DNA from: an uncultured Candidatus Saccharibacteria bacterium
GTDB taxonomy: Bacteria; Patescibacteriota; Saccharimonadia; Saccharimonadales; UBA4665
NCBI GenBank assembly: GCA_903836325.1
Contig: CAILQE010000002.1
Span: 1-56,708, forward strand
Reading direction: 5' to 3'
DNA length: 56,708 nt
Shown here one piece after another: positions 1 through 56,708 of this stretch. How positions within the stretch are numbered: position 1 is the first letter of the stretch; each line of letters starts with the position of its first letter. The position numbers and the translations under genes were made by a program. The notes beneath the pieces were generated by a model that was not told the DNA's origin, made no database searches, and saw only the letters and a program-made list of their open reading frames with translations.

Positions 1-318
1 AGCTAATGTATTTTTTCCTGTAATTATATCTGCTTCTGTTTGCTGAATTTGTGAATTTAATTGATCAGCCTGTTGCTGGTTGGCATTAATGATGCCTTGG
101 TATTGATTTATTTGAGCCTGCAGTCTTGAAATAGCATCTTGATAACTAACTGCTTGAGTTTTAAGATTAAATACTTGATTATTGGCATTATTTATCTGAT
201 TCTGACAATCACTAATACTGCCACAGGAATCAGCAACTGTCTTAAAATATACTCCCCCTACCATTACAACTGATGTAAGAGAAATACTTATTAATTTAAA
301 TAATTTGCTTTTTTTCAT
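1..318 (-). CDS. N-terminal 106 codons (gene runs off the window start) of a secreted coiled-coil protein, likely the FtsEX-partnered peptidoglycan hydrolase/activator (EnvC/PcsB/CwlO-like)
   Basis: Not in the ORF track because it is truncated. Minus-strand ATG at 318-316. My translation is MKKSKLFKLISISLTSVVMVGGVYFKTVAD..., a signal/TM segment followed by a Q/N-rich coiled coil (QNQINNANNQVFNLKTQ...QAQINQYQ). It lies directly downstream of ftsE-ftsX, the usual position for such hydrolases. The catalytic domain is outside the window. Confidence 0.45.
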   Translation of the reverse strand, partial: MKKSKLFKLISISLTSVVMVGGVYFKTVADSCGSISDCQNQINNANNQVFNLKTQAVSYQDAISRLQAQINQYQGIINANQQQADQLNSQIQQTEADIITGKNTLA

Positions 319-383
319 ATTTTATTTAATGCTTATGCTTTAATCATAGCAAATCGAGTTATAAAATCAATTGTAGATAAATA

Positions 384-1331
384 TTATTTGATCTTGTTTT
401 TAAGATAACGTCTAGTAGCTACTGCTGAAGATATCGCACCTATAAACATTCCAACGCCCAATTGAATTAAGACAATAATAAAGAGATTGGATTTAAAATA
501 ATTTTCAGCATAAGAAATGTCTAGCAGTCCGAAACTTGTTGCTTGCAGAGTATTAGCTGAACCTGCAAACAAAATATAGATTACGAGCATAGATATTAAT
601 CCAGACATTAATCCATATATAATTCCTTCAACAACGAAAGGTCCGTGTATATAACTTTTATTGGCACCCAGTAATCTCATTATTTTTATTTCATCTCTAC
701 GATTAAATATTGCCATTCTAATTGTATTAAAAATAATAATCACAGAAACAAATGAAAAAATAGCTACTGCGGCAGCTCCAGCTTCTTTTATGATTTTTGT
801 TGCATTAGCGATTTTATCGATAGCTTGCTTACGATCTCCCGAATAAGACGTTCCTGCTTGAGGATCGATTAATGCAGAATACTTCTGCTGATCTATGAAA
901 GTTTTTATTGCCTGAATGTTATTTATATCTACAGGAATAATTTCAATACTTGCAGGCAAAGGATTATTGATAGCGCTAACAGCGTTCATAAGAGATGCAT
1001 TATTAGAATTTTCCGCCTTAAAAATTGCCAATGCTTTATCTTTAGAAATATATGAAATACTTTTAACATTTTTTTGTTCTTTCAATCTATTAGTAAAATT
1101 ATTTAAATCTGACTTAGAAATTCCATCCTTAAGATAAACAGAAACATTAACTTTTGCTCTAATTTGAGAAATGGTGTTATTAAAAGTTGCACTAGCAAGT
1201 ATTGAGAATAAAATTACAGTTAGAGTAATTGACATAACTGCTATTGCAGCTGCGGCTAATGAAAAATTTCTAGTAAATCCAACCGCCCCGTTTTTTAAAA
1301 TTCGTTTAAAAGTATTAGTTTTTCTGCTCAT
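384..1331 (-). CDS. ftsX: Cell division permease-like protein FtsX
   Basis: 315 aa with an N-terminal TM, a large extracytoplasmic domain and 3 C-terminal TMs. Its start overlaps the ftsE stop by 4 nt (1328-1331). Confidence 0.85.
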   Translation of the reverse strand: MSRKTNTFKRILKNGAVGFTRNFSLAAAAIAVMSITLTVILFSILASATFNNTISQIRAKVNVSVYLKDGISKSDLNNFTNRLKEQKNVKSISYISKDKALAIFKAENSNNASLMNAVSAINNPLPASIEIIPVDINNIQAIKTFIDQQKYSALIDPQAGTSYSGDRKQAIDKIANATKIIKEAGAAAVAIFSFVSVIIIFNTIRMAIFNRRDEIKIMRLLGANKSYIHGPFVVEGIIYGLMSGLISMLVIYILFAGSANTLQATSFGLLDISYAENYFKSNLFIIVLIQLGVGMFIGAISSAVATRRYLKNKIK

Positions 1332-2011
1332 AACTTGTATCCCGATTTAGCTTTATCACTAAAAACTTTACCGTCTTTAAGTATTACCACTCTTCTTTTC
1401 AATTTATCTACAATCTCAACGTTGTGAGTAGTTAATAATACCGTTGTTCCAAATCTATTAATTTTTTCTAACACCTGTATGACATCCCATGCGTTCACTG
1501 GATCTAGATTGCCCGTAGGTTCGTCGGCTATCAGAATTTTCGGCTGTCTTACAAGTGCTCGAGCAATTGCTACGCGCTGTCTTTCTCCACCACTTAACTG
1601 ACTTGGCATATTTTTTTCTTTACCACTTAGATTTACGATTGCTAAGACTTTCGGTACTGTTTTTTTAATTTCTTCGTTTGAAGCTCCGACGATCTCAAGA
1701 GCAAATGCAACATTCTCAAATACATTCTTGTTTGGTAATAATTTAAAATCCTGGAAAACTACACCAATTTTTCTTCGAAGCATGGGAATTTTTTTATCCT
1801 TTAGCTTATCATAATCAATTCCTCCTACTATAATTTTTCCATTAGTAGGTTTTTCTTCTCTGGTTAGTAATCTTAATAATGTGGTCTTGCCCGCTCCACT
1901 TTGCCCAACGATAATAACAAACTCTTTTGGTTCAACATGGAGACTAATTTTATCTAATGCTGGTTCAGAACTTTTTGGATATTTTTTTGATACGCGATCT
2001 AATAGAATCAT
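1328..2011 (-). CDS. ftsE: Cell division ATP-binding protein FtsE
   Basis: ABC ATPase motifs: Walker A GQSGAGKTT, signature LSGGERQR, Walker B ILIADEPT. 227 aa, coupled to ftsX. Confidence 0.93.
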   Translation of the reverse strand: MILLDRVSKKYPKSSEPALDKISLHVEPKEFVIIVGQSGAGKTTLLRLLTREEKPTNGKIIVGGIDYDKLKDKKIPMLRRKIGVVFQDFKLLPNKNVFENVAFALEIVGASNEEIKKTVPKVLAIVNLSGKEKNMPSQLSGGERQRVAIARALVRQPKILIADEPTGNLDPVNAWDVIQVLEKINRFGTTVLLTTHNVEIVDKLKRRVVILKDGKVFSDKAKSGYKL

Positions 2012-2029
2012 TAGAAATATTATATCAGA

Positions 2030-3127
2030 TTAATGCTTATCTTTAAGTCCTATATTGGCATTTAAATATGAGTCAATAATCTGCTCTAATTCACCGTCAA
2101 GAATTTTATCTGGGTCAGAAGATTCGAATCCGCTTCTCAAGTCTTTTACCTGCTTATATGGATGTAATACATATGAACGAATTTGATTTCCCCATTCAGC
2201 TGAATGATTTGGACCTTTGAGATCAGCTATTTTTTGAACATGTTGTTCTTTTCTTAAGTGAACCAACTTAGATCTCAGTATAGATAAAGCTAGTTCTCTG
2301 TTTTGCATTTGTGATCTTTCATTCTGAATAGCGACCGTTACTCCAGTTGGAATATGAGTAATCCTAACCGCCGAGTCAGTTGTATTAACACTTTGTCCGC
2401 CATGTCCACCGCTTCTATAGTAATCAATTCTAAGATCTTTATCATCTAAATCTAAATCTTTGGGTTGATCAATTTTAGGTAGTATCTCAACTCTCGCGAA
2501 ACTTGTTTGTCTAAGGTTATCTGAATTAAAAGGACTCAATCTAACTAGTCTATGAACACCGTCCTCACTTTTTAAATTTCCATATGCAAATTTACCTGAG
2601 ATGGTTAGTGTTACGGATTTCAATCCAGCTTCATCCCCTCTGCTTCTATCTAAAACGCTTACCTCAAAACCTATCTTTTCACAGTATCTTAAATACATTC
2701 TCTCTAGCATCTCCGCCCAATCCTGTGCGTCAGTTCCACCAGCACCTGCAAAAATGCTCATAATTACATCGCTAGCATCATATTCTCCGTTATATCGAAG
2801 GTCCTTTTTAAGAACCTCAAATCTATCTTCATCTTTTTTTAATGAAGCGCCAAGATTCTCTTCGATTGATTCATCTTCTAATGCCGCTAAATCTTTATTT
2901 TCTTTTATGCTATACATTAATTCGTTCCAGGGATCTACGATGTTCTTTAATTTACTTATTTCTTGCATAACATTTTTAGCATTTTCATTATCATTCCAAA
3001 AATCTGAACTTTGCGACTGCTTTTCTAGTTCAGCTATTTTAGTATCAATATCTTCAATAGATAACTTTTTATAGACATCAATTACACTAGATTCTAGTTG
3101 ATCTATTTTATTGGATAATTCTGACAT
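2030..3127 (-). CDS. prfB: Peptide chain release factor 2
   Basis: GGQ motif ([24 protein letters not shown]) and the RF2-type SPF tripeptide (RLSPFNSD). 365 aa in one continuous frame with no +1 frameshift site. Confidence 0.95.
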   Translation of the reverse strand: MSELSNKIDQLESSVIDVYKKLSIEDIDTKIAELEKQSQSSDFWNDNENAKNVMQEISKLKNIVDPWNELMYSIKENKDLAALEDESIEENLGASLKKDEDRFEVLKKDLRYNGEYDASDVIMSIFAGAGGTDAQDWAEMLERMYLRYCEKIGFEVSVLDRSRGDEAGLKSVTLTISGKFAYGNLKSEDGVHRLVRLSPFNSDNLRQTSFARVEILPKIDQPKDLDLDDKDLRIDYYRSGGHGGQSVNTTDSAVRITHIPTGVTVAIQNERSQMQNRELALSILRSKLVHLRKEQHVQKIADLKGPNHSAEWGNQIRSYVLHPYKQVKDLRSGFESSDPDKILDGELEQIIDSYLNANIGLKDKH

Positions 3128-3130
3128 TTT

Positions 3131-4417
3131 TTAATTCCAAAGAACTTCAATTTGAGAATAAAGTTTATTAACGAATTCTTCTCCACAATTTCCGAGCACA
3201 CCAAGATCCCAAATTTTTTCTTCGAACATTTTATTACAAATTTCTACTATTTGATCTTTAGTAATAGCTTTTATTCTGCTAGGAATTCTGTAGTAATCGT
3301 TTAGCGTTCCTTCGAAGAAATATCTATTACAATAACCGGCTGAAGTTCCACCTACGGTCTGTTCAGACCTTTGATATCTACCTAGAGAATATTGTTTTGT
3401 TACTTCAATATCGTGTGCAGAAATATCTCCTCTTCGAACTTTGCTGATTTCACTAATAATAATGTCTAGATATTCTGCTGCATTTTTTTCAGATACCTGA
3501 GCTCCGAACCACCAATTAGTAGCATCTCTAGTTCTTAATATGTCACTGCTCATGTCGTATAAAATTCCGCGCTCTCGAGCAGTTCCAAGAATCTTTGAAT
3601 ATATAGTTTCTGTTAAATAAGTAATTAATAAATCTAGCGCATCAGATTCATTTTCTTCTAATTTTCTAGTCATGTAAGTGTCTAGGTATACATACAAGTT
3701 ATCAACAGAATCATTCTTCACGTAAATAGGCTTTTTAGGATTTACCGGCTTTTCTAAAGGAAGTGCATATCTATTTCTACCTTTAGGAAGTTCGATATTC
3801 TCAAGCATTTCTATAAATTGTTTTTTTCTTCCAGGAGTAATGTTTCCAGCTAGAACGAAACGCATATTGCCAGTGTAATGAGTCTTTTTAAAATGTTCTT
3901 TTACGTCATCTACGGAAACATTTTTAATAAGTTTGAGTCTATCGCTATCTGATTTAGCTTTAAGGCCTACAGCTTTTCTAACCTCAATACTTAATCTTCT
4001 AAAATGATTGTTGGCTCTAGCGCTTAATTCTTCTTCGACGTTTCCAAATTCTGATTCGAATTCTTCTTTTAAGAAAAGTGGCTTAGAAATAGCTACTATT
4101 AATAAACTCAGCACTCTATCCCATTCAAAATCCGCACATTCTACTTCGTAAGAAATATCATATATTCCTGTTGAGGCATTTGAATATGCGCCATTTTTTT
4201 CAATTTCTGCATGAAAATCTTTAGCACTCGGAATTAATTGATTAGCTCCAAGCAACACATGCTCCATAAGATGTGGTATTTCCCATTTTTCTGGGTCCAC
4301 TAAATATTCGCCTGCTCTAAAATTAAAATCGTAAGTAAATACGGTTGCGTCAGGTACTGCTATAAATATACCTTTAGCTCCGTTTTTAAGATTAATTTGC
4401 TCAATAGTATGCTTCAT
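3131..4417 (-). CDS. M16 (pitrilysin/insulinase) family zinc peptidase
   Basis: Inverted zinc motif HxxEH (PHLMEHVLLG) near the N-terminus. The 428-aa two-lobed length is typical of M16. Confidence 0.8.
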   Translation of the reverse strand: MKHTIEQINLKNGAKGIFIAVPDATVFTYDFNFRAGEYLVDPEKWEIPHLMEHVLLGANQLIPSAKDFHAEIEKNGAYSNASTGIYDISYEVECADFEWDRVLSLLIVAISKPLFLKEEFESEFGNVEEELSARANNHFRRLSIEVRKAVGLKAKSDSDRLKLIKNVSVDDVKEHFKKTHYTGNMRFVLAGNITPGRKKQFIEMLENIELPKGRNRYALPLEKPVNPKKPIYVKNDSVDNLYVYLDTYMTRKLEENESDALDLLITYLTETIYSKILGTARERGILYDMSSDILRTRDATNWWFGAQVSEKNAAEYLDIIISEISKVRRGDISAHDIEVTKQYSLGRYQRSEQTVGGTSAGYCNRYFFEGTLNDYYRIPSRIKAITKDQIVEICNKMFEEKIWDLGVLGNCGEEFVNKLYSQIEVLWN

Positions 4418-4420
4418 TAA

Positions 4421-7033
4421 TTATTTTTTACGTTTTCCTTGTTTCTTTCGATTTCTTTCGTTCTTTCGATTTTTTCTAATGCTGTCTACCTTCTTCTTAT
4501 TAGAAGTTTTATTCTCTTTTTTAAAATCTTTTTCATCAAATTCTTTTTGATTACCCATAATTTGATTGGCATTTTCAACAGAACTTCTAGCTGCAAGAGT
4601 AAGTTCAGTTTCCATAGCCTTATTCAATTCTTCTTCAGGTATCGGCTCCGCGTAGTACAGTGCTCTTACAACTTCCTGTCGTAAATCAGCCTGCATTTGC
4701 TCAAATAAAATTTGTCCTCTTCTTCTATATTCAACAAGTGGATCTTGTTGACCGACACTTATCCAATGAATACCCTCTCTTAAGTGATCCATGTTTTCTA
4801 AGTGTTGCATCCATAGATTGTCTAGTACTTGAAGATAGATTTCTCTTTCCACTTTATGCATTACTTCTTTACCGAATAGTTTTACTCTCGCTTCATATAA
4901 TTTAGTTGCTTCAGCGTGAAGAATATTTTCAAAATTATCCGCTTCTGCATCAAATATCTTATCGAGATCTTTTTCATCAAATGGGAAGCTATTTTTAACA
5001 ATTTCTTCGAATCCTTCTGTAGTCAATTCGGGAGATTTCATTAATTCCTGGATCTGTTCATCAATAAAAATCTTAATTCTTTTTGAAATATCATCAGAAA
5101 TTAAAATTTCCTTACGCATTGCATAAACCGCTTTTCGGTGCCTGTTCATCACATCGTCATATTGAACTACATTCTTTCTCTGATCAAAGTGATATCCTTC
5201 AACTTTCTTTTGCGCACCTTCTAACGATTTTGAAATAACTCTGTTTTCAATAGGAGTATCATCATTTACATTCAATTTAGTCATTATTGAAGCTATTCTT
5301 TCTCCTCCAAAAATTCTCATCAAATCATCTTCTGTACTTACGAAGAATTGTGTCGCCCCTGGATCACCTTGACGACCAGATCTTCCTCTTAGCTGATTAT
5401 CGATTCTTCTGGATTCATGTCGTTCAGTACCAAGAACAAAAAGTCCGCCCAATTCTTTAACTTCTTCACTCAACACAATATCTGTACCACGTCCTGCTAT
5501 GTTAGTTGCGAGCGTTACTGCACCTTTTTGTCCAGCATTAGAGACTATAGAAGCTTCTTTTTCGTTATTTTTTGCATTAAGAACTTGATGTGGTATTCCG
5601 GCTTTATTCAATAATCCACCAAGGTATTCATTCTTTTCAATCGATACGGTTCCAAGTAATACGGGCTGTCCTTTTGTATAAAGTTGTTTAACTTCTCTTA
5701 CGATTGCATTAAATTTACCTTTTTCAGTTCTATATATTCGATCTGTTCTGTCTAATCTAGCTATTTTTCGATTCGAAGGAATTTCAATTACATCTAGTTT
5801 ATATATCTGATGGAATTCTTCGCTTTCAGTCATAGCCGTACCAGTCATACCAGACAATTTTTCATATAGTCGGAAATAATTCTGGAATGATATTGTAGCC
5901 AGAGTCATACTTTCTTGTTGAACTTCTACTCCTTCTTTTGCTTCAATAGCTTGGTGAAGACCTTCATTATATCTTCGTCCTGCAAGAAGACGTCCAGTAA
6001 ATTCATCGACTATTACAACTTCGCCTTCTTTAGTAACGACGTAATCTTTATCTCTATGAAATAAAGCCTCGGCTCTTAATGCTTGTTGAAGGTGATATAT
6101 TGTTCGAATATTTTCGGACCCATAAAGATTATCTATTCCAAGAATTTTTTCAATCTTATTAATACCTTTGTCTGTTAAAATTACTGTTTTTCGTTTTTCA
6201 TCGGTTTCAAAATGCTTAATCTTCTCGAGCTGTCTTACGACTTTAGAGAATTGTGAATATGCTACACCACTTGTAACACTTGGTGCGCTAATAATAAGAG
6301 GTGTTCTAGCTTCATCAATTAAGATAGAGTCGACCTCATCAACAATTGCAAAATTAAGGTCTCTTTGTCGGATTTGATCAACTTCCCTAACCATGTTATC
6401 TCTTAAATAATCGAAGCCGAATTCGTTGTTGGTTCCATAAGTAACGTCAGCTGCGTAAGCCTCGCTTCTAGTACAAGGTCTTAGATGCCTAAATCGTTCG
6501 TCTTCGTGATCTTTATTTGTGAAGCTCTTATCAAACACATAGCTTTGGTCGGCAATAATCACTCCGGCCTTTAAACCCAAGAAGTCATAAACCTGACCCA
6601 TCCATCCCGCATCTCTTTGCGCTAGATAATCATTAACTGTAACTACGTGCACTCCCTTACCAGTCAATGCATTTAAGTAAACTGGAGCTGTGGCAACTAA
6701 TGTTTTACCTTCACCAGTTTTCATTTCGGAAACATTTCCTTCGTGAAGAACTATTCCACCAATCAACTGAACATCAAAATGTCTCTGCTTTAATGATCTA
6801 GATGCAGCTTCTCGTACCACGGCAAAAGCATCTGGTAAAATTTGGTCTAAGTTTTTCTTTTTTAGTTGCTTCTTTAATATTTCGGTCTGAGCTTTAAGTT
6901 CTGTATCTGTTAATTTTTCGTATTTAGTAGATAAAGAATCTATTTGTTCAACAATTTTTCGGATTCTCTTAATATTTTTAGCCTGATGGTCGCCTAATAT
7001 TTTCTTAAAAATTACATTCATATTTAAAAACAT
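4421..7033 (-). CDS. secA: Preprotein translocase ATPase SecA
   Basis: 870 aa with DEAD-like motor motifs (MKTGEGKTL, DEVDSILIDEARTPLIIS, TNIAGRGTDI). The C-terminal tail is very basic and has no Cys/His zinc motif. An alternative start at 7021 is possible. Confidence 0.97.
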   Translation of the reverse strand: MFLNMNVIFKKILGDHQAKNIKRIRKIVEQIDSLSTKYEKLTDTELKAQTEILKKQLKKKNLDQILPDAFAVVREAASRSLKQRHFDVQLIGGIVLHEGNVSEMKTGEGKTLVATAPVYLNALTGKGVHVVTVNDYLAQRDAGWMGQVYDFLGLKAGVIIADQSYVFDKSFTNKDHEDERFRHLRPCTRSEAYAADVTYGTNNEFGFDYLRDNMVREVDQIRQRDLNFAIVDEVDSILIDEARTPLIISAPSVTSGVAYSQFSKVVRQLEKIKHFETDEKRKTVILTDKGINKIEKILGIDNLYGSENIRTIYHLQQALRAEALFHRDKDYVVTKEGEVVIVDEFTGRLLAGRRYNEGLHQAIEAKEGVEVQQESMTLATISFQNYFRLYEKLSGMTGTAMTESEEFHQIYKLDVIEIPSNRKIARLDRTDRIYRTEKGKFNAIVREVKQLYTKGQPVLLGTVSIEKNEYLGGLLNKAGIPHQVLNAKNNEKEASIVSNAGQKGAVTLATNIAGRGTDIVLSEEVKELGGLFVLGTERHESRRIDNQLRGRSGRQGDPGATQFFVSTEDDLMRIFGGERIASIMTKLNVNDDTPIENRVISKSLEGAQKKVEGYHFDQRKNVVQYDDVMNRHRKAVYAMRKEILISDDISKRIKIFIDEQIQELMKSPELTTEGFEEIVKNSFPFDEKDLDKIFDAEADNFENILHAEATKLYEARVKLFGKEVMHKVEREIYLQVLDNLWMQHLENMDHLREGIHWISVGQQDPLVEYRRRGQILFEQMQADLRQEVVRALYYAEPIPEEELNKAMETELTLAARSSVENANQIMGNQKEFDEKDFKKENKTSNKKKVDSIRKNRKNERNRKKQGKRKK

Positions 7034-7094
7034 TTCTCCCTAAATGATAAGATATTTACTTATAAATTATTATACCCTAAAGGATAAAATTATT

Positions 7095-7451
7095 TTATAT
7101 TTTCTTAATTTTATTTTTTAATAACTTTGCATTTCTTCTAGAAACTTCATGAAGTTCTTTATATTTCTTTATTTGAATTTTCAGTTTTTCTTCAACTATA
7201 TCTATCGCTGCAAAAATATTTATAGTGTTTTCCATAACTACCAACTTAGAATTTGGTAAAAATAAAATTACTTCACACATTGAATGATTAACATTATTTT
7301 TATTATCTTTTAGAATAACTTCTAAATGTGCGGAATCTTTGACTTTTTTTGGTAAATATTTATCTAATTTACCTAGTTTCTTAATGACATATTTATTTAT
7401 CTTCTCATCTACTTCTAAATGCACTCCGGTAATTTCTATCTTTTGAATCAT
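7095..7451 (-). CDS. hpf: Ribosome hibernation promoting factor / RaiA family (short form)
   Basis: 118-aa S30AE/sigma-54-modulation-like sequence, positioned upstream of secA-prfB as in Bacillus (hpf-secA-prfB). Confidence 0.75.
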   Translation of the reverse strand: MIQKIEITGVHLEVDEKINKYVIKKLGKLDKYLPKKVKDSAHLEVILKDNKNNVNHSMCEVILFLPNSKLVVMENTINIFAAIDIVEEKLKIQIKKYKELHEVSRRNAKLLKNKIKKI

Positions 7452-7468
7452 ATTTCCTCGTTTATTTA

Positions 7469-8770
7469 TTACAAATATTCTATTCCGCCCATATACTTCT
7501 TCAGAACTTCTGGAACTTTAACCTTGAAATCTTCTTCCTGATAATTCTCTAGAATAGCTATAGGGATTCTACTTAGTACAATAGCAGTAGCATCATTGGT
7601 GTGCACTAACTCATTAGAGCCACCATCATTTTTCTTATACCGAGTTTTTAATCTTCTAGTCTGAAAATCGGTTAAATAATCTGCTGAATGTGTTTCTCTG
7701 TAGGTATCCTGGCTAGGGATCCATGTATTTATATCTACTCCTCTAGCATTTGGAAAACCAATATCTGCAGTACACTTTTGAATGACCTGATATGGAAGTT
7801 CTAATGATTGGAGAAGATATTCTTGAATTCCAACCATCAATAAATGTTCTTCTTTGGATGTTTCTTTAGTACTAAAAGATTCCATTTCTAATTTATCGAA
7901 CTGATGGGTTCTAAAAATACCTTCCATGTCTTTTCCGTAAGTACCCGCTTCTCTTCTGAAAGAAGTACTGTATCCAACATATCTAATTGGTAATTCATTT
8001 TCTGGTAATATTTCGTCTTTATACATCGAACAAAGACTATGCTCTGCACTAGCATTCAACCATAAATCTTCATCCTGTATTTTATAGGTTACCTCTTCAG
8101 CATTTAACCTACCTGTTGCTTCGTATGCTGTAGTATTTATTAAGGCCGGAGGGATAACCGGAACAAATGCTTTTGAACTAAGATTTAATTTATTATCTTT
8201 TATTATTTTTTTAATAACTTCTTCATCTGATAAATTATCTATTACAAATTGCACTAATGCGAATTGCAATTTAACCATTGAGCCTTTTAGATAAGCAAAT
8301 CTAGATCCAGCTACTTTTGCAGCCCTAGTTTTGTCTAGCCATCCATTTTTTTCTGCAATTTCGACATGGCTCTTTGGTTCGAAACTAAACTTCTTAATTT
8401 CACCAACAGTTTTAATAACGACATTTTCATCTTCACTTTTTCCTACTGGCACATCAGCATCCGCTAAATTTGGTATAGTGCTTAATAATTTATTTAGCTG
8501 CAATTCTATATCATCAAATTTATGCTCTTGGTCGGTAAGTTCATTTTTAATTTTTCGACCTTCTTCAAGTTGTGCATCATTTGGTTTTTGACCTTTATAG
8601 CTATCAGTTAATTCATTTCTTTTTCTTCGAAGATCTTCAACTTTATTTAGTAACTCAAGTCTTTCTTTATCAAATCCGATAATTTGATCTACATCAATTT
8701 TATATCCCTTTTGCTGAGAATTTTTAGCAACTAATTCTGGTTTTTCTCTTAATATTTGTATATCTATCAT
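7469..8770 (-). CDS. serS: Seryl-tRNA synthetase
   Basis: 433 aa with an N-terminal coiled-coil tRNA-binding arm and a class II core (FRREAG, TSF motifs). Confidence 0.95.
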   Translation of the reverse strand: MIDIQILREKPELVAKNSQQKGYKIDVDQIIGFDKERLELLNKVEDLRRKRNELTDSYKGQKPNDAQLEEGRKIKNELTDQEHKFDDIELQLNKLLSTIPNLADADVPVGKSEDENVVIKTVGEIKKFSFEPKSHVEIAEKNGWLDKTRAAKVAGSRFAYLKGSMVKLQFALVQFVIDNLSDEEVIKKIIKDNKLNLSSKAFVPVIPPALINTTAYEATGRLNAEEVTYKIQDEDLWLNASAEHSLCSMYKDEILPENELPIRYVGYSTSFRREAGTYGKDMEGIFRTHQFDKLEMESFSTKETSKEEHLLMVGIQEYLLQSLELPYQVIQKCTADIGFPNARGVDINTWIPSQDTYRETHSADYLTDFQTRRLKTRYKKNDGGSNELVHTNDATAIVLSRIPIAILENYQEEDFKVKVPEVLKKYMGGIEYL

Positions 8771-8808
8771 TGCTTATATATTAACACTTTAGGGTTAGTT
8801 ATATCTAC

Positions 8809-9582
8809 CTATTTTGACTGTTTCTTAGGTGTTAAAGAGTCTAGTGTTAATTGAGTTCGTGATTTAGCATATTCACAGAATTCACAAATTCCACCCATAG
8901 CAGCCCTGCCTACCGGTGGCATTTTATCTTCTAAACACTCTTTCATTTTCATCAAAGTGGGTTCAACCCATGAATCATTGCCTTTGTGAGCTAATAATTT
9001 TGTTCTAAATTCTAGCATATCGCCGAAGGACTCTAAATCTATTCGTGCATTTGTGTAAACGAAATAAGCATCGTTACTTACCTTAAATCCCGCTTTTCTT
9101 AACAACCACTGATAGACTTCAACCTGCCTCTTGTAGCTCTTTTGCCAATCTGCATCTATACTGACTTCACTTGCCTTTGAAGTTGCCTTGTAATCTACAA
9201 CAATTAATTCAGAGTCATTGTTTATCCAAACATCATCGATTGCACCAAAAACTTCAAAATTAGTATTCTCGTCTAAAACTCGTATTCCTTCAAAATTTTC
9301 TCGCCATTTACCTAAATCTTCATGGTAAAAAGGAATAGCATCGATATTATTTTCAGTCATTATTGGATGAGCTTCTTTATTCTTCCTGTATTCATCAAAT
9401 TCTTTTTTAAAAAGTTCGTCTACAGCATTATTTAGGCTGAAAGGTGGACCGTTAGGTCTTTTAATTTTCTTCCTAGCATCAAGCCAGAAACATCTTGGAC
9501 ATTGTACGAATAATTCTATCTTAGATCTACTAAGAGCAAACTTAGAAGCTTGTCCTGGATTATATGGTTCTTGTCGTCGCAT
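8809..9582 (-). CDS. PD-(D/E)XK nuclease superfamily protein, Cas4/RecB-like with a putative Fe-S cysteine cluster
   Basis: Nuclease motifs IDDV...VVDYKATSK and QVEVYQW (QxxxY). Cysteines at CPRC (N-terminus) and C-x17-C-x2-C (C-terminus) resemble the Cas4/AddB 4Fe-4S arrangement. Confidence 0.6.
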   Translation of the reverse strand: MRRQEPYNPGQASKFALSRSKIELFVQCPRCFWLDARKKIKRPNGPPFSLNNAVDELFKKEFDEYRKNKEAHPIMTENNIDAIPFYHEDLGKWRENFEGIRVLDENTNFEVFGAIDDVWINNDSELIVVDYKATSKASEVSIDADWQKSYKRQVEVYQWLLRKAGFKVSNDAYFVYTNARIDLESFGDMLEFRTKLLAHKGNDSWVEPTLMKMKECLEDKMPPVGRAAMGGICEFCEYAKSRTQLTLDSLTPKKQSK

Positions 9583-10213
9583 CTTCTTTAGTCCAATCTA
9601 TTAATTTTGTTTTAAGTTCTTTAGGGTCTTGCACTATTGCATAGTTATCGTACTTAAGGAGTAATTTTGTACTATTAAATCCCCATCCAACTCCAATAAA
9701 ATTTATTCCTAAGGATTTCGCAGCAATCGCATCCCTAGCCTCGTCGCCTACATATATTACATCTTCTTTATTAATTTTATTACTTTTAAGTACTTTGGAA
9801 ATTGATCTCGATTTAGAAAGCAGTCCAACGTTACCATATATCTTACTGAAGTAATTTAAAATTGAATATTTTTTTAGAACAAAATCTATATTCTTTTTGC
9901 TATTAGAACTAAGCACCATCAGATTAATTTTTTTACTATGTAGATCCTTTATTAGGTCTTCTAGTCCTTCGTGGATTTCTAGTTGATTAATTTTTTTACT
10001 CATTTCCCTTCGTCCAAGCGCAACAAGAAAAGGTAATTTCAATTTACTAATTTCTAAGATTTTAGCAGCTTCTATAATAGTATGCTCTCTTATATCGTCT
10101 AGCTGTTTACCGCCAAGCACTTTTCCGCCTATAGCTATTTTACCGATAATTCCGACTATTATGTCGAATGAATCAGCTAAAGTCCCGTCAAAATCAAATA
10201 TTATTGTTTTCAC
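9560..10213 (-). CDS. HAD-superfamily hydrolase (phosphoglycolate phosphatase-like)
   Basis: Motif I IIFDFDGTLADS and motif IV YVGDEARD. The 3' end overlaps the next gene by 23 nt. Confidence 0.8.
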   Translation of the reverse strand: MKTIIFDFDGTLADSFDIIVGIIGKIAIGGKVLGGKQLDDIREHTIIEAAKILEISKLKLPFLVALGRREMSKKINQLEIHEGLEDLIKDLHSKKINLMVLSSNSKKNIDFVLKKYSILNYFSKIYGNVGLLSKSRSISKVLKSNKINKEDVIYVGDEARDAIAAKSLGINFIGVGWGFNSTKLLLKYDNYAIVQDPKELKTKLIDWTKEDATTRTI

Positions 10214-10231
10214 TATATATATTTTACCAGA

Positions 10232-10600
10232 TTACTCTAAAGCTTTTATCTGTTCGTGATTTAGTCCAAAATAATGTGCAATTTCATGCCAGATTGTGTG
10301 TCTTATATTGTTTTTTAGTTCTTCCTCATTAGAACTTATTGATTCTAGCGGAATTTTAAATAAAGTGATTTTATCAGGAAGAATCTTAGTGCCTCCTTGC
10401 CTATGACTTAGAGGCACCCCTTCATATAATCCTAATAGGGTTTGATCATCCCTAAGACTATTTTTTTCTCTTTGTTCTAATGTTGGTAGATCTTGTTTAA
10501 GTATTGCCACATTTTCAAGATACTTGAGATGGCTTTTAGGTAAACTACCTATAGATTGATTTATTAAATCTTCAAATATTTCATCTGTTACTATATGCAT
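10232..10600 (-). CDS. Small zincin-like metallopeptidase family protein
   Basis: 122 aa with a C-terminal HExxH (WHEIAHYFG). Abuts the lysS stop. Confidence 0.55.
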   Translation of the reverse strand: MHIVTDEIFEDLINQSIGSLPKSHLKYLENVAILKQDLPTLEQREKNSLRDDQTLLGLYEGVPLSHRQGGTKILPDKITLFKIPLESISSNEEELKNNIRHTIWHEIAHYFGLNHEQIKALE

Positions 10601-12112
10601 TTATTTAAACAGTTCTGGATAAACAGTTTTGGTAACTTCATCTGTTTCTCTTCTCAAATGAGGAAATGGAACTCCCTCACGGGCAGTTACACCTTCCAAA
10701 CTCCAGAAGAATCTCTCTGAATATCCCCAACCGCATGTAGGAGGCATTCCATATTCAAGCATTTCAACAAAATCTATATCTAACATTTGAGCTTCGTCAT
10801 CTCCCTTGTCTCTCATATCTTGCTGTTCAGAAAATCTTTTAAGTTGCTCGAGGGGGTTATTTAGCTCAGAATATCCGTTACCCATTTCGGTTCCTCCAAT
10901 AATTGGATGGAATCTTTGAGATACTTTAGGATTATTTGGATCTTGTTTAGCTAAAGGCGATATTTCAACTGGTTCAAAAATTAACCAGAAAGGTCCAGGA
11001 CTTCTTCTTCTAATAATTTTCCAAACGCTGTCTAGAGCTCTGTTAAGGTTAATAGGGCCGTCTAATTCTACTTTATTATCCTTGAGTATCTGTTTCAGTT
11101 CGTCTAGCTTAGGATCGAATACATCTACTCCAAAATTGTCTTTCATTATTTGTGCATATTCTACCCTTGGCCACTCTTGTTCTAAATCTATTTCAAATTC
11201 ACCTACTTTAAATCTTAAAGTTCCCCAAGTTTCTTTAGCAACATACTTCATCAATCCTTCATAAAAATTAATTCCTTCATTGTAGTCTTGGTATGCTGAA
11301 TAACTCTCCATAGCAACATGCTCTGGAAGATGTTCATCAGAATAATTTTCGTTTCTAAATCTAGGTCCAATATCATAAACCTTTTCAAAACCAGCTCCAA
11401 TTAATCTCTTGAGGGGTAATTCCTGACTTATTCTAAGAAAGAATTCGGTATCTAGTGCGTCCATATGTGTCACAAAAGGCTTTGCATCTGCTCCGCCGGT
11501 TGTATGCTCAAGTACTGGTGTGTTTATCTCTATAAATCCATTATCATTCAAATAGTCTCTCGTAGCCTTCCAGAATTTACTTCTCCTAATAAATCTTTCC
11601 CTAACATCATTATTCACGTTCATATCCACATATCTTCGTCTTAGTCTTTCCTCTTTATTTGAGAAACCGTCTTGTTTAGTAGGAAGAGCTCTAAGTGATT
11701 TCGTGAGTATTCTATAGCTACTTACTTCCACGGATATTTCACCAGTCTTAGTTTTGATAACCTTGCCACAAGCTTCAATAAAATCTCCACTGTCTAGTAA
11801 TGGGATATGGCTGAATGATAGCTGACTTTTATCTTTACCGTCCGGTTCAGCTACTTTATCTGCTCCTAAAAATAATTGAATCTGAGCATTTTGATCCTCG
11901 ATTACGAAAAAAGCAATTTTTCCAAATTTTCTAATATTTTTAATTCTACCTGCAACATCTACATCTTTACCTTCAAGTTTTGAAAAATCTTCAACTATAT
12001 CAGAAAGCTTATTAGAACGATTTGAATTTGCTGGGAATGGTTCAATTCCTAATTTAAATAGTTCGTCTAGTTTTCTTATGCGCTCATTACGTAATTCTTT
12101 TAATGTTGCCAT
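10601..12112 (-). CDS. lysS: Lysyl-tRNA synthetase (class II)
   Basis: 503 aa with an N-terminal OB anticodon-binding domain and a class II core (FRNE, GGTEMGNGYSELN). Confidence 0.95.
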   Translation of the reverse strand: MATLKELRNERIRKLDELFKLGIEPFPANSNRSNKLSDIVEDFSKLEGKDVDVAGRIKNIRKFGKIAFFVIEDQNAQIQLFLGADKVAEPDGKDKSQLSFSHIPLLDSGDFIEACGKVIKTKTGEISVEVSSYRILTKSLRALPTKQDGFSNKEERLRRRYVDMNVNNDVRERFIRRSKFWKATRDYLNDNGFIEINTPVLEHTTGGADAKPFVTHMDALDTEFFLRISQELPLKRLIGAGFEKVYDIGPRFRNENYSDEHLPEHVAMESYSAYQDYNEGINFYEGLMKYVAKETWGTLRFKVGEFEIDLEQEWPRVEYAQIMKDNFGVDVFDPKLDELKQILKDNKVELDGPINLNRALDSVWKIIRRRSPGPFWLIFEPVEISPLAKQDPNNPKVSQRFHPIIGGTEMGNGYSELNNPLEQLKRFSEQQDMRDKGDDEAQMLDIDFVEMLEYGMPPTCGWGYSERFFWSLEGVTAREGVPFPHLRRETDEVTKTVYPELFK

Positions 12113-12146
12113 GTCAGAATAAGTATACTTTTTAACTGTTATTTAT

Positions 12147-12674
12147 TCAATTTTTTAAGTATTTAGAATAGGAATCTTTGAATTTTTTTAATTTAGGATT
12201 AATTATAATTTGGCAGTATCCTGATTCAGGATTTTTATTGAAGTAGTCCTGATGATATTCTTCAGCTCTATAAAATTTATCTAATTTTACTAACTCGGTA
12301 ACCACTTTATCTTCCCAAATCTTTGAAACTTCTATTAAAATGTCTTCGGCTATTTTTTTCTGGTCTTCATCTAGGTAAAAAATAGCTGATCTATACTGAG
12401 TACCGACATCATTGCCCTGTTTATTTAGTGTCGTAGGATCATGCAACGCGAAAAATATCTCTAGAATTTCTTTATAGCTAATATACTGGTTATCAAAAAC
12501 AATTCTGATTGTTTCGGCATGTCCTGTGTTTCCAGTCCCAACTTCCTCATAACTTGGATTTTCATTATTACCTCCAGCATAACCACTCTCCACTAGATCA
12601 ACACCTCTAACCATTCTAAACGCAGCGTCTAGACACCAAAAACATCCGCCCGCTAAATAAGCTTCATTTTTCAT
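12147..12674 (-). CDS. msrA: Peptide-methionine (S)-S-oxide reductase MsrA
   Basis: Catalytic GGCFWC motif at the N-terminus; 175 aa. Confidence 0.93.
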   Translation of the reverse strand: MKNEAYLAGGCFWCLDAAFRMVRGVDLVESGYAGGNNENPSYEEVGTGNTGHAETIRIVFDNQYISYKEILEIFFALHDPTTLNKQGNDVGTQYRSAIFYLDEDQKKIAEDILIEVSKIWEDKVVTELVKLDKFYRAEEYHQDYFNKNPESGYCQIIINPKLKKFKDSYSKYLKN

Positions 12675-12839
12675 TAAATTTTAGTACTCATGAATTTATC
12701 CATATTGGTATCACCTAATTGGAACTTTTCTTTATTTAAAGTATTGAAAGTTTCTAACATTTTTTTATTTTTTATTAAACAAATATATGAATATACATTA
12801 GCATAATAAGGGTTATTTTAAAAGAGTAAAGATAGGTTT

Positions 12840-13418
12840 CTATTTAGCTGCTTTTAAAGCTTTAGCATACCAAACTAGATCATTTAGCATTGTATTCACA
12901 GTGGTGTGTGGACCGTACTGCAGTTCCTTAAGTTCCTTTATCAAATTACCTTCCTCGTCAATATTTCCAGCTATGAAGTGGTTAAAGTGTAGGTTGATTG
13001 GCACTATAACAGCCTGACATTCTGATAAAATCATCTTTAGATGTTCTGCGGCTCGAGCACCACCAACACTCCCATGAGTTGCTACTGCTGCGGGCTTACG
13101 GTTTAGTTCATATGCTGTGTAGTCTAGTGCATTTTTGAGAACACCCGATAATGAGTGGTTATATTCAGGTGTTACAAAAACATAACCATCAGCCTCTGCT
13201 AATTTATCGAGAAACTTCTTAACATCACCTTCTACCTTACGATCTGGATTGTATCTCGGCGATACGGCTTCGTTAAAAAGTGGAAGATCAAAATCAACTA
13301 AATCTACCATCTCCACTTCAACATCCTCTAAATCACGAGCTGATGACTCAATCCATTTTGAGAATTGTAAAGATTTTCTTCCTTCTCTTGTGCTTCCAAT
13401 AACTATTTGTAGTTTCAT
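12840..13418 (-). CDS. NADPH-dependent FMN reductase family protein
   Basis: 192-aa flavodoxin-like fold. N-terminal MKLQIVIGSTREGRKS and TPEYNHSLSGVLKNALD are typical of this family. Confidence 0.75.
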   Translation of the reverse strand: MKLQIVIGSTREGRKSLQFSKWIESSARDLEDVEVEMVDLVDFDLPLFNEAVSPRYNPDRKVEGDVKKFLDKLAEADGYVFVTPEYNHSLSGVLKNALDYTAYELNRKPAAVATHGSVGGARAAEHLKMILSECQAVIVPINLHFNHFIAGNIDEEGNLIKELKELQYGPHTTVNTMLNDLVWYAKALKAAK

Positions 13419-13614
13419 ATATACTCCCTCTTTTTAATAAATACTATTCTTTATACAGTCTTAATATAATAATGACATTAATATACAAAGTAAAGTATAA
13501 ATATTAGAAAATAATAATTTATAGTTTAATCAATAAAGAACGTAACTTAATTTTTCTCCTCAAAAAGTTAGCTTCTTAGGTAAATTAATATCACGAAACA
13601 GATTGGGTCAATCT

Positions 13615-14004
13615 CTAGCTTTTATCAAAATCTAAAGATAGTGAATTAATGCAATATCTTTTGCCGCCATGCTCACTTGGTCCGTCATCAAATACGTGAC
13701 CTAAGTGACTATCACAAACTCCACATTTAACTTCAGTTCTAGTCATACCAAGTGAAGTATCATCTATTAATTTTATCTTCGAGTTATCTGTGGCTTCCCA
13801 GAAACTAGGCCAGCCGCAACCAGCTTCATATTTACTTTTACTTGAGAACAAAATACTTCCACATCCAGCACATTTATATTCTCCGGTTTTCCAGAAATCA
13901 TCAAATTCACCCGAGAATGGTGGTTCTGTATCTGCTTCTCTTAGAATTTTATATTGATTTGGTTTTAATTTTTTTTGAAAATACTCATCAGTAAAATCTG
14001 TCAT
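13615..14004 (-). CDS. msrB: Peptide-methionine (R)-S-oxide reductase MsrB
   Basis: SelR domain with two CxxC zinc pairs (CAGCGS, CGVCDS) and the catalytic RYCINS. Confidence 0.93.
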   Translation of the reverse strand: MTDFTDEYFQKKLKPNQYKILREADTEPPFSGEFDDFWKTGEYKCAGCGSILFSSKSKYEAGCGWPSFWEATDNSKIKLIDDTSLGMTRTEVKCGVCDSHLGHVFDDGPSEHGGKRYCINSLSLDFDKS

Positions 14005-14008
14005 AAAT

Positions 14009-14467
14009 TTAAGATATTGCTTCTACTTTATAAGTTTGAATATCTACTGCAGTTTTAATTTCAACTAAATCTCCGACTTTCTTCCCGATAAGAGCTGCCC
14101 CGATTGGAGATTCGTCAGATATCTTACCATTTAAAGGATCTGCTTCTACAGTTCCTACTATTTTGAATTCTTTTTTAACGTTACCATTTTTCAATTTAAC
14201 GTTAGTTCCTAGTTGAACTTTATTGTCTCCTTTAGGTTTCTTAATCAATTCTACATTCTTCAATATATTTTCTACTTCACTGATTCGATTTTCATTCTGT
14301 TCTTGTTCTACTCTTGCGGTTTGGTATTCTGAGTTTTCTTTAAGATCACCTAATTCACGAGCAGCTTTGATAGCTTCAGCAATTTTAGGCTTTTTGGCAA
14401 TTAGCAACACTAATTCTTTTTCTAACTCCCCAACACCTTCACTAGTTAAATGAAATACTTTTCTCAT
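14009..14467 (-). CDS. greA: Transcription elongation factor GreA
   Basis: 152 aa with an N-terminal coiled coil carrying acidic tip residues (DLKENSEY) and a C-terminal FKBP-like domain. Confidence 0.9.
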   Translation of the reverse strand: MRKVFHLTSEGVGELEKELVLLIAKKPKIAEAIKAARELGDLKENSEYQTARVEQEQNENRISEVENILKNVELIKKPKGDNKVQLGTNVKLKNGNVKKEFKIVGTVEADPLNGKISDESPIGAALIGKKVGDLVEIKTAVDIQTYKVEAIS

Positions 14468-14523
14468 CTGTAACTTCCTCGTTATTTATTAGACTATATT
14501 AAACACTACATCAAATTGTATTG

Positions 14524-15771
14524 CTACGCAATATATTTAAGTAGTTCTTGCATAGATAAAATATGTAAACTATCTTCATTTCTAGCTTTTAGTTCATATT
14601 TCTTCTCTGCAAGATTCTTCTCACTCACAACAACCCTATATGGAATACCTAGTAGATCAGCATCAGCAAATTTTTCTCCAGGTCTTAGGTCTCTATCGTC
14701 ATATATAACTTTAATACCCTTAGCGGTTAATTCGTCATATGCTTCATCAGCAGCTTTTACAACTTCAGAATCATTACCAATATTAATTAAGTAGACGATT
14801 GCTGGAGCTACTTCTTTTGGCCATGACAAACCTTTTTCGTCTGAAAAATGTTCTGCTAAAAGTCCCATCATTCTACTGACCCCAATTCCATAGCAACCCA
14901 TAACTATATCTTGTTTTTTTCCATTTTCATCTATGTAGTCCAGACCTAATTCTTTAGTGTACTTAGTTCCTAAAGAGAATATATTACCAACTTCAACTGC
15001 TTTTCTTTCTACTAATTTAGATTTATCTAATCCTAGTTTTTTCAAAACATCATCCTTATATACTTCTTTGTTGATGGCAATTCTCTTCTCTTCATCCACA
15101 TAGATAGTATCTTCACCTACTTCACTCAGTGTCTGGAATTCGTCACTGAATTCTGAAAATATTCCACCATCGGCATAAGTTCTATACGTAATATCTCCTA
15201 CTCCAAATCTAGAATAAATCTTTAAATAAACGTCAGCCATTTCTTCATAATATTTTTTGTGGTCATCTTCGCTTTTAGAGAAAGAGTATTGATCTTTCAT
15301 AAGTAGTTCTCGAGATCGCATCAACCCACTCTTGGCTCTTATTTCATTTCTGAATTTAGTTTGCACCTGATAAACGGCAAAAGGTAAATCTTTATATGAA
15401 CTTACAAATGGTAATAAAGAATTAATTACCGGTTCTTCATGAGTCAATCCTAATCCAAGTTCTTGTCCATTAGCTAGCTTGGTCTTAAACCAATTGTCTA
15501 CCAACTTATCGTCCCATCTTCCAGTCTTTTCCCATAGTTCACGGGATTGAAGACTGCTCATTTGGACTTCAAAAGCTCCAGTTTTATTAATTTCTTCACG
15601 AACAATATTGGCAATATTATCTAGTACTATCTTTCCTAAAGGAAGATAGCTGTACACTCCAGACATTTCTTTGTGAACATAGCCTGCCCTAATTAATAAT
15701 TGAGCATTCTTAGATTCCTCTTCTGAAGGAACCATCTTTGATGTTCTAGTAACTAATTTAGTTAATCTCAA
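14524..15771 (-). CDS. proS: Prolyl-tRNA synthetase, bacterial-type core lacking the INS editing domain
   Basis: Class II motifs (FRNEIRAKSGLMRSRELLMKD; GCYGIGVSRMMG) in only 415 aa. About 35 aa separate the motif-2 region from the motif-3 region, where E. coli ProRS has a ~180-aa insertion. Confidence 0.9.
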   Translation of the reverse strand: MRLTKLVTRTSKMVPSEEESKNAQLLIRAGYVHKEMSGVYSYLPLGKIVLDNIANIVREEINKTGAFEVQMSSLQSRELWEKTGRWDDKLVDNWFKTKLANGQELGLGLTHEEPVINSLLPFVSSYKDLPFAVYQVQTKFRNEIRAKSGLMRSRELLMKDQYSFSKSEDDHKKYYEEMADVYLKIYSRFGVGDITYRTYADGGIFSEFSDEFQTLSEVGEDTIYVDEEKRIAINKEVYKDDVLKKLGLDKSKLVERKAVEVGNIFSLGTKYTKELGLDYIDENGKKQDIVMGCYGIGVSRMMGLLAEHFSDEKGLSWPKEVAPAIVYLINIGNDSEVVKAADEAYDELTAKGIKVIYDDRDLRPGEKFADADLLGIPYRVVVSEKNLAEKKYELKARNEDSLHILSMQELLKYIA

Positions 15772-15810
15772 TTTAATACTCCAATTCTTAAACTGAATTA
15801 TATCATACGA

Positions 15811-16590
15811 TTACTTAATAAAAACTGTTGTGGATGCAAAAACATAGAGAGATAAGAATGCTACAAAATTCTTTAAACCATGAGCAAACATTCCAGCATA
15901 TAATCCTCCGGTTTTTTCCCTAAAATATATTAATGTCATCGATAGAATAAATGTATCTATAAATCCTATCCACAGTAATCCGCCCACGCCTTCAGGTAAA
16001 TGAGCGGCCCCAAAAAATAAACTAGCAAGTAATGCCGCGATTATTTTTGGTGAAAATTTCTTGAATGATCCATATAGAAATCCTCTTACCATTATCTCTT
16101 CCGCAATTGGGGGCAGGATGACTAAGCTTATAAAAGCTAATGTCATAGCTAAAGTTCCTGCTGAAGAAGAAAAACCAACATTTTGTTTTTGAGACACATT
16201 AAGTGCCGGATAAATTAATCTAACTATTACTACTGTAACGAGAAAAACTGCGAAATAAATTATATAAGCCAGAGTTCCATATAATAAATCTGTAAATTTA
16301 AATTTTCTTAAACCTACTAGATTAAGTTTTGCGTTATATAACTTAGCAAATCCAATTAAGACTGCCACTGTTAAGAACTCAGCCAGAAATACATATATGA
16401 ATTGATGAAATGACGTACTACTCAACCAATCAATAGCTTGCTTATAAGTTTTTCCTTCGATCAAAGGAATTATTATTATAGCTAGAGCAGCTAATATCTG
16501 AACTACGAAGAAAGACGCTAGAACTACAAATACTCCTATAAATCCATTCCAAGGTACAAGATTTTCTTTATCCAATTCAAAAATTTTCAC
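15811..16590 (-). CDS. CPBP family intramembrane glutamic endopeptidase (CAAX protease/Abi-like)
   Basis: Polytopic membrane protein with the EExxxR motif (AEEIMVRGFLY) and a downstream FxxAxxH (FGAAH). Confidence 0.75.
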   Translation of the reverse strand: MKIFELDKENLVPWNGFIGVFVVLASFFVVQILAALAIIIIPLIEGKTYKQAIDWLSSTSFHQFIYVFLAEFLTVAVLIGFAKLYNAKLNLVGLRKFKFTDLLYGTLAYIIYFAVFLVTVVIVRLIYPALNVSQKQNVGFSSSAGTLAMTLAFISLVILPPIAEEIMVRGFLYGSFKKFSPKIIAALLASLFFGAAHLPEGVGGLLWIGFIDTFILSMTLIYFREKTGGLYAGMFAHGLKNFVAFLSLYVFASTTVFIK

Positions 16591-16591
16591 C

Positions 16592-17785
16592 CTAGAACCA
16601 GCCTATCCATTTCAAATCTAAATAAACCGTAATAAATACTAAGGCAAGTATGAATAAGAATCCGAAAGTATTCACTTTTTCTTCAGATTTTTTAGTCAAA
16701 GGTCTCTTAATTCCTCTGGTAACCAATAACAGGAACAGTCTTCCTCCATCCAAAGGTATTATTGGAAGTACATTTATAAGAGCTAGAGTTAATGAAATTA
16801 TTGCAAGAATATAAATACAGTATCTAATTCCATCATGGCTCAGCTTATTTAGTAAATAAACTATGAGAACTATTCCGTGAAGTTGCGAAGCGGATGTCTC
16901 GGCGTTTGATGTTGCGATTTTATTATGTGTCACATTACCACTTAGGATGCCCACACCGCCTTTTACTATATTCCAAAGTCCCTGATAAGTTAAAACGCTA
17001 GCTTGCTTAGTTATCATTAAGGCAACAATCGGTGCAGAATATGTGTATCTGTAATAAGTATTTAGTCCGCTTTGATCGCTAAGCTCAACTCCTAAATAGC
17101 CTTTAGGGCTTGAGGTGTTTTTGCTATCCTGAACAGTCTTTGCGCTATTTAGCTGAACATTAACCTCATTAGTTTTACCGGATCTAGAATAGCTAACAAG
17201 TACGGAATCTCCCGCTAATTGTTTTGTTAGATTCTGCAACTGCACTACTTCAATAATCTTTGTAAGATGTCCCCTGTCTATACCGAGAGCCAAAATTGAA
17301 TCACCAGACTTAAGTCCAGCTTGACTAGCTGGTGAATTTTTCATGACATTACTAATAGCTACATTGGCGAATGAAGTATGAATTACCTTTTCATCATTTT
17401 TAACCGTAAATTGATTCTGGAAAGAATGCGGCATTCCAATTAGAGCAGAAATAAAGAGCAGTACTATGCCCATTACGAAATTAATTAGTACACCCGCTAA
17501 CAATATCTTAACTTTTACCCAGAGACTGGCTTTTCCATATCCACCTTCCTGAGTATCTGAATCATGTTCACCTTTTAATTTTACATATCCACCAAGTGGA
17601 AAAATTCCAATTTTAAATATCCATCCTGCTTTAGTCTTTCTCTTGTAGATAGAGGGTCCAAAGAAAATACTGTATTCTTCTACTTCTACACCATTTCTAA
17701 TAGCAGCAATTAAATGTCCATATTCATGGGCCGCAATAATTCCACATACAGAAAGCAAACAGAAAATAAAGATTAATATTGCCAT
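16592..17785 (-). CDS. rseP: Site-2 protease, M50 family (RseP/RasP-like)
   Basis: HExxH in TM1 (AHEYGHLIAA), a central PDZ-like segment and a C-terminal LDG motif (PIIPLDGG). Confidence 0.85.
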   Translation of the reverse strand: MAILIFIFCLLSVCGIIAAHEYGHLIAAIRNGVEVEEYSIFFGPSIYKRKTKAGWIFKIGIFPLGGYVKLKGEHDSDTQEGGYGKASLWVKVKILLAGVLINFVMGIVLLFISALIGMPHSFQNQFTVKNDEKVIHTSFANVAISNVMKNSPASQAGLKSGDSILALGIDRGHLTKIIEVVQLQNLTKQLAGDSVLVSYSRSGKTNEVNVQLNSAKTVQDSKNTSSPKGYLGVELSDQSGLNTYYRYTYSAPIVALMITKQASVLTYQGLWNIVKGGVGILSGNVTHNKIATSNAETSASQLHGIVLIVYLLNKLSHDGIRYCIYILAIISLTLALINVLPIIPLDGGRLFLLLVTRGIKRPLTKKSEEKVNTFGFLFILALVFITVYLDLKWIGWF

Positions 17786-17852
17786 AGCAGTAACTTAAGT
17801 ATCCCTCCGATTTATAACTATAAGTATTATAACAAGAATTCTTGAAACAGAG

Positions 17853-18416
17853 TTAGATTGTTAGTATTTCTTTTTCTTTTTCTTTTACTTGAATGTCTAG
17901 TTTAGTCTTAAACTTATTCATTTCCTCATCAATTAATTTTTCGGATCTAGAAGCGTCGTCTTCGCCGATCATTTTATCTTTCTTCAGTTGTGAAATCTTA
18001 TTAATCGATTCATGTCTTGCACTTCTACCTCTAACAGTAAATTCTTCCTGTTTAGAGCTAAGTTGTTTAACTAGTTCTTTTCTTCTCTCTTCAGTAAGAG
18101 ACGGGATAGGAATTCTAATCACCCTTCCGTCGTCAGTTGGATTTAGCGATAATGATTGATTATTCCTAATCGAATTACTAATAGCCTCGATATTATTATG
18201 ATCGAATGGAGTTAACTGAATCAAGGTAGCGTCTATAACACTAATTGTAGCCACTTGAATTAGGGGCATCTTAGCTCCGTATACTTCGGCCGTAATGCCG
18301 TCTAGCATAGAAGAATTAGCTCTACCTGTTCTAATTGATTTTATTTCGTCACTAAACTTATCCGCTATTTCGTTAAATTTAGTTACTGCTTCTTTAATTA
18401 TTGAGTTTGTATCCAT
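17853..18416 (-). CDS. frr: Ribosome recycling factor
   Basis: 187 aa with typical RRF sequence (IRTGRANSSMLD, LNP..DG..IRIPIP.LTEERR). Confidence 0.95.
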   Translation of the reverse strand: MDTNSIIKEAVTKFNEIADKFSDEIKSIRTGRANSSMLDGITAEVYGAKMPLIQVATISVIDATLIQLTPFDHNNIEAISNSIRNNQSLSLNPTDDGRVIRIPIPSLTEERRKELVKQLSSKQEEFTVRGRSARHESINKISQLKKDKMIGEDDASRSEKLIDEEMNKFKTKLDIQVKEKEKEILTI

Positions 18417-18437
18417 ACTATAAAATATAGCACTTTT

Positions 18438-19031
18438 CTAAAGTTCGCCTAATGCCATTCTAGAGAATCTTCTTAATACAATGTTTTCACCTAATCGTGC
18501 GTTATGTTCTTTCACGAAATCACCGACAGTTATATCTGGGTTCTTTACGAACGGTTGGTTAAGTAAACATTTTTCAGCAAAATATTTTTGTACTTGCCCA
18601 TCTACAATTTTAGCAATCATAGCTTCTGGCTTTCCTTCTTCTTTTGCTTTATCTTCTAATTCTTTCTTAACTTTAGCTCTAACATCTTCAGGTATGCTAG
18701 TTTCGTCTAAATATTCTGGGTTTGTAGCCGCAACATGCATTGCTAAATCTTTAACTAGATCTGTAAAAATTTCATTTCGAGCTACGAAATCAGTTTCGCA
18801 GTTAACTTCAACAATTACACCGATTCTATTATCGTGATTATATGTACCTATTACACCTTGTCTAGTTTCTCTTTCGCCTCTTTTTTCAGCTTTGGTCATT
18901 CCTTTTTTTCGCATAGCCTCTAGAGCCTTATCAAAATCACCTTTAGCATCCTCTAGGGCGCTCTTTGCGTCGGTTAATCCTACGCCAGTTAATTCTTTTA
19001 GTCTTTTAATGTCTTTAATGTCTAATGCCAT
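18438..19031 (-). CDS. tsf: Elongation factor Ts (short form)
   Basis: N-terminal UBA-like IKRLKELTGVGLTDAKSALE; 197 aa; immediately downstream of rpsB. Confidence 0.93.
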   Translation of the reverse strand: MALDIKDIKRLKELTGVGLTDAKSALEDAKGDFDKALEAMRKKGMTKAEKRGERETRQGVIGTYNHDNRIGVIVEVNCETDFVARNEIFTDLVKDLAMHVAATNPEYLDETSIPEDVRAKVKKELEDKAKEEGKPEAMIAKIVDGQVQKYFAEKCLLNQPFVKNPDITVGDFVKEHNARLGENIVLRRFSRMALGEL

Positions 19032-19039
19032 GTTGCCCC

Positions 19040-19744
19040 TTATTGTTTCTTAATTTTACTTTTACCTAAATCGATTGCTACTTTTATATAATCAGCAATT
19101 AATTGTATCGCCTTAATGGCGTCATCGTTTGCTGGAATAGGATATTTAACAAGTGTAGGATTAGCATTTGAATCACAAACTCCCACAACAGGAATCTTTA
19201 GTTTAGTAGCTTCTTTAACAGCTAAATTATCATTTACTATATCAAAAATAACTATTGCACCAGGTCTTGAATTCATTTCCTTTATTCCACCATAGAATGT
19301 ATTCATATGGTCAATTTCCTCTTGGAACCTTTGCACTTCAAGCTTGTTATATTTGTTTGCAAGCTCACCGTTAGCCATCCTAGCTTCAAGATCCTTAAGA
19401 TGCTTAACTCTTTCACCGATAGTGTTCCAGTTTGTAAGTACTCCACCCATCCAACGCTCTGTTACATAAGGCATTTTAGTTTCTTCAGCTAATTTCTTTA
19501 CTATAGCCTGACTCTGCCTTTTAGTACCTACCAAAAGTATTTGCTTTCCAGCAGCTGCAGTCTGAGTTAAAAATTCAGCTGCCTCTTCAATAGCCTGAGC
19601 AGTTTTTGTTAAATCAATAATGTGGATTCCATTCTTCTTTGAATGAATAAATGAAGCCATTTTAGGATGCCATCTTGATGTTTTGTGACCAAAATGAGCA
19701 CCAGATTCTAATAATTTCTTTAAGTCTACTTCTGTAGTAGCCAT
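19040..19744 (-). CDS. rpsB: 30S ribosomal protein S2
   Basis: 234 aa with GAHFGHKTSRWHPKM and the conserved rpsB-tsf pairing. Confidence 0.97.
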   Translation of the reverse strand: MATTEVDLKKLLESGAHFGHKTSRWHPKMASFIHSKKNGIHIIDLTKTAQAIEEAAEFLTQTAAAGKQILLVGTKRQSQAIVKKLAEETKMPYVTERWMGGVLTNWNTIGERVKHLKDLEARMANGELANKYNKLEVQRFQEEIDHMNTFYGGIKEMNSRPGAIVIFDIVNDNLAVKEATKLKIPVVGVCDSNANPTLVKYPIPANDDAIKAIQLIADYIKVAIDLGKSKIKKQ

Positions 19745-19881
19745 ATTAAAATTCCTTTCTCTTCGACTGGATGCTTCTTATACTACTTTTAGATTAATGT
19801 AAGAAGAGGAAAAAATTCCAGCCTGATTAATTTGTAATAGGAATATTCTATCATCTTATCTTTAAATAATCAATTTTCTTA

Positions 19882-19910
19882 TTGACCGTGCTCTCAAGGT
19901 GTTATATACT
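19882..19910 (+). promoter_or_regulatory. Sigma-70-like promoter for rpmE (TTGACC-17-TATACT)
   Basis: -35 at 19882-19887 and -10 at 19905-19910 with a 17-nt spacer. The -10 ends 13 nt before the ATG and no SD is visible, implying a very short leader. Confidence 0.45.
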
Positions 19911-19923
19911 AACGTTCTAAGTT

Positions 19924-20250
19924 ATGAAAAAAGATTTACATCCAAACAACTACAGATTAGTAGCTTTTCAAGACCTTAATAACAGCCAGGTCTATTTAAC
20001 TAAATCTACCGTAGCCTCTGAAGAAACTATTAAAATTGAAGGTGTTGAATATCCTTTAGTAAAAGTTCATATCAGTAGCTCTTCTCACCCATTCTATACT
20101 GGTGAAGAAAGAATTATGGACATTGAAGGACGAGTAGATAAGTTTAAAGCAAGAGCAGCCGCAGGTGCAGCAGCCAGAGCAATGAAGGTTGAAAAAACCG
20201 CTAAAACTAAGCCCGCCGCTAAAGCAAAAAAGCCCGCTAAAACTAATTAA
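19924..20250 (+). CDS. rpmE: 50S ribosomal protein L31, type B (no CxxC zinc ribbon) with a Lys/Ala-rich C-terminal tail
   Basis: MKKDLHPNNY...HPFYTGE core lacking the zinc cysteines, then a ~35-aa tail RAAAGAAARAMKVEKTAKTKPAAKAKKPAKTN. Confidence 0.9.
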   Translation: MKKDLHPNNYRLVAFQDLNNSQVYLTKSTVASEETIKIEGVEYPLVKVHISSSSHPFYTGEERIMDIEGRVDKFKARAAAGAAARAMKVEKTAKTKPAAKAKKPAKTN

Positions 20251-20315
20251 CTGGAGTTTAAAACAATAAGAATAGCTTAATATAAGCTATTCTTTTATTA
20301 TTAATAGGTATTACT

Positions 20316-21377
20316 ATGGAAAATAAAATAAATCTACTCAGACTCGAACTTGCGGAGATTGAAACACAACTTCAAGATTCGAATATATATAGCAGTAAAG
20401 AATACCCTAAATTAGCTAGACGAAAACAGTTCATAGAAACTGTTATTGATTTATATGAGCATTTAATTTCAGACAGAAAATCCCTTCTAGAAACAAAAGA
20501 ACTACTTAACTCAGACGATGAAGAGATGAAGACTATGGCCAGTGAAGAAGTTTCAAGTCTTGAAACCAAAATACATAAAAACGAAGAAGAATTAAAGAAT
20601 TTACTGATTCCACAAGATCCAAATAACGAAAAAAATGTAATCATCGAAATTCGTGCTGCGGCAGGAGGAGATGAAGCTAGCTTATTCGCTGCAGAATTAT
20701 ACAGAATGTATTCAAGGTGGGCTGAAATCAACAACTATAAATATGAACTAATTAGCGAAAACCCTAATGAGGTTGGAGGATTTAAAGAAATTATATTCGA
20801 AATTAATGGTATTGATGCTTATAAATACTTGAAGTTTGAAGCTGGCGTTCATAGAGTGCAGAGAGTTCCCGTTACAGAAAGCCAAGGAAGAATTCACACA
20901 TCTACCGTTACTGTTGCGGTACTACCTGAAGCTGAAGACTCAGATGTTGAAATAAATCCCGCAGATCTAAGAATAGACGTATTCAGAGCTGGCGGTCATG
21001 GAGGTCAAAGTGTTAACACTACAGATTCAGCAGTAAGAATCACTCACATCCCTACTGGAATAGTTGTTTCAAACCAAGATGAAAAATCTCAAATCAAAAA
21101 CAAAATAAAAGCTATGGGTGTACTTAAGGCAAGAATTCTTGCTCTTAAGATTGAAGAAGAAAATAAAAAATTAAGTGACGAAAGACTTAAATTAATAGGA
21201 TCTGGAGATCGTAGCGAAAAAATCAGAACATATAATTTCCCTCAAGATCGAATTACTGACCATAGAATTGGATATTCAAGATCTAATATACCTGCTGCAC
21301 TAAGTGGCAATATAGAAGATCTAATTGAAAAACTTCAAGAAACCGAACACGCTTTAATTAACAACGAAACAAGATAA
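20316..21377 (+). CDS. prfA: Peptide chain release factor 1
   Basis: GGQ motif ([24 protein letters not shown]) and an RF1-type PxT-like tripeptide ([10 protein letters not shown]); 353 aa. Confidence 0.96.
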
Positions 21378-22201
21378 TGAATTCCTATTCTGAGGCTCTT
21401 CGTTATGCGGAGAACAAATTTAAGGAATTAGGGATTAAATCAGCACACCTAGATTCTATTATTCTGCTCGAAAAAACCATCAATAAAGGTCGATCCTACA
21501 TACTAGCTCACTCCGAAGAAAATTTATCACAAATAGATAAATTCAAATTCAAAAAATTAATAAATAAAAGATCAAAGTATAAACCAGTTGCTCAACTTTT
21601 GAGTAACAAGGAATTCTATGGACGAAATTTCTACATTAATAAGAATGTTCTAACTCCAAGACCTGAGACAGAAGAAATAATTGTTCAATTTGATGAATTA
21701 ATAAGAAATAATAAGTTAAGCCAAAAATGCAAAGTTTGCGACTTAGGAACAGGAAGCGGCGTGATAGGTATAACGCTTAAGTTAGAGCACCCCGATATTA
21801 GCATGGACCTAGTAGACCTATTCCCTAAAACACTAAGAGTTGCTAAAAAAAACGTTGTAATTCACTCAACTAGTGTTAATTTAATTAAATCAGACCTTCT
21901 AAGTAAAGCCTCTCAAAACTATGACGTTATAGTAGCAAATTTACCCTACGTGCCTTCTAATATAGCTATAAACAATGAAGCGAAGCATGAACCCAGTAAG
22001 GCTATATTCGCTCGTGAAGATGGAATATATTATTACAGAAGAATGTTTGATGAAATAAAGGATTTTAGAAAAAAACCGTTGTATATAATACTCGAATTTT
22101 TAGACGAAACTTCTGATTCTATTAATTACTTAGCTACTCTGAATAATTATAAATTGATAAATAGAACTGGTCTTATTAGTACTTACTCACTGTCAAAATA
22201 G
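21377..22201 (+). CDS. prmC: Release-factor glutamine N5-methyltransferase PrmC/HemK
   Basis: SAM motif CDLGTGSGVIG. The catalytic tetrapeptide position reads NLPY instead of the canonical NPPY. The start overlaps the prfA stop (ATAATG). Confidence 0.85.
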   Translation: MNSYSEALRYAENKFKELGIKSAHLDSIILLEKTINKGRSYILAHSEENLSQIDKFKFKKLINKRSKYKPVAQLLSNKEFYGRNFYINKNVLTPRPETEEIIVQFDELIRNNKLSQKCKVCDLGTGSGVIGITLKLEHPDISMDLVDLFPKTLRVAKKNVVIHSTSVNLIKSDLLSKASQNYDVIVANLPYVPSNIAINNEAKHEPSKAIFAREDGIYYYRRMFDEIKDFRKKPLYIILEFLDETSDSINYLATLNNYKLINRTGLISTYSLSK

Positions 22202-22287
22202 CTCTTTTGACTCATTGAACACATTTTTTTTATTATTTTCTTTTCAACTATTGTTGGATTCTTTTATTCTATAATACAATTTAGATT

Positions 22288-23037
22288 TTATATAAATCTA
22301 TCGCCCCATTTAGAAAAAGAGATAACTAAAATTACTAAAGCAATCATTATGAATACAATTTGTTGTTTAATGATCTTTGTTACTTTACTATGGTGGTCTA
22401 GATAGTACAGTGTACCGATTCCGTATCCTAGAGATCCAAGAAGAAGCGCAGGCATTGCAAGGAATCCATAATAAATTAATAAGTGGGCCAGCAACCAAGC
22501 CATTGCGGCACCGAAATATCCCCATGTATATGATAGAAGTCTTGAATATGGCTCATCAAATGCATCAAAAAAGTGTCTTGCACTAACAAAACATATTAGA
22601 CCAGTAACGATTGTCAGAATGAACAATGATGCCCCTCCCCAAGATAAATATACTGCCGTTAATCCTAGAATCATACCTATGAATGCCTGAACAGATATTA
22701 GTCTTAAGGTAGAACCTGGTTTTAGATAAATCATCCATAAAGCATAGACCACCACCCAGAATATCTGTACCTGAATATTAGAGGTTCTGAGCATGAAACT
22801 AACAATTGAAAGACCAACTATAATATCTATTGAATTGGCTCTAATATTTGCAGCCCAGAATCTTGGCTTTACGGAAACCATTCTCCATTTACTCAGTAAT
22901 ACTAAACTAAATGCTAATTGATAAAAACCAAGTTTGATTAGAAACAATACTCCAACAGGAATAAGAATCGTCAGAAAAGTTTGTGCAACTTTAGCGAATC
23001 CTTCTATCGGTCTAATTTTGACTAGAAATTGTCTCAT
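22288..23037 (-). CDS. Polytopic membrane protein of unknown function
   Basis: 249 aa, about 7 hydrophobic helices, no motif I recognise. The start overlaps the 3' end of the LCP gene by 26 nt, which suggests co-expression. Confidence 0.5.
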   Translation of the reverse strand: MRQFLVKIRPIEGFAKVAQTFLTILIPVGVLFLIKLGFYQLAFSLVLLSKWRMVSVKPRFWAANIRANSIDIIVGLSIVSFMLRTSNIQVQIFWVVVYALWMIYLKPGSTLRLISVQAFIGMILGLTAVYLSWGGASLFILTIVTGLICFVSARHFFDAFDEPYSRLLSYTWGYFGAAMAWLLAHLLIYYGFLAMPALLLGSLGYGIGTLYYLDHHSKVTKIIKQQIVFIMIALVILVISFSKWGDRFI

Positions 23038-24643
23038 TGTTACCTAATATAATAACAAAATTCGCATTAGTTGTCGCTGTATCTATATTTTCAGGAAGGT
23101 TTTTAAGTATGGTAGCGTTCAATCTATTCTCTAAGTAGTGCGACGAGTAAGGAGCTGCTGAGTTACTTAAATCCACTATACTTGTGGCAGCATAATTATT
23201 ATTTTTTGTGTTACCTGTTCCAACTACGTTATATCCGTAAGCTTTCAAAGTTTCTACTGTGCTATTTAGAATACTAGGATCATTAGTCCCATTCATTACT
23301 AATATTCTAGCGTTCTCCTTTTTGATATATGGATCAGGTAATAATGTTCTTATAAACGTTTTTATATTGCCATAGTTATATAAACCAGCCAATGGAAGAT
23401 CTATTGATTGGCCGTTCATAGGTCCAGTAGTAATTAGACGACTAGTCTTATCTGTTAGCCCAACACTATTAATGTTAGCTATGTCTATTTTCTTAATAAT
23501 AGAAAATAATTTTTCTGCATCACTAAGCCCCATATCGGTAGCTACATTATTTCCAAAACTATTAAATAATTCTGAAATTTTAACTGGATTAGATAGAGTG
23601 TCCATGTTTTGAGCTTTCTGCTTAATTGCTACCATTAAATCTCTTTGCCTCTGTCCTCTAGCGAAATCACTTGATGTTTCTCTAGATCTTGAATATCTTA
23701 ACGCCTGATCTCCATTGAAATGCTGAATTCCAGCTGATGCTAAGAGTGGATTATTGTGATTTTCCCAAGCCATATTTGGATCATACAGATTAGTTGGAAC
23801 ATTAATTGTTACCCCTCCGATGGAGTCAACGGCATCTTTAAATGCCTGGAAGTCCACAAGAGCATTGTAATCTATATTTAGCCCAGTAATATCTTGTATG
23901 GTCTGATCGATTAATTTATATCCTGATTCGATCACTTTCGGATCAGTACTTCCTGGAGCTATTCTACCTTCAGCTGCAAACTCTCCATTTTCCCATACCG
24001 CATTAATTTTCATAGATCCATGTCCAGGAACACTTACCCATAAATCTCTAGGTATACTAAGAAGCGTAATACTATTAGCGACTGGGTCAATACTGGCTAT
24101 CATTATTGTGTCAGTTAGATCGGGGCCATCATGATTTCCGCCTCCTCTACCCATCAATAACACGTTTACTCTTCCATTTCCTTCTGTTCTAAGTAGGCTC
24201 GGGTCTACATTACGCTGGAGCGCTACGGCACTTTTAGCACCACCTCTTAAGACCTTATTAAGATTATTGTAGCTAAGAGCAAATATATATCCTCCAAAGA
24301 TAAGAGATGTAGCTATTAAAGATCCGGTTATCTTGAACGCAATTGAACCTATAAGCTCTTTTATGGGCTTCTTGATCTTCAGAGTGTATTTTTTTAGACT
24401 ACCAGCACCAGGTAGTTCAACATTACCGATTATTTCTTCCACCTCTAGTAATTTATCTTTTAATTCTTTGGGTGCTGTCTCTATTTTTTGTTCAACAACT
24501 GTTTTAACATTCTTTAATTCTGAAGCAATTCTAAATCTAGAGTAGTTAGCTCTTTCGATTTTATATATTTTTCTGTTAATAGAATGGGGATCGTTATTAG
24601 ACGTCCTCGAACTATCAACTAACCCTCTTTTATTATTTTCCAT
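23012..24643 (-). CDS. LCP (LytR-CpsA-Psr) family cell-wall polymer transferase
   Basis: N-terminal cytoplasmic segment and one TM, then the LCP core (NVLLMGRGG...DTIMIASIDP...LLSIPRDLWV) and a C-terminal LytR_C-like domain; 543 aa. Confidence 0.8.
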   Translation of the reverse strand: MENNKRGLVDSSRTSNNDPHSINRKIYKIERANYSRFRIASELKNVKTVVEQKIETAPKELKDKLLEVEEIIGNVELPGAGSLKKYTLKIKKPIKELIGSIAFKITGSLIATSLIFGGYIFALSYNNLNKVLRGGAKSAVALQRNVDPSLLRTEGNGRVNVLLMGRGGGNHDGPDLTDTIMIASIDPVANSITLLSIPRDLWVSVPGHGSMKINAVWENGEFAAEGRIAPGSTDPKVIESGYKLIDQTIQDITGLNIDYNALVDFQAFKDAVDSIGGVTINVPTNLYDPNMAWENHNNPLLASAGIQHFNGDQALRYSRSRETSSDFARGQRQRDLMVAIKQKAQNMDTLSNPVKISELFNSFGNNVATDMGLSDAEKLFSIIKKIDIANINSVGLTDKTSRLITTGPMNGQSIDLPLAGLYNYGNIKTFIRTLLPDPYIKKENARILVMNGTNDPSILNSTVETLKAYGYNVVGTGNTKNNNYAATSIVDLSNSAAPYSSHYLENRLNATILKNLPENIDTATTNANFVIILGNNETISSQN

Positions 24644-24742
24644 CTCACTTTTTATTTCGTTAGTTTAGATATATTATAAGCATAAATAGTATATAAAACA
24701 ATATGCTTCTGCTAATTAATCTAGTTATGCTATAGTTTTAAC

Positions 24743-25321
24743 ATGACCAAGAAAGAGAGTCTATCTTTATTAAATGTTGTCTTGATATCAGTTATTTCTG
24801 TTCTGTTACTTGTTTCTTTTGTCTTTAGATCTTATCAAGTTGATGGACCAAGTATGGAGTCAACTCTACAAAATAATGACCTCTTAGTTATCTGGAAGGT
24901 TCCAAGAACTTGGGCAAGAATAACAGGTAATGATTATATTCCAAAAAGAGGAGATATTATTGTCTTTAATGAAGATAAATTAGCTCCCTACGGACAACCA
25001 GGTACTAAAGCGCTAATAAAAAGAGTCATAGGGTTACCTGGAGATAGAGTAGAAATTGTTTCTGGACACTATTTGGTTATAAATAAATCTAATCCTAATG
25101 GTTTTGATCCAGATAAAACTCTTGGTTACGATAAAAATAATCAAATTCCTTATACCACTGGGAATCTAGATGTGAGTTTAGGCAAGAATCAGTTATTTGT
25201 TTCCGGAGACAACAGATCAGTTTCATTAGACTCTAGAGCATTCGGACCCATAAACACTAATCAAATTATAGGTAAATTAGCTATAAGATTCTGGCCAGGA
25301 TCCAAGGTTGAGATTTTTTAA
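24743..25321 (+). CDS. lepB: Signal peptidase I
   Basis: One TM, the catalytic Ser box (VDGPSMESTL), the Lys box (KRVIGLPGD) and GDNRSVSLDSR. Confidence 0.9.
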   Translation: MTKKESLSLLNVVLISVISVLLLVSFVFRSYQVDGPSMESTLQNNDLLVIWKVPRTWARITGNDYIPKRGDIIVFNEDKLAPYGQPGTKALIKRVIGLPGDRVEIVSGHYLVINKSNPNGFDPDKTLGYDKNNQIPYTTGNLDVSLGKNQLFVSGDNRSVSLDSRAFGPINTNQIIGKLAIRFWPGSKVEIF

Positions 25322-25359
25322 CTTTCGCTGAATATAAAATTTAGGTATATTATTAATTA

Positions 25360-26229
25360 ATGAGTGATCAAAATAAAAAAGGTTTAGGTAGAGGCTTTGA
25401 AGCCCTACTTCCTAGTAATTTCAATAAAGAAAGCCTCCTTTCACCTAATGAAAAGATATTAAATATTGAATTATCTAAATTATCTCCTAATAAACACCAG
25501 CCTAGAACCGTATTTGATCAAAAAGCTCTAGAAGAATTAGCTTCTTCTATTAAACAATATGGCGTAATTCAACCCATATTAGTGACTCCTCTTGATGACG
25601 GCAACTATACAATAGTTGCAGGAGAAAGAAGATATCGTGCATCTAAAATCGCTGGAATCAAAACTATTCCTGCAGTAGTTAAGAAGCGTCAAGAATTAGA
25701 GCAATTAGAAATAGCTCTAATAGAGAATATACAAAGAGAGAATCTAAATCCTATGGAACAAGCATTAAGCATAGAAAGATTAAGACAACAGTTTAACTTT
25801 AGTTTAAGCGATATCTCTAAGAGAATGGGTAAAGCTATTTCAACCGTAAATAACCTTAATAGATTAATAGATTTACCAGATAGTGCTAAAGAAGCGCTAA
25901 TGAAAAGATTAATAGTTGAAGGTCATGCAAGACAAATTCTTTCACTTAATAGCGATCCTAAAATGCAAGATTTCCTACTTAATGAAATTATTAAAAAGAA
26001 ATGGAATGTTAGACAAGCAGAACAATTTGTTACTAGCCTAAAATCTGGAATAAAAGATTCAAAGCAAGCATCCGACAGAACTCAACAGAAAGAAACTACA
26101 GAGACAAAAACACTATCTAAAGTCTTGAATACTAAAGTTAGCCTACGAAGAATGGCTAAAGGTGGTAAATTAGAAATTGCTTATAAAAATGATGAAGATT
26201 TAAATAGAATATTAAAAAGAATTAATTAA
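25360..26229 (+). CDS. parB: Chromosome partitioning protein ParB/Spo0J
   Basis: ParB box (IQPILV...VAGERRYRAS), an HTH region and 289 aa. The stop overlaps the parA stop on the other strand. Confidence 0.9.
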   Translation: MSDQNKKGLGRGFEALLPSNFNKESLLSPNEKILNIELSKLSPNKHQPRTVFDQKALEELASSIKQYGVIQPILVTPLDDGNYTIVAGERRYRASKIAGIKTIPAVVKKRQELEQLEIALIENIQRENLNPMEQALSIERLRQQFNFSLSDISKRMGKAISTVNNLNRLIDLPDSAKEALMKRLIVEGHARQILSLNSDPKMQDFLLNEIIKKKWNVRQAEQFVTSLKSGIKDSKQASDRTQQKETTETKTLSKVLNTKVSLRRMAKGGKLEIAYKNDEDLNRILKRIN

Positions 26230-26984
26230 GAATTTGTTCTGCCTAGAATCTCTTTACCTAAAGATTTATACATCTTAGCTCCCTTACTCCATGAATCGTA
26301 CTCAAAAATAGTTTTACCATGACTAGGCGCTTCAGCTAAACGAATATTTCTTGGGATCTGAGTTTTAAAAACTAGTTCACCAAAATAATTCTCAATTTCT
26401 TTTTTTACTTGCTGACTCAAAGATGTTCTTTTGTCATACATGGTTAAAAATAGTCCTAATATAGTTAATTCTGAGTTAGTACGTTCTTGAACTGCTTGAA
26501 TAGTATGTAGCAACTGACTTAATCCTTCCATTGCATAATATTCAGCCTGAACAGGAATCAAAACCTGATCTGCTGCAGTCAAAGCATTTATTGTTAAAAC
26601 TCCTAAACTTGGAGGGCAATCTATTAATATGTAATCATAGGATAAATTTTCAAGCTGATTTTTTAATATATATTCTCTTTCACTCAATCCTACGCTTTCA
26701 GTCTCAAATGCCGATAAAGAAGAATCAGCTGATATCATATCTAAATTTTTGATATTTGATTCAGCTATAACATTATCTATCTTGGACCCTCCAATTAGTA
26801 CGTCGTAAATTGTTGAGCTACCTTTCAAAGAACCAAGACCACTAGTAGCATTACCCTGAGGGTCTAAATCGATAATTAATACTTTTTGATTATTAGCAGC
26901 AAGATAAGCTGCAACATTAATAGTTGAGGTTGTTTTTCCAACACCTCCCTTTTGATTTACGACTGTGATGATATGCTTATTCAT
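26226..26984 (-). CDS. parA: Chromosome partitioning ATPase ParA/Soj
   Basis: Deviant Walker A NQKGGVGKTT. I move the start to the ATG at 26984-26982 (MNKHIITVVNQKGG), which has AGGAGG 4 nt upstream. The ORF-track start at 27014 adds 10 unlikely residues. Confidence 0.9.
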   Translation of the reverse strand: MNKHIITVVNQKGGVGKTTSTINVAAYLAANNQKVLIIDLDPQGNATSGLGSLKGSSTIYDVLIGGSKIDNVIAESNIKNLDMISADSSLSAFETESVGLSEREYILKNQLENLSYDYILIDCPPSLGVLTINALTAADQVLIPVQAEYYAMEGLSQLLHTIQAVQERTNSELTILGLFLTMYDKRTSLSQQVKKEIENYFGELVFKTQIPRNIRLAEAPSHGKTIFEYDSWSKGAKMYKSLGKEILGRTNS

Positions 26985-27156
26985 TTGCCTCCTATGAGTA
27001 TATATAAAATTCAACTTAATATAAATAACCTTATTTGACTAGCCATATAATACAACTAATATACTGTTATGGATTTAACTTTTATTTATAGTTTAATTTT
27101 CAAATAAGATATGGCCTATATTCTTAATTTTTTACGTAACAATCTTTTATATAAAA

Positions 27157-27183
27157 ATATACCGCTTTTTTAGAGCGGTATAT
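27157..27183 (-). terminator. Intrinsic-terminator-like hairpin inside the parA-rplU non-coding island
   Basis: Stem ATACCGCT / AGCGGTAT (27159-27166 with 27174-27181, extendable by 2 A-T pairs) and a 7-nt loop. On the minus strand it is followed by UUUUUAUAUAAAA. No annotated gene ends here. Confidence 0.4.
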
Positions 27184-27566
27184 ATTAAAACTTTTATTTG
27201 TAGGGCTGTTGCCCGCAAAATATTTTTTTGTTTTGGGGCTTTCCCTCACACTTTTAACGAAAGCTCCATTTTTATAATTTTTAACGTTTTTGTATGATTT
27301 TTGGGCTCTAAGTATAAACCACTATTTATTACTTATTACCTATACACCATTATGAATATACATAAGACATATGACAATACTTTTTTGAGCAATTTTTATA
27401 TACAATAATTTTAGTAAAAAACTGTAATTTTTTTATATGTTATGTTGTAAATACTTCAACTAGGGTTATTTTTTAGTGTTATTAACAGCGTAAGGTTTAT
27501 TTTGGATAACTATAATATCAAAAATAGTGTTGATATTTTATCAACTATAAAAATAGAGCCTTGGTT

Positions 27567-27575
27567 TTATCCACA
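27567..27575 (+). promoter_or_regulatory. Perfect consensus DnaA box TTATCCACA
   Basis: Exact 9-mer read in the sequence, 25 nt downstream of the rplU stop. A one-mismatch box (TTATCCAAA, minus strand) lies at 27502-27510. Confidence 0.35.
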
Positions 27576-27600
27576 GGCCCTATATTAAATAGTTTTTCTA

Positions 27601-27906
27601 TTAAGCTATTTTATTTATTTTAAGAACAGTCTTAAGTTGTCTATGACCTCTAACTTTTCTTACTCGTTTTTTAGCTTTGTATCTTATAGAAAGGACTTTG
27701 TCTGTCTTTTTTGATTCTTCTAGAACTGCTGCTGTTACTTTTGTAGCAGTTTTAGGAGTACCAACATCGATTTTATCTCCGTCTATTACCATCAAAGCTT
27801 CAAAAGATACTTCATCTCCTAGATTTTTTAGTAATTCGACTTCAATAATGTCACCTTCTGAGACGACAAATTGCTTATTTCCTGAACTTATTATTGCTTT
27901 CTTCAT
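27601..27906 (-). CDS. rplU: 50S ribosomal protein L21
   Basis: 101 aa with GNKQFVVSEGDII...KVRGHRQ. No rpmA (L27) follows it. Confidence 0.93.
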   Translation of the reverse strand: MKKAIISSGNKQFVVSEGDIIEVELLKNLGDEVSFEALMVIDGDKIDVGTPKTATKVTAAVLEESKKTDKVLSIRYKAKKRVRKVRGHRQLKTVLKINKIA

Positions 27907-27964
27907 ATTGAATTTAAGGATAGCATAAATATTTCAATCTGTAAAGACTGCCAGTATTAGCATT

Positions 27965-30853
27965 TTATAGCTTTTCTAGAGCTATCGTAACCTCAAAGTC
28001 GTTTACCTTGTAGTTCTTAGAGAATCCGCCTTTTAATTCATCCCTTATTTCTAGAGTTAAGGTATCAGCCATTATCAAATTCTTCATATATTCGTTTTCA
28101 AGTACTGACTTTAATAGATTGGAATCTGATTGAATTTGTAGAACTATTCTATCATCAACAATTAATCCAGCTTCTTTCCTGGCTTGCTGAATATTTCTTA
28201 TCAATTCCCTAGCGACACCCTCTTGGATTAATTCATCATTCAAATTAAGATCTATCTCTACTCTAGTTTTCAGAGAACTATCTTCTATTACATCTTTAAC
28301 ATTTAATTCTTCTTGGATAATTTTTAATAGGCTATCATTATTTAATTTAGAAGATATTTTAACTGAACTAAGCGGCTGTCTTACTTTAACTGAGTTCTGA
28401 GCCCTAATACTTAACCCCTCGTTAATTATTTCTTTGACTTCGTCCATTAGAGTTATTGCGCCAGCATTAACGCTGCCGTGCTCTGGCCAATCAATAAGGT
28501 GAACTGATTTACCTTCTGTGAGCTTTATATAAAGCTCTTCTGCCATGAAAGGAGCAAAAGGTGCAATAATTATCGACAAATTAACTAATACGTAATGCAA
28601 GGTCTTATATGCGTCGGATTTATCCTTGTCATTATCGCTTTTCCAAAAGCGCTTTCTACTTCTTCTTACATACCAATTGCTAGCATCATCTAAGAACTGA
28701 AATAGCGGTTTTGTAGCTCCGGCAATATCGTATTTATCCATAGATTCAGTTACATCTTTATTTAATTGATGTAACTTACTAACTACCCATATATCTAAGA
28801 TGTTATCTAGTTCTTTTGAAGGATCCTTAGGTAATTCTCCTTTTTCTAGACCACTATCCCATTTATCAACATCGGCATACATAGTAAAGAAGTCATACAT
28901 ATTCCAAATCATATTGAGTTTTCTCAACACATCACTAACTTCTCTATCTGTTAAAGCGAAGCTTTCTCCATTTGTTAACGGACTTGTTAACATCAAGTAT
29001 CTAAATGAATCTGCTGAGAAATTATCCATTAAAATCATTGGGTCAGTGTAGTTTCCAAGTTTTTTACTGAGCTTTTTGCCGTCTGCAGCATTAATATGAC
29101 CAGTACAAATTAGATTAACGAATGGTGATTTGTTAAATAAACCAACATTTACAGCAGTTAAACTATAGAACCATCCCCTAGTTTGATCAATTGCTTCACA
29201 AATAAAATCTGCTGGGAAACTATCCTCAAACTTTTGCTTATTTTCAAAAGGATAATGAAATTGAGCGAAAGGCATAGATCCTGATTCGAACCAACAATCT
29301 ATAACTTTACCGATGTGTTTTAGAATAGTTCCGTCATATTCGAATTCAATATTCATTACATTCGGTAAATGATAGTCGTCTAGACTTAAGCCTGTTAAGT
29401 CTTTCAATTCTTCATAAGATCCAATTATTTTAATTACTTCGGTTCCGTCATTTCGGACACCTTTCCATACGGGTAGAGGTGTTGCCCAGTATCTATCGCG
29501 GCTAATATTCCAGTCAGGTGCAGTTTCTAAAATATTCTTAAATCTACCTTCTTGTAGATGTTTAGGGTTCCAAGAAGTCATCTCGTTAGCTTCAAGCATT
29601 TCTTTCTTTTGTGATTGTATATCCACAAACCAGCTTGGATGAGCTCGATACATTAACTTAGTTCCACATCTGTGACAGTGAGGATATTCATGTCTAATAT
29701 ATTCAACTTTTAGAGCAGTTCCCTCAGCAACCAATGTTTTCGCGATTTCTTTATTTATATCCCAAATATTCTCACCTATCCATCGGCCTTCTGTGTAGTG
29801 ACCATTTTCGTCAACAATTGAAACTAATGGAACATTTTCAGCCTTACATAAGTCATAATCTTCCTCACCGTAAGCAGGTGCTTCGTGTACAATTCCTGTT
29901 CCCGCGTCTGCACTAACAAAATCTGCAGCTAAAACTCGGTGAGCATTGGGGCCATGATTCTGAAAAAGAGGTTCATATTTTTTACCTACTAATTCTTTAC
30001 CTTTTACTTCTTTAAGTTTCGTATAGTTTAAAAGTTTGTGTTTTTCATCGGTCATTACTCTTTCGATTGCTTCATTTCCGATATAGAATTTCTTTCCTTC
30101 GTATTCTATTAATGAGTAGCTTAGTTTTTCATTAACAGCTATAGCAACGTTTGCAGGTAAAGTCCAAGGGGTTGTGGTCCATGCAAGTACGTATTCGTCA
30201 CTACCTTCTAGCTTAAAGAATACGTATACGCTTGGATCTGTATCCATCTGATAACTATTTTCCATAGCAACCTCAGACTTACTGATCGGTGTTGCGTCCT
30301 TAGTGCAATAAACTAGAATCTTTTCACCTTCGTAAATCCGTCCTTTGTCATAAAGCTCTTTAAAAGCCCACCATACTGATTCCATGTACTCTTTATCCAT
30401 GGTCTTATATGCGCCCTCAAATTCTACCCAGCGACCAATTCTATCTATAACATCTTCCCATTCGGTACCAGTCTTAACCATTGCATCACGACATTCGCGC
30501 ACATAGTCTTCAATACTAATTTTTGTTCCAATTTCTTTTTTATTCTTAATTCCAAGTTTTTTCTCGACGAAAACTTCAGCAGGAAGACCGTGGCAATCCC
30601 AACCCCATTTTCTTTCTACCCTATATCCCCGCATAGTCCAATATCTAGCTACGGCATCCTTTAATGTAGATATTAACAAGTGGCCATGGTGTGGTTTTCC
30701 GGTGATAAAAGGTGGACCATCATAAAAAACAAAAGTTTTATCCTTGGGTCTGAAATCTACAGATTTTTCGAATAACTTATGATTTTTCCAATAATTAAGA
30801 ATATCTTTTTCGTATTCTATTGGTTTTTTTCTTTGTCCTTGTTGATACTTCAT
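27965..30853 (-). CDS. ileS: Isoleucyl-tRNA synthetase
   Basis: 962 aa with HIGH (PHHGHLL), KMSKS-like (KLSKKLGN) and a CP1 editing domain. The N-terminal PPFITGKPHHGH resembles type-2 (eukaryote-like) IleRS. Confidence 0.97.
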   Translation of the reverse strand: MKYQQGQRKKPIEYEKDILNYWKNHKLFEKSVDFRPKDKTFVFYDGPPFITGKPHHGHLLISTLKDAVARYWTMRGYRVERKWGWDCHGLPAEVFVEKKLGIKNKKEIGTKISIEDYVRECRDAMVKTGTEWEDVIDRIGRWVEFEGAYKTMDKEYMESVWWAFKELYDKGRIYEGEKILVYCTKDATPISKSEVAMENSYQMDTDPSVYVFFKLEGSDEYVLAWTTTPWTLPANVAIAVNEKLSYSLIEYEGKKFYIGNEAIERVMTDEKHKLLNYTKLKEVKGKELVGKKYEPLFQNHGPNAHRVLAADFVSADAGTGIVHEAPAYGEEDYDLCKAENVPLVSIVDENGHYTEGRWIGENIWDINKEIAKTLVAEGTALKVEYIRHEYPHCHRCGTKLMYRAHPSWFVDIQSQKKEMLEANEMTSWNPKHLQEGRFKNILETAPDWNISRDRYWATPLPVWKGVRNDGTEVIKIIGSYEELKDLTGLSLDDYHLPNVMNIEFEYDGTILKHIGKVIDCWFESGSMPFAQFHYPFENKQKFEDSFPADFICEAIDQTRGWFYSLTAVNVGLFNKSPFVNLICTGHINAADGKKLSKKLGNYTDPMILMDNFSADSFRYLMLTSPLTNGESFALTDREVSDVLRKLNMIWNMYDFFTMYADVDKWDSGLEKGELPKDPSKELDNILDIWVVSKLHQLNKDVTESMDKYDIAGATKPLFQFLDDASNWYVRRSRKRFWKSDNDKDKSDAYKTLHYVLVNLSIIIAPFAPFMAEELYIKLTEGKSVHLIDWPEHGSVNAGAITLMDEVKEIINEGLSIRAQNSVKVRQPLSSVKISSKLNNDSLLKIIQEELNVKDVIEDSSLKTRVEIDLNLNDELIQEGVARELIRNIQQARKEAGLIVDDRIVLQIQSDSNLLKSVLENEYMKNLIMADTLTLEIRDELKGGFSKNYKVNDFEVTIALEKL

Positions 30854-30856
30854 ATT

Positions 30857-31070
30857 TTTTTCCTTGGATATAAAAAATACCCTTAATTTAAGTGTTGGAA
30901 TCCTTTTACAAGGACGGTACCATCCAACTTCTTAATTAGGGTATTTCCTAAAAAAGCTCTTATTTATAGTTTAACGATACTAAATCGATGGGTTCTACTT
31001 GATACAATCTTTCTTCCCATATCCGTATCAATCTTGATTTGTAGTTGATAGCTACTCTAACGGACTAATT
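30857..31070 (-). promoter_or_regulatory. T-box leader (tRNA-Ile sensing) upstream of ileS
   Basis: The minus strand reads AAGUUGGAUGGUACCGUCCUUGUAAAAGGAUUCCAAC (30930-30894). This is the T-box core (GGAUGGUACCG) folded as an antiterminator-like element: helix GUUGGA/UCCAAC, a bulge containing UGGU, and helix UCCUU/AAGGA. A short upstream hairpin (about 31066-31021) exposes AUCA (Ile codon plus purine; AUC at 31038-31036). The bulge UGGU complements the ACCA end of the window's own tRNA-Ile (discriminator A). Confidence 0.6.
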
Positions 31071-31099
31071 CGAATTATATCAAACTTAACTTATAACTT

Positions 31100-31366
31100 C
31101 TAGACTACCAGATAAGACTCAAGCTCGTCTTTGGTTGGATAAGATTCTCCCTCCCATATATTCTGAACTTGCCCATCATCTCTAGTAACAACAAATGCAG
31201 GGTATGAAATTACTCCATAAATTTTGGCTTTGTCTGCTCCATCTACTGAATCTATATCTAAAATTTCAATATTAATTCCATAAATTTCTTTTTTTAAAGT
31301 AGCGCAATAATTTTCTATTGCTAATGAATTTTCGGAATTTGGACGATATAGTATTATTAATTTCAT
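31100..31366 (-). CDS. Small thioredoxin-fold-like protein without a CxxC active site
   Basis: 88 aa with a beta-alpha-beta pattern like Grx/NrdH (MKLIILYRPNS...YPAFVV), but the CxxC position reads PNSENS. Sits just downstream of nrdJ. Assignment is by pattern only. Confidence 0.35.
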   Translation of the reverse strand: MKLIILYRPNSENSLAIENYCATLKKEIYGINIEILDIDSVDGADKAKIYGVISYPAFVVTRDDGQVQNIWEGESYPTKDELESYLVV

Positions 31367-31376
31367 TATTTATAGC

Positions 31377-31417
31377 TTATCGGATAGAAACTTGATGGGT
31401 CAAGCTCTATCCGATAA
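31377..31417 (-). other. Long interrupted stem-loop between nrdJ and the downstream small gene
   Basis: 11-bp outer stem TTATCGGATAG / CTATCCGATAA (31377-31387 with 31407-31417), an inner 5-bp stem CTTGA/TCAAG (31391-31395 with 31400-31404) and a 4-nt loop. No U-tract follows on the minus strand. Confidence 0.5.
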
Positions 31418-31423
31418 TTATTC

Positions 31424-34168
31424 CTAGCTACAACCTGTTGTTGATCCACACGAACTACATACATAGCATGATCCGGATCTTTGTGTTTGGTTGCCGCAGT
31501 TATAGCAAAGTGGCGCATTAATATCTGAAACCACTGAATTCTTCTCTAGAGCATCTACGCTTAGATCCACGCTAATAGTTCCTGATGCAGTACTCTCTTC
31601 GACTTCTTTAGGTTCATCTATTAAGCTTAATTGATTTTCCGGTAAGTCATCGATTGAAACTATACCTAATTCAAGTTGATCATCAAAAGATAAGTAATCT
31701 TTAGCTAATCTTCTCAAGATATAGTCAGTTATTGAACTTGCAGTTCTAATTTCTGGATCATCTGTAATTCCAGCTGGCGCAAAGCTAGTTCCCTTCAATG
31801 CTTTCACATACTTCTTTAATGGAACTCCGAATTGCAAACCATTACTAATGCTTATAGCTAGAGAATCCATTAATCCCGATAGGGTTGAACCTTGTTTACT
31901 TACGTTGATGAATAGTTCTCCAGGACTACCGTCGCTATATTCACCGATTGTGAAGTACCCCGTAAGATCAGAAACCTGGAACTTGTAAGTTCGACTTGTT
32001 CTAACTCTAGGTAATTCTTTTCGTTCTTTAAAGTTAACTGTCGCGACTTCTGTAGCTAATTCTTTTACTACATCAGCTTTATCGCCGTCTTTTTTAGCCA
32101 TACTTAGAGGCTGAGCAACTTTACAGTTATCTCTATAAATTGCTACGGCTTTAAGTCCCATCTTCCATGATTGAATATGTAATTCCTCGATATCTTCCAC
32201 TGTTGCAGTTTCTGGCATATTAACTGTTTTACTGATTGCGCCAGATAAAAATGGCTGAACAGCTGCCATCATTTTTACATGTCCTAGATGACTAATTGGG
32301 TTGTCGCCCATAGAGCAAGCAAATACATTTTCATGTTCTTTCTTAAATTCTGGTGCTCCTAAAATTGTTTTTTCAGTGTCGATGTATCTTATGATTGCAT
32401 CAACTTGATCTTTAGAATATCCAAGTGCTGTTAATGCTCTTGGTACTGTTTGGTTAACTATACTCATCGTTCCACCACCTACTAATTTCTTTACTTTAAC
32501 CAAGCCTAAATCTGGCTCAATTCCCGTAGTGTCACAATCCATCATAAGTCCGATTGTTCCAGTTGGAGCAAGTAAACTAGCTTGAGAATTTCTTATTCCG
32601 TATAGTTCACCTAAGTTAACGGCGTCATCCCATGATGACGTTGCTGCATCTAGCAAGTCTTCGCCGACTAGAGAAGCATCAATATCTGAAATTGCGTCTC
32701 TATGCATCCGAATTACTTTTAGCATATTGTCTTTGTCTTTTGCGTATCCAGCAAAAGGACCCACTTTTTTAGCTAATTTAGCACTTACAGAATATGCGTG
32801 ACCAGTCATTAGTGCGGTTATTACAGCTGCCTGAGCTCTTCCTTCTTCACTATCATAAGGAATACCCTGAGCCATAAGAAGTGCGCCAAGATTAGCGTAT
32901 CCAATTCCTAAAGCACGATATGCTCGCGCGTTTTGATCGATTCTCTTAGTTGGGTATGAACTATATCCAACTAAAATTTCTTGAGCTGTAAAAATTAAAT
33001 CAACTGTGTGTCTAAAATCTTCAATCGCAAAACTAAAGTCATCGTTTAAATACTTAAGTAAATTAATAGATGCTAAATTACAGGCAGAATTATCTAAGTG
33101 CATGTATTCACTACATGGATTACTTCCATTAATTCTTCCTGCGTTAGGGGTTGTGTGCCACTTATTAATAGTTGTATCAAACTGCATCCCAGGATCAGCA
33201 CATTCCCATGCTGCTTCAGCAAATTGTCTATAGATATCTCTAGCCTTAACGGTCTTAACTGTTTCTCCTGTCGTAACGGCTTTCAAGTGCCAATCAGAAT
33301 CAGATTCTACGGCTTTCATGAAATCATCAGTTACTCTTACAGATATATTTGCATTTTGATATTGAACTGAAAATGAATCTTTTCCGTCCAAGCTCATATC
33401 CCATCCTAAAGTCTGTAAATCTCGAGCTTTTCGTTCTTCAATAGTCTTACTCCATATAAATTGTTCTATATCTGGGTGATCTACATTTAAAATAACCATC
33501 TTAGCAGCTCTTCGAGTCTTACCTCCACTCTTAATCGCACCAGCTGAAGCATCTGCTCCTCGCATAAAACTAAGAGGACCACTTGCAGTACCAGCACTCT
33601 TACCAAGAGTTTCCATTGATGATCGAATTGAACTGACGTTCACTCCAGATCCGCTACCACCTTTGAAGATCATTCCTTCTTCAACATACCAGTTAAGAAT
33701 AGCTGGCATTGTGTCGTCAACAGATAAAATAAAACAAGCACTAGCTTGCTGTGCGCGCTCTTTAGATCCAATATTAAACCAAACTGGTGAATTGAAAGCA
33801 GCTCTCTGAGTTGCCAAAACATACTTTAACTCTTCTCTAAAATCTTCAGCTTCAGTAGTATTATCGAAATATCCCTCTTGAAGACCTTGTCTAGTAATTG
33901 TGTCTACGACTCTATCGATAAGATGTTTTAGAGAACTCTCTCGATCTTTTGTTCCTGGTGTACCAGAAAAATATTTTTGTGAAACAATATTTATCGCATT
34001 CAATGACCAATTTTCAGGAAACTCTACATCCTTTTGTTCGAATACCGGCTTATCGCTTACCGGATTCTTGATTATCGAATCCTGTTTAACCCACTTTAAT
34101 TGATCGTAACCCTTACTTTTTTTAGGGGTAAAAAGCCTACCCACTCCGATGGTTGTTGTTGATGCCAT
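31424..34168 (-). CDS. nrdJ: Class II (adenosylcobalamin-dependent) ribonucleotide reductase
   Basis: 914 aa with active-site NPCSEY and the Cys-rich C-terminal tail CYNCGNQTQRSGSCYVCSSCGSTTGCS typical of NrdJ. Confidence 0.92.
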   Translation of the reverse strand: MASTTTIGVGRLFTPKKSKGYDQLKWVKQDSIIKNPVSDKPVFEQKDVEFPENWSLNAINIVSQKYFSGTPGTKDRESSLKHLIDRVVDTITRQGLQEGYFDNTTEAEDFREELKYVLATQRAAFNSPVWFNIGSKERAQQASACFILSVDDTMPAILNWYVEEGMIFKGGSGSGVNVSSIRSSMETLGKSAGTASGPLSFMRGADASAGAIKSGGKTRRAAKMVILNVDHPDIEQFIWSKTIEERKARDLQTLGWDMSLDGKDSFSVQYQNANISVRVTDDFMKAVESDSDWHLKAVTTGETVKTVKARDIYRQFAEAAWECADPGMQFDTTINKWHTTPNAGRINGSNPCSEYMHLDNSACNLASINLLKYLNDDFSFAIEDFRHTVDLIFTAQEILVGYSSYPTKRIDQNARAYRALGIGYANLGALLMAQGIPYDSEEGRAQAAVITALMTGHAYSVSAKLAKKVGPFAGYAKDKDNMLKVIRMHRDAISDIDASLVGEDLLDAATSSWDDAVNLGELYGIRNSQASLLAPTGTIGLMMDCDTTGIEPDLGLVKVKKLVGGGTMSIVNQTVPRALTALGYSKDQVDAIIRYIDTEKTILGAPEFKKEHENVFACSMGDNPISHLGHVKMMAAVQPFLSGAISKTVNMPETATVEDIEELHIQSWKMGLKAVAIYRDNCKVAQPLSMAKKDGDKADVVKELATEVATVNFKERKELPRVRTSRTYKFQVSDLTGYFTIGEYSDGSPGELFINVSKQGSTLSGLMDSLAISISNGLQFGVPLKKYVKALKGTSFAPAGITDDPEIRTASSITDYILRRLAKDYLSFDDQLELGIVSIDDLPENQLSLIDEPKEVEESTASGTISVDLSVDALEKNSVVSDINAPLCYNCGNQTQRSGSCYVCSSCGSTTGCS

Positions 34169-34324
34169 TTTTTTAACCTCTCTTAATTGTTATTTACTTC
34201 AAACCTCCCAAGATTTGAATTTTGTTTTTATATATTTTTGTTAGAGTTCTTTGCGACTTTGTCGCTGCCTGAGCTCTCTTGGATACCTAATTTTTTAGGT
34301 AGCTTAGAAAGCTGTCAAAATGTG

Positions 34325-34792
34325 TTATCCTTTGACCTCTTGCATCTGCCTAATGTTGGATAGTTCTTTCTCGAAGCTAGATATATCTTTAAAATGACGA
34401 TACACGCTAGCGAATCTTACATATGCTACTTCGTTAATTTGAGAAAGATGGTTCATCGCCAGCTCTCCTATTTTGTCTGATTTAACTTCTTGTTCATCTA
34501 AAGAATATAGTTCTTGTTCGATATCGTTTACGAGTTTTTCTATTTGCATACTCGTTACTGGAGTTTTCTCGCAAGCTCTATATAGACCCCCAAGAATTTT
34601 TGTACGATTAAATAATTCTCTACTGCCATCTTTTTTAATGATTATCAGCTGAGGTCTTTCTATTCTTTCGTAAGTCGTAAATCTATGACTACAATTAACG
34701 CACATTCGGCGACGACGAATTGCTTGATCGTCTGCCACATCTCTAGACTCAATTACCTTTATGTCTGTGCTGTGACATTGAGAGCATTTCAT
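34325..34792 (-). CDS. nrdR: Transcriptional repressor NrdR
   Basis: N-terminal zinc ribbon (CSQCHS...CVNCSHRFTTYE) and an ATP-cone; 155 aa. Confidence 0.95.
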   Translation of the reverse strand: MKCSQCHSTDIKVIESRDVADDQAIRRRRMCVNCSHRFTTYERIERPQLIIIKKDGSRELFNRTKILGGLYRACEKTPVTSMQIEKLVNDIEQELYSLDEQEVKSDKIGELAMNHLSQINEVAYVRFASVYRHFKDISSFEKELSNIRQMQEVKG

Positions 34793-34848
34793 TTAATCAC
34801 CTCCTTTTGTCAAAAATTTTGATTATTATTTGTTTAAGTACTTTATAG

Positions 34849-34883
34849 ACTAATATATTTTTAGTGTATATCTCTATATATAG
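34849..34883 (-). promoter_or_regulatory. Candidate tandem NrdR boxes upstream of nrdR
   Basis: A perfect 10-bp palindrome CTATATATAG (34874-34883) matches the core of the published NrdR-box consensus (CwAtATaTwG). A second AT-rich dyad ACTAA-N7-TTAGT (34849-34865) has its centre about 21 bp away. Confidence 0.4.
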
Positions 34884-35034
34884 CGCCTAGTAAGATTAAT
34901 ATACCCCCATCCATGGTGTTTATCAATATTATTTTTGGTGTATTATTTAATACAATTAACAGATTGAAAAAGCACAATAATTAACATTCATATCAGTTAA
35001 TTGATTAACTGATAGTTGTTGTTATTAATACCGT

Positions 35035-36318
35035 CTACTCTTCGTCGCTATTGTCTTGGTGAGAATTTTTTCTTCTCAATCTTCGTAAGAATGAAGGTTT
35101 TTCTAGATCTTCTTCCATATTAGAACGCTGTTCGTCATTGTGGTGATTGTAATTATTCACAGGAGCCTCTTCAACTTCATCGTTCTCAGTCCACATGTTT
35201 GGCATGTCGTTATCTTCTTCTTTATCAAAATGATGTTCAAGCTCTTCTTTATCTAAATCCATGTCGATCTCAGACATATCAGACTTTTTAACTTGTTTAT
35301 CGATACTATCGTAATCTGATTCATTAAGTGAAACTTGGCTTTTAGCTCCTTTAGCAAAATATGATTCATCGAATCCGGTAGCAACTACAGTAATTATAAT
35401 TTCTCCATCAATCTTGTCGTCGATAGATGCACCGAATATGATATTAGCTTCTGGATCAGCGGCTGCAGTAATTGTTTCGGCAGCGGCATTGATTTCATGC
35501 ATAGTTAGATCGCTGCCTCCAATAATGTTGAACAGAACTCCTCTTGCACCATCGATTGATACTTCGAGTAAAGGAGAATCGATAGCTTGTTGAGCCGCAG
35601 CGGATGCTCTATCTTCACCACTTGCGCGACCAATACCCATTAATGCAGTTCCAGCATTACTCATTACAGCTTTAACGTCAGCGAAGTCTAGGTTAATCAG
35701 ACCATTAACTGTAATAAGATCAGATATTCCCTGCACTCCTTGTCTCAATACATCATCAGCAAGCTTAAATGCTTCCATCAAAGGCGTTTGCCTATCAATG
35801 GTTTGAAGCAATCTGTCATTAGGAATAATAATTAGTGTATCAACGGTTTTTCTTAATTTTTCAATTGCTACTTCAGCATTTCTTCTTCGTCTTTCACCTT
35901 CAAATGCAAATGGTTTTGTTGCAAAACCGACTACAAGTATGTTCATATCCTTGGCTATTTTTGCTACAACGTGACCAGCACCACTTCCAGTACCGCCACC
36001 AGCACCTATTGTTATGAACACCATGTCTGCACCTTCTATTGCTTTTCTAATTTCTTCAGAAGATTCTTCTGCTGCCTTTTGTCCTACGCTTGGATCAGCT
36101 CCAGCGCCTAGACCTTTAGTAGTTTCTTTACCGATGTGAATTTTAGTACCAGCTTTTGAGTGATGAAGAGATTGAGCGTCTGTATTTACAGTAACAAAAT
36201 CTACTCCCTCTATGCCAGCTTCAACCATTCTGTTGACTGCTGCACCACCAGCACCTCCAACTCCCACAACCTTAATTTGTGCAAATGTTTCTATAGATGG
36301 TTCAACAATTTGAGACAT
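35035..36318 (-). CDS. ftsZ: Cell division GTPase FtsZ
   Basis: Tubulin signature GGGTGSGAG, a long acidic linker and a basic C-terminal peptide ([10 protein letters not shown]); 427 aa. Confidence 0.97.
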
Positions 36319-36468
36319 ATAACCCCTTCTTATAAGTGTCTAATTTAATAAAGTTAGTATACCCCATATTTCAATCAAGTCAAAATTTATAAAACGGATG
36401 AAAACATTATTTATTTTCAAGAGTATTTAATTTATATTTTGAAATTTATATTAAATATGGCTGAACAA

Positions 36469-37689
36469 CTAGTTTTTAAGTTTTCCAAAAACAGATTTAA
36501 ATACATTTCGAGCACCTTCTATGGAGTAGTTACTGGAGTTCTGAGGTAATGCTGGCAACATTAAAAGATCTAGTATCATTAAGCCTATGACCGTATCGTA
36601 CGATGGATCCTCTACAGTGTCTACTAGTCCTCCGATGCCATGAACTCGGCCTATTCTCGTGGACAATTGAAGCTTTTCTTTTGCATATTGTACTATTCCG
36701 GGCAACTTCGCGCTTCCACCAGTTAAAACAACTCCTCCAGGCAACTTTCTGAACTTCTTGATCTTATGTAATTCTTTTTCTACTAGATCGAATAATTCAT
36801 CTACCCTGGATTCAATGATCATTCTCACATCATCAGATATAAAAGTTTCGCCAGATTTCTCAGTTTTAATAAGTCTAGAAACACCTTTATGTCCTTCTTT
36901 GAGGGTGCCGTATTTTAATTTAACTTCTTCTGCAGAGTCTAAATCAGTTTTTAGTCCAATAGCTAAATCATTAGTTATATGTTGTCCACCTATAGGAATG
37001 ACGGATACATACTGCACATCGCCATCTTCAAAGACGATTAGATTTGTTGTTCCCGATCCTATATCAAGAAGTATTGTACCTGCCTCTTTTTGTTGTCTAG
37101 TCATTACTGCTTCAGCAGATGCTAGAGATGAAACTGAATGATGAGATATTTCTATTCCAGCTTTTTCCAACGCTAAGTCCAGGCTCCGCATATTAGGAGA
37201 TGAAGCAGTAACGATGTGTGCTTCAACCTCTAATCTAATTCCATGCATGCTTACAGGGTCTTTGATATTTTTTTGACCGTCTAAACTATAATATTTAGCA
37301 AAGAACTGTACGATTTCACGATTCTGAGGAAGATTTACTATTGTCGCCGCATCATCTACCCTCATCCTGTCTTCTGAAGTTATTTCACGATTAGCGGCAC
37401 TGATAGCTATTACTCCTTGAGAATCTACACCTGTCACGTGTCCACCATTAACATTGATGGTAGCCGATCTTATTGGTACTCCGGCTATTCTCTCTGCCTC
37501 ATGAACGGCTTGTGAAATAGATTCAGCAACTTCATCTACATTTACTACTGCACCTCTTCTCATTCCATGATTAACAGAACTCCCATGTCCTATGATTGAT
37601 GGTTGGTTATTTTTAGGATCATGCATACCAACAACACATCTTACTTCAGATGTGCCTATATCTATGCCAACAAAATGCTGAGGCTTCAT
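36469..37689 (-). CDS. ftsA: Cell division protein FtsA
   Basis: Actin-fold ATPase (GIDIGTSEVRCVV, DIGSGTTNL, LTGGSAKLPG); 406 aa; upstream of ftsZ. Confidence 0.93.
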   Translation of the reverse strand: MKPQHFVGIDIGTSEVRCVVGMHDPKNNQPSIIGHGSSVNHGMRRGAVVNVDEVAESISQAVHEAERIAGVPIRSATINVNGGHVTGVDSQGVIAISAANREITSEDRMRVDDAATIVNLPQNREIVQFFAKYYSLDGQKNIKDPVSMHGIRLEVEAHIVTASSPNMRSLDLALEKAGIEISHHSVSSLASAEAVMTRQQKEAGTILLDIGSGTTNLIVFEDGDVQYVSVIPIGGQHITNDLAIGLKTDLDSAEEVKLKYGTLKEGHKGVSRLIKTEKSGETFISDDVRMIIESRVDELFDLVEKELHKIKKFRKLPGGVVLTGGSAKLPGIVQYAKEKLQLSTRIGRVHGIGGLVDTVEDPSYDTVIGLMILDLLMLPALPQNSSNYSIEGARNVFKSVFGKLKN

Positions 37690-37743
37690 ATAAACAATAG
37701 TATAACGCTATAGCTTATCTATAGGCAAGATAAAACAATGCTC

Positions 37744-38496
37744 CTATTGGGTAAGGATTTCGTATCCGTCTTCTGTGATCAATATAGTGTGTTCAAAATG
37801 TGCAGACCAACTACCGTCTTGAGTTAGAATAGTCCATTTATCTTCCGCCAGTCTTACATTATAGTCTCCTAGCGTCACCATGGGCTCAATGGCTATAGTC
37901 ATTCCCTTGCTTAGCCATGGTCCTGTACCTTTTCTTCCATAATTAGGAATATTTGGATCTTCATGGAGGCTATGTCCCACTCCATGACCTACTAAATCTT
38001 GCACTATTCCATATTTATATTTATCTAATACATCTTGGATAGCATTTCCTATATCGCCCGTTCTAATTCCGTCATGAATAACATTTATTCCGGCCATAAG
38101 AGATTCTTTAGTTCGTTCCACTAATTGAATATGTTGGTTCTGTTTTGGTTTTCCGGCAATTACAGTTCTAGCTGCATCAGTTATCATTCCCTGATAAGTA
38201 ACTCCGAAATCCATACCAACTAAATCTCCCTCTTGAATAATTCGTTTCTTACTTGGAATTCCATGAACTATTTCATCGTTTAAAGAAACACAAAGCACGT
38301 CCGGAAAACCCTGATACCCTAAGAATGTTGGCTGACCACCAAGTTTTTTTAACTCTTTTGCAGCAATGTTGCTAAGATCCTTTGTGCTCATCCCTGGTTT
38401 TAATTCTTTTTCAAGAATATCAAGAACCTGAGCCAACATCTTGCCGGACTTTCTCATCAGATTGATTTCGTTTTGAGTTTTTACTTTAGTAAACAT
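37744..38496 (-). CDS. map: Methionine aminopeptidase, type I
   Basis: 250 aa with metal ligands in the conserved contexts (DFGVTYQGMITDAART, GHGVGHSLHE, IEPM, FEHT). Confidence 0.95.
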   Translation of the reverse strand: MFTKVKTQNEINLMRKSGKMLAQVLDILEKELKPGMSTKDLSNIAAKELKKLGGQPTFLGYQGFPDVLCVSLNDEIVHGIPSKKRIIQEGDLVGMDFGVTYQGMITDAARTVIAGKPKQNQHIQLVERTKESLMAGINVIHDGIRTGDIGNAIQDVLDKYKYGIVQDLVGHGVGHSLHEDPNIPNYGRKGTGPWLSKGMTIAIEPMVTLGDYNVRLAEDKWTILTQDGSWSAHFEHTILITEDGYEILTQ

Positions 38497-38503
38497 AATT
38501 TAA

Positions 38504-39034
38504 CTATACTAAATATTTGATAATATCGTTATGAATTTCTTCAGCACTTCTATTCGCATCAATATCTACTAGTGGTAACTTAGAATTTTTATATATTCTA
38601 ATTAGCGGTTTAGTCATCCGTTCAAACACTTCGAATCTTTTTTCGATAATTTCTTCTTTATCATCATCTCTTCCCCTGGTGATCAATCTATCCTTAACCA
38701 CTTCTTCCGATGCCTCCAGGTTAACTATTAGAGTTAAATGATAATTACCAGCTTCAACTTGAGAAACTAGCCATTCTGCTTGACCTACAGTTCTAGGGAA
38801 TCCATCTAATACAAATTCAGTTTCCTTACCATATTTTTCTATATTTTTTTTAACTATATCAATAGTTTCTGAATCTGAAATTAATTCGCCGGCTAACAAA
38901 CTTGGATTATTGGTGTCTTTTAAGGCTTCTCTGAATAACTTTCCGGTCGACACCCAATCGCATCCCAATTCTTTTGCAATTAATTGACCCTGCGTACTCT
39001 TTCCGGACCCTGCAATTCCAATAAATATAATCAC
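38504..39034 (-). CDS. adk: Adenylate kinase (short-lid form)
   Basis: P-loop GIAGSGKST and LDGFPRTVGQAEWL; 176 aa; adjacent to map as in spc-type clusters. Confidence 0.8.
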   Translation of the reverse strand: MIIFIGIAGSGKSTQGQLIAKELGCDWVSTGKLFREALKDTNNPSLLAGELISDSETIDIVKKNIEKYGKETEFVLDGFPRTVGQAEWLVSQVEAGNYHLTLIVNLEASEEVVKDRLITRGRDDDKEEIIEKRFEVFERMTKPLIRIYKNSKLPLVDIDANRSAEEIHNDIIKYLV

Positions 39035-39474
39035 TAACCTATTTTTTCCTTCACTAATTTAGCTATATCACCGCCATCGGCAGCACCTTGAGTTTTAGCC
39101 CTAACCATTCCTATGATTTGTCCCATATTTGAACCCTGATTTTCTGAGACTATTTGATCTACCACCTTAGACAGTTCATCTAAACTCATCTTAGCAGGAA
39201 GATATTTATCTATAATTTTCTTTTCAGACAATTCTTTATCGGCTCTATCTTGATTACCGCCCTGTACGTATAAATCAGCGCTTTCTTGTCTTTTTTTAGA
39301 TTCTTTAGAGAAAACAGAAATAATTTCCTGATTGTCTAATTCTTGATCTCTCTTGCTATTAGCGACTTTGTAATAAAGTAATGCGGATTTAAGCCCTCTA
39401 AGGACTTCTGTTGTTTCCGAGTCACGAGCTAACATAGCAGTCTTTATGTCCTGCTCTAGCTGCTTCTCGATCAT
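39034..39474 (-). CDS. GatB/YqeY domain-containing protein
   Basis: 146 aa with the typical YqeY N-terminus (IKTAMLARDSETTEVLRGLKSAL). Downstream of rpsU, as in many bacteria. Confidence 0.8.
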   Translation of the reverse strand: MIEKQLEQDIKTAMLARDSETTEVLRGLKSALLYYKVANSKRDQELDNQEIISVFSKESKKRQESADLYVQGGNQDRADKELSEKKIIDKYLPAKMSLDELSKVVDQIVSENQGSNMGQIIGMVRAKTQGAADGGDIAKLVKEKIG

Positions 39475-39478
39475 AATC

Positions 39479-39703
39479 TTATTTTATTCCTGGTTTAGCT
39501 GTTCTAGCTTTAGGAAATTTAACTAAAGCACGTTCTTTTCGAGATATTGCCTTTTTTCTTCTTTCGTTTCTAGATATTGGCTTCTCAAAATACTGTCTTT
39601 CTTTAAGTAAGGTTAATACACCAGACTGTTGTACTTTACGATTAAATCTTCGAAGTAAATTCTCTACAGATTCTTTGTTGTCTTTTCTTGTTACTTTGAT
39701 CAT
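39479..39703 (-). CDS. rpsU: 30S ribosomal protein S21
   Basis: 74 aa, basic, with LRRFNRKVQQSGVL...YFEKPS..RR. Confidence 0.9.
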   Translation of the reverse strand: MIKVTRKDNKESVENLLRRFNRKVQQSGVLTLLKERQYFEKPISRNERRKKAISRKERALVKFPKARTAKPGIK

Positions 39704-39748
39704 CGGTATAAATTATACTTTACAGGGGTAATTAAATCAATAGTTAAT

Positions 39749-40036
39749 TTAACCTGTAACTCTTTTCTGATTAGTTTTCTGTGACTTCAAAACAATACTC
39801 TGTAATTCTTTAAATATAACGAAGTGCTTATTAGTAGAATAGACTTTAGTGTTACCCTGTTTTTCAGAAACTAAGAATCCAACCTTCTCTAATTTCTTAA
39901 GTTCACGCTGAATATTTCCAGCATCTTCCTTAATTAATTTAGCAAGGCCTCTTACATGAGTCTTGAAATCTGGGTATTTTGCGTAAATTACTATTATTTT
40001 TCTTCTTACGCGTGAAGTTATAAACGTATCTAACAT
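39749..40036 (-). CDS. Small winged-helix DNA-binding protein (ArsR/MarR-like wHTH)
   Basis: 95 aa. The LAKLIKEDAGNIQRELKKLEKVGFLVSEKQGNTKVY pattern is helix-turn-helix followed by a wing. Confidence 0.5.
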   Translation of the reverse strand: MLDTFITSRVRRKIIVIYAKYPDFKTHVRGLAKLIKEDAGNIQRELKKLEKVGFLVSEKQGNTKVYSTNKHFVIFKELQSIVLKSQKTNQKRVTG

Positions 40037-40170
40037 AAGCCTCCATTGTCATTAGAACAACATAATTTGTAGTATATATTGTTGTTTTTTAATAATCAAC
40101 TACTATTTGAATCTTATCATAAAAATAAATAAATAATCTATAAAATAGAAGTGTATGAGAAAATAGCATT

Positions 40171-42105
40171 ATGTTCTATTACGACGTCTGGGTAAGAAGT
40201 GGGAAGTATAAAGGTGATAAACCTCTAACTTATTCTTCTGATGTGAAAATAATGAACGGAAGCATAGTTCAAGTTGAGCTGCAAAAAGAAATTGTTAATG
40301 GTTTTGTGTCAGGTTCTACAACGAAACCTAGATTTAATATTAAAAATATTACAAATATATTCGAACTATCTCCCATACCTGAGAATTATTTGAAATTAAT
40401 GGAATGGTTAGTAGAGTTTTATCCATCAAGCATCGGAGAAGCTACTCGACAGATTCTGCCCCTAAAATTCCCTGTCAAAATTAAAATTGAAGATGCCTCG
40501 TCTGAATACAAGCTACCCGATCCTCTGCCAACACTTACGAATGATCAAAGAAAAGCACTAAAAGATATCCATCAACCAGATACTTACCTTCTTCACGGAA
40601 GGACTGGAAGTGGAAAGACACGAGTATACATAGAATTAATTAGAGAAACCTTTGAAGAAAACAAATCTTGCATAGTTCTAACTCCTGAAATCAGCTTAAC
40701 CTCTCAACTCTACAAAAATTTATTTAGTCAGTTTGGAGATAAAGTAGTCTTGCTTCATTCTAGACAAAGTCCGTCAGAGAGAATTAAGGCATGGTTAAAA
40801 ATCTTAAATTCTGACAGCCCTCTAGCGGTAATAGGTCCTCGTTCTGCCCTGTTCTCGCCGCTTAGGAGCCTAGGTTTAATAGTCGTCGATGAATCTCACG
40901 AAAATAGCTACAAACAAGATCAAATGCCTCATTACGTAGCTACAAGAGTAGCTTCTTATCTAAGTTCGATTAGCAAATCAAAATTAGTAATAGGAAGTGC
41001 AACTCCACTTATAGCGGACTACTTTTTGGCTAAAGAGAAAAATAAAAAAATCATTGAGATGAATACTACTGCAATCAAGACCGATGATGTAAGTAAAAAT
41101 GTTAGTGTTGTAGATCTTAAAGATAAGAGTCTTTTTACTAAATCTGAAGTATTATCTGATGAACTTATTGATTCCATTAGAGAATCCCTGTCAAAAAACG
41201 AACAAGCTCTCCTGTATCTCAACAGAAGAGGCACTGCCAAAATAGTAATCTGTAATGAATGTGGATGGGAAGCTTTATGTGATCACTGCAATCTTCCAAT
41301 GACTTATCACGGAGACACACATCAACTAATTTGTCATACATGCGGTAAAAGAATAAGTAAAATACCTAACACCTGCCCTGAATGCAAGAAAGAATCACTT
41401 AGTTTCAGCTCAATTGGCACAAAAGCAGTAGTCGACGATGTTAAGCGAATATTTAAAGGGGCAAATATTCAGAGATTTGATACAGATAATCTTAAATCCG
41501 AAAGTATAGAAAACCATCTGGAAAGCATAAGATCGGGCAAAATAGATATAATCATCGGAACTCAGCTGCTAGCAAAAGGTTTTGACCTGCCGAAACTCTC
41601 AACATTAGGAGTAATTCAGGCAGATACAAGCTTATATCTTCCAGATTTTAGTAGCGAAGAGCGTACTTTTCAATTAATTAGTCAAGTATTAGGACGAATT
41701 AACAGAGGTCATGTTTCAGGTAAAGCCTTTATTCAGACATACAATCCAGAAGATAAAATATTTAAATATGCAATCAATCACGATTACGAATCGTTCTATA
41801 CAAAAGAACTCAACAACAGAAAAAAATTTAAATTGCCACCCTACTATCACCTATTAAAGCTATCTGTAATGAGAAAGAGTCCAGAAAGTTCTGAAAATGC
41901 AGCTGAAACTCTCAAAAAATCACTTAAAGAGTCCTTCAAAGGAATAATAATTGAAGGTCCTGCTCCTTCCTTCCACGAAAAGCATGGAAATTATTATGAA
42001 TGGATTTTAGTTGTAAAAAGCACAAGCAGAAATAGCCTCATCTCTGTAATTAAGTCACTGCCGTCCGGCTGGCACCATGACATTGATCCGCTTAATTTGT
42101 TGTAA
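40171..42105 (+). CDS. priA: Primosomal replication-restart helicase PriA
   Basis: Walker A GRTGSGKT, DESH box and Cys-rich zinc insert (CNECGW...CDHC...CHTCG...CPEC); 644 aa. Confidence 0.9.
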   Translation: MFYYDVWVRSGKYKGDKPLTYSSDVKIMNGSIVQVELQKEIVNGFVSGSTTKPRFNIKNITNIFELSPIPENYLKLMEWLVEFYPSSIGEATRQILPLKFPVKIKIEDASSEYKLPDPLPTLTNDQRKALKDIHQPDTYLLHGRTGSGKTRVYIELIRETFEENKSCIVLTPEISLTSQLYKNLFSQFGDKVVLLHSRQSPSERIKAWLKILNSDSPLAVIGPRSALFSPLRSLGLIVVDESHENSYKQDQMPHYVATRVASYLSSISKSKLVIGSATPLIADYFLAKEKNKKIIEMNTTAIKTDDVSKNVSVVDLKDKSLFTKSEVLSDELIDSIRESLSKNEQALLYLNRRGTAKIVICNECGWEALCDHCNLPMTYHGDTHQLICHTCGKRISKIPNTCPECKKESLSFSSIGTKAVVDDVKRIFKGANIQRFDTDNLKSESIENHLESIRSGKIDIIIGTQLLAKGFDLPKLSTLGVIQADTSLYLPDFSSEERTFQLISQVLGRINRGHVSGKAFIQTYNPEDKIFKYAINHDYESFYTKELNNRKKFKLPPYYHLLKLSVMRKSPESSENAAETLKKSLKESFKGIIIEGPAPSFHEKHGNYYEWILVVKSTSRNSLISVIKSLPSGWHHDIDPLNLL

Positions 42106-42173
42106 ATATATTAACAAAGATTTGAATAATCTTTTTAACATAATGTATGTTTTGTTTTATACTGTAATTAATA

Positions 42174-42743
42174 ATGAACAACAAATTAATAACTCTTCCA
42201 AATCCATCTCTTCGCAAAGTTTCTGCTGATGTTAAGGAAATTAACGATAAGATACTAGGTATTATTAAAGATATGGAAGAATCTACTCTTGATTGGGATC
42301 AGAGCCGAGAACATGAAGTCGGAGTAGCCCTAGCCGCAGTTCAAATTAACAAATTATATAGAATAGTGATTCTAAGAGATGACCACGAAGATAAATACAG
42401 TGCAACTTTTACAATATTCATCAATCCAGAGATAGAAAAATCTTTCGGTGACATAGTTATGGATTACGAAGGCTGTTTAAGTATTCCAGATATTTATGGA
42501 AAAGTTCCCAGATACAACAAGGTTAAAGTTAAAGCACTGGATACTAATCTTAATAAAATTGAATTAACGGCTAGCGGATTCCTTGCTAGAGTATTTCAGC
42601 ACGAAATCGATCATACAAATGGAATAGTTTTTATAGATCATATTAAAGATAATCCTGACGCATTTTACATCCTAGATACTAGCGGTAAATTAATTAAACA
42701 AGATTATGAACAAATCAAAAAAAATACTACTCTTTGGCAATGA
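42174..42743 (+). CDS. def: Peptide deformylase
   Basis: Motifs GVALAAVQI, EGCLS and HEIDH. Confidence 0.93.
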   Translation: MNNKLITLPNPSLRKVSADVKEINDKILGIIKDMEESTLDWDQSREHEVGVALAAVQINKLYRIVILRDDHEDKYSATFTIFINPEIEKSFGDIVMDYEGCLSIPDIYGKVPRYNKVKVKALDTNLNKIELTASGFLARVFQHEIDHTNGIVFIDHIKDNPDAFYILDTSGKLIKQDYEQIKKNTTLWQ

Positions 42744-43617
42744 AAGAATAGCTACCTCGGTAGAAACTAAAGCTCCTATTTTTAGATATTTAATGCAAAA
42801 CTACAATGTAGTAGGATTAGTAGTTTCTGAAAAGAAGAACATGGATTCTCTTGAAGTAGTTAAGTTAGCAAAAGAAAATAATATAGAAGTATATAATTTT
42901 ACTAAATTGAAAGATTCGATTGAGGATATTCGGAAATTAGAAGCAGATATAGCGGTACTTATTGCGTATGGAAAAATAATACCTCAATCAATTATAGATA
43001 TATTTCCAATGGGGATACTTAATATACACCCATCGTTGCTCCCGATGCACAGAGGCCCTACTCCGCTTGAGAGCGTTATTCTGGGCAATGAAACTAAGAC
43101 AGGCGTAAGTTTAATGCATTTAAGTAGCGGAATGGATTCAGGGCCTGTATACGCTCAAAAGACGATTAATCTTAATCAAAAAGAAACTAAACAAGAATTA
43201 GCTAATATATTAGATGAATTAGGTTATAGTATTTTTAAAGAAGATTTTGAAGATATTCTTTCTGGAAAAATAACTCCTGTTGAACAAAAAGATGAACTAG
43301 CTACATATGATCAATTGATCAACAAAACGAATAGCAATATAGACTGGAACGAATCATCTCTACAAATAATTAATAAAATTAGAGCTTATGAGGGATGGCC
43401 AGGAACAAAAACTATACTTGGTAAATTAAACGTTAATATAGTATCAGCTGACATTTCAAACTATAAAGGTAATCCAGGAGAATTCCTTATAGAGAACGGT
43501 CGATTGTATATCTATACTCTGGATTCAAGTTTAGAAATAAAAACAATTCAACCTGAAGGCCGAAAAATTATGACAGCAAGAGACTTCTTATTGGGCTATT
43601 CAAATAAGATTAATTAG
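42706..43617 (+). CDS. fmt: Methionyl-tRNA formyltransferase
   Basis: Formyltransferase core (LNIHPSLLPMHRGPTP) and a C-terminal tRNA-binding domain. Overlaps def by 38 nt. Confidence 0.9.
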   Translation: MNKSKKILLFGNERIATSVETKAPIFRYLMQNYNVVGLVVSEKKNMDSLEVVKLAKENNIEVYNFTKLKDSIEDIRKLEADIAVLIAYGKIIPQSIIDIFPMGILNIHPSLLPMHRGPTPLESVILGNETKTGVSLMHLSSGMDSGPVYAQKTINLNQKETKQELANILDELGYSIFKEDFEDILSGKITPVEQKDELATYDQLINKTNSNIDWNESSLQIINKIRAYEGWPGTKTILGKLNVNIVSADISNYKGNPGEFLIENGRLYIYTLDSSLEIKTIQPEGRKIMTARDFLLGYSNKIN

Positions 43618-43936
43618 AAGGTTGATCTGTTGATGCACTTAAAATCTTAGCAGAATCTCCTGCAACTTCTTTTTTAAGCTTATCGAATTCTTCTTGAACT
43701 ACATCTTTATAGTTAGGGAAATTGGTTTGGAGCCAATTATACGCACCTTTATCATCTTTAGATTGAAAGAACTGTTCAAATTCATCGAATTGGCTTTCAT
43801 TCATTTGCTCCGCCAGTCTCATTCCAACCCTAAGTTCGAGAGTTTCATATATGTGGTTTAGTAGAGCCGCTCTTTCTTCTTGAGGCAAATCGCCTAGTCC
43901 TACTTCTTTTAGTAAATTGTCGTTAATCTGTATCAT
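43610..43936 (-). CDS. Hypothetical small acidic helical protein
   Basis: 108-aa clean ORF with no motif I can name. Its 3' end converges on and overlaps fmt by 8 nt. Confidence 0.45.
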   Translation of the reverse strand: MIQINDNLLKEVGLGDLPQEERAALLNHIYETLELRVGMRLAEQMNESQFDEFEQFFQSKDDKGAYNWLQTNFPNYKDVVQEEFDKLKKEVAGDSAKILSASTDQPSN

Positions 43937-43963
43937 ACAATTCCTTTTTATAGATTATAACAT

Positions 43964-45733
43964 TTATAGTTTTCTTTGCACCAATTCTCTGCTAAAGAAT
44001 TCTAATTTATCTCCTTCGACTAAGTCTATCTTAGATTTAGTCTTAAGATCTATTCCACACATTTCACCTGCATTAACTTCCTTAACGTCATTATTGCTTC
44101 TCTTTAGGTTGTGCAGTATAGCTTCTGCGAGTACTTTTTTATCTCTAATTACTCGAACCAAGCTTGGTAGAACTACTTTTCCTGTTGTTACTTCACCACC
44201 ACAAATAACTTGTGTCTTTGTGGTATTAAATATACCTTTTATGGTTAATTTTCCGATTTCTTTTTCTACTACTTCTGGAGTTAACAGATCACTCAATTCT
44301 TTCTTAGCGTCATCAAGCATTTCATATATGATATCGAATAGTCGAATATTTATCTTGTCTCTTGATGCTTGCTGGATAACGGAACGAGGAGACGAAACAT
44401 TGAAACCATAAATAATAGCATTTGAACTATGTGCTAAATGGAGATCATTCTCATTAATCTGTCCGATTCCTGATCCTACGAATCTAATAGCTACTTCGTC
44501 TGTATCTAAGGATTTAAGGCTATCCATTACAGATATAAGCGAACCTTGAACATCTGCTTTAATAATCACATTAAGTTCGCTAAGTTTATTGTTTCTGTTA
44601 ATTAATCTAATTAAATCGCTGCTACTTATATCCATTCTGGAGTCTGATGAGCTTTTATTTTGAAGAGATTTTTCTGCCATATTTTTAGCTTCTTTTTCAT
44701 CTTTACAAAAGTTAAATTCATCTCCAAATTCTGGAAGAGTTTTGAATCCAGAAATAATAACTGGAGTAGAAGGACCTGCTTCCTTAAGCGGTCTCCCTTC
44801 ACTATCTTCAAGATTTCGAATTTTTGCGTAACTAGATCCAGCACAAATATAATCACCTTTTCTAATTACACCTCCCTCTACTAAAGCTCTGGCTATTGAA
44901 CCCCTTCCGGTTTCAACATGTGATTCGATAACTAATCCATATGCAGGAACATCATAATCGGCTTTTAGATCTTCAATATCAGTTACTAAGAAGACTAGGT
45001 CTAGTAGTTCTGGTATACCTTTTTTAGTTTTTGCAGACACTTCCTGAATTACTGTATCTCCGCCCCATTCTTCGATCATTAAGCCGTGTTCAGACAATTG
45101 CTGCTTAATTCTATTTGAATCAGCCCCTTCTTTATCGATCTTATTAATAGCAACGATTATTTTAACTCCTGCTTTTTTTGCATAACGAATAGCTTCTATA
45201 GTCTGTGGTTTTACTCCATCATCAGCAGCTACAACAATTATCGCGATATCAGTTAATGCTGCTCCGTGCTGCCTAATAGCAGCGAAAGCTTCATGTCCTG
45301 GAGTATCTAAAAATGTTATCAATCTATCATTGTGCTTAATTTGATAAGCGCTAATATGCTGAGTAATTCCACCAGCTTCTTTTTTTGCTACGTCTGTTGA
45401 CCTAATTGCGTCTAGCAAAGAGGTTTTACCGTGGTCTACGTGCCCCATAACGGCAACAACTGGTGGTCTAGGCTTAGCCTTACCAGTAAGTTCGTGAGAT
45501 GAAATCTTTATGATCTCGTCTTCGTTTTCAGCACTTCTTAATAACTCTACGTCTAAACCTAGTTCTTCAACAATTATTTGAGCTGTTTCAAAGTCGATCT
45601 TTTCATTAACGGTGGCCATAATACCGTTTTTCATCAATTCTGTAATTAGTCCTGTTACAGGTATAGAAAGCTTTTCGGCCAAGCTGCCTACAGTAATCAT
45701 CCCGTCTATTTGAATCTTGGTTTTTGACGCCAT
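43964..45733 (-). CDS. infB: Translation initiation factor IF-2 (short N-terminus)
   Basis: G domain ([21 protein letters not shown]); 589 aa. Confidence 0.96.
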
Positions 45734-45774
45734 AGTAGCTCCTTCTGGCCGAAAGGCCTTTTTAGATATTCATC

Positions 45775-46920
45775 TTATTCCTTGGACTTATCAGCAGTCT
45801 TCTTGGCAGGCTTGCTGTCTTCAGACTTTTCACTTTTCTTAGCAGTTTTAACTGATGCACCAGTATCCTTTAGGGATAGGGCTATCTTTCTATTTTCAGT
45901 ATCAACATCCAACACTTTGAAATCTTTAATTTCATTTAATTGGAATAGCTGTTCTGGATCAATACTTTCGTCATCGCTCATTTCTGAAACGTGAACTAAA
46001 GCTTCAACACTTGGGCTTAGTTGAACGAATGCTCCAAATGGAGTAATTCTAGTTACTTTTCCTTTTACTAATTGGCCCTTATTAAAATCTTTAACTTGTT
46101 CTAACCATGGGTCTTGGCTCATCTGCTTAAGACTTAGGCTTAATCGGTCTTTTTCGATAGCTATGATTTTAGCTTCGACTTCCTGACCAATTTTTAAGAA
46201 ATTCTTTGGGTTATCTACACGATCCCAAGATATTTCTGAAATATGAATTAATCCTTCAATTCCATCTATGTTAACGAAAGCACCGAAATCTATTACTCCG
46301 GTAATTACTCCCTTAGCAGCGTCTCCGACTTTCATTTCGGCAAACTTAGACTGAATAACATCTTTCATTGCTTCTTTTTCGGAAACAATTAGCTTGTTAT
46401 CTTTTCGACTTACATCTAGAACTCGTACTTTAAGAACTTCTCTAGTTAAAGCATTAAGCTTCTGGAGAATTTCATCTTTATCTGCTCCAGTTACACGAGG
46501 ATAATGTCCAGGTGCTAATTGAGAAACAGGTAAAAATCCTCTGATTCCTTCTAGTTCGATTAAAAGACCTCCACGATTTGCATCGTAAGGAGTAAGATCG
46601 ATAGTTTCCTGAGCTTCAAATAATCTTTGAACTTCATCCCATCCTTTATCTTTAGCAACTCGTTTCATGCTAAGTAAAGCTTGGCCGTCTTCCATGTCTG
46701 GATCAAGAACGCTAACACTTATATTAGCTCCTTCTTGAAGTTCTTGGCCGTGACCTAGTTCTCTTCGCATCACCACGCCGATACCATGAGCTCCTAAATC
46801 TATCCATACTTCGTTCTTTTTAATTGATAGTATTGTACCCTCTAAAATATCTCCGATATTTAGAGTTTTAATGTCTGAGTCTTTTAACAACTCATCCATG
46901 TTTAATAATTGTTTTGACAT
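45775..46920 (-). CDS. rpsA: 30S ribosomal protein S1 (four S1 domains)
   Basis: Repeated S1 OB motifs (G.V..I..FGAFV, GLIHISE, ALVHVSE) and a Lys-rich C-terminal tail; 381 aa. Confidence 0.88.
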   Translation of the reverse strand: MSKQLLNMDELLKDSDIKTLNIGDILEGTILSIKKNEVWIDLGAHGIGVVMRRELGHGQELQEGANISVSVLDPDMEDGQALLSMKRVAKDKGWDEVQRLFEAQETIDLTPYDANRGGLLIELEGIRGFLPVSQLAPGHYPRVTGADKDEILQKLNALTREVLKVRVLDVSRKDNKLIVSEKEAMKDVIQSKFAEMKVGDAAKGVITGVIDFGAFVNIDGIEGLIHISEISWDRVDNPKNFLKIGQEVEAKIIAIEKDRLSLSLKQMSQDPWLEQVKDFNKGQLVKGKVTRITPFGAFVQLSPSVEALVHVSEMSDDESIDPEQLFQLNEIKDFKVLDVDTENRKIALSLKDTGASVKTAKKSEKSEDSKPAKKTADKSKE

Positions 46921-47006
46921 TTAAAAAATGCCTCCTTAAAAAATATTTTCTTAGATTAAAATCTACTAAATAAATAGTTGGATTTTTACACTTAAGATTA
47001 GTTAAA

Positions 47007-47035
47007 ATTATACCTTATTTTACCTTGAGAGTAAA
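47007..47035 (-). promoter_or_regulatory. Sigma-70-like promoter for rpsA (TTTACT-17-TATAAT)
   Basis: On the minus strand the -35 is at 47035-47030 and a perfect -10 at 47012-47007, with a 17-nt spacer. This leaves a leader of ~80 nt before the AGGAGG SD. Confidence 0.45.
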
Positions 47036-47102
47036 CATCGATCGACTGAGAGTAAATTAAAATTCTCTAAAAAAAATTATTTATTATAAAATCAGTGTAG
47101 TT

Positions 47103-47918
47103 ATGTACTTAGGAATAGATGTTGGGGGAACAAAAACTTTAATAGCCGCTTTCGATGAAAGAGGTAAAATTACTTTTGAGAAAACCTTTCATACTCCTCA
47201 GAGCTATTCTGCATTTTTAGATCAATTAAGTTTCGAGGTTAGCCCACTTGAAGTCGATAAATTTAAATCCGTCTGTGTCGGTCTACCCGCATCAGTAATA
47301 GATCGCGACAATTCAGAAGCAAAAATATTTACGAATCTAGCATGGCATAACATTAAAATTGCTCATGATCTTAGAAGAATATTCCCCTGTCCTATTTATT
47401 TTGAAAATGATGCTAAATTAGCAGGATACTACGAAGCGATAGAATTAGGAAAAAAGTACGATCGAGTTCTATACGTAACGATTAGTACAGGAATCGGATA
47501 TTCATTAATAGTAAAAGAAGAAATTAACACAGAAATTGGCGATCCAGGTGGGAGTGATATATATATTGAACGTGACGGAAAGATGATAACTTGGGAAAAT
47601 GCTACTTCAGGAAAAGCTATTGTAGAAAAATATGGAAAAAAAGCTGAGGATATCAACGATGAAGCGACTTGGCAATTAATCAGCAAAGACATTAACAAAG
47701 GTTTATTAGAACTTATAGCCATTTTGGAGCCCGATGCGGTAGTATTTGGTGGTTCAGTTGGAGAATACTTCCATAAATATTCAGAGTATCTAAGAAGCGA
47801 TTTAAATAGATATAAACTTCCTTCGCTTAAATTACCTGATTTAATAAAAGCTAAAGAAGCAGAAAAAGCTGTAGTATTTGGATGCTATTATTACTGCAAG
47901 AGAAACCCAAATGGATGA
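47103..47918 (+). CDS. ROK-family / glucokinase-like sugar kinase (no N-terminal HTH)
   Basis: N-terminal ATP motif YLGIDVGGTKT; ENDAKLAG; 271 aa. Confidence 0.7.
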   Translation: MYLGIDVGGTKTLIAAFDERGKITFEKTFHTPQSYSAFLDQLSFEVSPLEVDKFKSVCVGLPASVIDRDNSEAKIFTNLAWHNIKIAHDLRRIFPCPIYFENDAKLAGYYEAIELGKKYDRVLYVTISTGIGYSLIVKEEINTEIGDPGGSDIYIERDGKMITWENATSGKAIVEKYGKKAEDINDEATWQLISKDINKGLLELIAILEPDAVVFGGSVGEYFHKYSEYLRSDLNRYKLPSLKLPDLIKAKEAEKAVVFGCYYYCKRNPNG

Positions 47919-48372
47919 TCTAATTAATAAATTAGAGAAAAAATATTCTAAAATTAAATTTGAAGAATCAGATAAATTTTATTGGTCACCTTCTAAAGAA
48001 ATTGTTTATTACAACTCCAGCACTAAAGATATAGACTCTTCAAAATGGGCATTACTTCACGAAGTCGGACACGCCCTTCTTCAACATAAAGGCTATGATC
48101 AAGATTTTATATTACTTAGAATGGAAGTTTTAGCATGGGAAAAAGCTAAAAAAATATCTAAAAAATTTTCAGTAAAAATTGACGAAGATCATATTCAAGA
48201 TTGCTTAGACACATATAGAGATTGGATATACAAAAGAAGCTTATGTCCTAAATGTTCTACAATAAGTCTTCAAAATAATAAAGATAATAAGTATAGATGT
48301 TTCAATTGCTCTTCTGTCTGGCAAGTAACTTCATCTAAGTTTTGCCGTCCATATAGAACATTAGTTAAATAA
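47911..48372 (+). CDS. Putative zinc metalloprotease (ImmA/IrrE-like HExxH) with a C-terminal zinc ribbon
   Basis: LLHEVGHALLQH plus CPKC...CFNC. I start it at the ATG at 47911 (ATGGATGA overlap with the upstream stop) rather than the ORF-track 47878. Confidence 0.45.
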   Translation: MDDLINKLEKKYSKIKFEESDKFYWSPSKEIVYYNSSTKDIDSSKWALLHEVGHALLQHKGYDQDFILLRMEVLAWEKAKKISKKFSVKIDEDHIQDCLDTYRDWIYKRSLCPKCSTISLQNNKDNKYRCFNCSSVWQVTSSKFCRPYRTLVK

Positions 48373-48405
48373 AAAACCGGGATACTCGCAGTAATCCCGG
48401 TTTTG
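48371..48405. terminator. Bidirectional intrinsic terminator between convergent genes
   Basis: An A6 run, then stem AACCGGGAT / ATCCCGGTT (48375-48383 with 48394-48402) with a 10-nt loop, then a T-run. Confidence 0.7.
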
Positions 48406-48422
48406 TAATTACCTAAAATTAA

Positions 48423-48620
48423 TTAAGCAATAGTTTTGGTTCGACGAGAAATTCGTCCACCTTTAGCTCCAGCAGCTCTTGCTAAATCTCGATTAGCAAA
48501 GAAACCACCAGTTCGTCCTAATTTTCCACCTTTAGAACCTATTTTAGCGTAAAAATCAGCACCATACTTCTTCTTATTAGTAGCAGCTGCTGCTTGTCCG
48601 CCTTGTTTTGTTCCGGCCAT
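48423..48620 (-). CDS. KGG-repeat general stress protein (YciG/GsiB-like)
   Basis: 65 aa of Gly/Lys-rich repeats (SKGGKLG, AKGGRIS). Confidence 0.7.
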   Translation of the reverse strand: MAGTKQGGQAAAATNKKKYGADFYAKIGSKGGKLGRTGGFFANRDLARAAGAKGGRISRRTKTIA

Positions 48621-48765
48621 ATAAAGTCCTCCCTTATATTTAGTTATTTCGTAAAAATAAAAAGAGAGTCATCAAAAAAGATAACCCTCTTTCCTCTTAC
48701 GAATTAGATATATAATAACACGCTACTGTTTATAAGTCAATAGTGCTAAAGCATAGATTTAGTCT

Positions 48766-48797
48766 AAAAAGAAAAACAGTCTCCTTTTTGGAGACTG
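48766..48797 (-). terminator. Intrinsic terminator after 5S rRNA
   Basis: Stem CAGTCTCC / GGAGACTG (48777-48784 with 48790-48797) with a 5-nt loop. On the minus strand it is followed by UUUUUCUUUUU. Confidence 0.7.
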
Positions 48798-48807
48798 CTT
48801 TTATAAA

Positions 48808-48921
48808 TTGGCACCGTGCTATTTTCCCAGGGGTGAACCCCAAGTATTGTAACCGCTACGAGGCTTAACTGCTGTGTTCGGAATGGGAACAGGTGTTTCC
48901 CTCGTGCTATGGGCACCAAGT
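48808..48921 (-). rRNA. rrf: 5S ribosomal RNA
   Basis: The reverse complement reads UUGGUGCCCAUAGCACGAGGGAAACACCUGUUCCCAUUCCGAACACAGCAGUUAAGCC...GCACGGUGCCAA, with closing helix I. Confidence 0.9.
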
Positions 48922-49099
48922 AGGATCTTGTTTATACAAACAAAACCCTGTTGTTGTCCATAATCTGATATAAATATATTACTTTAAGTGATAATTTTAC
49001 TTTGACAAACGAACGCATTAATAATGACCAATGACCAGTCAAAATGCTACTTCTCACCAAAACTCATGTTAGATTTAAAACCATACATGGGTTTTGGTC

Positions 49100-52088
<2,989 letters not shown>

Positions 52089-52160
52089 TTAGTATGTATT
52101 AAACATACTCAAAGTGCAATTTGACTGGTCGTTGGTGATTACCAACAGCCGTTTGTCTTA

Positions 52161-52217
52161 AATTGCTTATCTCTAATATTTTCAATTATTTTCTAATTGC
52201 TTATCTCTAATATTTTC
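52161..52217. repeat. Perfect 23-bp direct repeat, two copies, 34-bp period
   Basis: AATTGCTTATCTCTAATATTTTC occurs at 52161-52183 and 52195-52217, in the leader just upstream (minus sense) of the 23S processing stem. Confidence 0.9.
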
Positions 52218-52240
52218 TTAAAATATTATATTTATTCAAA

Positions 52241-52250
52241 TTGTTAAGTT
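52241..52250 (-). promoter_or_regulatory. boxA-like antitermination element in the 23S leader
   Basis: The minus strand reads AACUUAACAAUUU, compared with E. coli rrn boxA CUCUUUAACAAUUU (one U shorter). Confidence 0.3.
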
Positions 52251-52381
52251 TCTAAACCGAAGGACTTAGCTAAATTAAATGAAAATCAATTAATTTGGCC
52301 CCGCCCTTGAGTTTACGATTATGGCTTAATTTGGGGTTACTTTCCCGTTTAAGACTTTACCTAAACTCAAGTTGTCAAACA

Positions 52382-52410
52382 ATAATATCAATTTTAACAG
52401 ATATAGTCAA
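52382..52410 (-). promoter_or_regulatory. Promoter-like element upstream of 23S-5S (TTGACT-17-TATTAT)
   Basis: On the minus strand the -35 is at 52410-52405 and the -10 at 52387-52382, with exactly 17 nt between them. It lies back-to-back with the tRNA promoter about 100 bp away. Confidence 0.45.
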
Positions 52411-52509
52411 TACTCCTATGATGTCTTTGTTGCAACAGTTTGGATACTAATAACGAACGAAATACGAATTTATATTAGGATCAATTTATAAACATTTTAC
52501 ACTCTACTC

Positions 52510-52538
52510 TTGTCTGATTGATGTTTTTTCGGTAAAAT
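52510..52538 (+). promoter_or_regulatory. Promoter-like element for the plus-strand tRNA-Ala/tRNA-Ile unit (TTGTCT-17-TAAAAT)
   Basis: -35 at 52510-52515 and -10 at 52533-52538 with a 17-nt spacer. The -10 ends 23 nt before tRNA-Ala. Confidence 0.45.
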
Positions 52539-52561
52539 ACATCGGTAGTTATTTATAACTT

Positions 52562-52638
52562 GGGGCATTAGCTCAGTTGGCTAGAGCGCCTGCTTTGCAA
52601 GCAGGAGGTCATCGGTTCGAGCCCGATATGCTCCACCA
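52562..52638 (+). tRNA. tRNA-Ala (anticodon UGC), CCA encoded
   Basis: Hand-folded cloverleaf: acceptor GGGGCAT/ATGCTCC with the G3:U70 identity pair, anticodon loop TTTGCAA and T arm ATCGG-TTCGAGC-CCGAT. It folds only on the plus strand. Confidence 0.95.
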
Positions 52639-52658
52639 CCATTTAGATAACTATACAA

Positions 52659-52735
52659 GGGCGATTAGCTCAGTTGGTTAGAGCGCGTCACTGATAATGA
52701 CGAGGTCGGAGGTTCGAGTCCCTCATCGCCCACCA
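52659..52735 (+). tRNA. tRNA-Ile (anticodon GAU), CCA encoded
   Basis: Acceptor GGGCGAT/ATCGCCC, anticodon stem CGTCA/TGACG, loop CTGATAA and discriminator A. The T stem GGAGG/CCCTC contains one A-C mismatch and one G-U pair in my fold. Confidence 0.88.
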
Positions 52736-52750
52736 TTTATATAAAGACTT

Positions 52751-52779
52751 AAATCCATCAATCTTAGATGGATTTTTTT
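52751..52779 (+). terminator. Intrinsic terminator after tRNA-Ile
   Basis: Stem AAATCCATC / GATGGATTT (52751-52759 with 52767-52775) and a 7-nt loop, running into a T-tract. Confidence 0.7.
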
Positions 52780-52999
52780 ATTACACAAAAAATTAAGATC
52801 AAATAAAAAAGCTCCACTGATTAACAGAAGAGCTTCTTCTTAACAACTTATGTAGTGCAACAACGTTAGAACGTATATTCAGTGACTGAATTATCGACTG
52901 AGTTTTCAGCTTATAATAAGTTGTCAGTACTGATAAAAAACAACTTATCGATATCGACCTAGCTCACCAATGATTGCTCATTAGTTGCTAGTTTATCTC

Positions 53000-54478
<1,479 letters not shown>

Positions 54479-54534
54479 ATTTGTTCTCTTATAAAACAAT
54501 TCAAAATGAACTGACGTTGATTGCACTACATAAA

Positions 54535-54546
54535 TTGTTAAAGGTC
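54535..54546 (-). promoter_or_regulatory. boxA antitermination element in the 16S leader
   Basis: The minus strand reads GACCUUUAACAAUUUAUG, compared with E. coli rrn boxA GCUCUUUAACAAUUUAUC (10 of 12 in the core). Confidence 0.5.
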
Positions 54547-54593
54547 AAAATTTTTCTAGGAGTATCTAAACGACCTCCTGAAAGACTCCGTTT

Positions 54594-54623
54594 ATTCTAT
54601 ATTAAATATGGCAAAAATGTCAA
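54594..54623 (-). promoter_or_regulatory. rRNA promoter P1 (TTGACA-18-TAGAAT)
   Basis: On the minus strand the -35 is at 54623-54618 and the -10 at 54599-54594. It lies just after the gyrA stop and about 110 nt upstream of the mature 16S. Confidence 0.5.
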
Positions 54624-54641
54624 CACTTATTACCAATTATC

Positions 54642-56708
54642 TTATAGTTCTTCGATTTCTTCGTCATTTTTATCAATTAATGTCAGTGAGACTACTTCAT
54701 CTCCATCATTAATTCTCATGATTCTAACACCTTGAGTAGCTCTTCCTAACTGAGGAATATCCTTCAATCCAAGTCTAATAGCCTGTCCCTGTTGTGAAAT
54801 TATCAGAACTTCTTGATTGTCTTCTTTTCCTAGGGTTTTAACTCCAACCAATTGACCAGTTTTTGTATTAACAACAGCTGATCTAATTCCAACTCCACCT
54901 CGTGAGTGTGCTGTAAATTGAGATATTTTTGTTCGCTTACCGTATCCATATTTACTAATTACAAATATATCTGAGTTTTCTTCAACGATATCCATTCCAA
55001 TGACGTGATCATCTTTTCGTAGTCTTATTCCTCTAACACCTCTACTAACCCTTCCCATAGGCCGTGCGTCCTTCTCATGGAATCTTATTGCCTGACCTTG
55101 GGAGGTAGAAATTACTACTTCATTGCTACCATTTGTCATTCTTATCCATTTAAGCTCATCGCCTTCGTCTAGATTTATAGCTATAAGACCAGAGCTTCTT
55201 ACGTTTGCATATTGTTCAAATGGAGTCTTTTTTACTACACCCTTAACCGTACACATGATTAGATTGGCTGCTTGATCAGTCTTATTGATATTTAGAACAG
55301 AGCTAACAACCTCTTCTGGCTGTAACTGCAGTAAGTTTACTAATGCAACACCTTTTGCGCTTAGCAATGTAGATGGAAGTTCGTAGGTCTTCATTCTAAA
55401 GACTCTACCCTTATTGGTAAAGAATAGTAAGAAGTCATGAGTAGAAGCATTAACAACATGCTCTATGTTGTCTTCTTCTCTTGTAACCATTCCTCTTCTT
55501 CCTTTTCCACCTCTTCCTTGTTTCTTGTAGTCAACAATAGATGTTCTCTTGATGTAATTAGCGGCGGTAAGAGTAACTACTACCTGTTCGTCTGCGATTA
55601 GGTCTTCGTCGCTTAATTTTCCAAGTTCAGAATTCACAACTTTAGTTCTTCTCTCGTCAGCATACGTCTTCTTAACTTCTTCTAGTTCATCTTTAATAAT
55701 CTGTAAAATCTTAGTTTCATCAGCAAGAATGGCTTCTAGTTCAGCTACCAACTTTAGAAGATCGGCTAATTCATTCTCTATATCTTTTCGGTCTAGGCCA
55801 GTAAGTCTTCTTAACTGCATAGCTAGGATAGCTCTACATTGTATCTCGGTTAATTTAAACTCTTTTATTAGGTTTGCTAGTGCTTCATCATAGGTCTCGG
55901 ACGCTCTAATTGTTGCAATTACTGCATCAATGTTATCTAAAGCTATCTTAAGACCTTCGAGTATATGCGCTCTCTCTTTTGCCTTCCTTAATTCATACTC
56001 GGTTCTTCTTCGAACAACTACTTGTCGATGTTTAATGTGCTCTTTGATGATGTCCTGTAGTCCAAGTATTCTTGGTTGGATGCCATCTATAAGAGCTAGC
56101 ATGTTGAAATGGAAAGTAGATTGAAGTGGAGTTAGTTTGAATAATTGATTTAATAACTTGTTAGCAAAAGCATCTTTCTTAAGATCTATTACTATTTTTA
56201 CATCACCTCTAGAACTTTCGTCTCTAATATCTGATATGCCTACAATTTTCTTGTCGTGTACTAAATCCGCAATCTTAGTAATCAAGGATTCTTTGTTTAA
56301 GCTATAAGGGATCTCAGTAATAACAATCTGATCTCTTTTCTTTCCTTCACCACTTACAACTTCTGCAACACCTCTAGTTACAACTCCACCCCTACCTGTT
56401 GCGTATGCAGTTTTTATGGATTCTTTACCATATATAACTCCTCCTGTTGGGAAGTCAGGTCCTTTAACGAATTCAAGTAAATCATCTAGGACTGCATTTT
56501 CATTATTAATCTGGAAAATAGTAGCATCAATAATCTCGCCTAGATTATGTGGCGGGATATTTGTGGCCATACCAACTGCAATACCTAGCTGTCCGTTTAA
56601 AAGTAGATTAGGAACTTTTGCCGGTAGAACCACAGGTTCCTGAAGTCTACCGTCGTAGTTTTCTCTAAAATCAACAGTTTCTTTATCTATATCAACAAGC
56701 AACTCTTC
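54642..56708 (-). CDS. gyrA: DNA gyrase subunit A (N-terminus lies beyond the window end)
   Basis: The frame is open to the window edge. GyrA motifs include NGQLGIAVGMATNIPPHNL and the repeated C-terminal beta-pinwheel blades (GVRGIRL, GVRIMRI). The Met at 56702 is internal. Confidence 0.95.
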   Translation of the reverse strand, partial: EELLVDIDKETVDFRENYDGRLQEPVVLPAKVPNLLLNGQLGIAVGMATNIPPHNLGEIIDATIFQINNENAVLDDLLEFVKGPDFPTGGVIYGKESIKTAYATGRGGVVTRGVAEVVSGEGKKRDQIVITEIPYSLNKESLITKIADLVHDKKIVGISDIRDESSRGDVKIVIDLKKDAFANKLLNQLFKLTPLQSTFHFNMLALIDGIQPRILGLQDIIKEHIKHRQVVVRRRTEYELRKAKERAHILEGLKIALDNIDAVIATIRASETYDEALANLIKEFKLTEIQCRAILAMQLRRLTGLDRKDIENELADLLKLVAELEAILADETKILQIIKDELEEVKKTYADERRTKVVNSELGKLSDEDLIADEQVVVTLTAANYIKRTSIVDYKKQGRGGKGRRGMVTREEDNIEHVVNASTHDFLLFFTNKGRVFRMKTYELPSTLLSAKGVALVNLLQLQPEEVVSSVLNINKTDQAANLIMCTVKGVVKKTPFEQYANVRSSGLIAINLDEGDELKWIRMTNGSNEVVISTSQGQAIRFHEKDARPMGRVSRGVRGIRLRKDDHVIGMDIVEENSDIFVISKYGYGKRTKISQFTAHSRGGVGIRSAVVNTKTGQLVGVKTLGKEDNQEVLIISQQGQAIRLGLKDIPQLGRATQGVRIMRINDGDEVVSLTLIDKNDEEIEEL

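Follow-up and report, generated by a model that had tools for sequence, protein, structure and literature searches.

How is an rRNA locus transcribed when the tRNA genes of its spacer lie on the strand opposite to the rRNA genes? In the canonical E. coli-type rrn operon, 16S, tRNA-Ile, tRNA-Ala, 23S and 5S are made as one precursor, and transcribing these three rRNAs together is how, in textbook accounts, bacteria keep their amounts in balance. The question is raised by a 56,708-nt stretch of DNA from an uncultured Candidatus Saccharibacteria bacterium (hereafter the window), in which the following genes were located; L067 is the corresponding locus of a separate species.

48806-48920, minus strand: 5S rRNA gene (Rfam RF00001, 91.8 bits)
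49099-52085, minus strand: 23S rRNA gene (Rfam RF02541, 2614 bits)
52562-52638, plus strand: tRNA-Ala(TGC) with G3:U70 and encoded CCA (ARAGORN; Rfam span 52562-52635, 70.1 bits), identical in L067
52659-52735, plus strand: tRNA-Ile(GAT) with encoded CCA (ARAGORN; Rfam span 52659-52732, 68.7 bits), one substitution relative to L067
53005-54474, minus strand: full-length 16S rRNA gene (Rfam RF00177, 1494 bits)

Rfam and ARAGORN agree with an initial annotation of this DNA, which had assigned 16S, 23S and 5S to the minus strand and the two tRNAs to the plus strand. Each rRNA gene is single within the window, and the tRNA pair sits inside a 16S-23S spacer of 919 nt. The G3:U70 pair of tRNA-Ala, the anticodon loops (TTTGCAA for tRNA-Ala, CTGATAA for tRNA-Ile) and the CCA encoded by both genes, which had also been described, were read directly in the sequence. 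Both genes have what is expected of functional elongator tRNAs, namely the cloverleaf, the anticodon, G3:U70 in the case of Ala, and purifying selection (zero and one substitutions relative to L067). Besides these tRNAs and the rRNA ends, an Rfam search of the spacer at a permissive E-value gave sub-threshold chance matches only.

The antisense orientation might be an assembly artefact, with a spacer segment mis-joined or inverted, and this worry had already been voiced in the initial annotation; nothing speaks in its favour beyond the likely metagenomic origin of the window, which is itself assumed. An independent metagenome contig (L131) is 99.875% identical to window positions 52332-55537, with 4 SNPs over 3206 nt. 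This overlap spans gyrA, 16S, the tRNAs and the 23S promoter; it covers both 16S-side junctions and extends past the promoter. Moreover, L067 is 93% identical to the window and collinear with it over the whole locus, from 16S to 5S (window positions 48367-55092), and the same antisense layout was found in 18 further loci. A misassembled inversion was thereby checked and excluded by L131 and L067, and we give an artefact practically no credence. A bootstrapped 16S tree from a query-anchored alignment groups the window with five species representatives in a clade with 100% support. All six have the Ile-/Ala- layout, and tRNA orientation is constant within this clade, in which 16S has diverged to ~94% identity. 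The bootstrapped tree replaced a first neighbour-joining tree, computed from the 1480 nt that precede the 16S 3' end, in which insertions within some 16S genes had caused distortion. Four sister species have protein-coding genes instead of 23S after the antisense tRNA unit; thus, 16S and 23S are separable in the clade of the window.

We consider it probable that the locus consists of three adjacent autonomous transcription units, and that its tRNA cassette was inverted once, en bloc, in the ancestor of this clade. The first unit would run from the 16S promoter through a boxA-like leader and the helix-enclosed 16S to an intrinsic terminator.

54594-54623, minus strand: 16S promoter, TTGACA-18-TAGAAT (hexamer scan, 11/12 matches)
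54532-54550, minus strand: boxA-like element of the 16S leader, CTTTAACAATTT, repeated in the 23S leader; relatives keep TTAAAAATTGA
54521-54541, minus strand: 5' arm of the 16S leader-trailer helix (inverted-repeat search; 21 nt, 95% complementary to 52840-52860)
52840-52860, minus strand: 3' arm of the same helix (inverted-repeat search), upstream of the 16S terminator
52800-52839, minus strand: predicted intrinsic terminator of the 16S unit, an interrupted hairpin followed by UUUUUUAUUU (folding, relatives)

Because the 3' arm of the helix lies upstream of the terminator, the 16S unit would be self-contained. Conservation of these signals was assessed in a sample of ~125 Saccharibacteria-type loci, in which two collections were pooled and any duplicates retained. 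The genome collection was first searched with a pattern from the 16S 3' end, which picked up Fusobacteria and Mesoplasma as well, and about half of its 119 rows were noise; for the metagenome scan the pattern was lengthened into the 16S trailer (TCTAGGGAG), which removed most such noise. Among the 26 related loci whose upstream sequence is long enough, 20 have a promoter-like pair, TTGAC(A/C/T)-17/18-TAnnAT, at a comparable distance 5' of 16S. The minus-strand hairpin after 16S, which had been called weak, folds at -17.3 kcal/mol (z -3.6; ~52809-52835, followed by U6), and this says otherwise. It has an internal mismatch in the window, and in L067 a compensatory change from G-C to A-T keeps the pairing. 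An intrinsic terminator after 16S was detected in 115 of 125 related loci (92%), as against 18/125 (14%) in shuffles, whatever the orientation of the tRNAs, and in all 19 loci with antisense tRNAs. These counts come from a fold-based finder with a shuffle control; an earlier perfect-stem finder had missed interrupted stems, that of the window included.

On the opposite strand, the second unit would lead from a class-specific promoter through tRNA-Ala and tRNA-Ile to a terminator of its own.

52510-52550, plus strand: tRNA-unit promoter, with -35 TTGTCT (52510-52515), a T-rich 17-nt spacer, -10 TAAAAT (52533-52538) and the conserved ACATCGGTAGTT (52539-52550)
52751-52782, plus strand: predicted intrinsic terminator of the tRNA unit, a 9-bp hairpin followed by T7, opposing the 16S terminator ~20 nt away

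Both signals had been pointed out in the initial annotation (TTGTCT-17-TAAAAT at 52510-52538, and a terminator-like hairpin after the tRNAs), and both were found again. A scan of both strands over the 4 kb that follow 16S in the window and the related loci gave 36 matches to the motif cTTGTnn-N17-TA(A/G)AAT-ACnnCGGTAGTT, and 35 of them precede the first spacer tRNA by 17-154 nt in the correct orientation. These matches span all three layouts of the genome sample. Column conservation reaches 0.81 at the -35, 0.94 at the -10 and 0.87 in the 12 nt after the -10, as against ~0.4 in the flanks. In the wider sample, a -35/-10 pair precedes the first spacer tRNA in 99/124 loci (5/124 in shuffles), and 18 of the 19 antisense loci have it. 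One locus, L101, carries its own copy of the motif before each tRNA, and the motif accompanies the tRNAs whatever their orientation or position. Elsewhere in the window, a core with one mismatch at 29308-29322 (minus strand) falls inside a 962-aa ORF and was taken as chance. The tRNA-unit hairpin (52751-52775, plus strand, then seven T) is AT-rich and moderately stable (-10.3 kcal/mol, z -3.4); in L067 its stem is kept and its loop has diverged, and other relatives have a hairpin and T-tract of differing sequence at this position. These data also bear on whether both tRNA genes are decaying relics, with functional copies elsewhere and the upstream motif serving something else. The visible genome is limited to 56.7 kb, which leaves room for other copies. 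Nevertheless, scores of ~70 bits, intact identity elements and CCA, the near-absence of substitutions relative to L067 (0 and 1) beside a scrambled spacer, and a promoter motif that accompanies the tRNAs wherever they lie, with a copy per tRNA in L101, make such a decay very improbable.

The third unit would start at a promoter diverging from that of the tRNAs, pass through a leader comprising a hairpin, a boxA-like element and a helix, and continue through 23S and 5S to a terminator.

52429-52437, minus strand: conserved box TGTTGCAAC (TGTAGCAA in relatives), ~20 nt upstream of the -35 of the 23S promoter
52382-52410, minus strand: 23S-5S promoter, TTGACT-17-TATTAT with extended -10 TG, ~100 bp from the divergent tRNA promoter
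52306-52372, minus strand: conserved 23S leader hairpin, CTTGAGTTTAG ... TAAACTCAAG, both arms kept in 13 loci, interior variable
52238-52256, minus strand: boxA-like element of the 23S leader, ACTTAACAATTT (direct repeat with the 16S leader; relatives)
52161-52217, minus strand: 23-nt leader element present twice, exactly, 11 nt apart, containing the class-conserved GAGATAAGCAATT (repeat search, relatives)
52116-52141, minus strand: 5' arm of the 23S leader-trailer helix (inverted-repeat search; 26 nt, 88% complementary to 49022-49047)
49022-49047, minus strand: 3' arm of the 23S leader-trailer helix (inverted-repeat search; partner 52116-52141)
48772-48802, minus strand: predicted terminator of the 23S-5S unit (-18.2 kcal/mol, z -6.8)

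The hexamers of the 23S promoter, TTGACT-17-TATTAT, lie where they had been reported (52410-52382, minus strand), with the TG upstream of the -10. All 13 genome loci in which 23S is linked, canonical layouts among them, have this promoter, mostly with a TGn extended -10, as do 39/57 loci with a linked 23S in the wider sample (1/57 in shuffles). Of the 13 loci shown, 12 have the upstream box (TGTTGCAAC/TGTAGCAA), which is kept relative to L067 amid diverged neighbouring spacer. As a separate observation, boxA-like elements follow both rRNA promoters; if an antitermination complex assembles on them, some polymerases might pass the 16S terminator.

That 16S and 23S each have a flanking helix had been proposed and is borne out (52840-52860 with 54521-54541, 95%; 49022-49047 with 52116-52141, 88%), and each helix lies wholly within its own predicted unit. 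These clean helices came from the inverted-repeat search; when entire leaders and trailers were folded together as RNA duplexes, the long AT-rich pairings that resulted scarcely exceeded shuffles. Promoter-like sites in the 8-kb region number 15, with 14.1 expected by chance. Since this frequency is that of chance, the hexamer matches in the window are no evidence taken alone, and support for the promoters rests on their conservation in relatives. A comparison of the window with L067 shows conservation of the tRNAs, of both promoters and of the terminator stems, and scrambling of the ~80 nt that separate the divergent promoters. The main proposal of the initial annotation, a locus organized as 16S, plus-strand tRNAs and 23S-5S, is strengthened by the three signals being conserved across many divergent Saccharibacteria in which the flanks are not. 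From these sequence comparisons we infer that the promoters fire and that the terminators stop RNA polymerase.

The locus could nevertheless be one operon in essence, with boxA-aided read-through from the 16S promoter giving a 16S-23S-5S precursor that includes the antisense-tRNA sequence, the internal promoters serving as a top-up only and the tRNA unit being a nested antisense gene. Such an arrangement would suit the co-orientation of 16S and 23S with just 919 nt between them, the boxA-like elements of both leaders and the internal mismatch in the 16S terminator hairpin of the window. We regard it as unlikely. The hairpin and U-tract after 16S are present in 92% of related loci (14% of shuffles), and the terminator pairing is preserved by compensatory change in L067. 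The 23S promoter is strong by sequence and conserved (TTGACT, 17-nt spacer, extended -10), and 23S has been displaced from 16S in sister species with the signals of neither gene lost. Moreover, a read-through RNA would be complementary to both tRNAs, and rrn antitermination acts mainly on Rho-dependent, not intrinsic, terminators.

How the tRNAs of the three-unit locus came to be antisense is suggested by the layouts of relatives. All four order-and-strand layouts of the two tRNAs occur in the class. The commonest, seen in 64 of 125 loci, places 16S-Ala-Ile-23S on a single strand, and these co-oriented Ala-Ile cassettes carry the same promoter and a terminator of their own. An en-bloc inversion of the promoter-Ala-Ile-terminator cassette from 16S-Ala-Ile-23S would yield the exact layout of the window. 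The earlier argument against a single en-bloc inversion as the origin of the gene order is valid only for a canonical Ile-Ala ancestor, and the commonest order is Ala-Ile. Likewise, the view that the antisense tRNAs split the operon does not hold, as the same signals are present where the tRNAs are co-oriented with the rRNAs. The three-promoter design would be common to Saccharibacteria regardless of tRNA orientation, and the tRNA cassette (promoter, Ala, Ile, terminator) would therefore be a free-standing module. Since relatives with co-oriented tRNAs have these terminators and promoters too, we predict that the division into 16S, tRNAs and 23S-5S extends through the class and preceded the inversion. 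The cassette would then have flipped from a co-oriented 16S-Ala-Ile-23S in the ancestor of the window's clade, and the inverted form would have been inherited. As deep nodes of the 16S tree have less than 60% bootstrap, the direction of the inversion (from co-oriented Ala-Ile to antisense) and the number of events are tentative. The presence of both cassette orientations within the class might also suggest a programmed, phase-variable element inverted by a site-specific recombinase. This is extremely unlikely: an inverted-repeat search found no pair bracketing 52500-52790, the spacer is without an ORF of at least 60 aa, and the orientation is fixed in two assemblies of the species and in all six clade members, as seen in assemblies rather than reads.

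Compared with the canonical rrn operon, the window has the same gene content, the 16S and 23S leader-trailer helices, and boxA-like elements in leader and spacer. It differs in that the rRNAs are on the minus strand and the tRNAs on the plus strand instead of all genes on one strand, and, by prediction and conservation, in having a terminator after 16S and dedicated tRNA and 23S promoters, where the canonical operon has promoters only before 16S and no terminator until the end of 5S. The rRNA locus of Borrelia burgdorferi is the closest described analogue. Both organisms are host-dependent and have small genomes, and the Borrelia 16S-23S spacer is several kb long. According to the published account (PMC3037291), the order there is rrs, tRNA-Ala, an opposed tRNA-Ile and rrlA-rrfA-rrlB-rrfB, with 23S-5S tandemly duplicated, and RT-PCR resolved three transcripts, tRNA-Ile being on the opposite strand. 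The two loci are thus alike in having a spacer tRNA opposite to the rRNAs, which in the window is true of both tRNAs, and in their three units, demonstrated by RT-PCR in Borrelia and predicted from sequence here. They differ in that only tRNA-Ile is inverted in Borrelia whereas both tRNAs form one inverted cassette here; in that tRNA-Ala is co-transcribed with 16S there whereas 16S is predicted to stop before the tRNAs here; and in the 23S-5S duplication, the window having single genes and a 919-nt spacer.

Brewer et al. (bioRxiv 10.1101/705046) described 16S and 23S as uncoupled in lineages that are symbiotic or have reduced genomes, and singled out Patescibacteria as a clade in which unlinked rRNA genes abound. 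The sister species of the window with protein genes after the 16S-tRNA block resemble these cases. Under the criterion of that study, a 16S-23S spacer >1500 bp, the 919-nt spacer of the window would count as linked, and the uncoupling proposed here differs in being in place, by means of internal promoters and a terminator. The CPR layouts described by Lui, Nielsen and Arkin (PMC8172020) include spacer tRNAs or protein genes, unlinked genes and 16S on the strand opposite to 23S; their categories name spacer tRNAs on the same strand only, and none of the listed layouts has antisense tRNAs between co-oriented 16S and 23S. For Saccharibacteria/TM7, no earlier account of spacer tRNAs in antisense or of promoters internal to rrn was found in a search that left out most subscription journals and the early TM7 genome papers, which amounts to absence of evidence. 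Likewise, we found no description of a three-module in-place organization in the searchable literature.

Known exceptions to rRNA co-transcription have mostly been recognized by physical gene distance. For the Saccharimonadia as a whole, we hold it an evenly balanced proposition that the rRNA operon was broken up in place into three modules, each bounded by its promoter and terminator, and that the tRNA module, because it is autonomous, has flipped in several lineages. If true, surveys that classify rRNA genes as linked or unlinked by distance would overlook such an in-place split, and a single rrn transcript should not be assumed in CPR operon predictions. 16S-ITS-23S amplicon primers and tRNA-anchored strain typing of Saccharibacteria have four tRNA layouts to accommodate, and the conserved promoter motifs are candidate parts for expression tools in cultivable Saccharibacteria. 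The conserved element after the -10 (ACnnCGGTAGTT) could be a lineage-specific control point for separate output of tRNAs, 16S and 23S-5S in these very small episymbionts. With the rRNA genes uncoupled in place, the spacer tRNA cassette would be harmless in either orientation. This ultra-small, host-dependent class appears to uncouple its rRNA genes and yet keep them adjacent, which would be a hidden form of operon fragmentation and raises the question of how rRNA stoichiometry is maintained.

The rRNA genes of the window are read on the minus strand and two tRNA genes on the plus strand within the 919-nt 16S-23S spacer, with gyrA immediately upstream of 16S. Rfam and ARAGORN bear out these strands, as proposed in the initial annotation.

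Features of the rRNA locus in the window
48806-48920, minus strand, 5S rRNA (Rfam)
49099-52085, minus strand, 23S rRNA (Rfam)
53005-54474, minus strand, 16S rRNA (Rfam)
52562-52638, plus strand, tRNA-Ala(TGC) (ARAGORN; tRNA also by Rfam)
52659-52735, plus strand, tRNA-Ile(GAT) (ARAGORN; tRNA also by Rfam)
49022-49047 with 52116-52141, 23S leader-trailer helix (inverted-repeat pairing)
52840-52860 with 54521-54541, 16S leader-trailer helix (inverted-repeat pairing)
52238-52256 and 54532-54550, boxA-like duplication (repeat)

The sequence shows the G3:U70 pair of tRNA-Ala, the anticodon loops of both tRNAs and their encoded CCA; the promoter-like hexamers and hairpins lie where the initial annotation had placed them, and the two flanking helices and the boxA-like duplication exist as well. 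The processing helix of each rRNA is wholly inside its own predicted unit. The minus-strand hairpin past 16S had been called weak, a description that does not hold, since its fold reaches -17.3 kcal/mol and U6 comes right after it; the terminators past tRNA-Ile (plus strand) and 5S fold at -10.3 and -18.2 kcal/mol. Shuffles of the AT-rich 8 kb give as many promoter-like matches (14.1) as the region itself (15), so that the hexamers alone are no proof.

Other elements were seen around 23S and 5S. The 23S leader holds a 23-nt element in two exact copies 11 nt apart (52161-52183 and 52195-52217), also present in the related locus L067; within it, GAGATAAGCAATT is single-copy but kept just before the 23S processing helix class-wide. 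Directly past the 5S terminator, a promoter-like TTGACT-17-TATTAT with TG (48712-48740, minus strand) repeats the 23S promoter hexamers, and is followed by a second terminator-like hairpin (48659-48694, minus strand) and, beyond it, an ORF for 65 aa carrying a KGG stress-protein repeat motif (48423-48620, minus strand).

The 16S 3' end was scanned in one genome per GTDB species and, with a more selective form of this pattern, in public metagenome contigs; related loci from these collections carry L-numbers. L131 (Ga0194059_1011659), an independently assembled contig of this species that runs from gyrA through 16S and the two tRNAs to the 23S promoter, differs from 52332-55537 of the window by 4 mismatches in 3206 nt. 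L067, from a different species (16S identity 98%; 93% over 6.8 kb), is collinear with the window from 16S to beyond 5S, with identical tRNA offsets. Moreover, a bootstrapped 16S tree placed the window, L067, L086, L100, L104 and L027, all with antisense Ile/Ala, in a clade with 100% support. Given this independent contig, the collinear locus and the clade members, the layout is no assembly artefact, a point on which the initial annotation had urged caution: it is genuine, has been inherited and characterises a clade. Several related loci (e.g. L034, L050, L059, L088, L096, L104) have long insertions inside their 16S genes; the MAFFT alignment of these genes swelled to 3697 columns, and the insertions distorted the first tree. 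CPR rRNA genes are already known to contain insertions and introns.

Layouts were counted in 125 Saccharibacteria-type loci with both tRNAs, pooled from the genome and metagenome samples without de-duplication, taking 16S as the plus strand. Ala+ Ile+ was the commonest (64 loci), followed by the canonical Ile+ Ala+ (38), the Ile- Ala- layout of the window (19), Ala- Ile- (3) and one mixed locus. Outside the window's clade, the antisense layout was found in L077, L082, L101, L034/L118, L140, L168 and L169. By these counts it recurs in the class as a minority layout and is no one-off; the spacer comparison that the initial annotation had suggested finds antisense tRNAs again in relatives. Poor support at deep nodes of the 16S tree means that inversion events cannot be counted. 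Murugkar et al. reported three 16S-23S spacer tRNAs in oral Saccharibacteria, the third usually Val, and the Ala-Ile-Val loci recovered here fit this description.

Comparative data suggest an autonomous tRNA cassette. The spacer tRNA that is transcribed first is preceded by a conserved motif made of cTTGTnn, 17 nt that include a run rich in T, TA(A/G)AAT and ACnnCGGTAGTT. Its strict core (-10 hexamer and following element), sought on both strands of 4-kb stretches past 16S in the related loci and the window, gave 36 matches, 35 of which sit 17-154 nt 5' of tRNA-Ala or tRNA-Ile in the correct orientation, across antisense, Ala-Ile and Ile-Ala layouts. The window has one exact occurrence, 23 nt ahead of tRNA-Ala. 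Column conservation reaches 0.81 in the -35, 0.94 in the -10 and 0.87 in the next 12 nt, against ~0.4 in the flanks. In a larger sample, a plain -35/-10 pair was present at most 170 nt ahead of the first spacer tRNA in 99/124 loci vs 5/124 shuffled, and in 18/19 antisense loci. Past the second tRNA, many loci, co-oriented layouts included, have a hairpin and T-tract of unrelated sequence. In L101, 656 nt separate tRNA-Ala from tRNA-Ile, and both have a promoter copy of their own in front (minus-strand scan positions 1582 and 2310 in the 3.7-kb stretch downstream of 16S), indicating that this promoter is modular. The 12 nt past the -10 (52539-52550, plus strand, in the window) match the -10 itself in conservation across at least 30 related loci; ACnnCGGTAGTT does not occur in the promoters of 16S and 23S and is a candidate start-site or discriminator element, or regulator site.

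The rRNA genes also have predicted signals of their own, and these are class-wide. A fold-based search on the 16S strand, from 60 nt past the 16S end to the first tRNA, predicted an intrinsic terminator in 115/125 loci vs 18/125 shuffled (Ala+ Ile+ 60/64, Ile+ Ala+ 33/38, Ile- Ala- 19/19, Ala- Ile- 3/3). Where the units converge, the window and L067 have two hairpins facing each other, and several relatives have one A-tract/hairpin/T-tract element for both. The 23S promoter, TTGAC(C/T)-17-TATnAT and mostly TGn-extended, was present in each of the 13 genome loci in which 23S is linked, and downstream of it come a conserved hairpin in the leader, a boxA-like element and the first (5') half of the 23S helix; in a wider sample the pair occurred in 39/57 loci vs 1/57 shuffled. 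A conserved TTGACA-type promoter and boxA-like leader lie upstream of 16S. About 20 nt upstream of the 23S-promoter -35, a box (52429-52437, minus strand) reads TGTTGCAAC in the window and TGTAGCAA in most relatives; it is conserved in 12/13 loci and might be an UP-like element or factor-binding site.

Between the window and L067, the tRNAs, their promoter, the 23S promoter with its TGTTGCAAC box, the leader elements and both terminator stems are kept, the 16S terminator pairing being preserved by a G-C to A-T double change, while the ~80 nt separating the two divergent promoters are scrambled. This is the pattern that would be expected of functional signals with a neutral spacer between them.

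The initial annotation had excluded a single en-bloc inversion. That is correct from the canonical Ile-Ala order, but not from the Ala-Ile cassette, the commonest layout in the class, which has the same promoter and a terminator: one inversion of it gives 16S-Ile-Ala-23S with both tRNAs antisense. The three Ala- Ile- loci would be the equivalent flip of the canonical cassette. We rejected a reading of the cassette as a switch: an inverted-repeat search of the window locus found none around it, the spacer has no ORF of at least 60 aa, and orientation is invariant within the window's clade. The layout of the window is probably an old, inherited inversion.

In four sister species (L027, L086, L100, L104), a conserved set of predicted secreted-protein genes replaces 23S after the antisense cassette, so the 16S-tRNA block and 23S-5S are separable. 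The split into units is predicted to predate and permit the inversion, not to result from it. The proposal of three transcription units (16S, tRNAs, 23S-5S) is well supported by comparative evidence for the signals, with transcription predicted, but the antisense tRNAs would not be the cause of a split that appears older. In these sister species, a conserved gene 700-4000 nt past the 16S 3' end encodes a protein of ~260-280 aa that has a signal-like segment at its N terminus, and larger repeat-rich ORFs are also found there; no homologues of these genes were found in the window.

Plus-strand GC skew is negative in 26/27 sliding windows over 1-56708 (mostly ~-0.05 to -0.2) and most genes and ORFs are on the minus strand, which is therefore probably leading. 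The window probably lies within one replichore; replication would then run in the direction of rRNA transcription and meet the tRNA cassette head-on.

Related spacers showed further features. A 35-nt hairpin near tRNA-Ala occurs in nine loci (L009, L021, L022, L025, L028, L072, L077, L105, L116; e.g. L077:1063-1097) and not in the window. In at least six of these loci it lies 3-4 nt past the 3' terminus of tRNA-Ala; the 12 nt upstream of it in L009, L028 and L072 are not the 3' terminus of a tRNA. Its 13-bp stem carries a 5-nt loop and leaves ACCA unpaired at the 3' end (~-20 kcal/mol), the stem pairs covary among loci (C-G to U-A, G-C to A-U), and it matched no Rfam family. Since it starts with GGGGG and pairs G3 with U, it resembles a tRNA-Ala acceptor minihelix, and might represent either a minihelix RNA released by processing or a strongly reduced second copy of tRNA-Ala. 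In the Ala-Ile spacer of L025, L028, L072 and L105, tRNA-Ile-like 5' and 3' pieces (GGGCGATTAGCTCA... / ...AATGACGAGGTCGGAGGTTCGAGTCCCTCATCGCCCACCA) are split by inserts or adjoin an intact tRNA-Ile, which suggests interrupted or partly duplicated tRNA genes; they may be a trace of the duplication behind the Ile/Ala order swap.

The nearest described case is Borrelia burgdorferi, in which, according to PMC3037291, tRNA-Ile alone is opposite in orientation to the rest of the rRNA region and RT-PCR gave three transcripts (16S-tRNA-Ala, tRNA-Ile, and two 23S-5S copies). Brewer et al. (10.1101/705046) defined unlinked rRNA genes by a spacer >1500 bp and singled out Patescibacteria as rich in them; the window would score as linked. 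The CPR layouts of Lui et al. (PMC8172020) comprise spacer tRNAs on the same strand, unlinked genes and 16S on the opposite strand; antisense spacer tRNAs do not appear in their list. In our incomplete coverage of the literature, we found no description of the antisense layout or of internal promoters in this class. Split rRNA loci in which a spacer tRNA points the other way are a known type of organisation, into which the window fits, and the class-wide pattern matters more than the single window.
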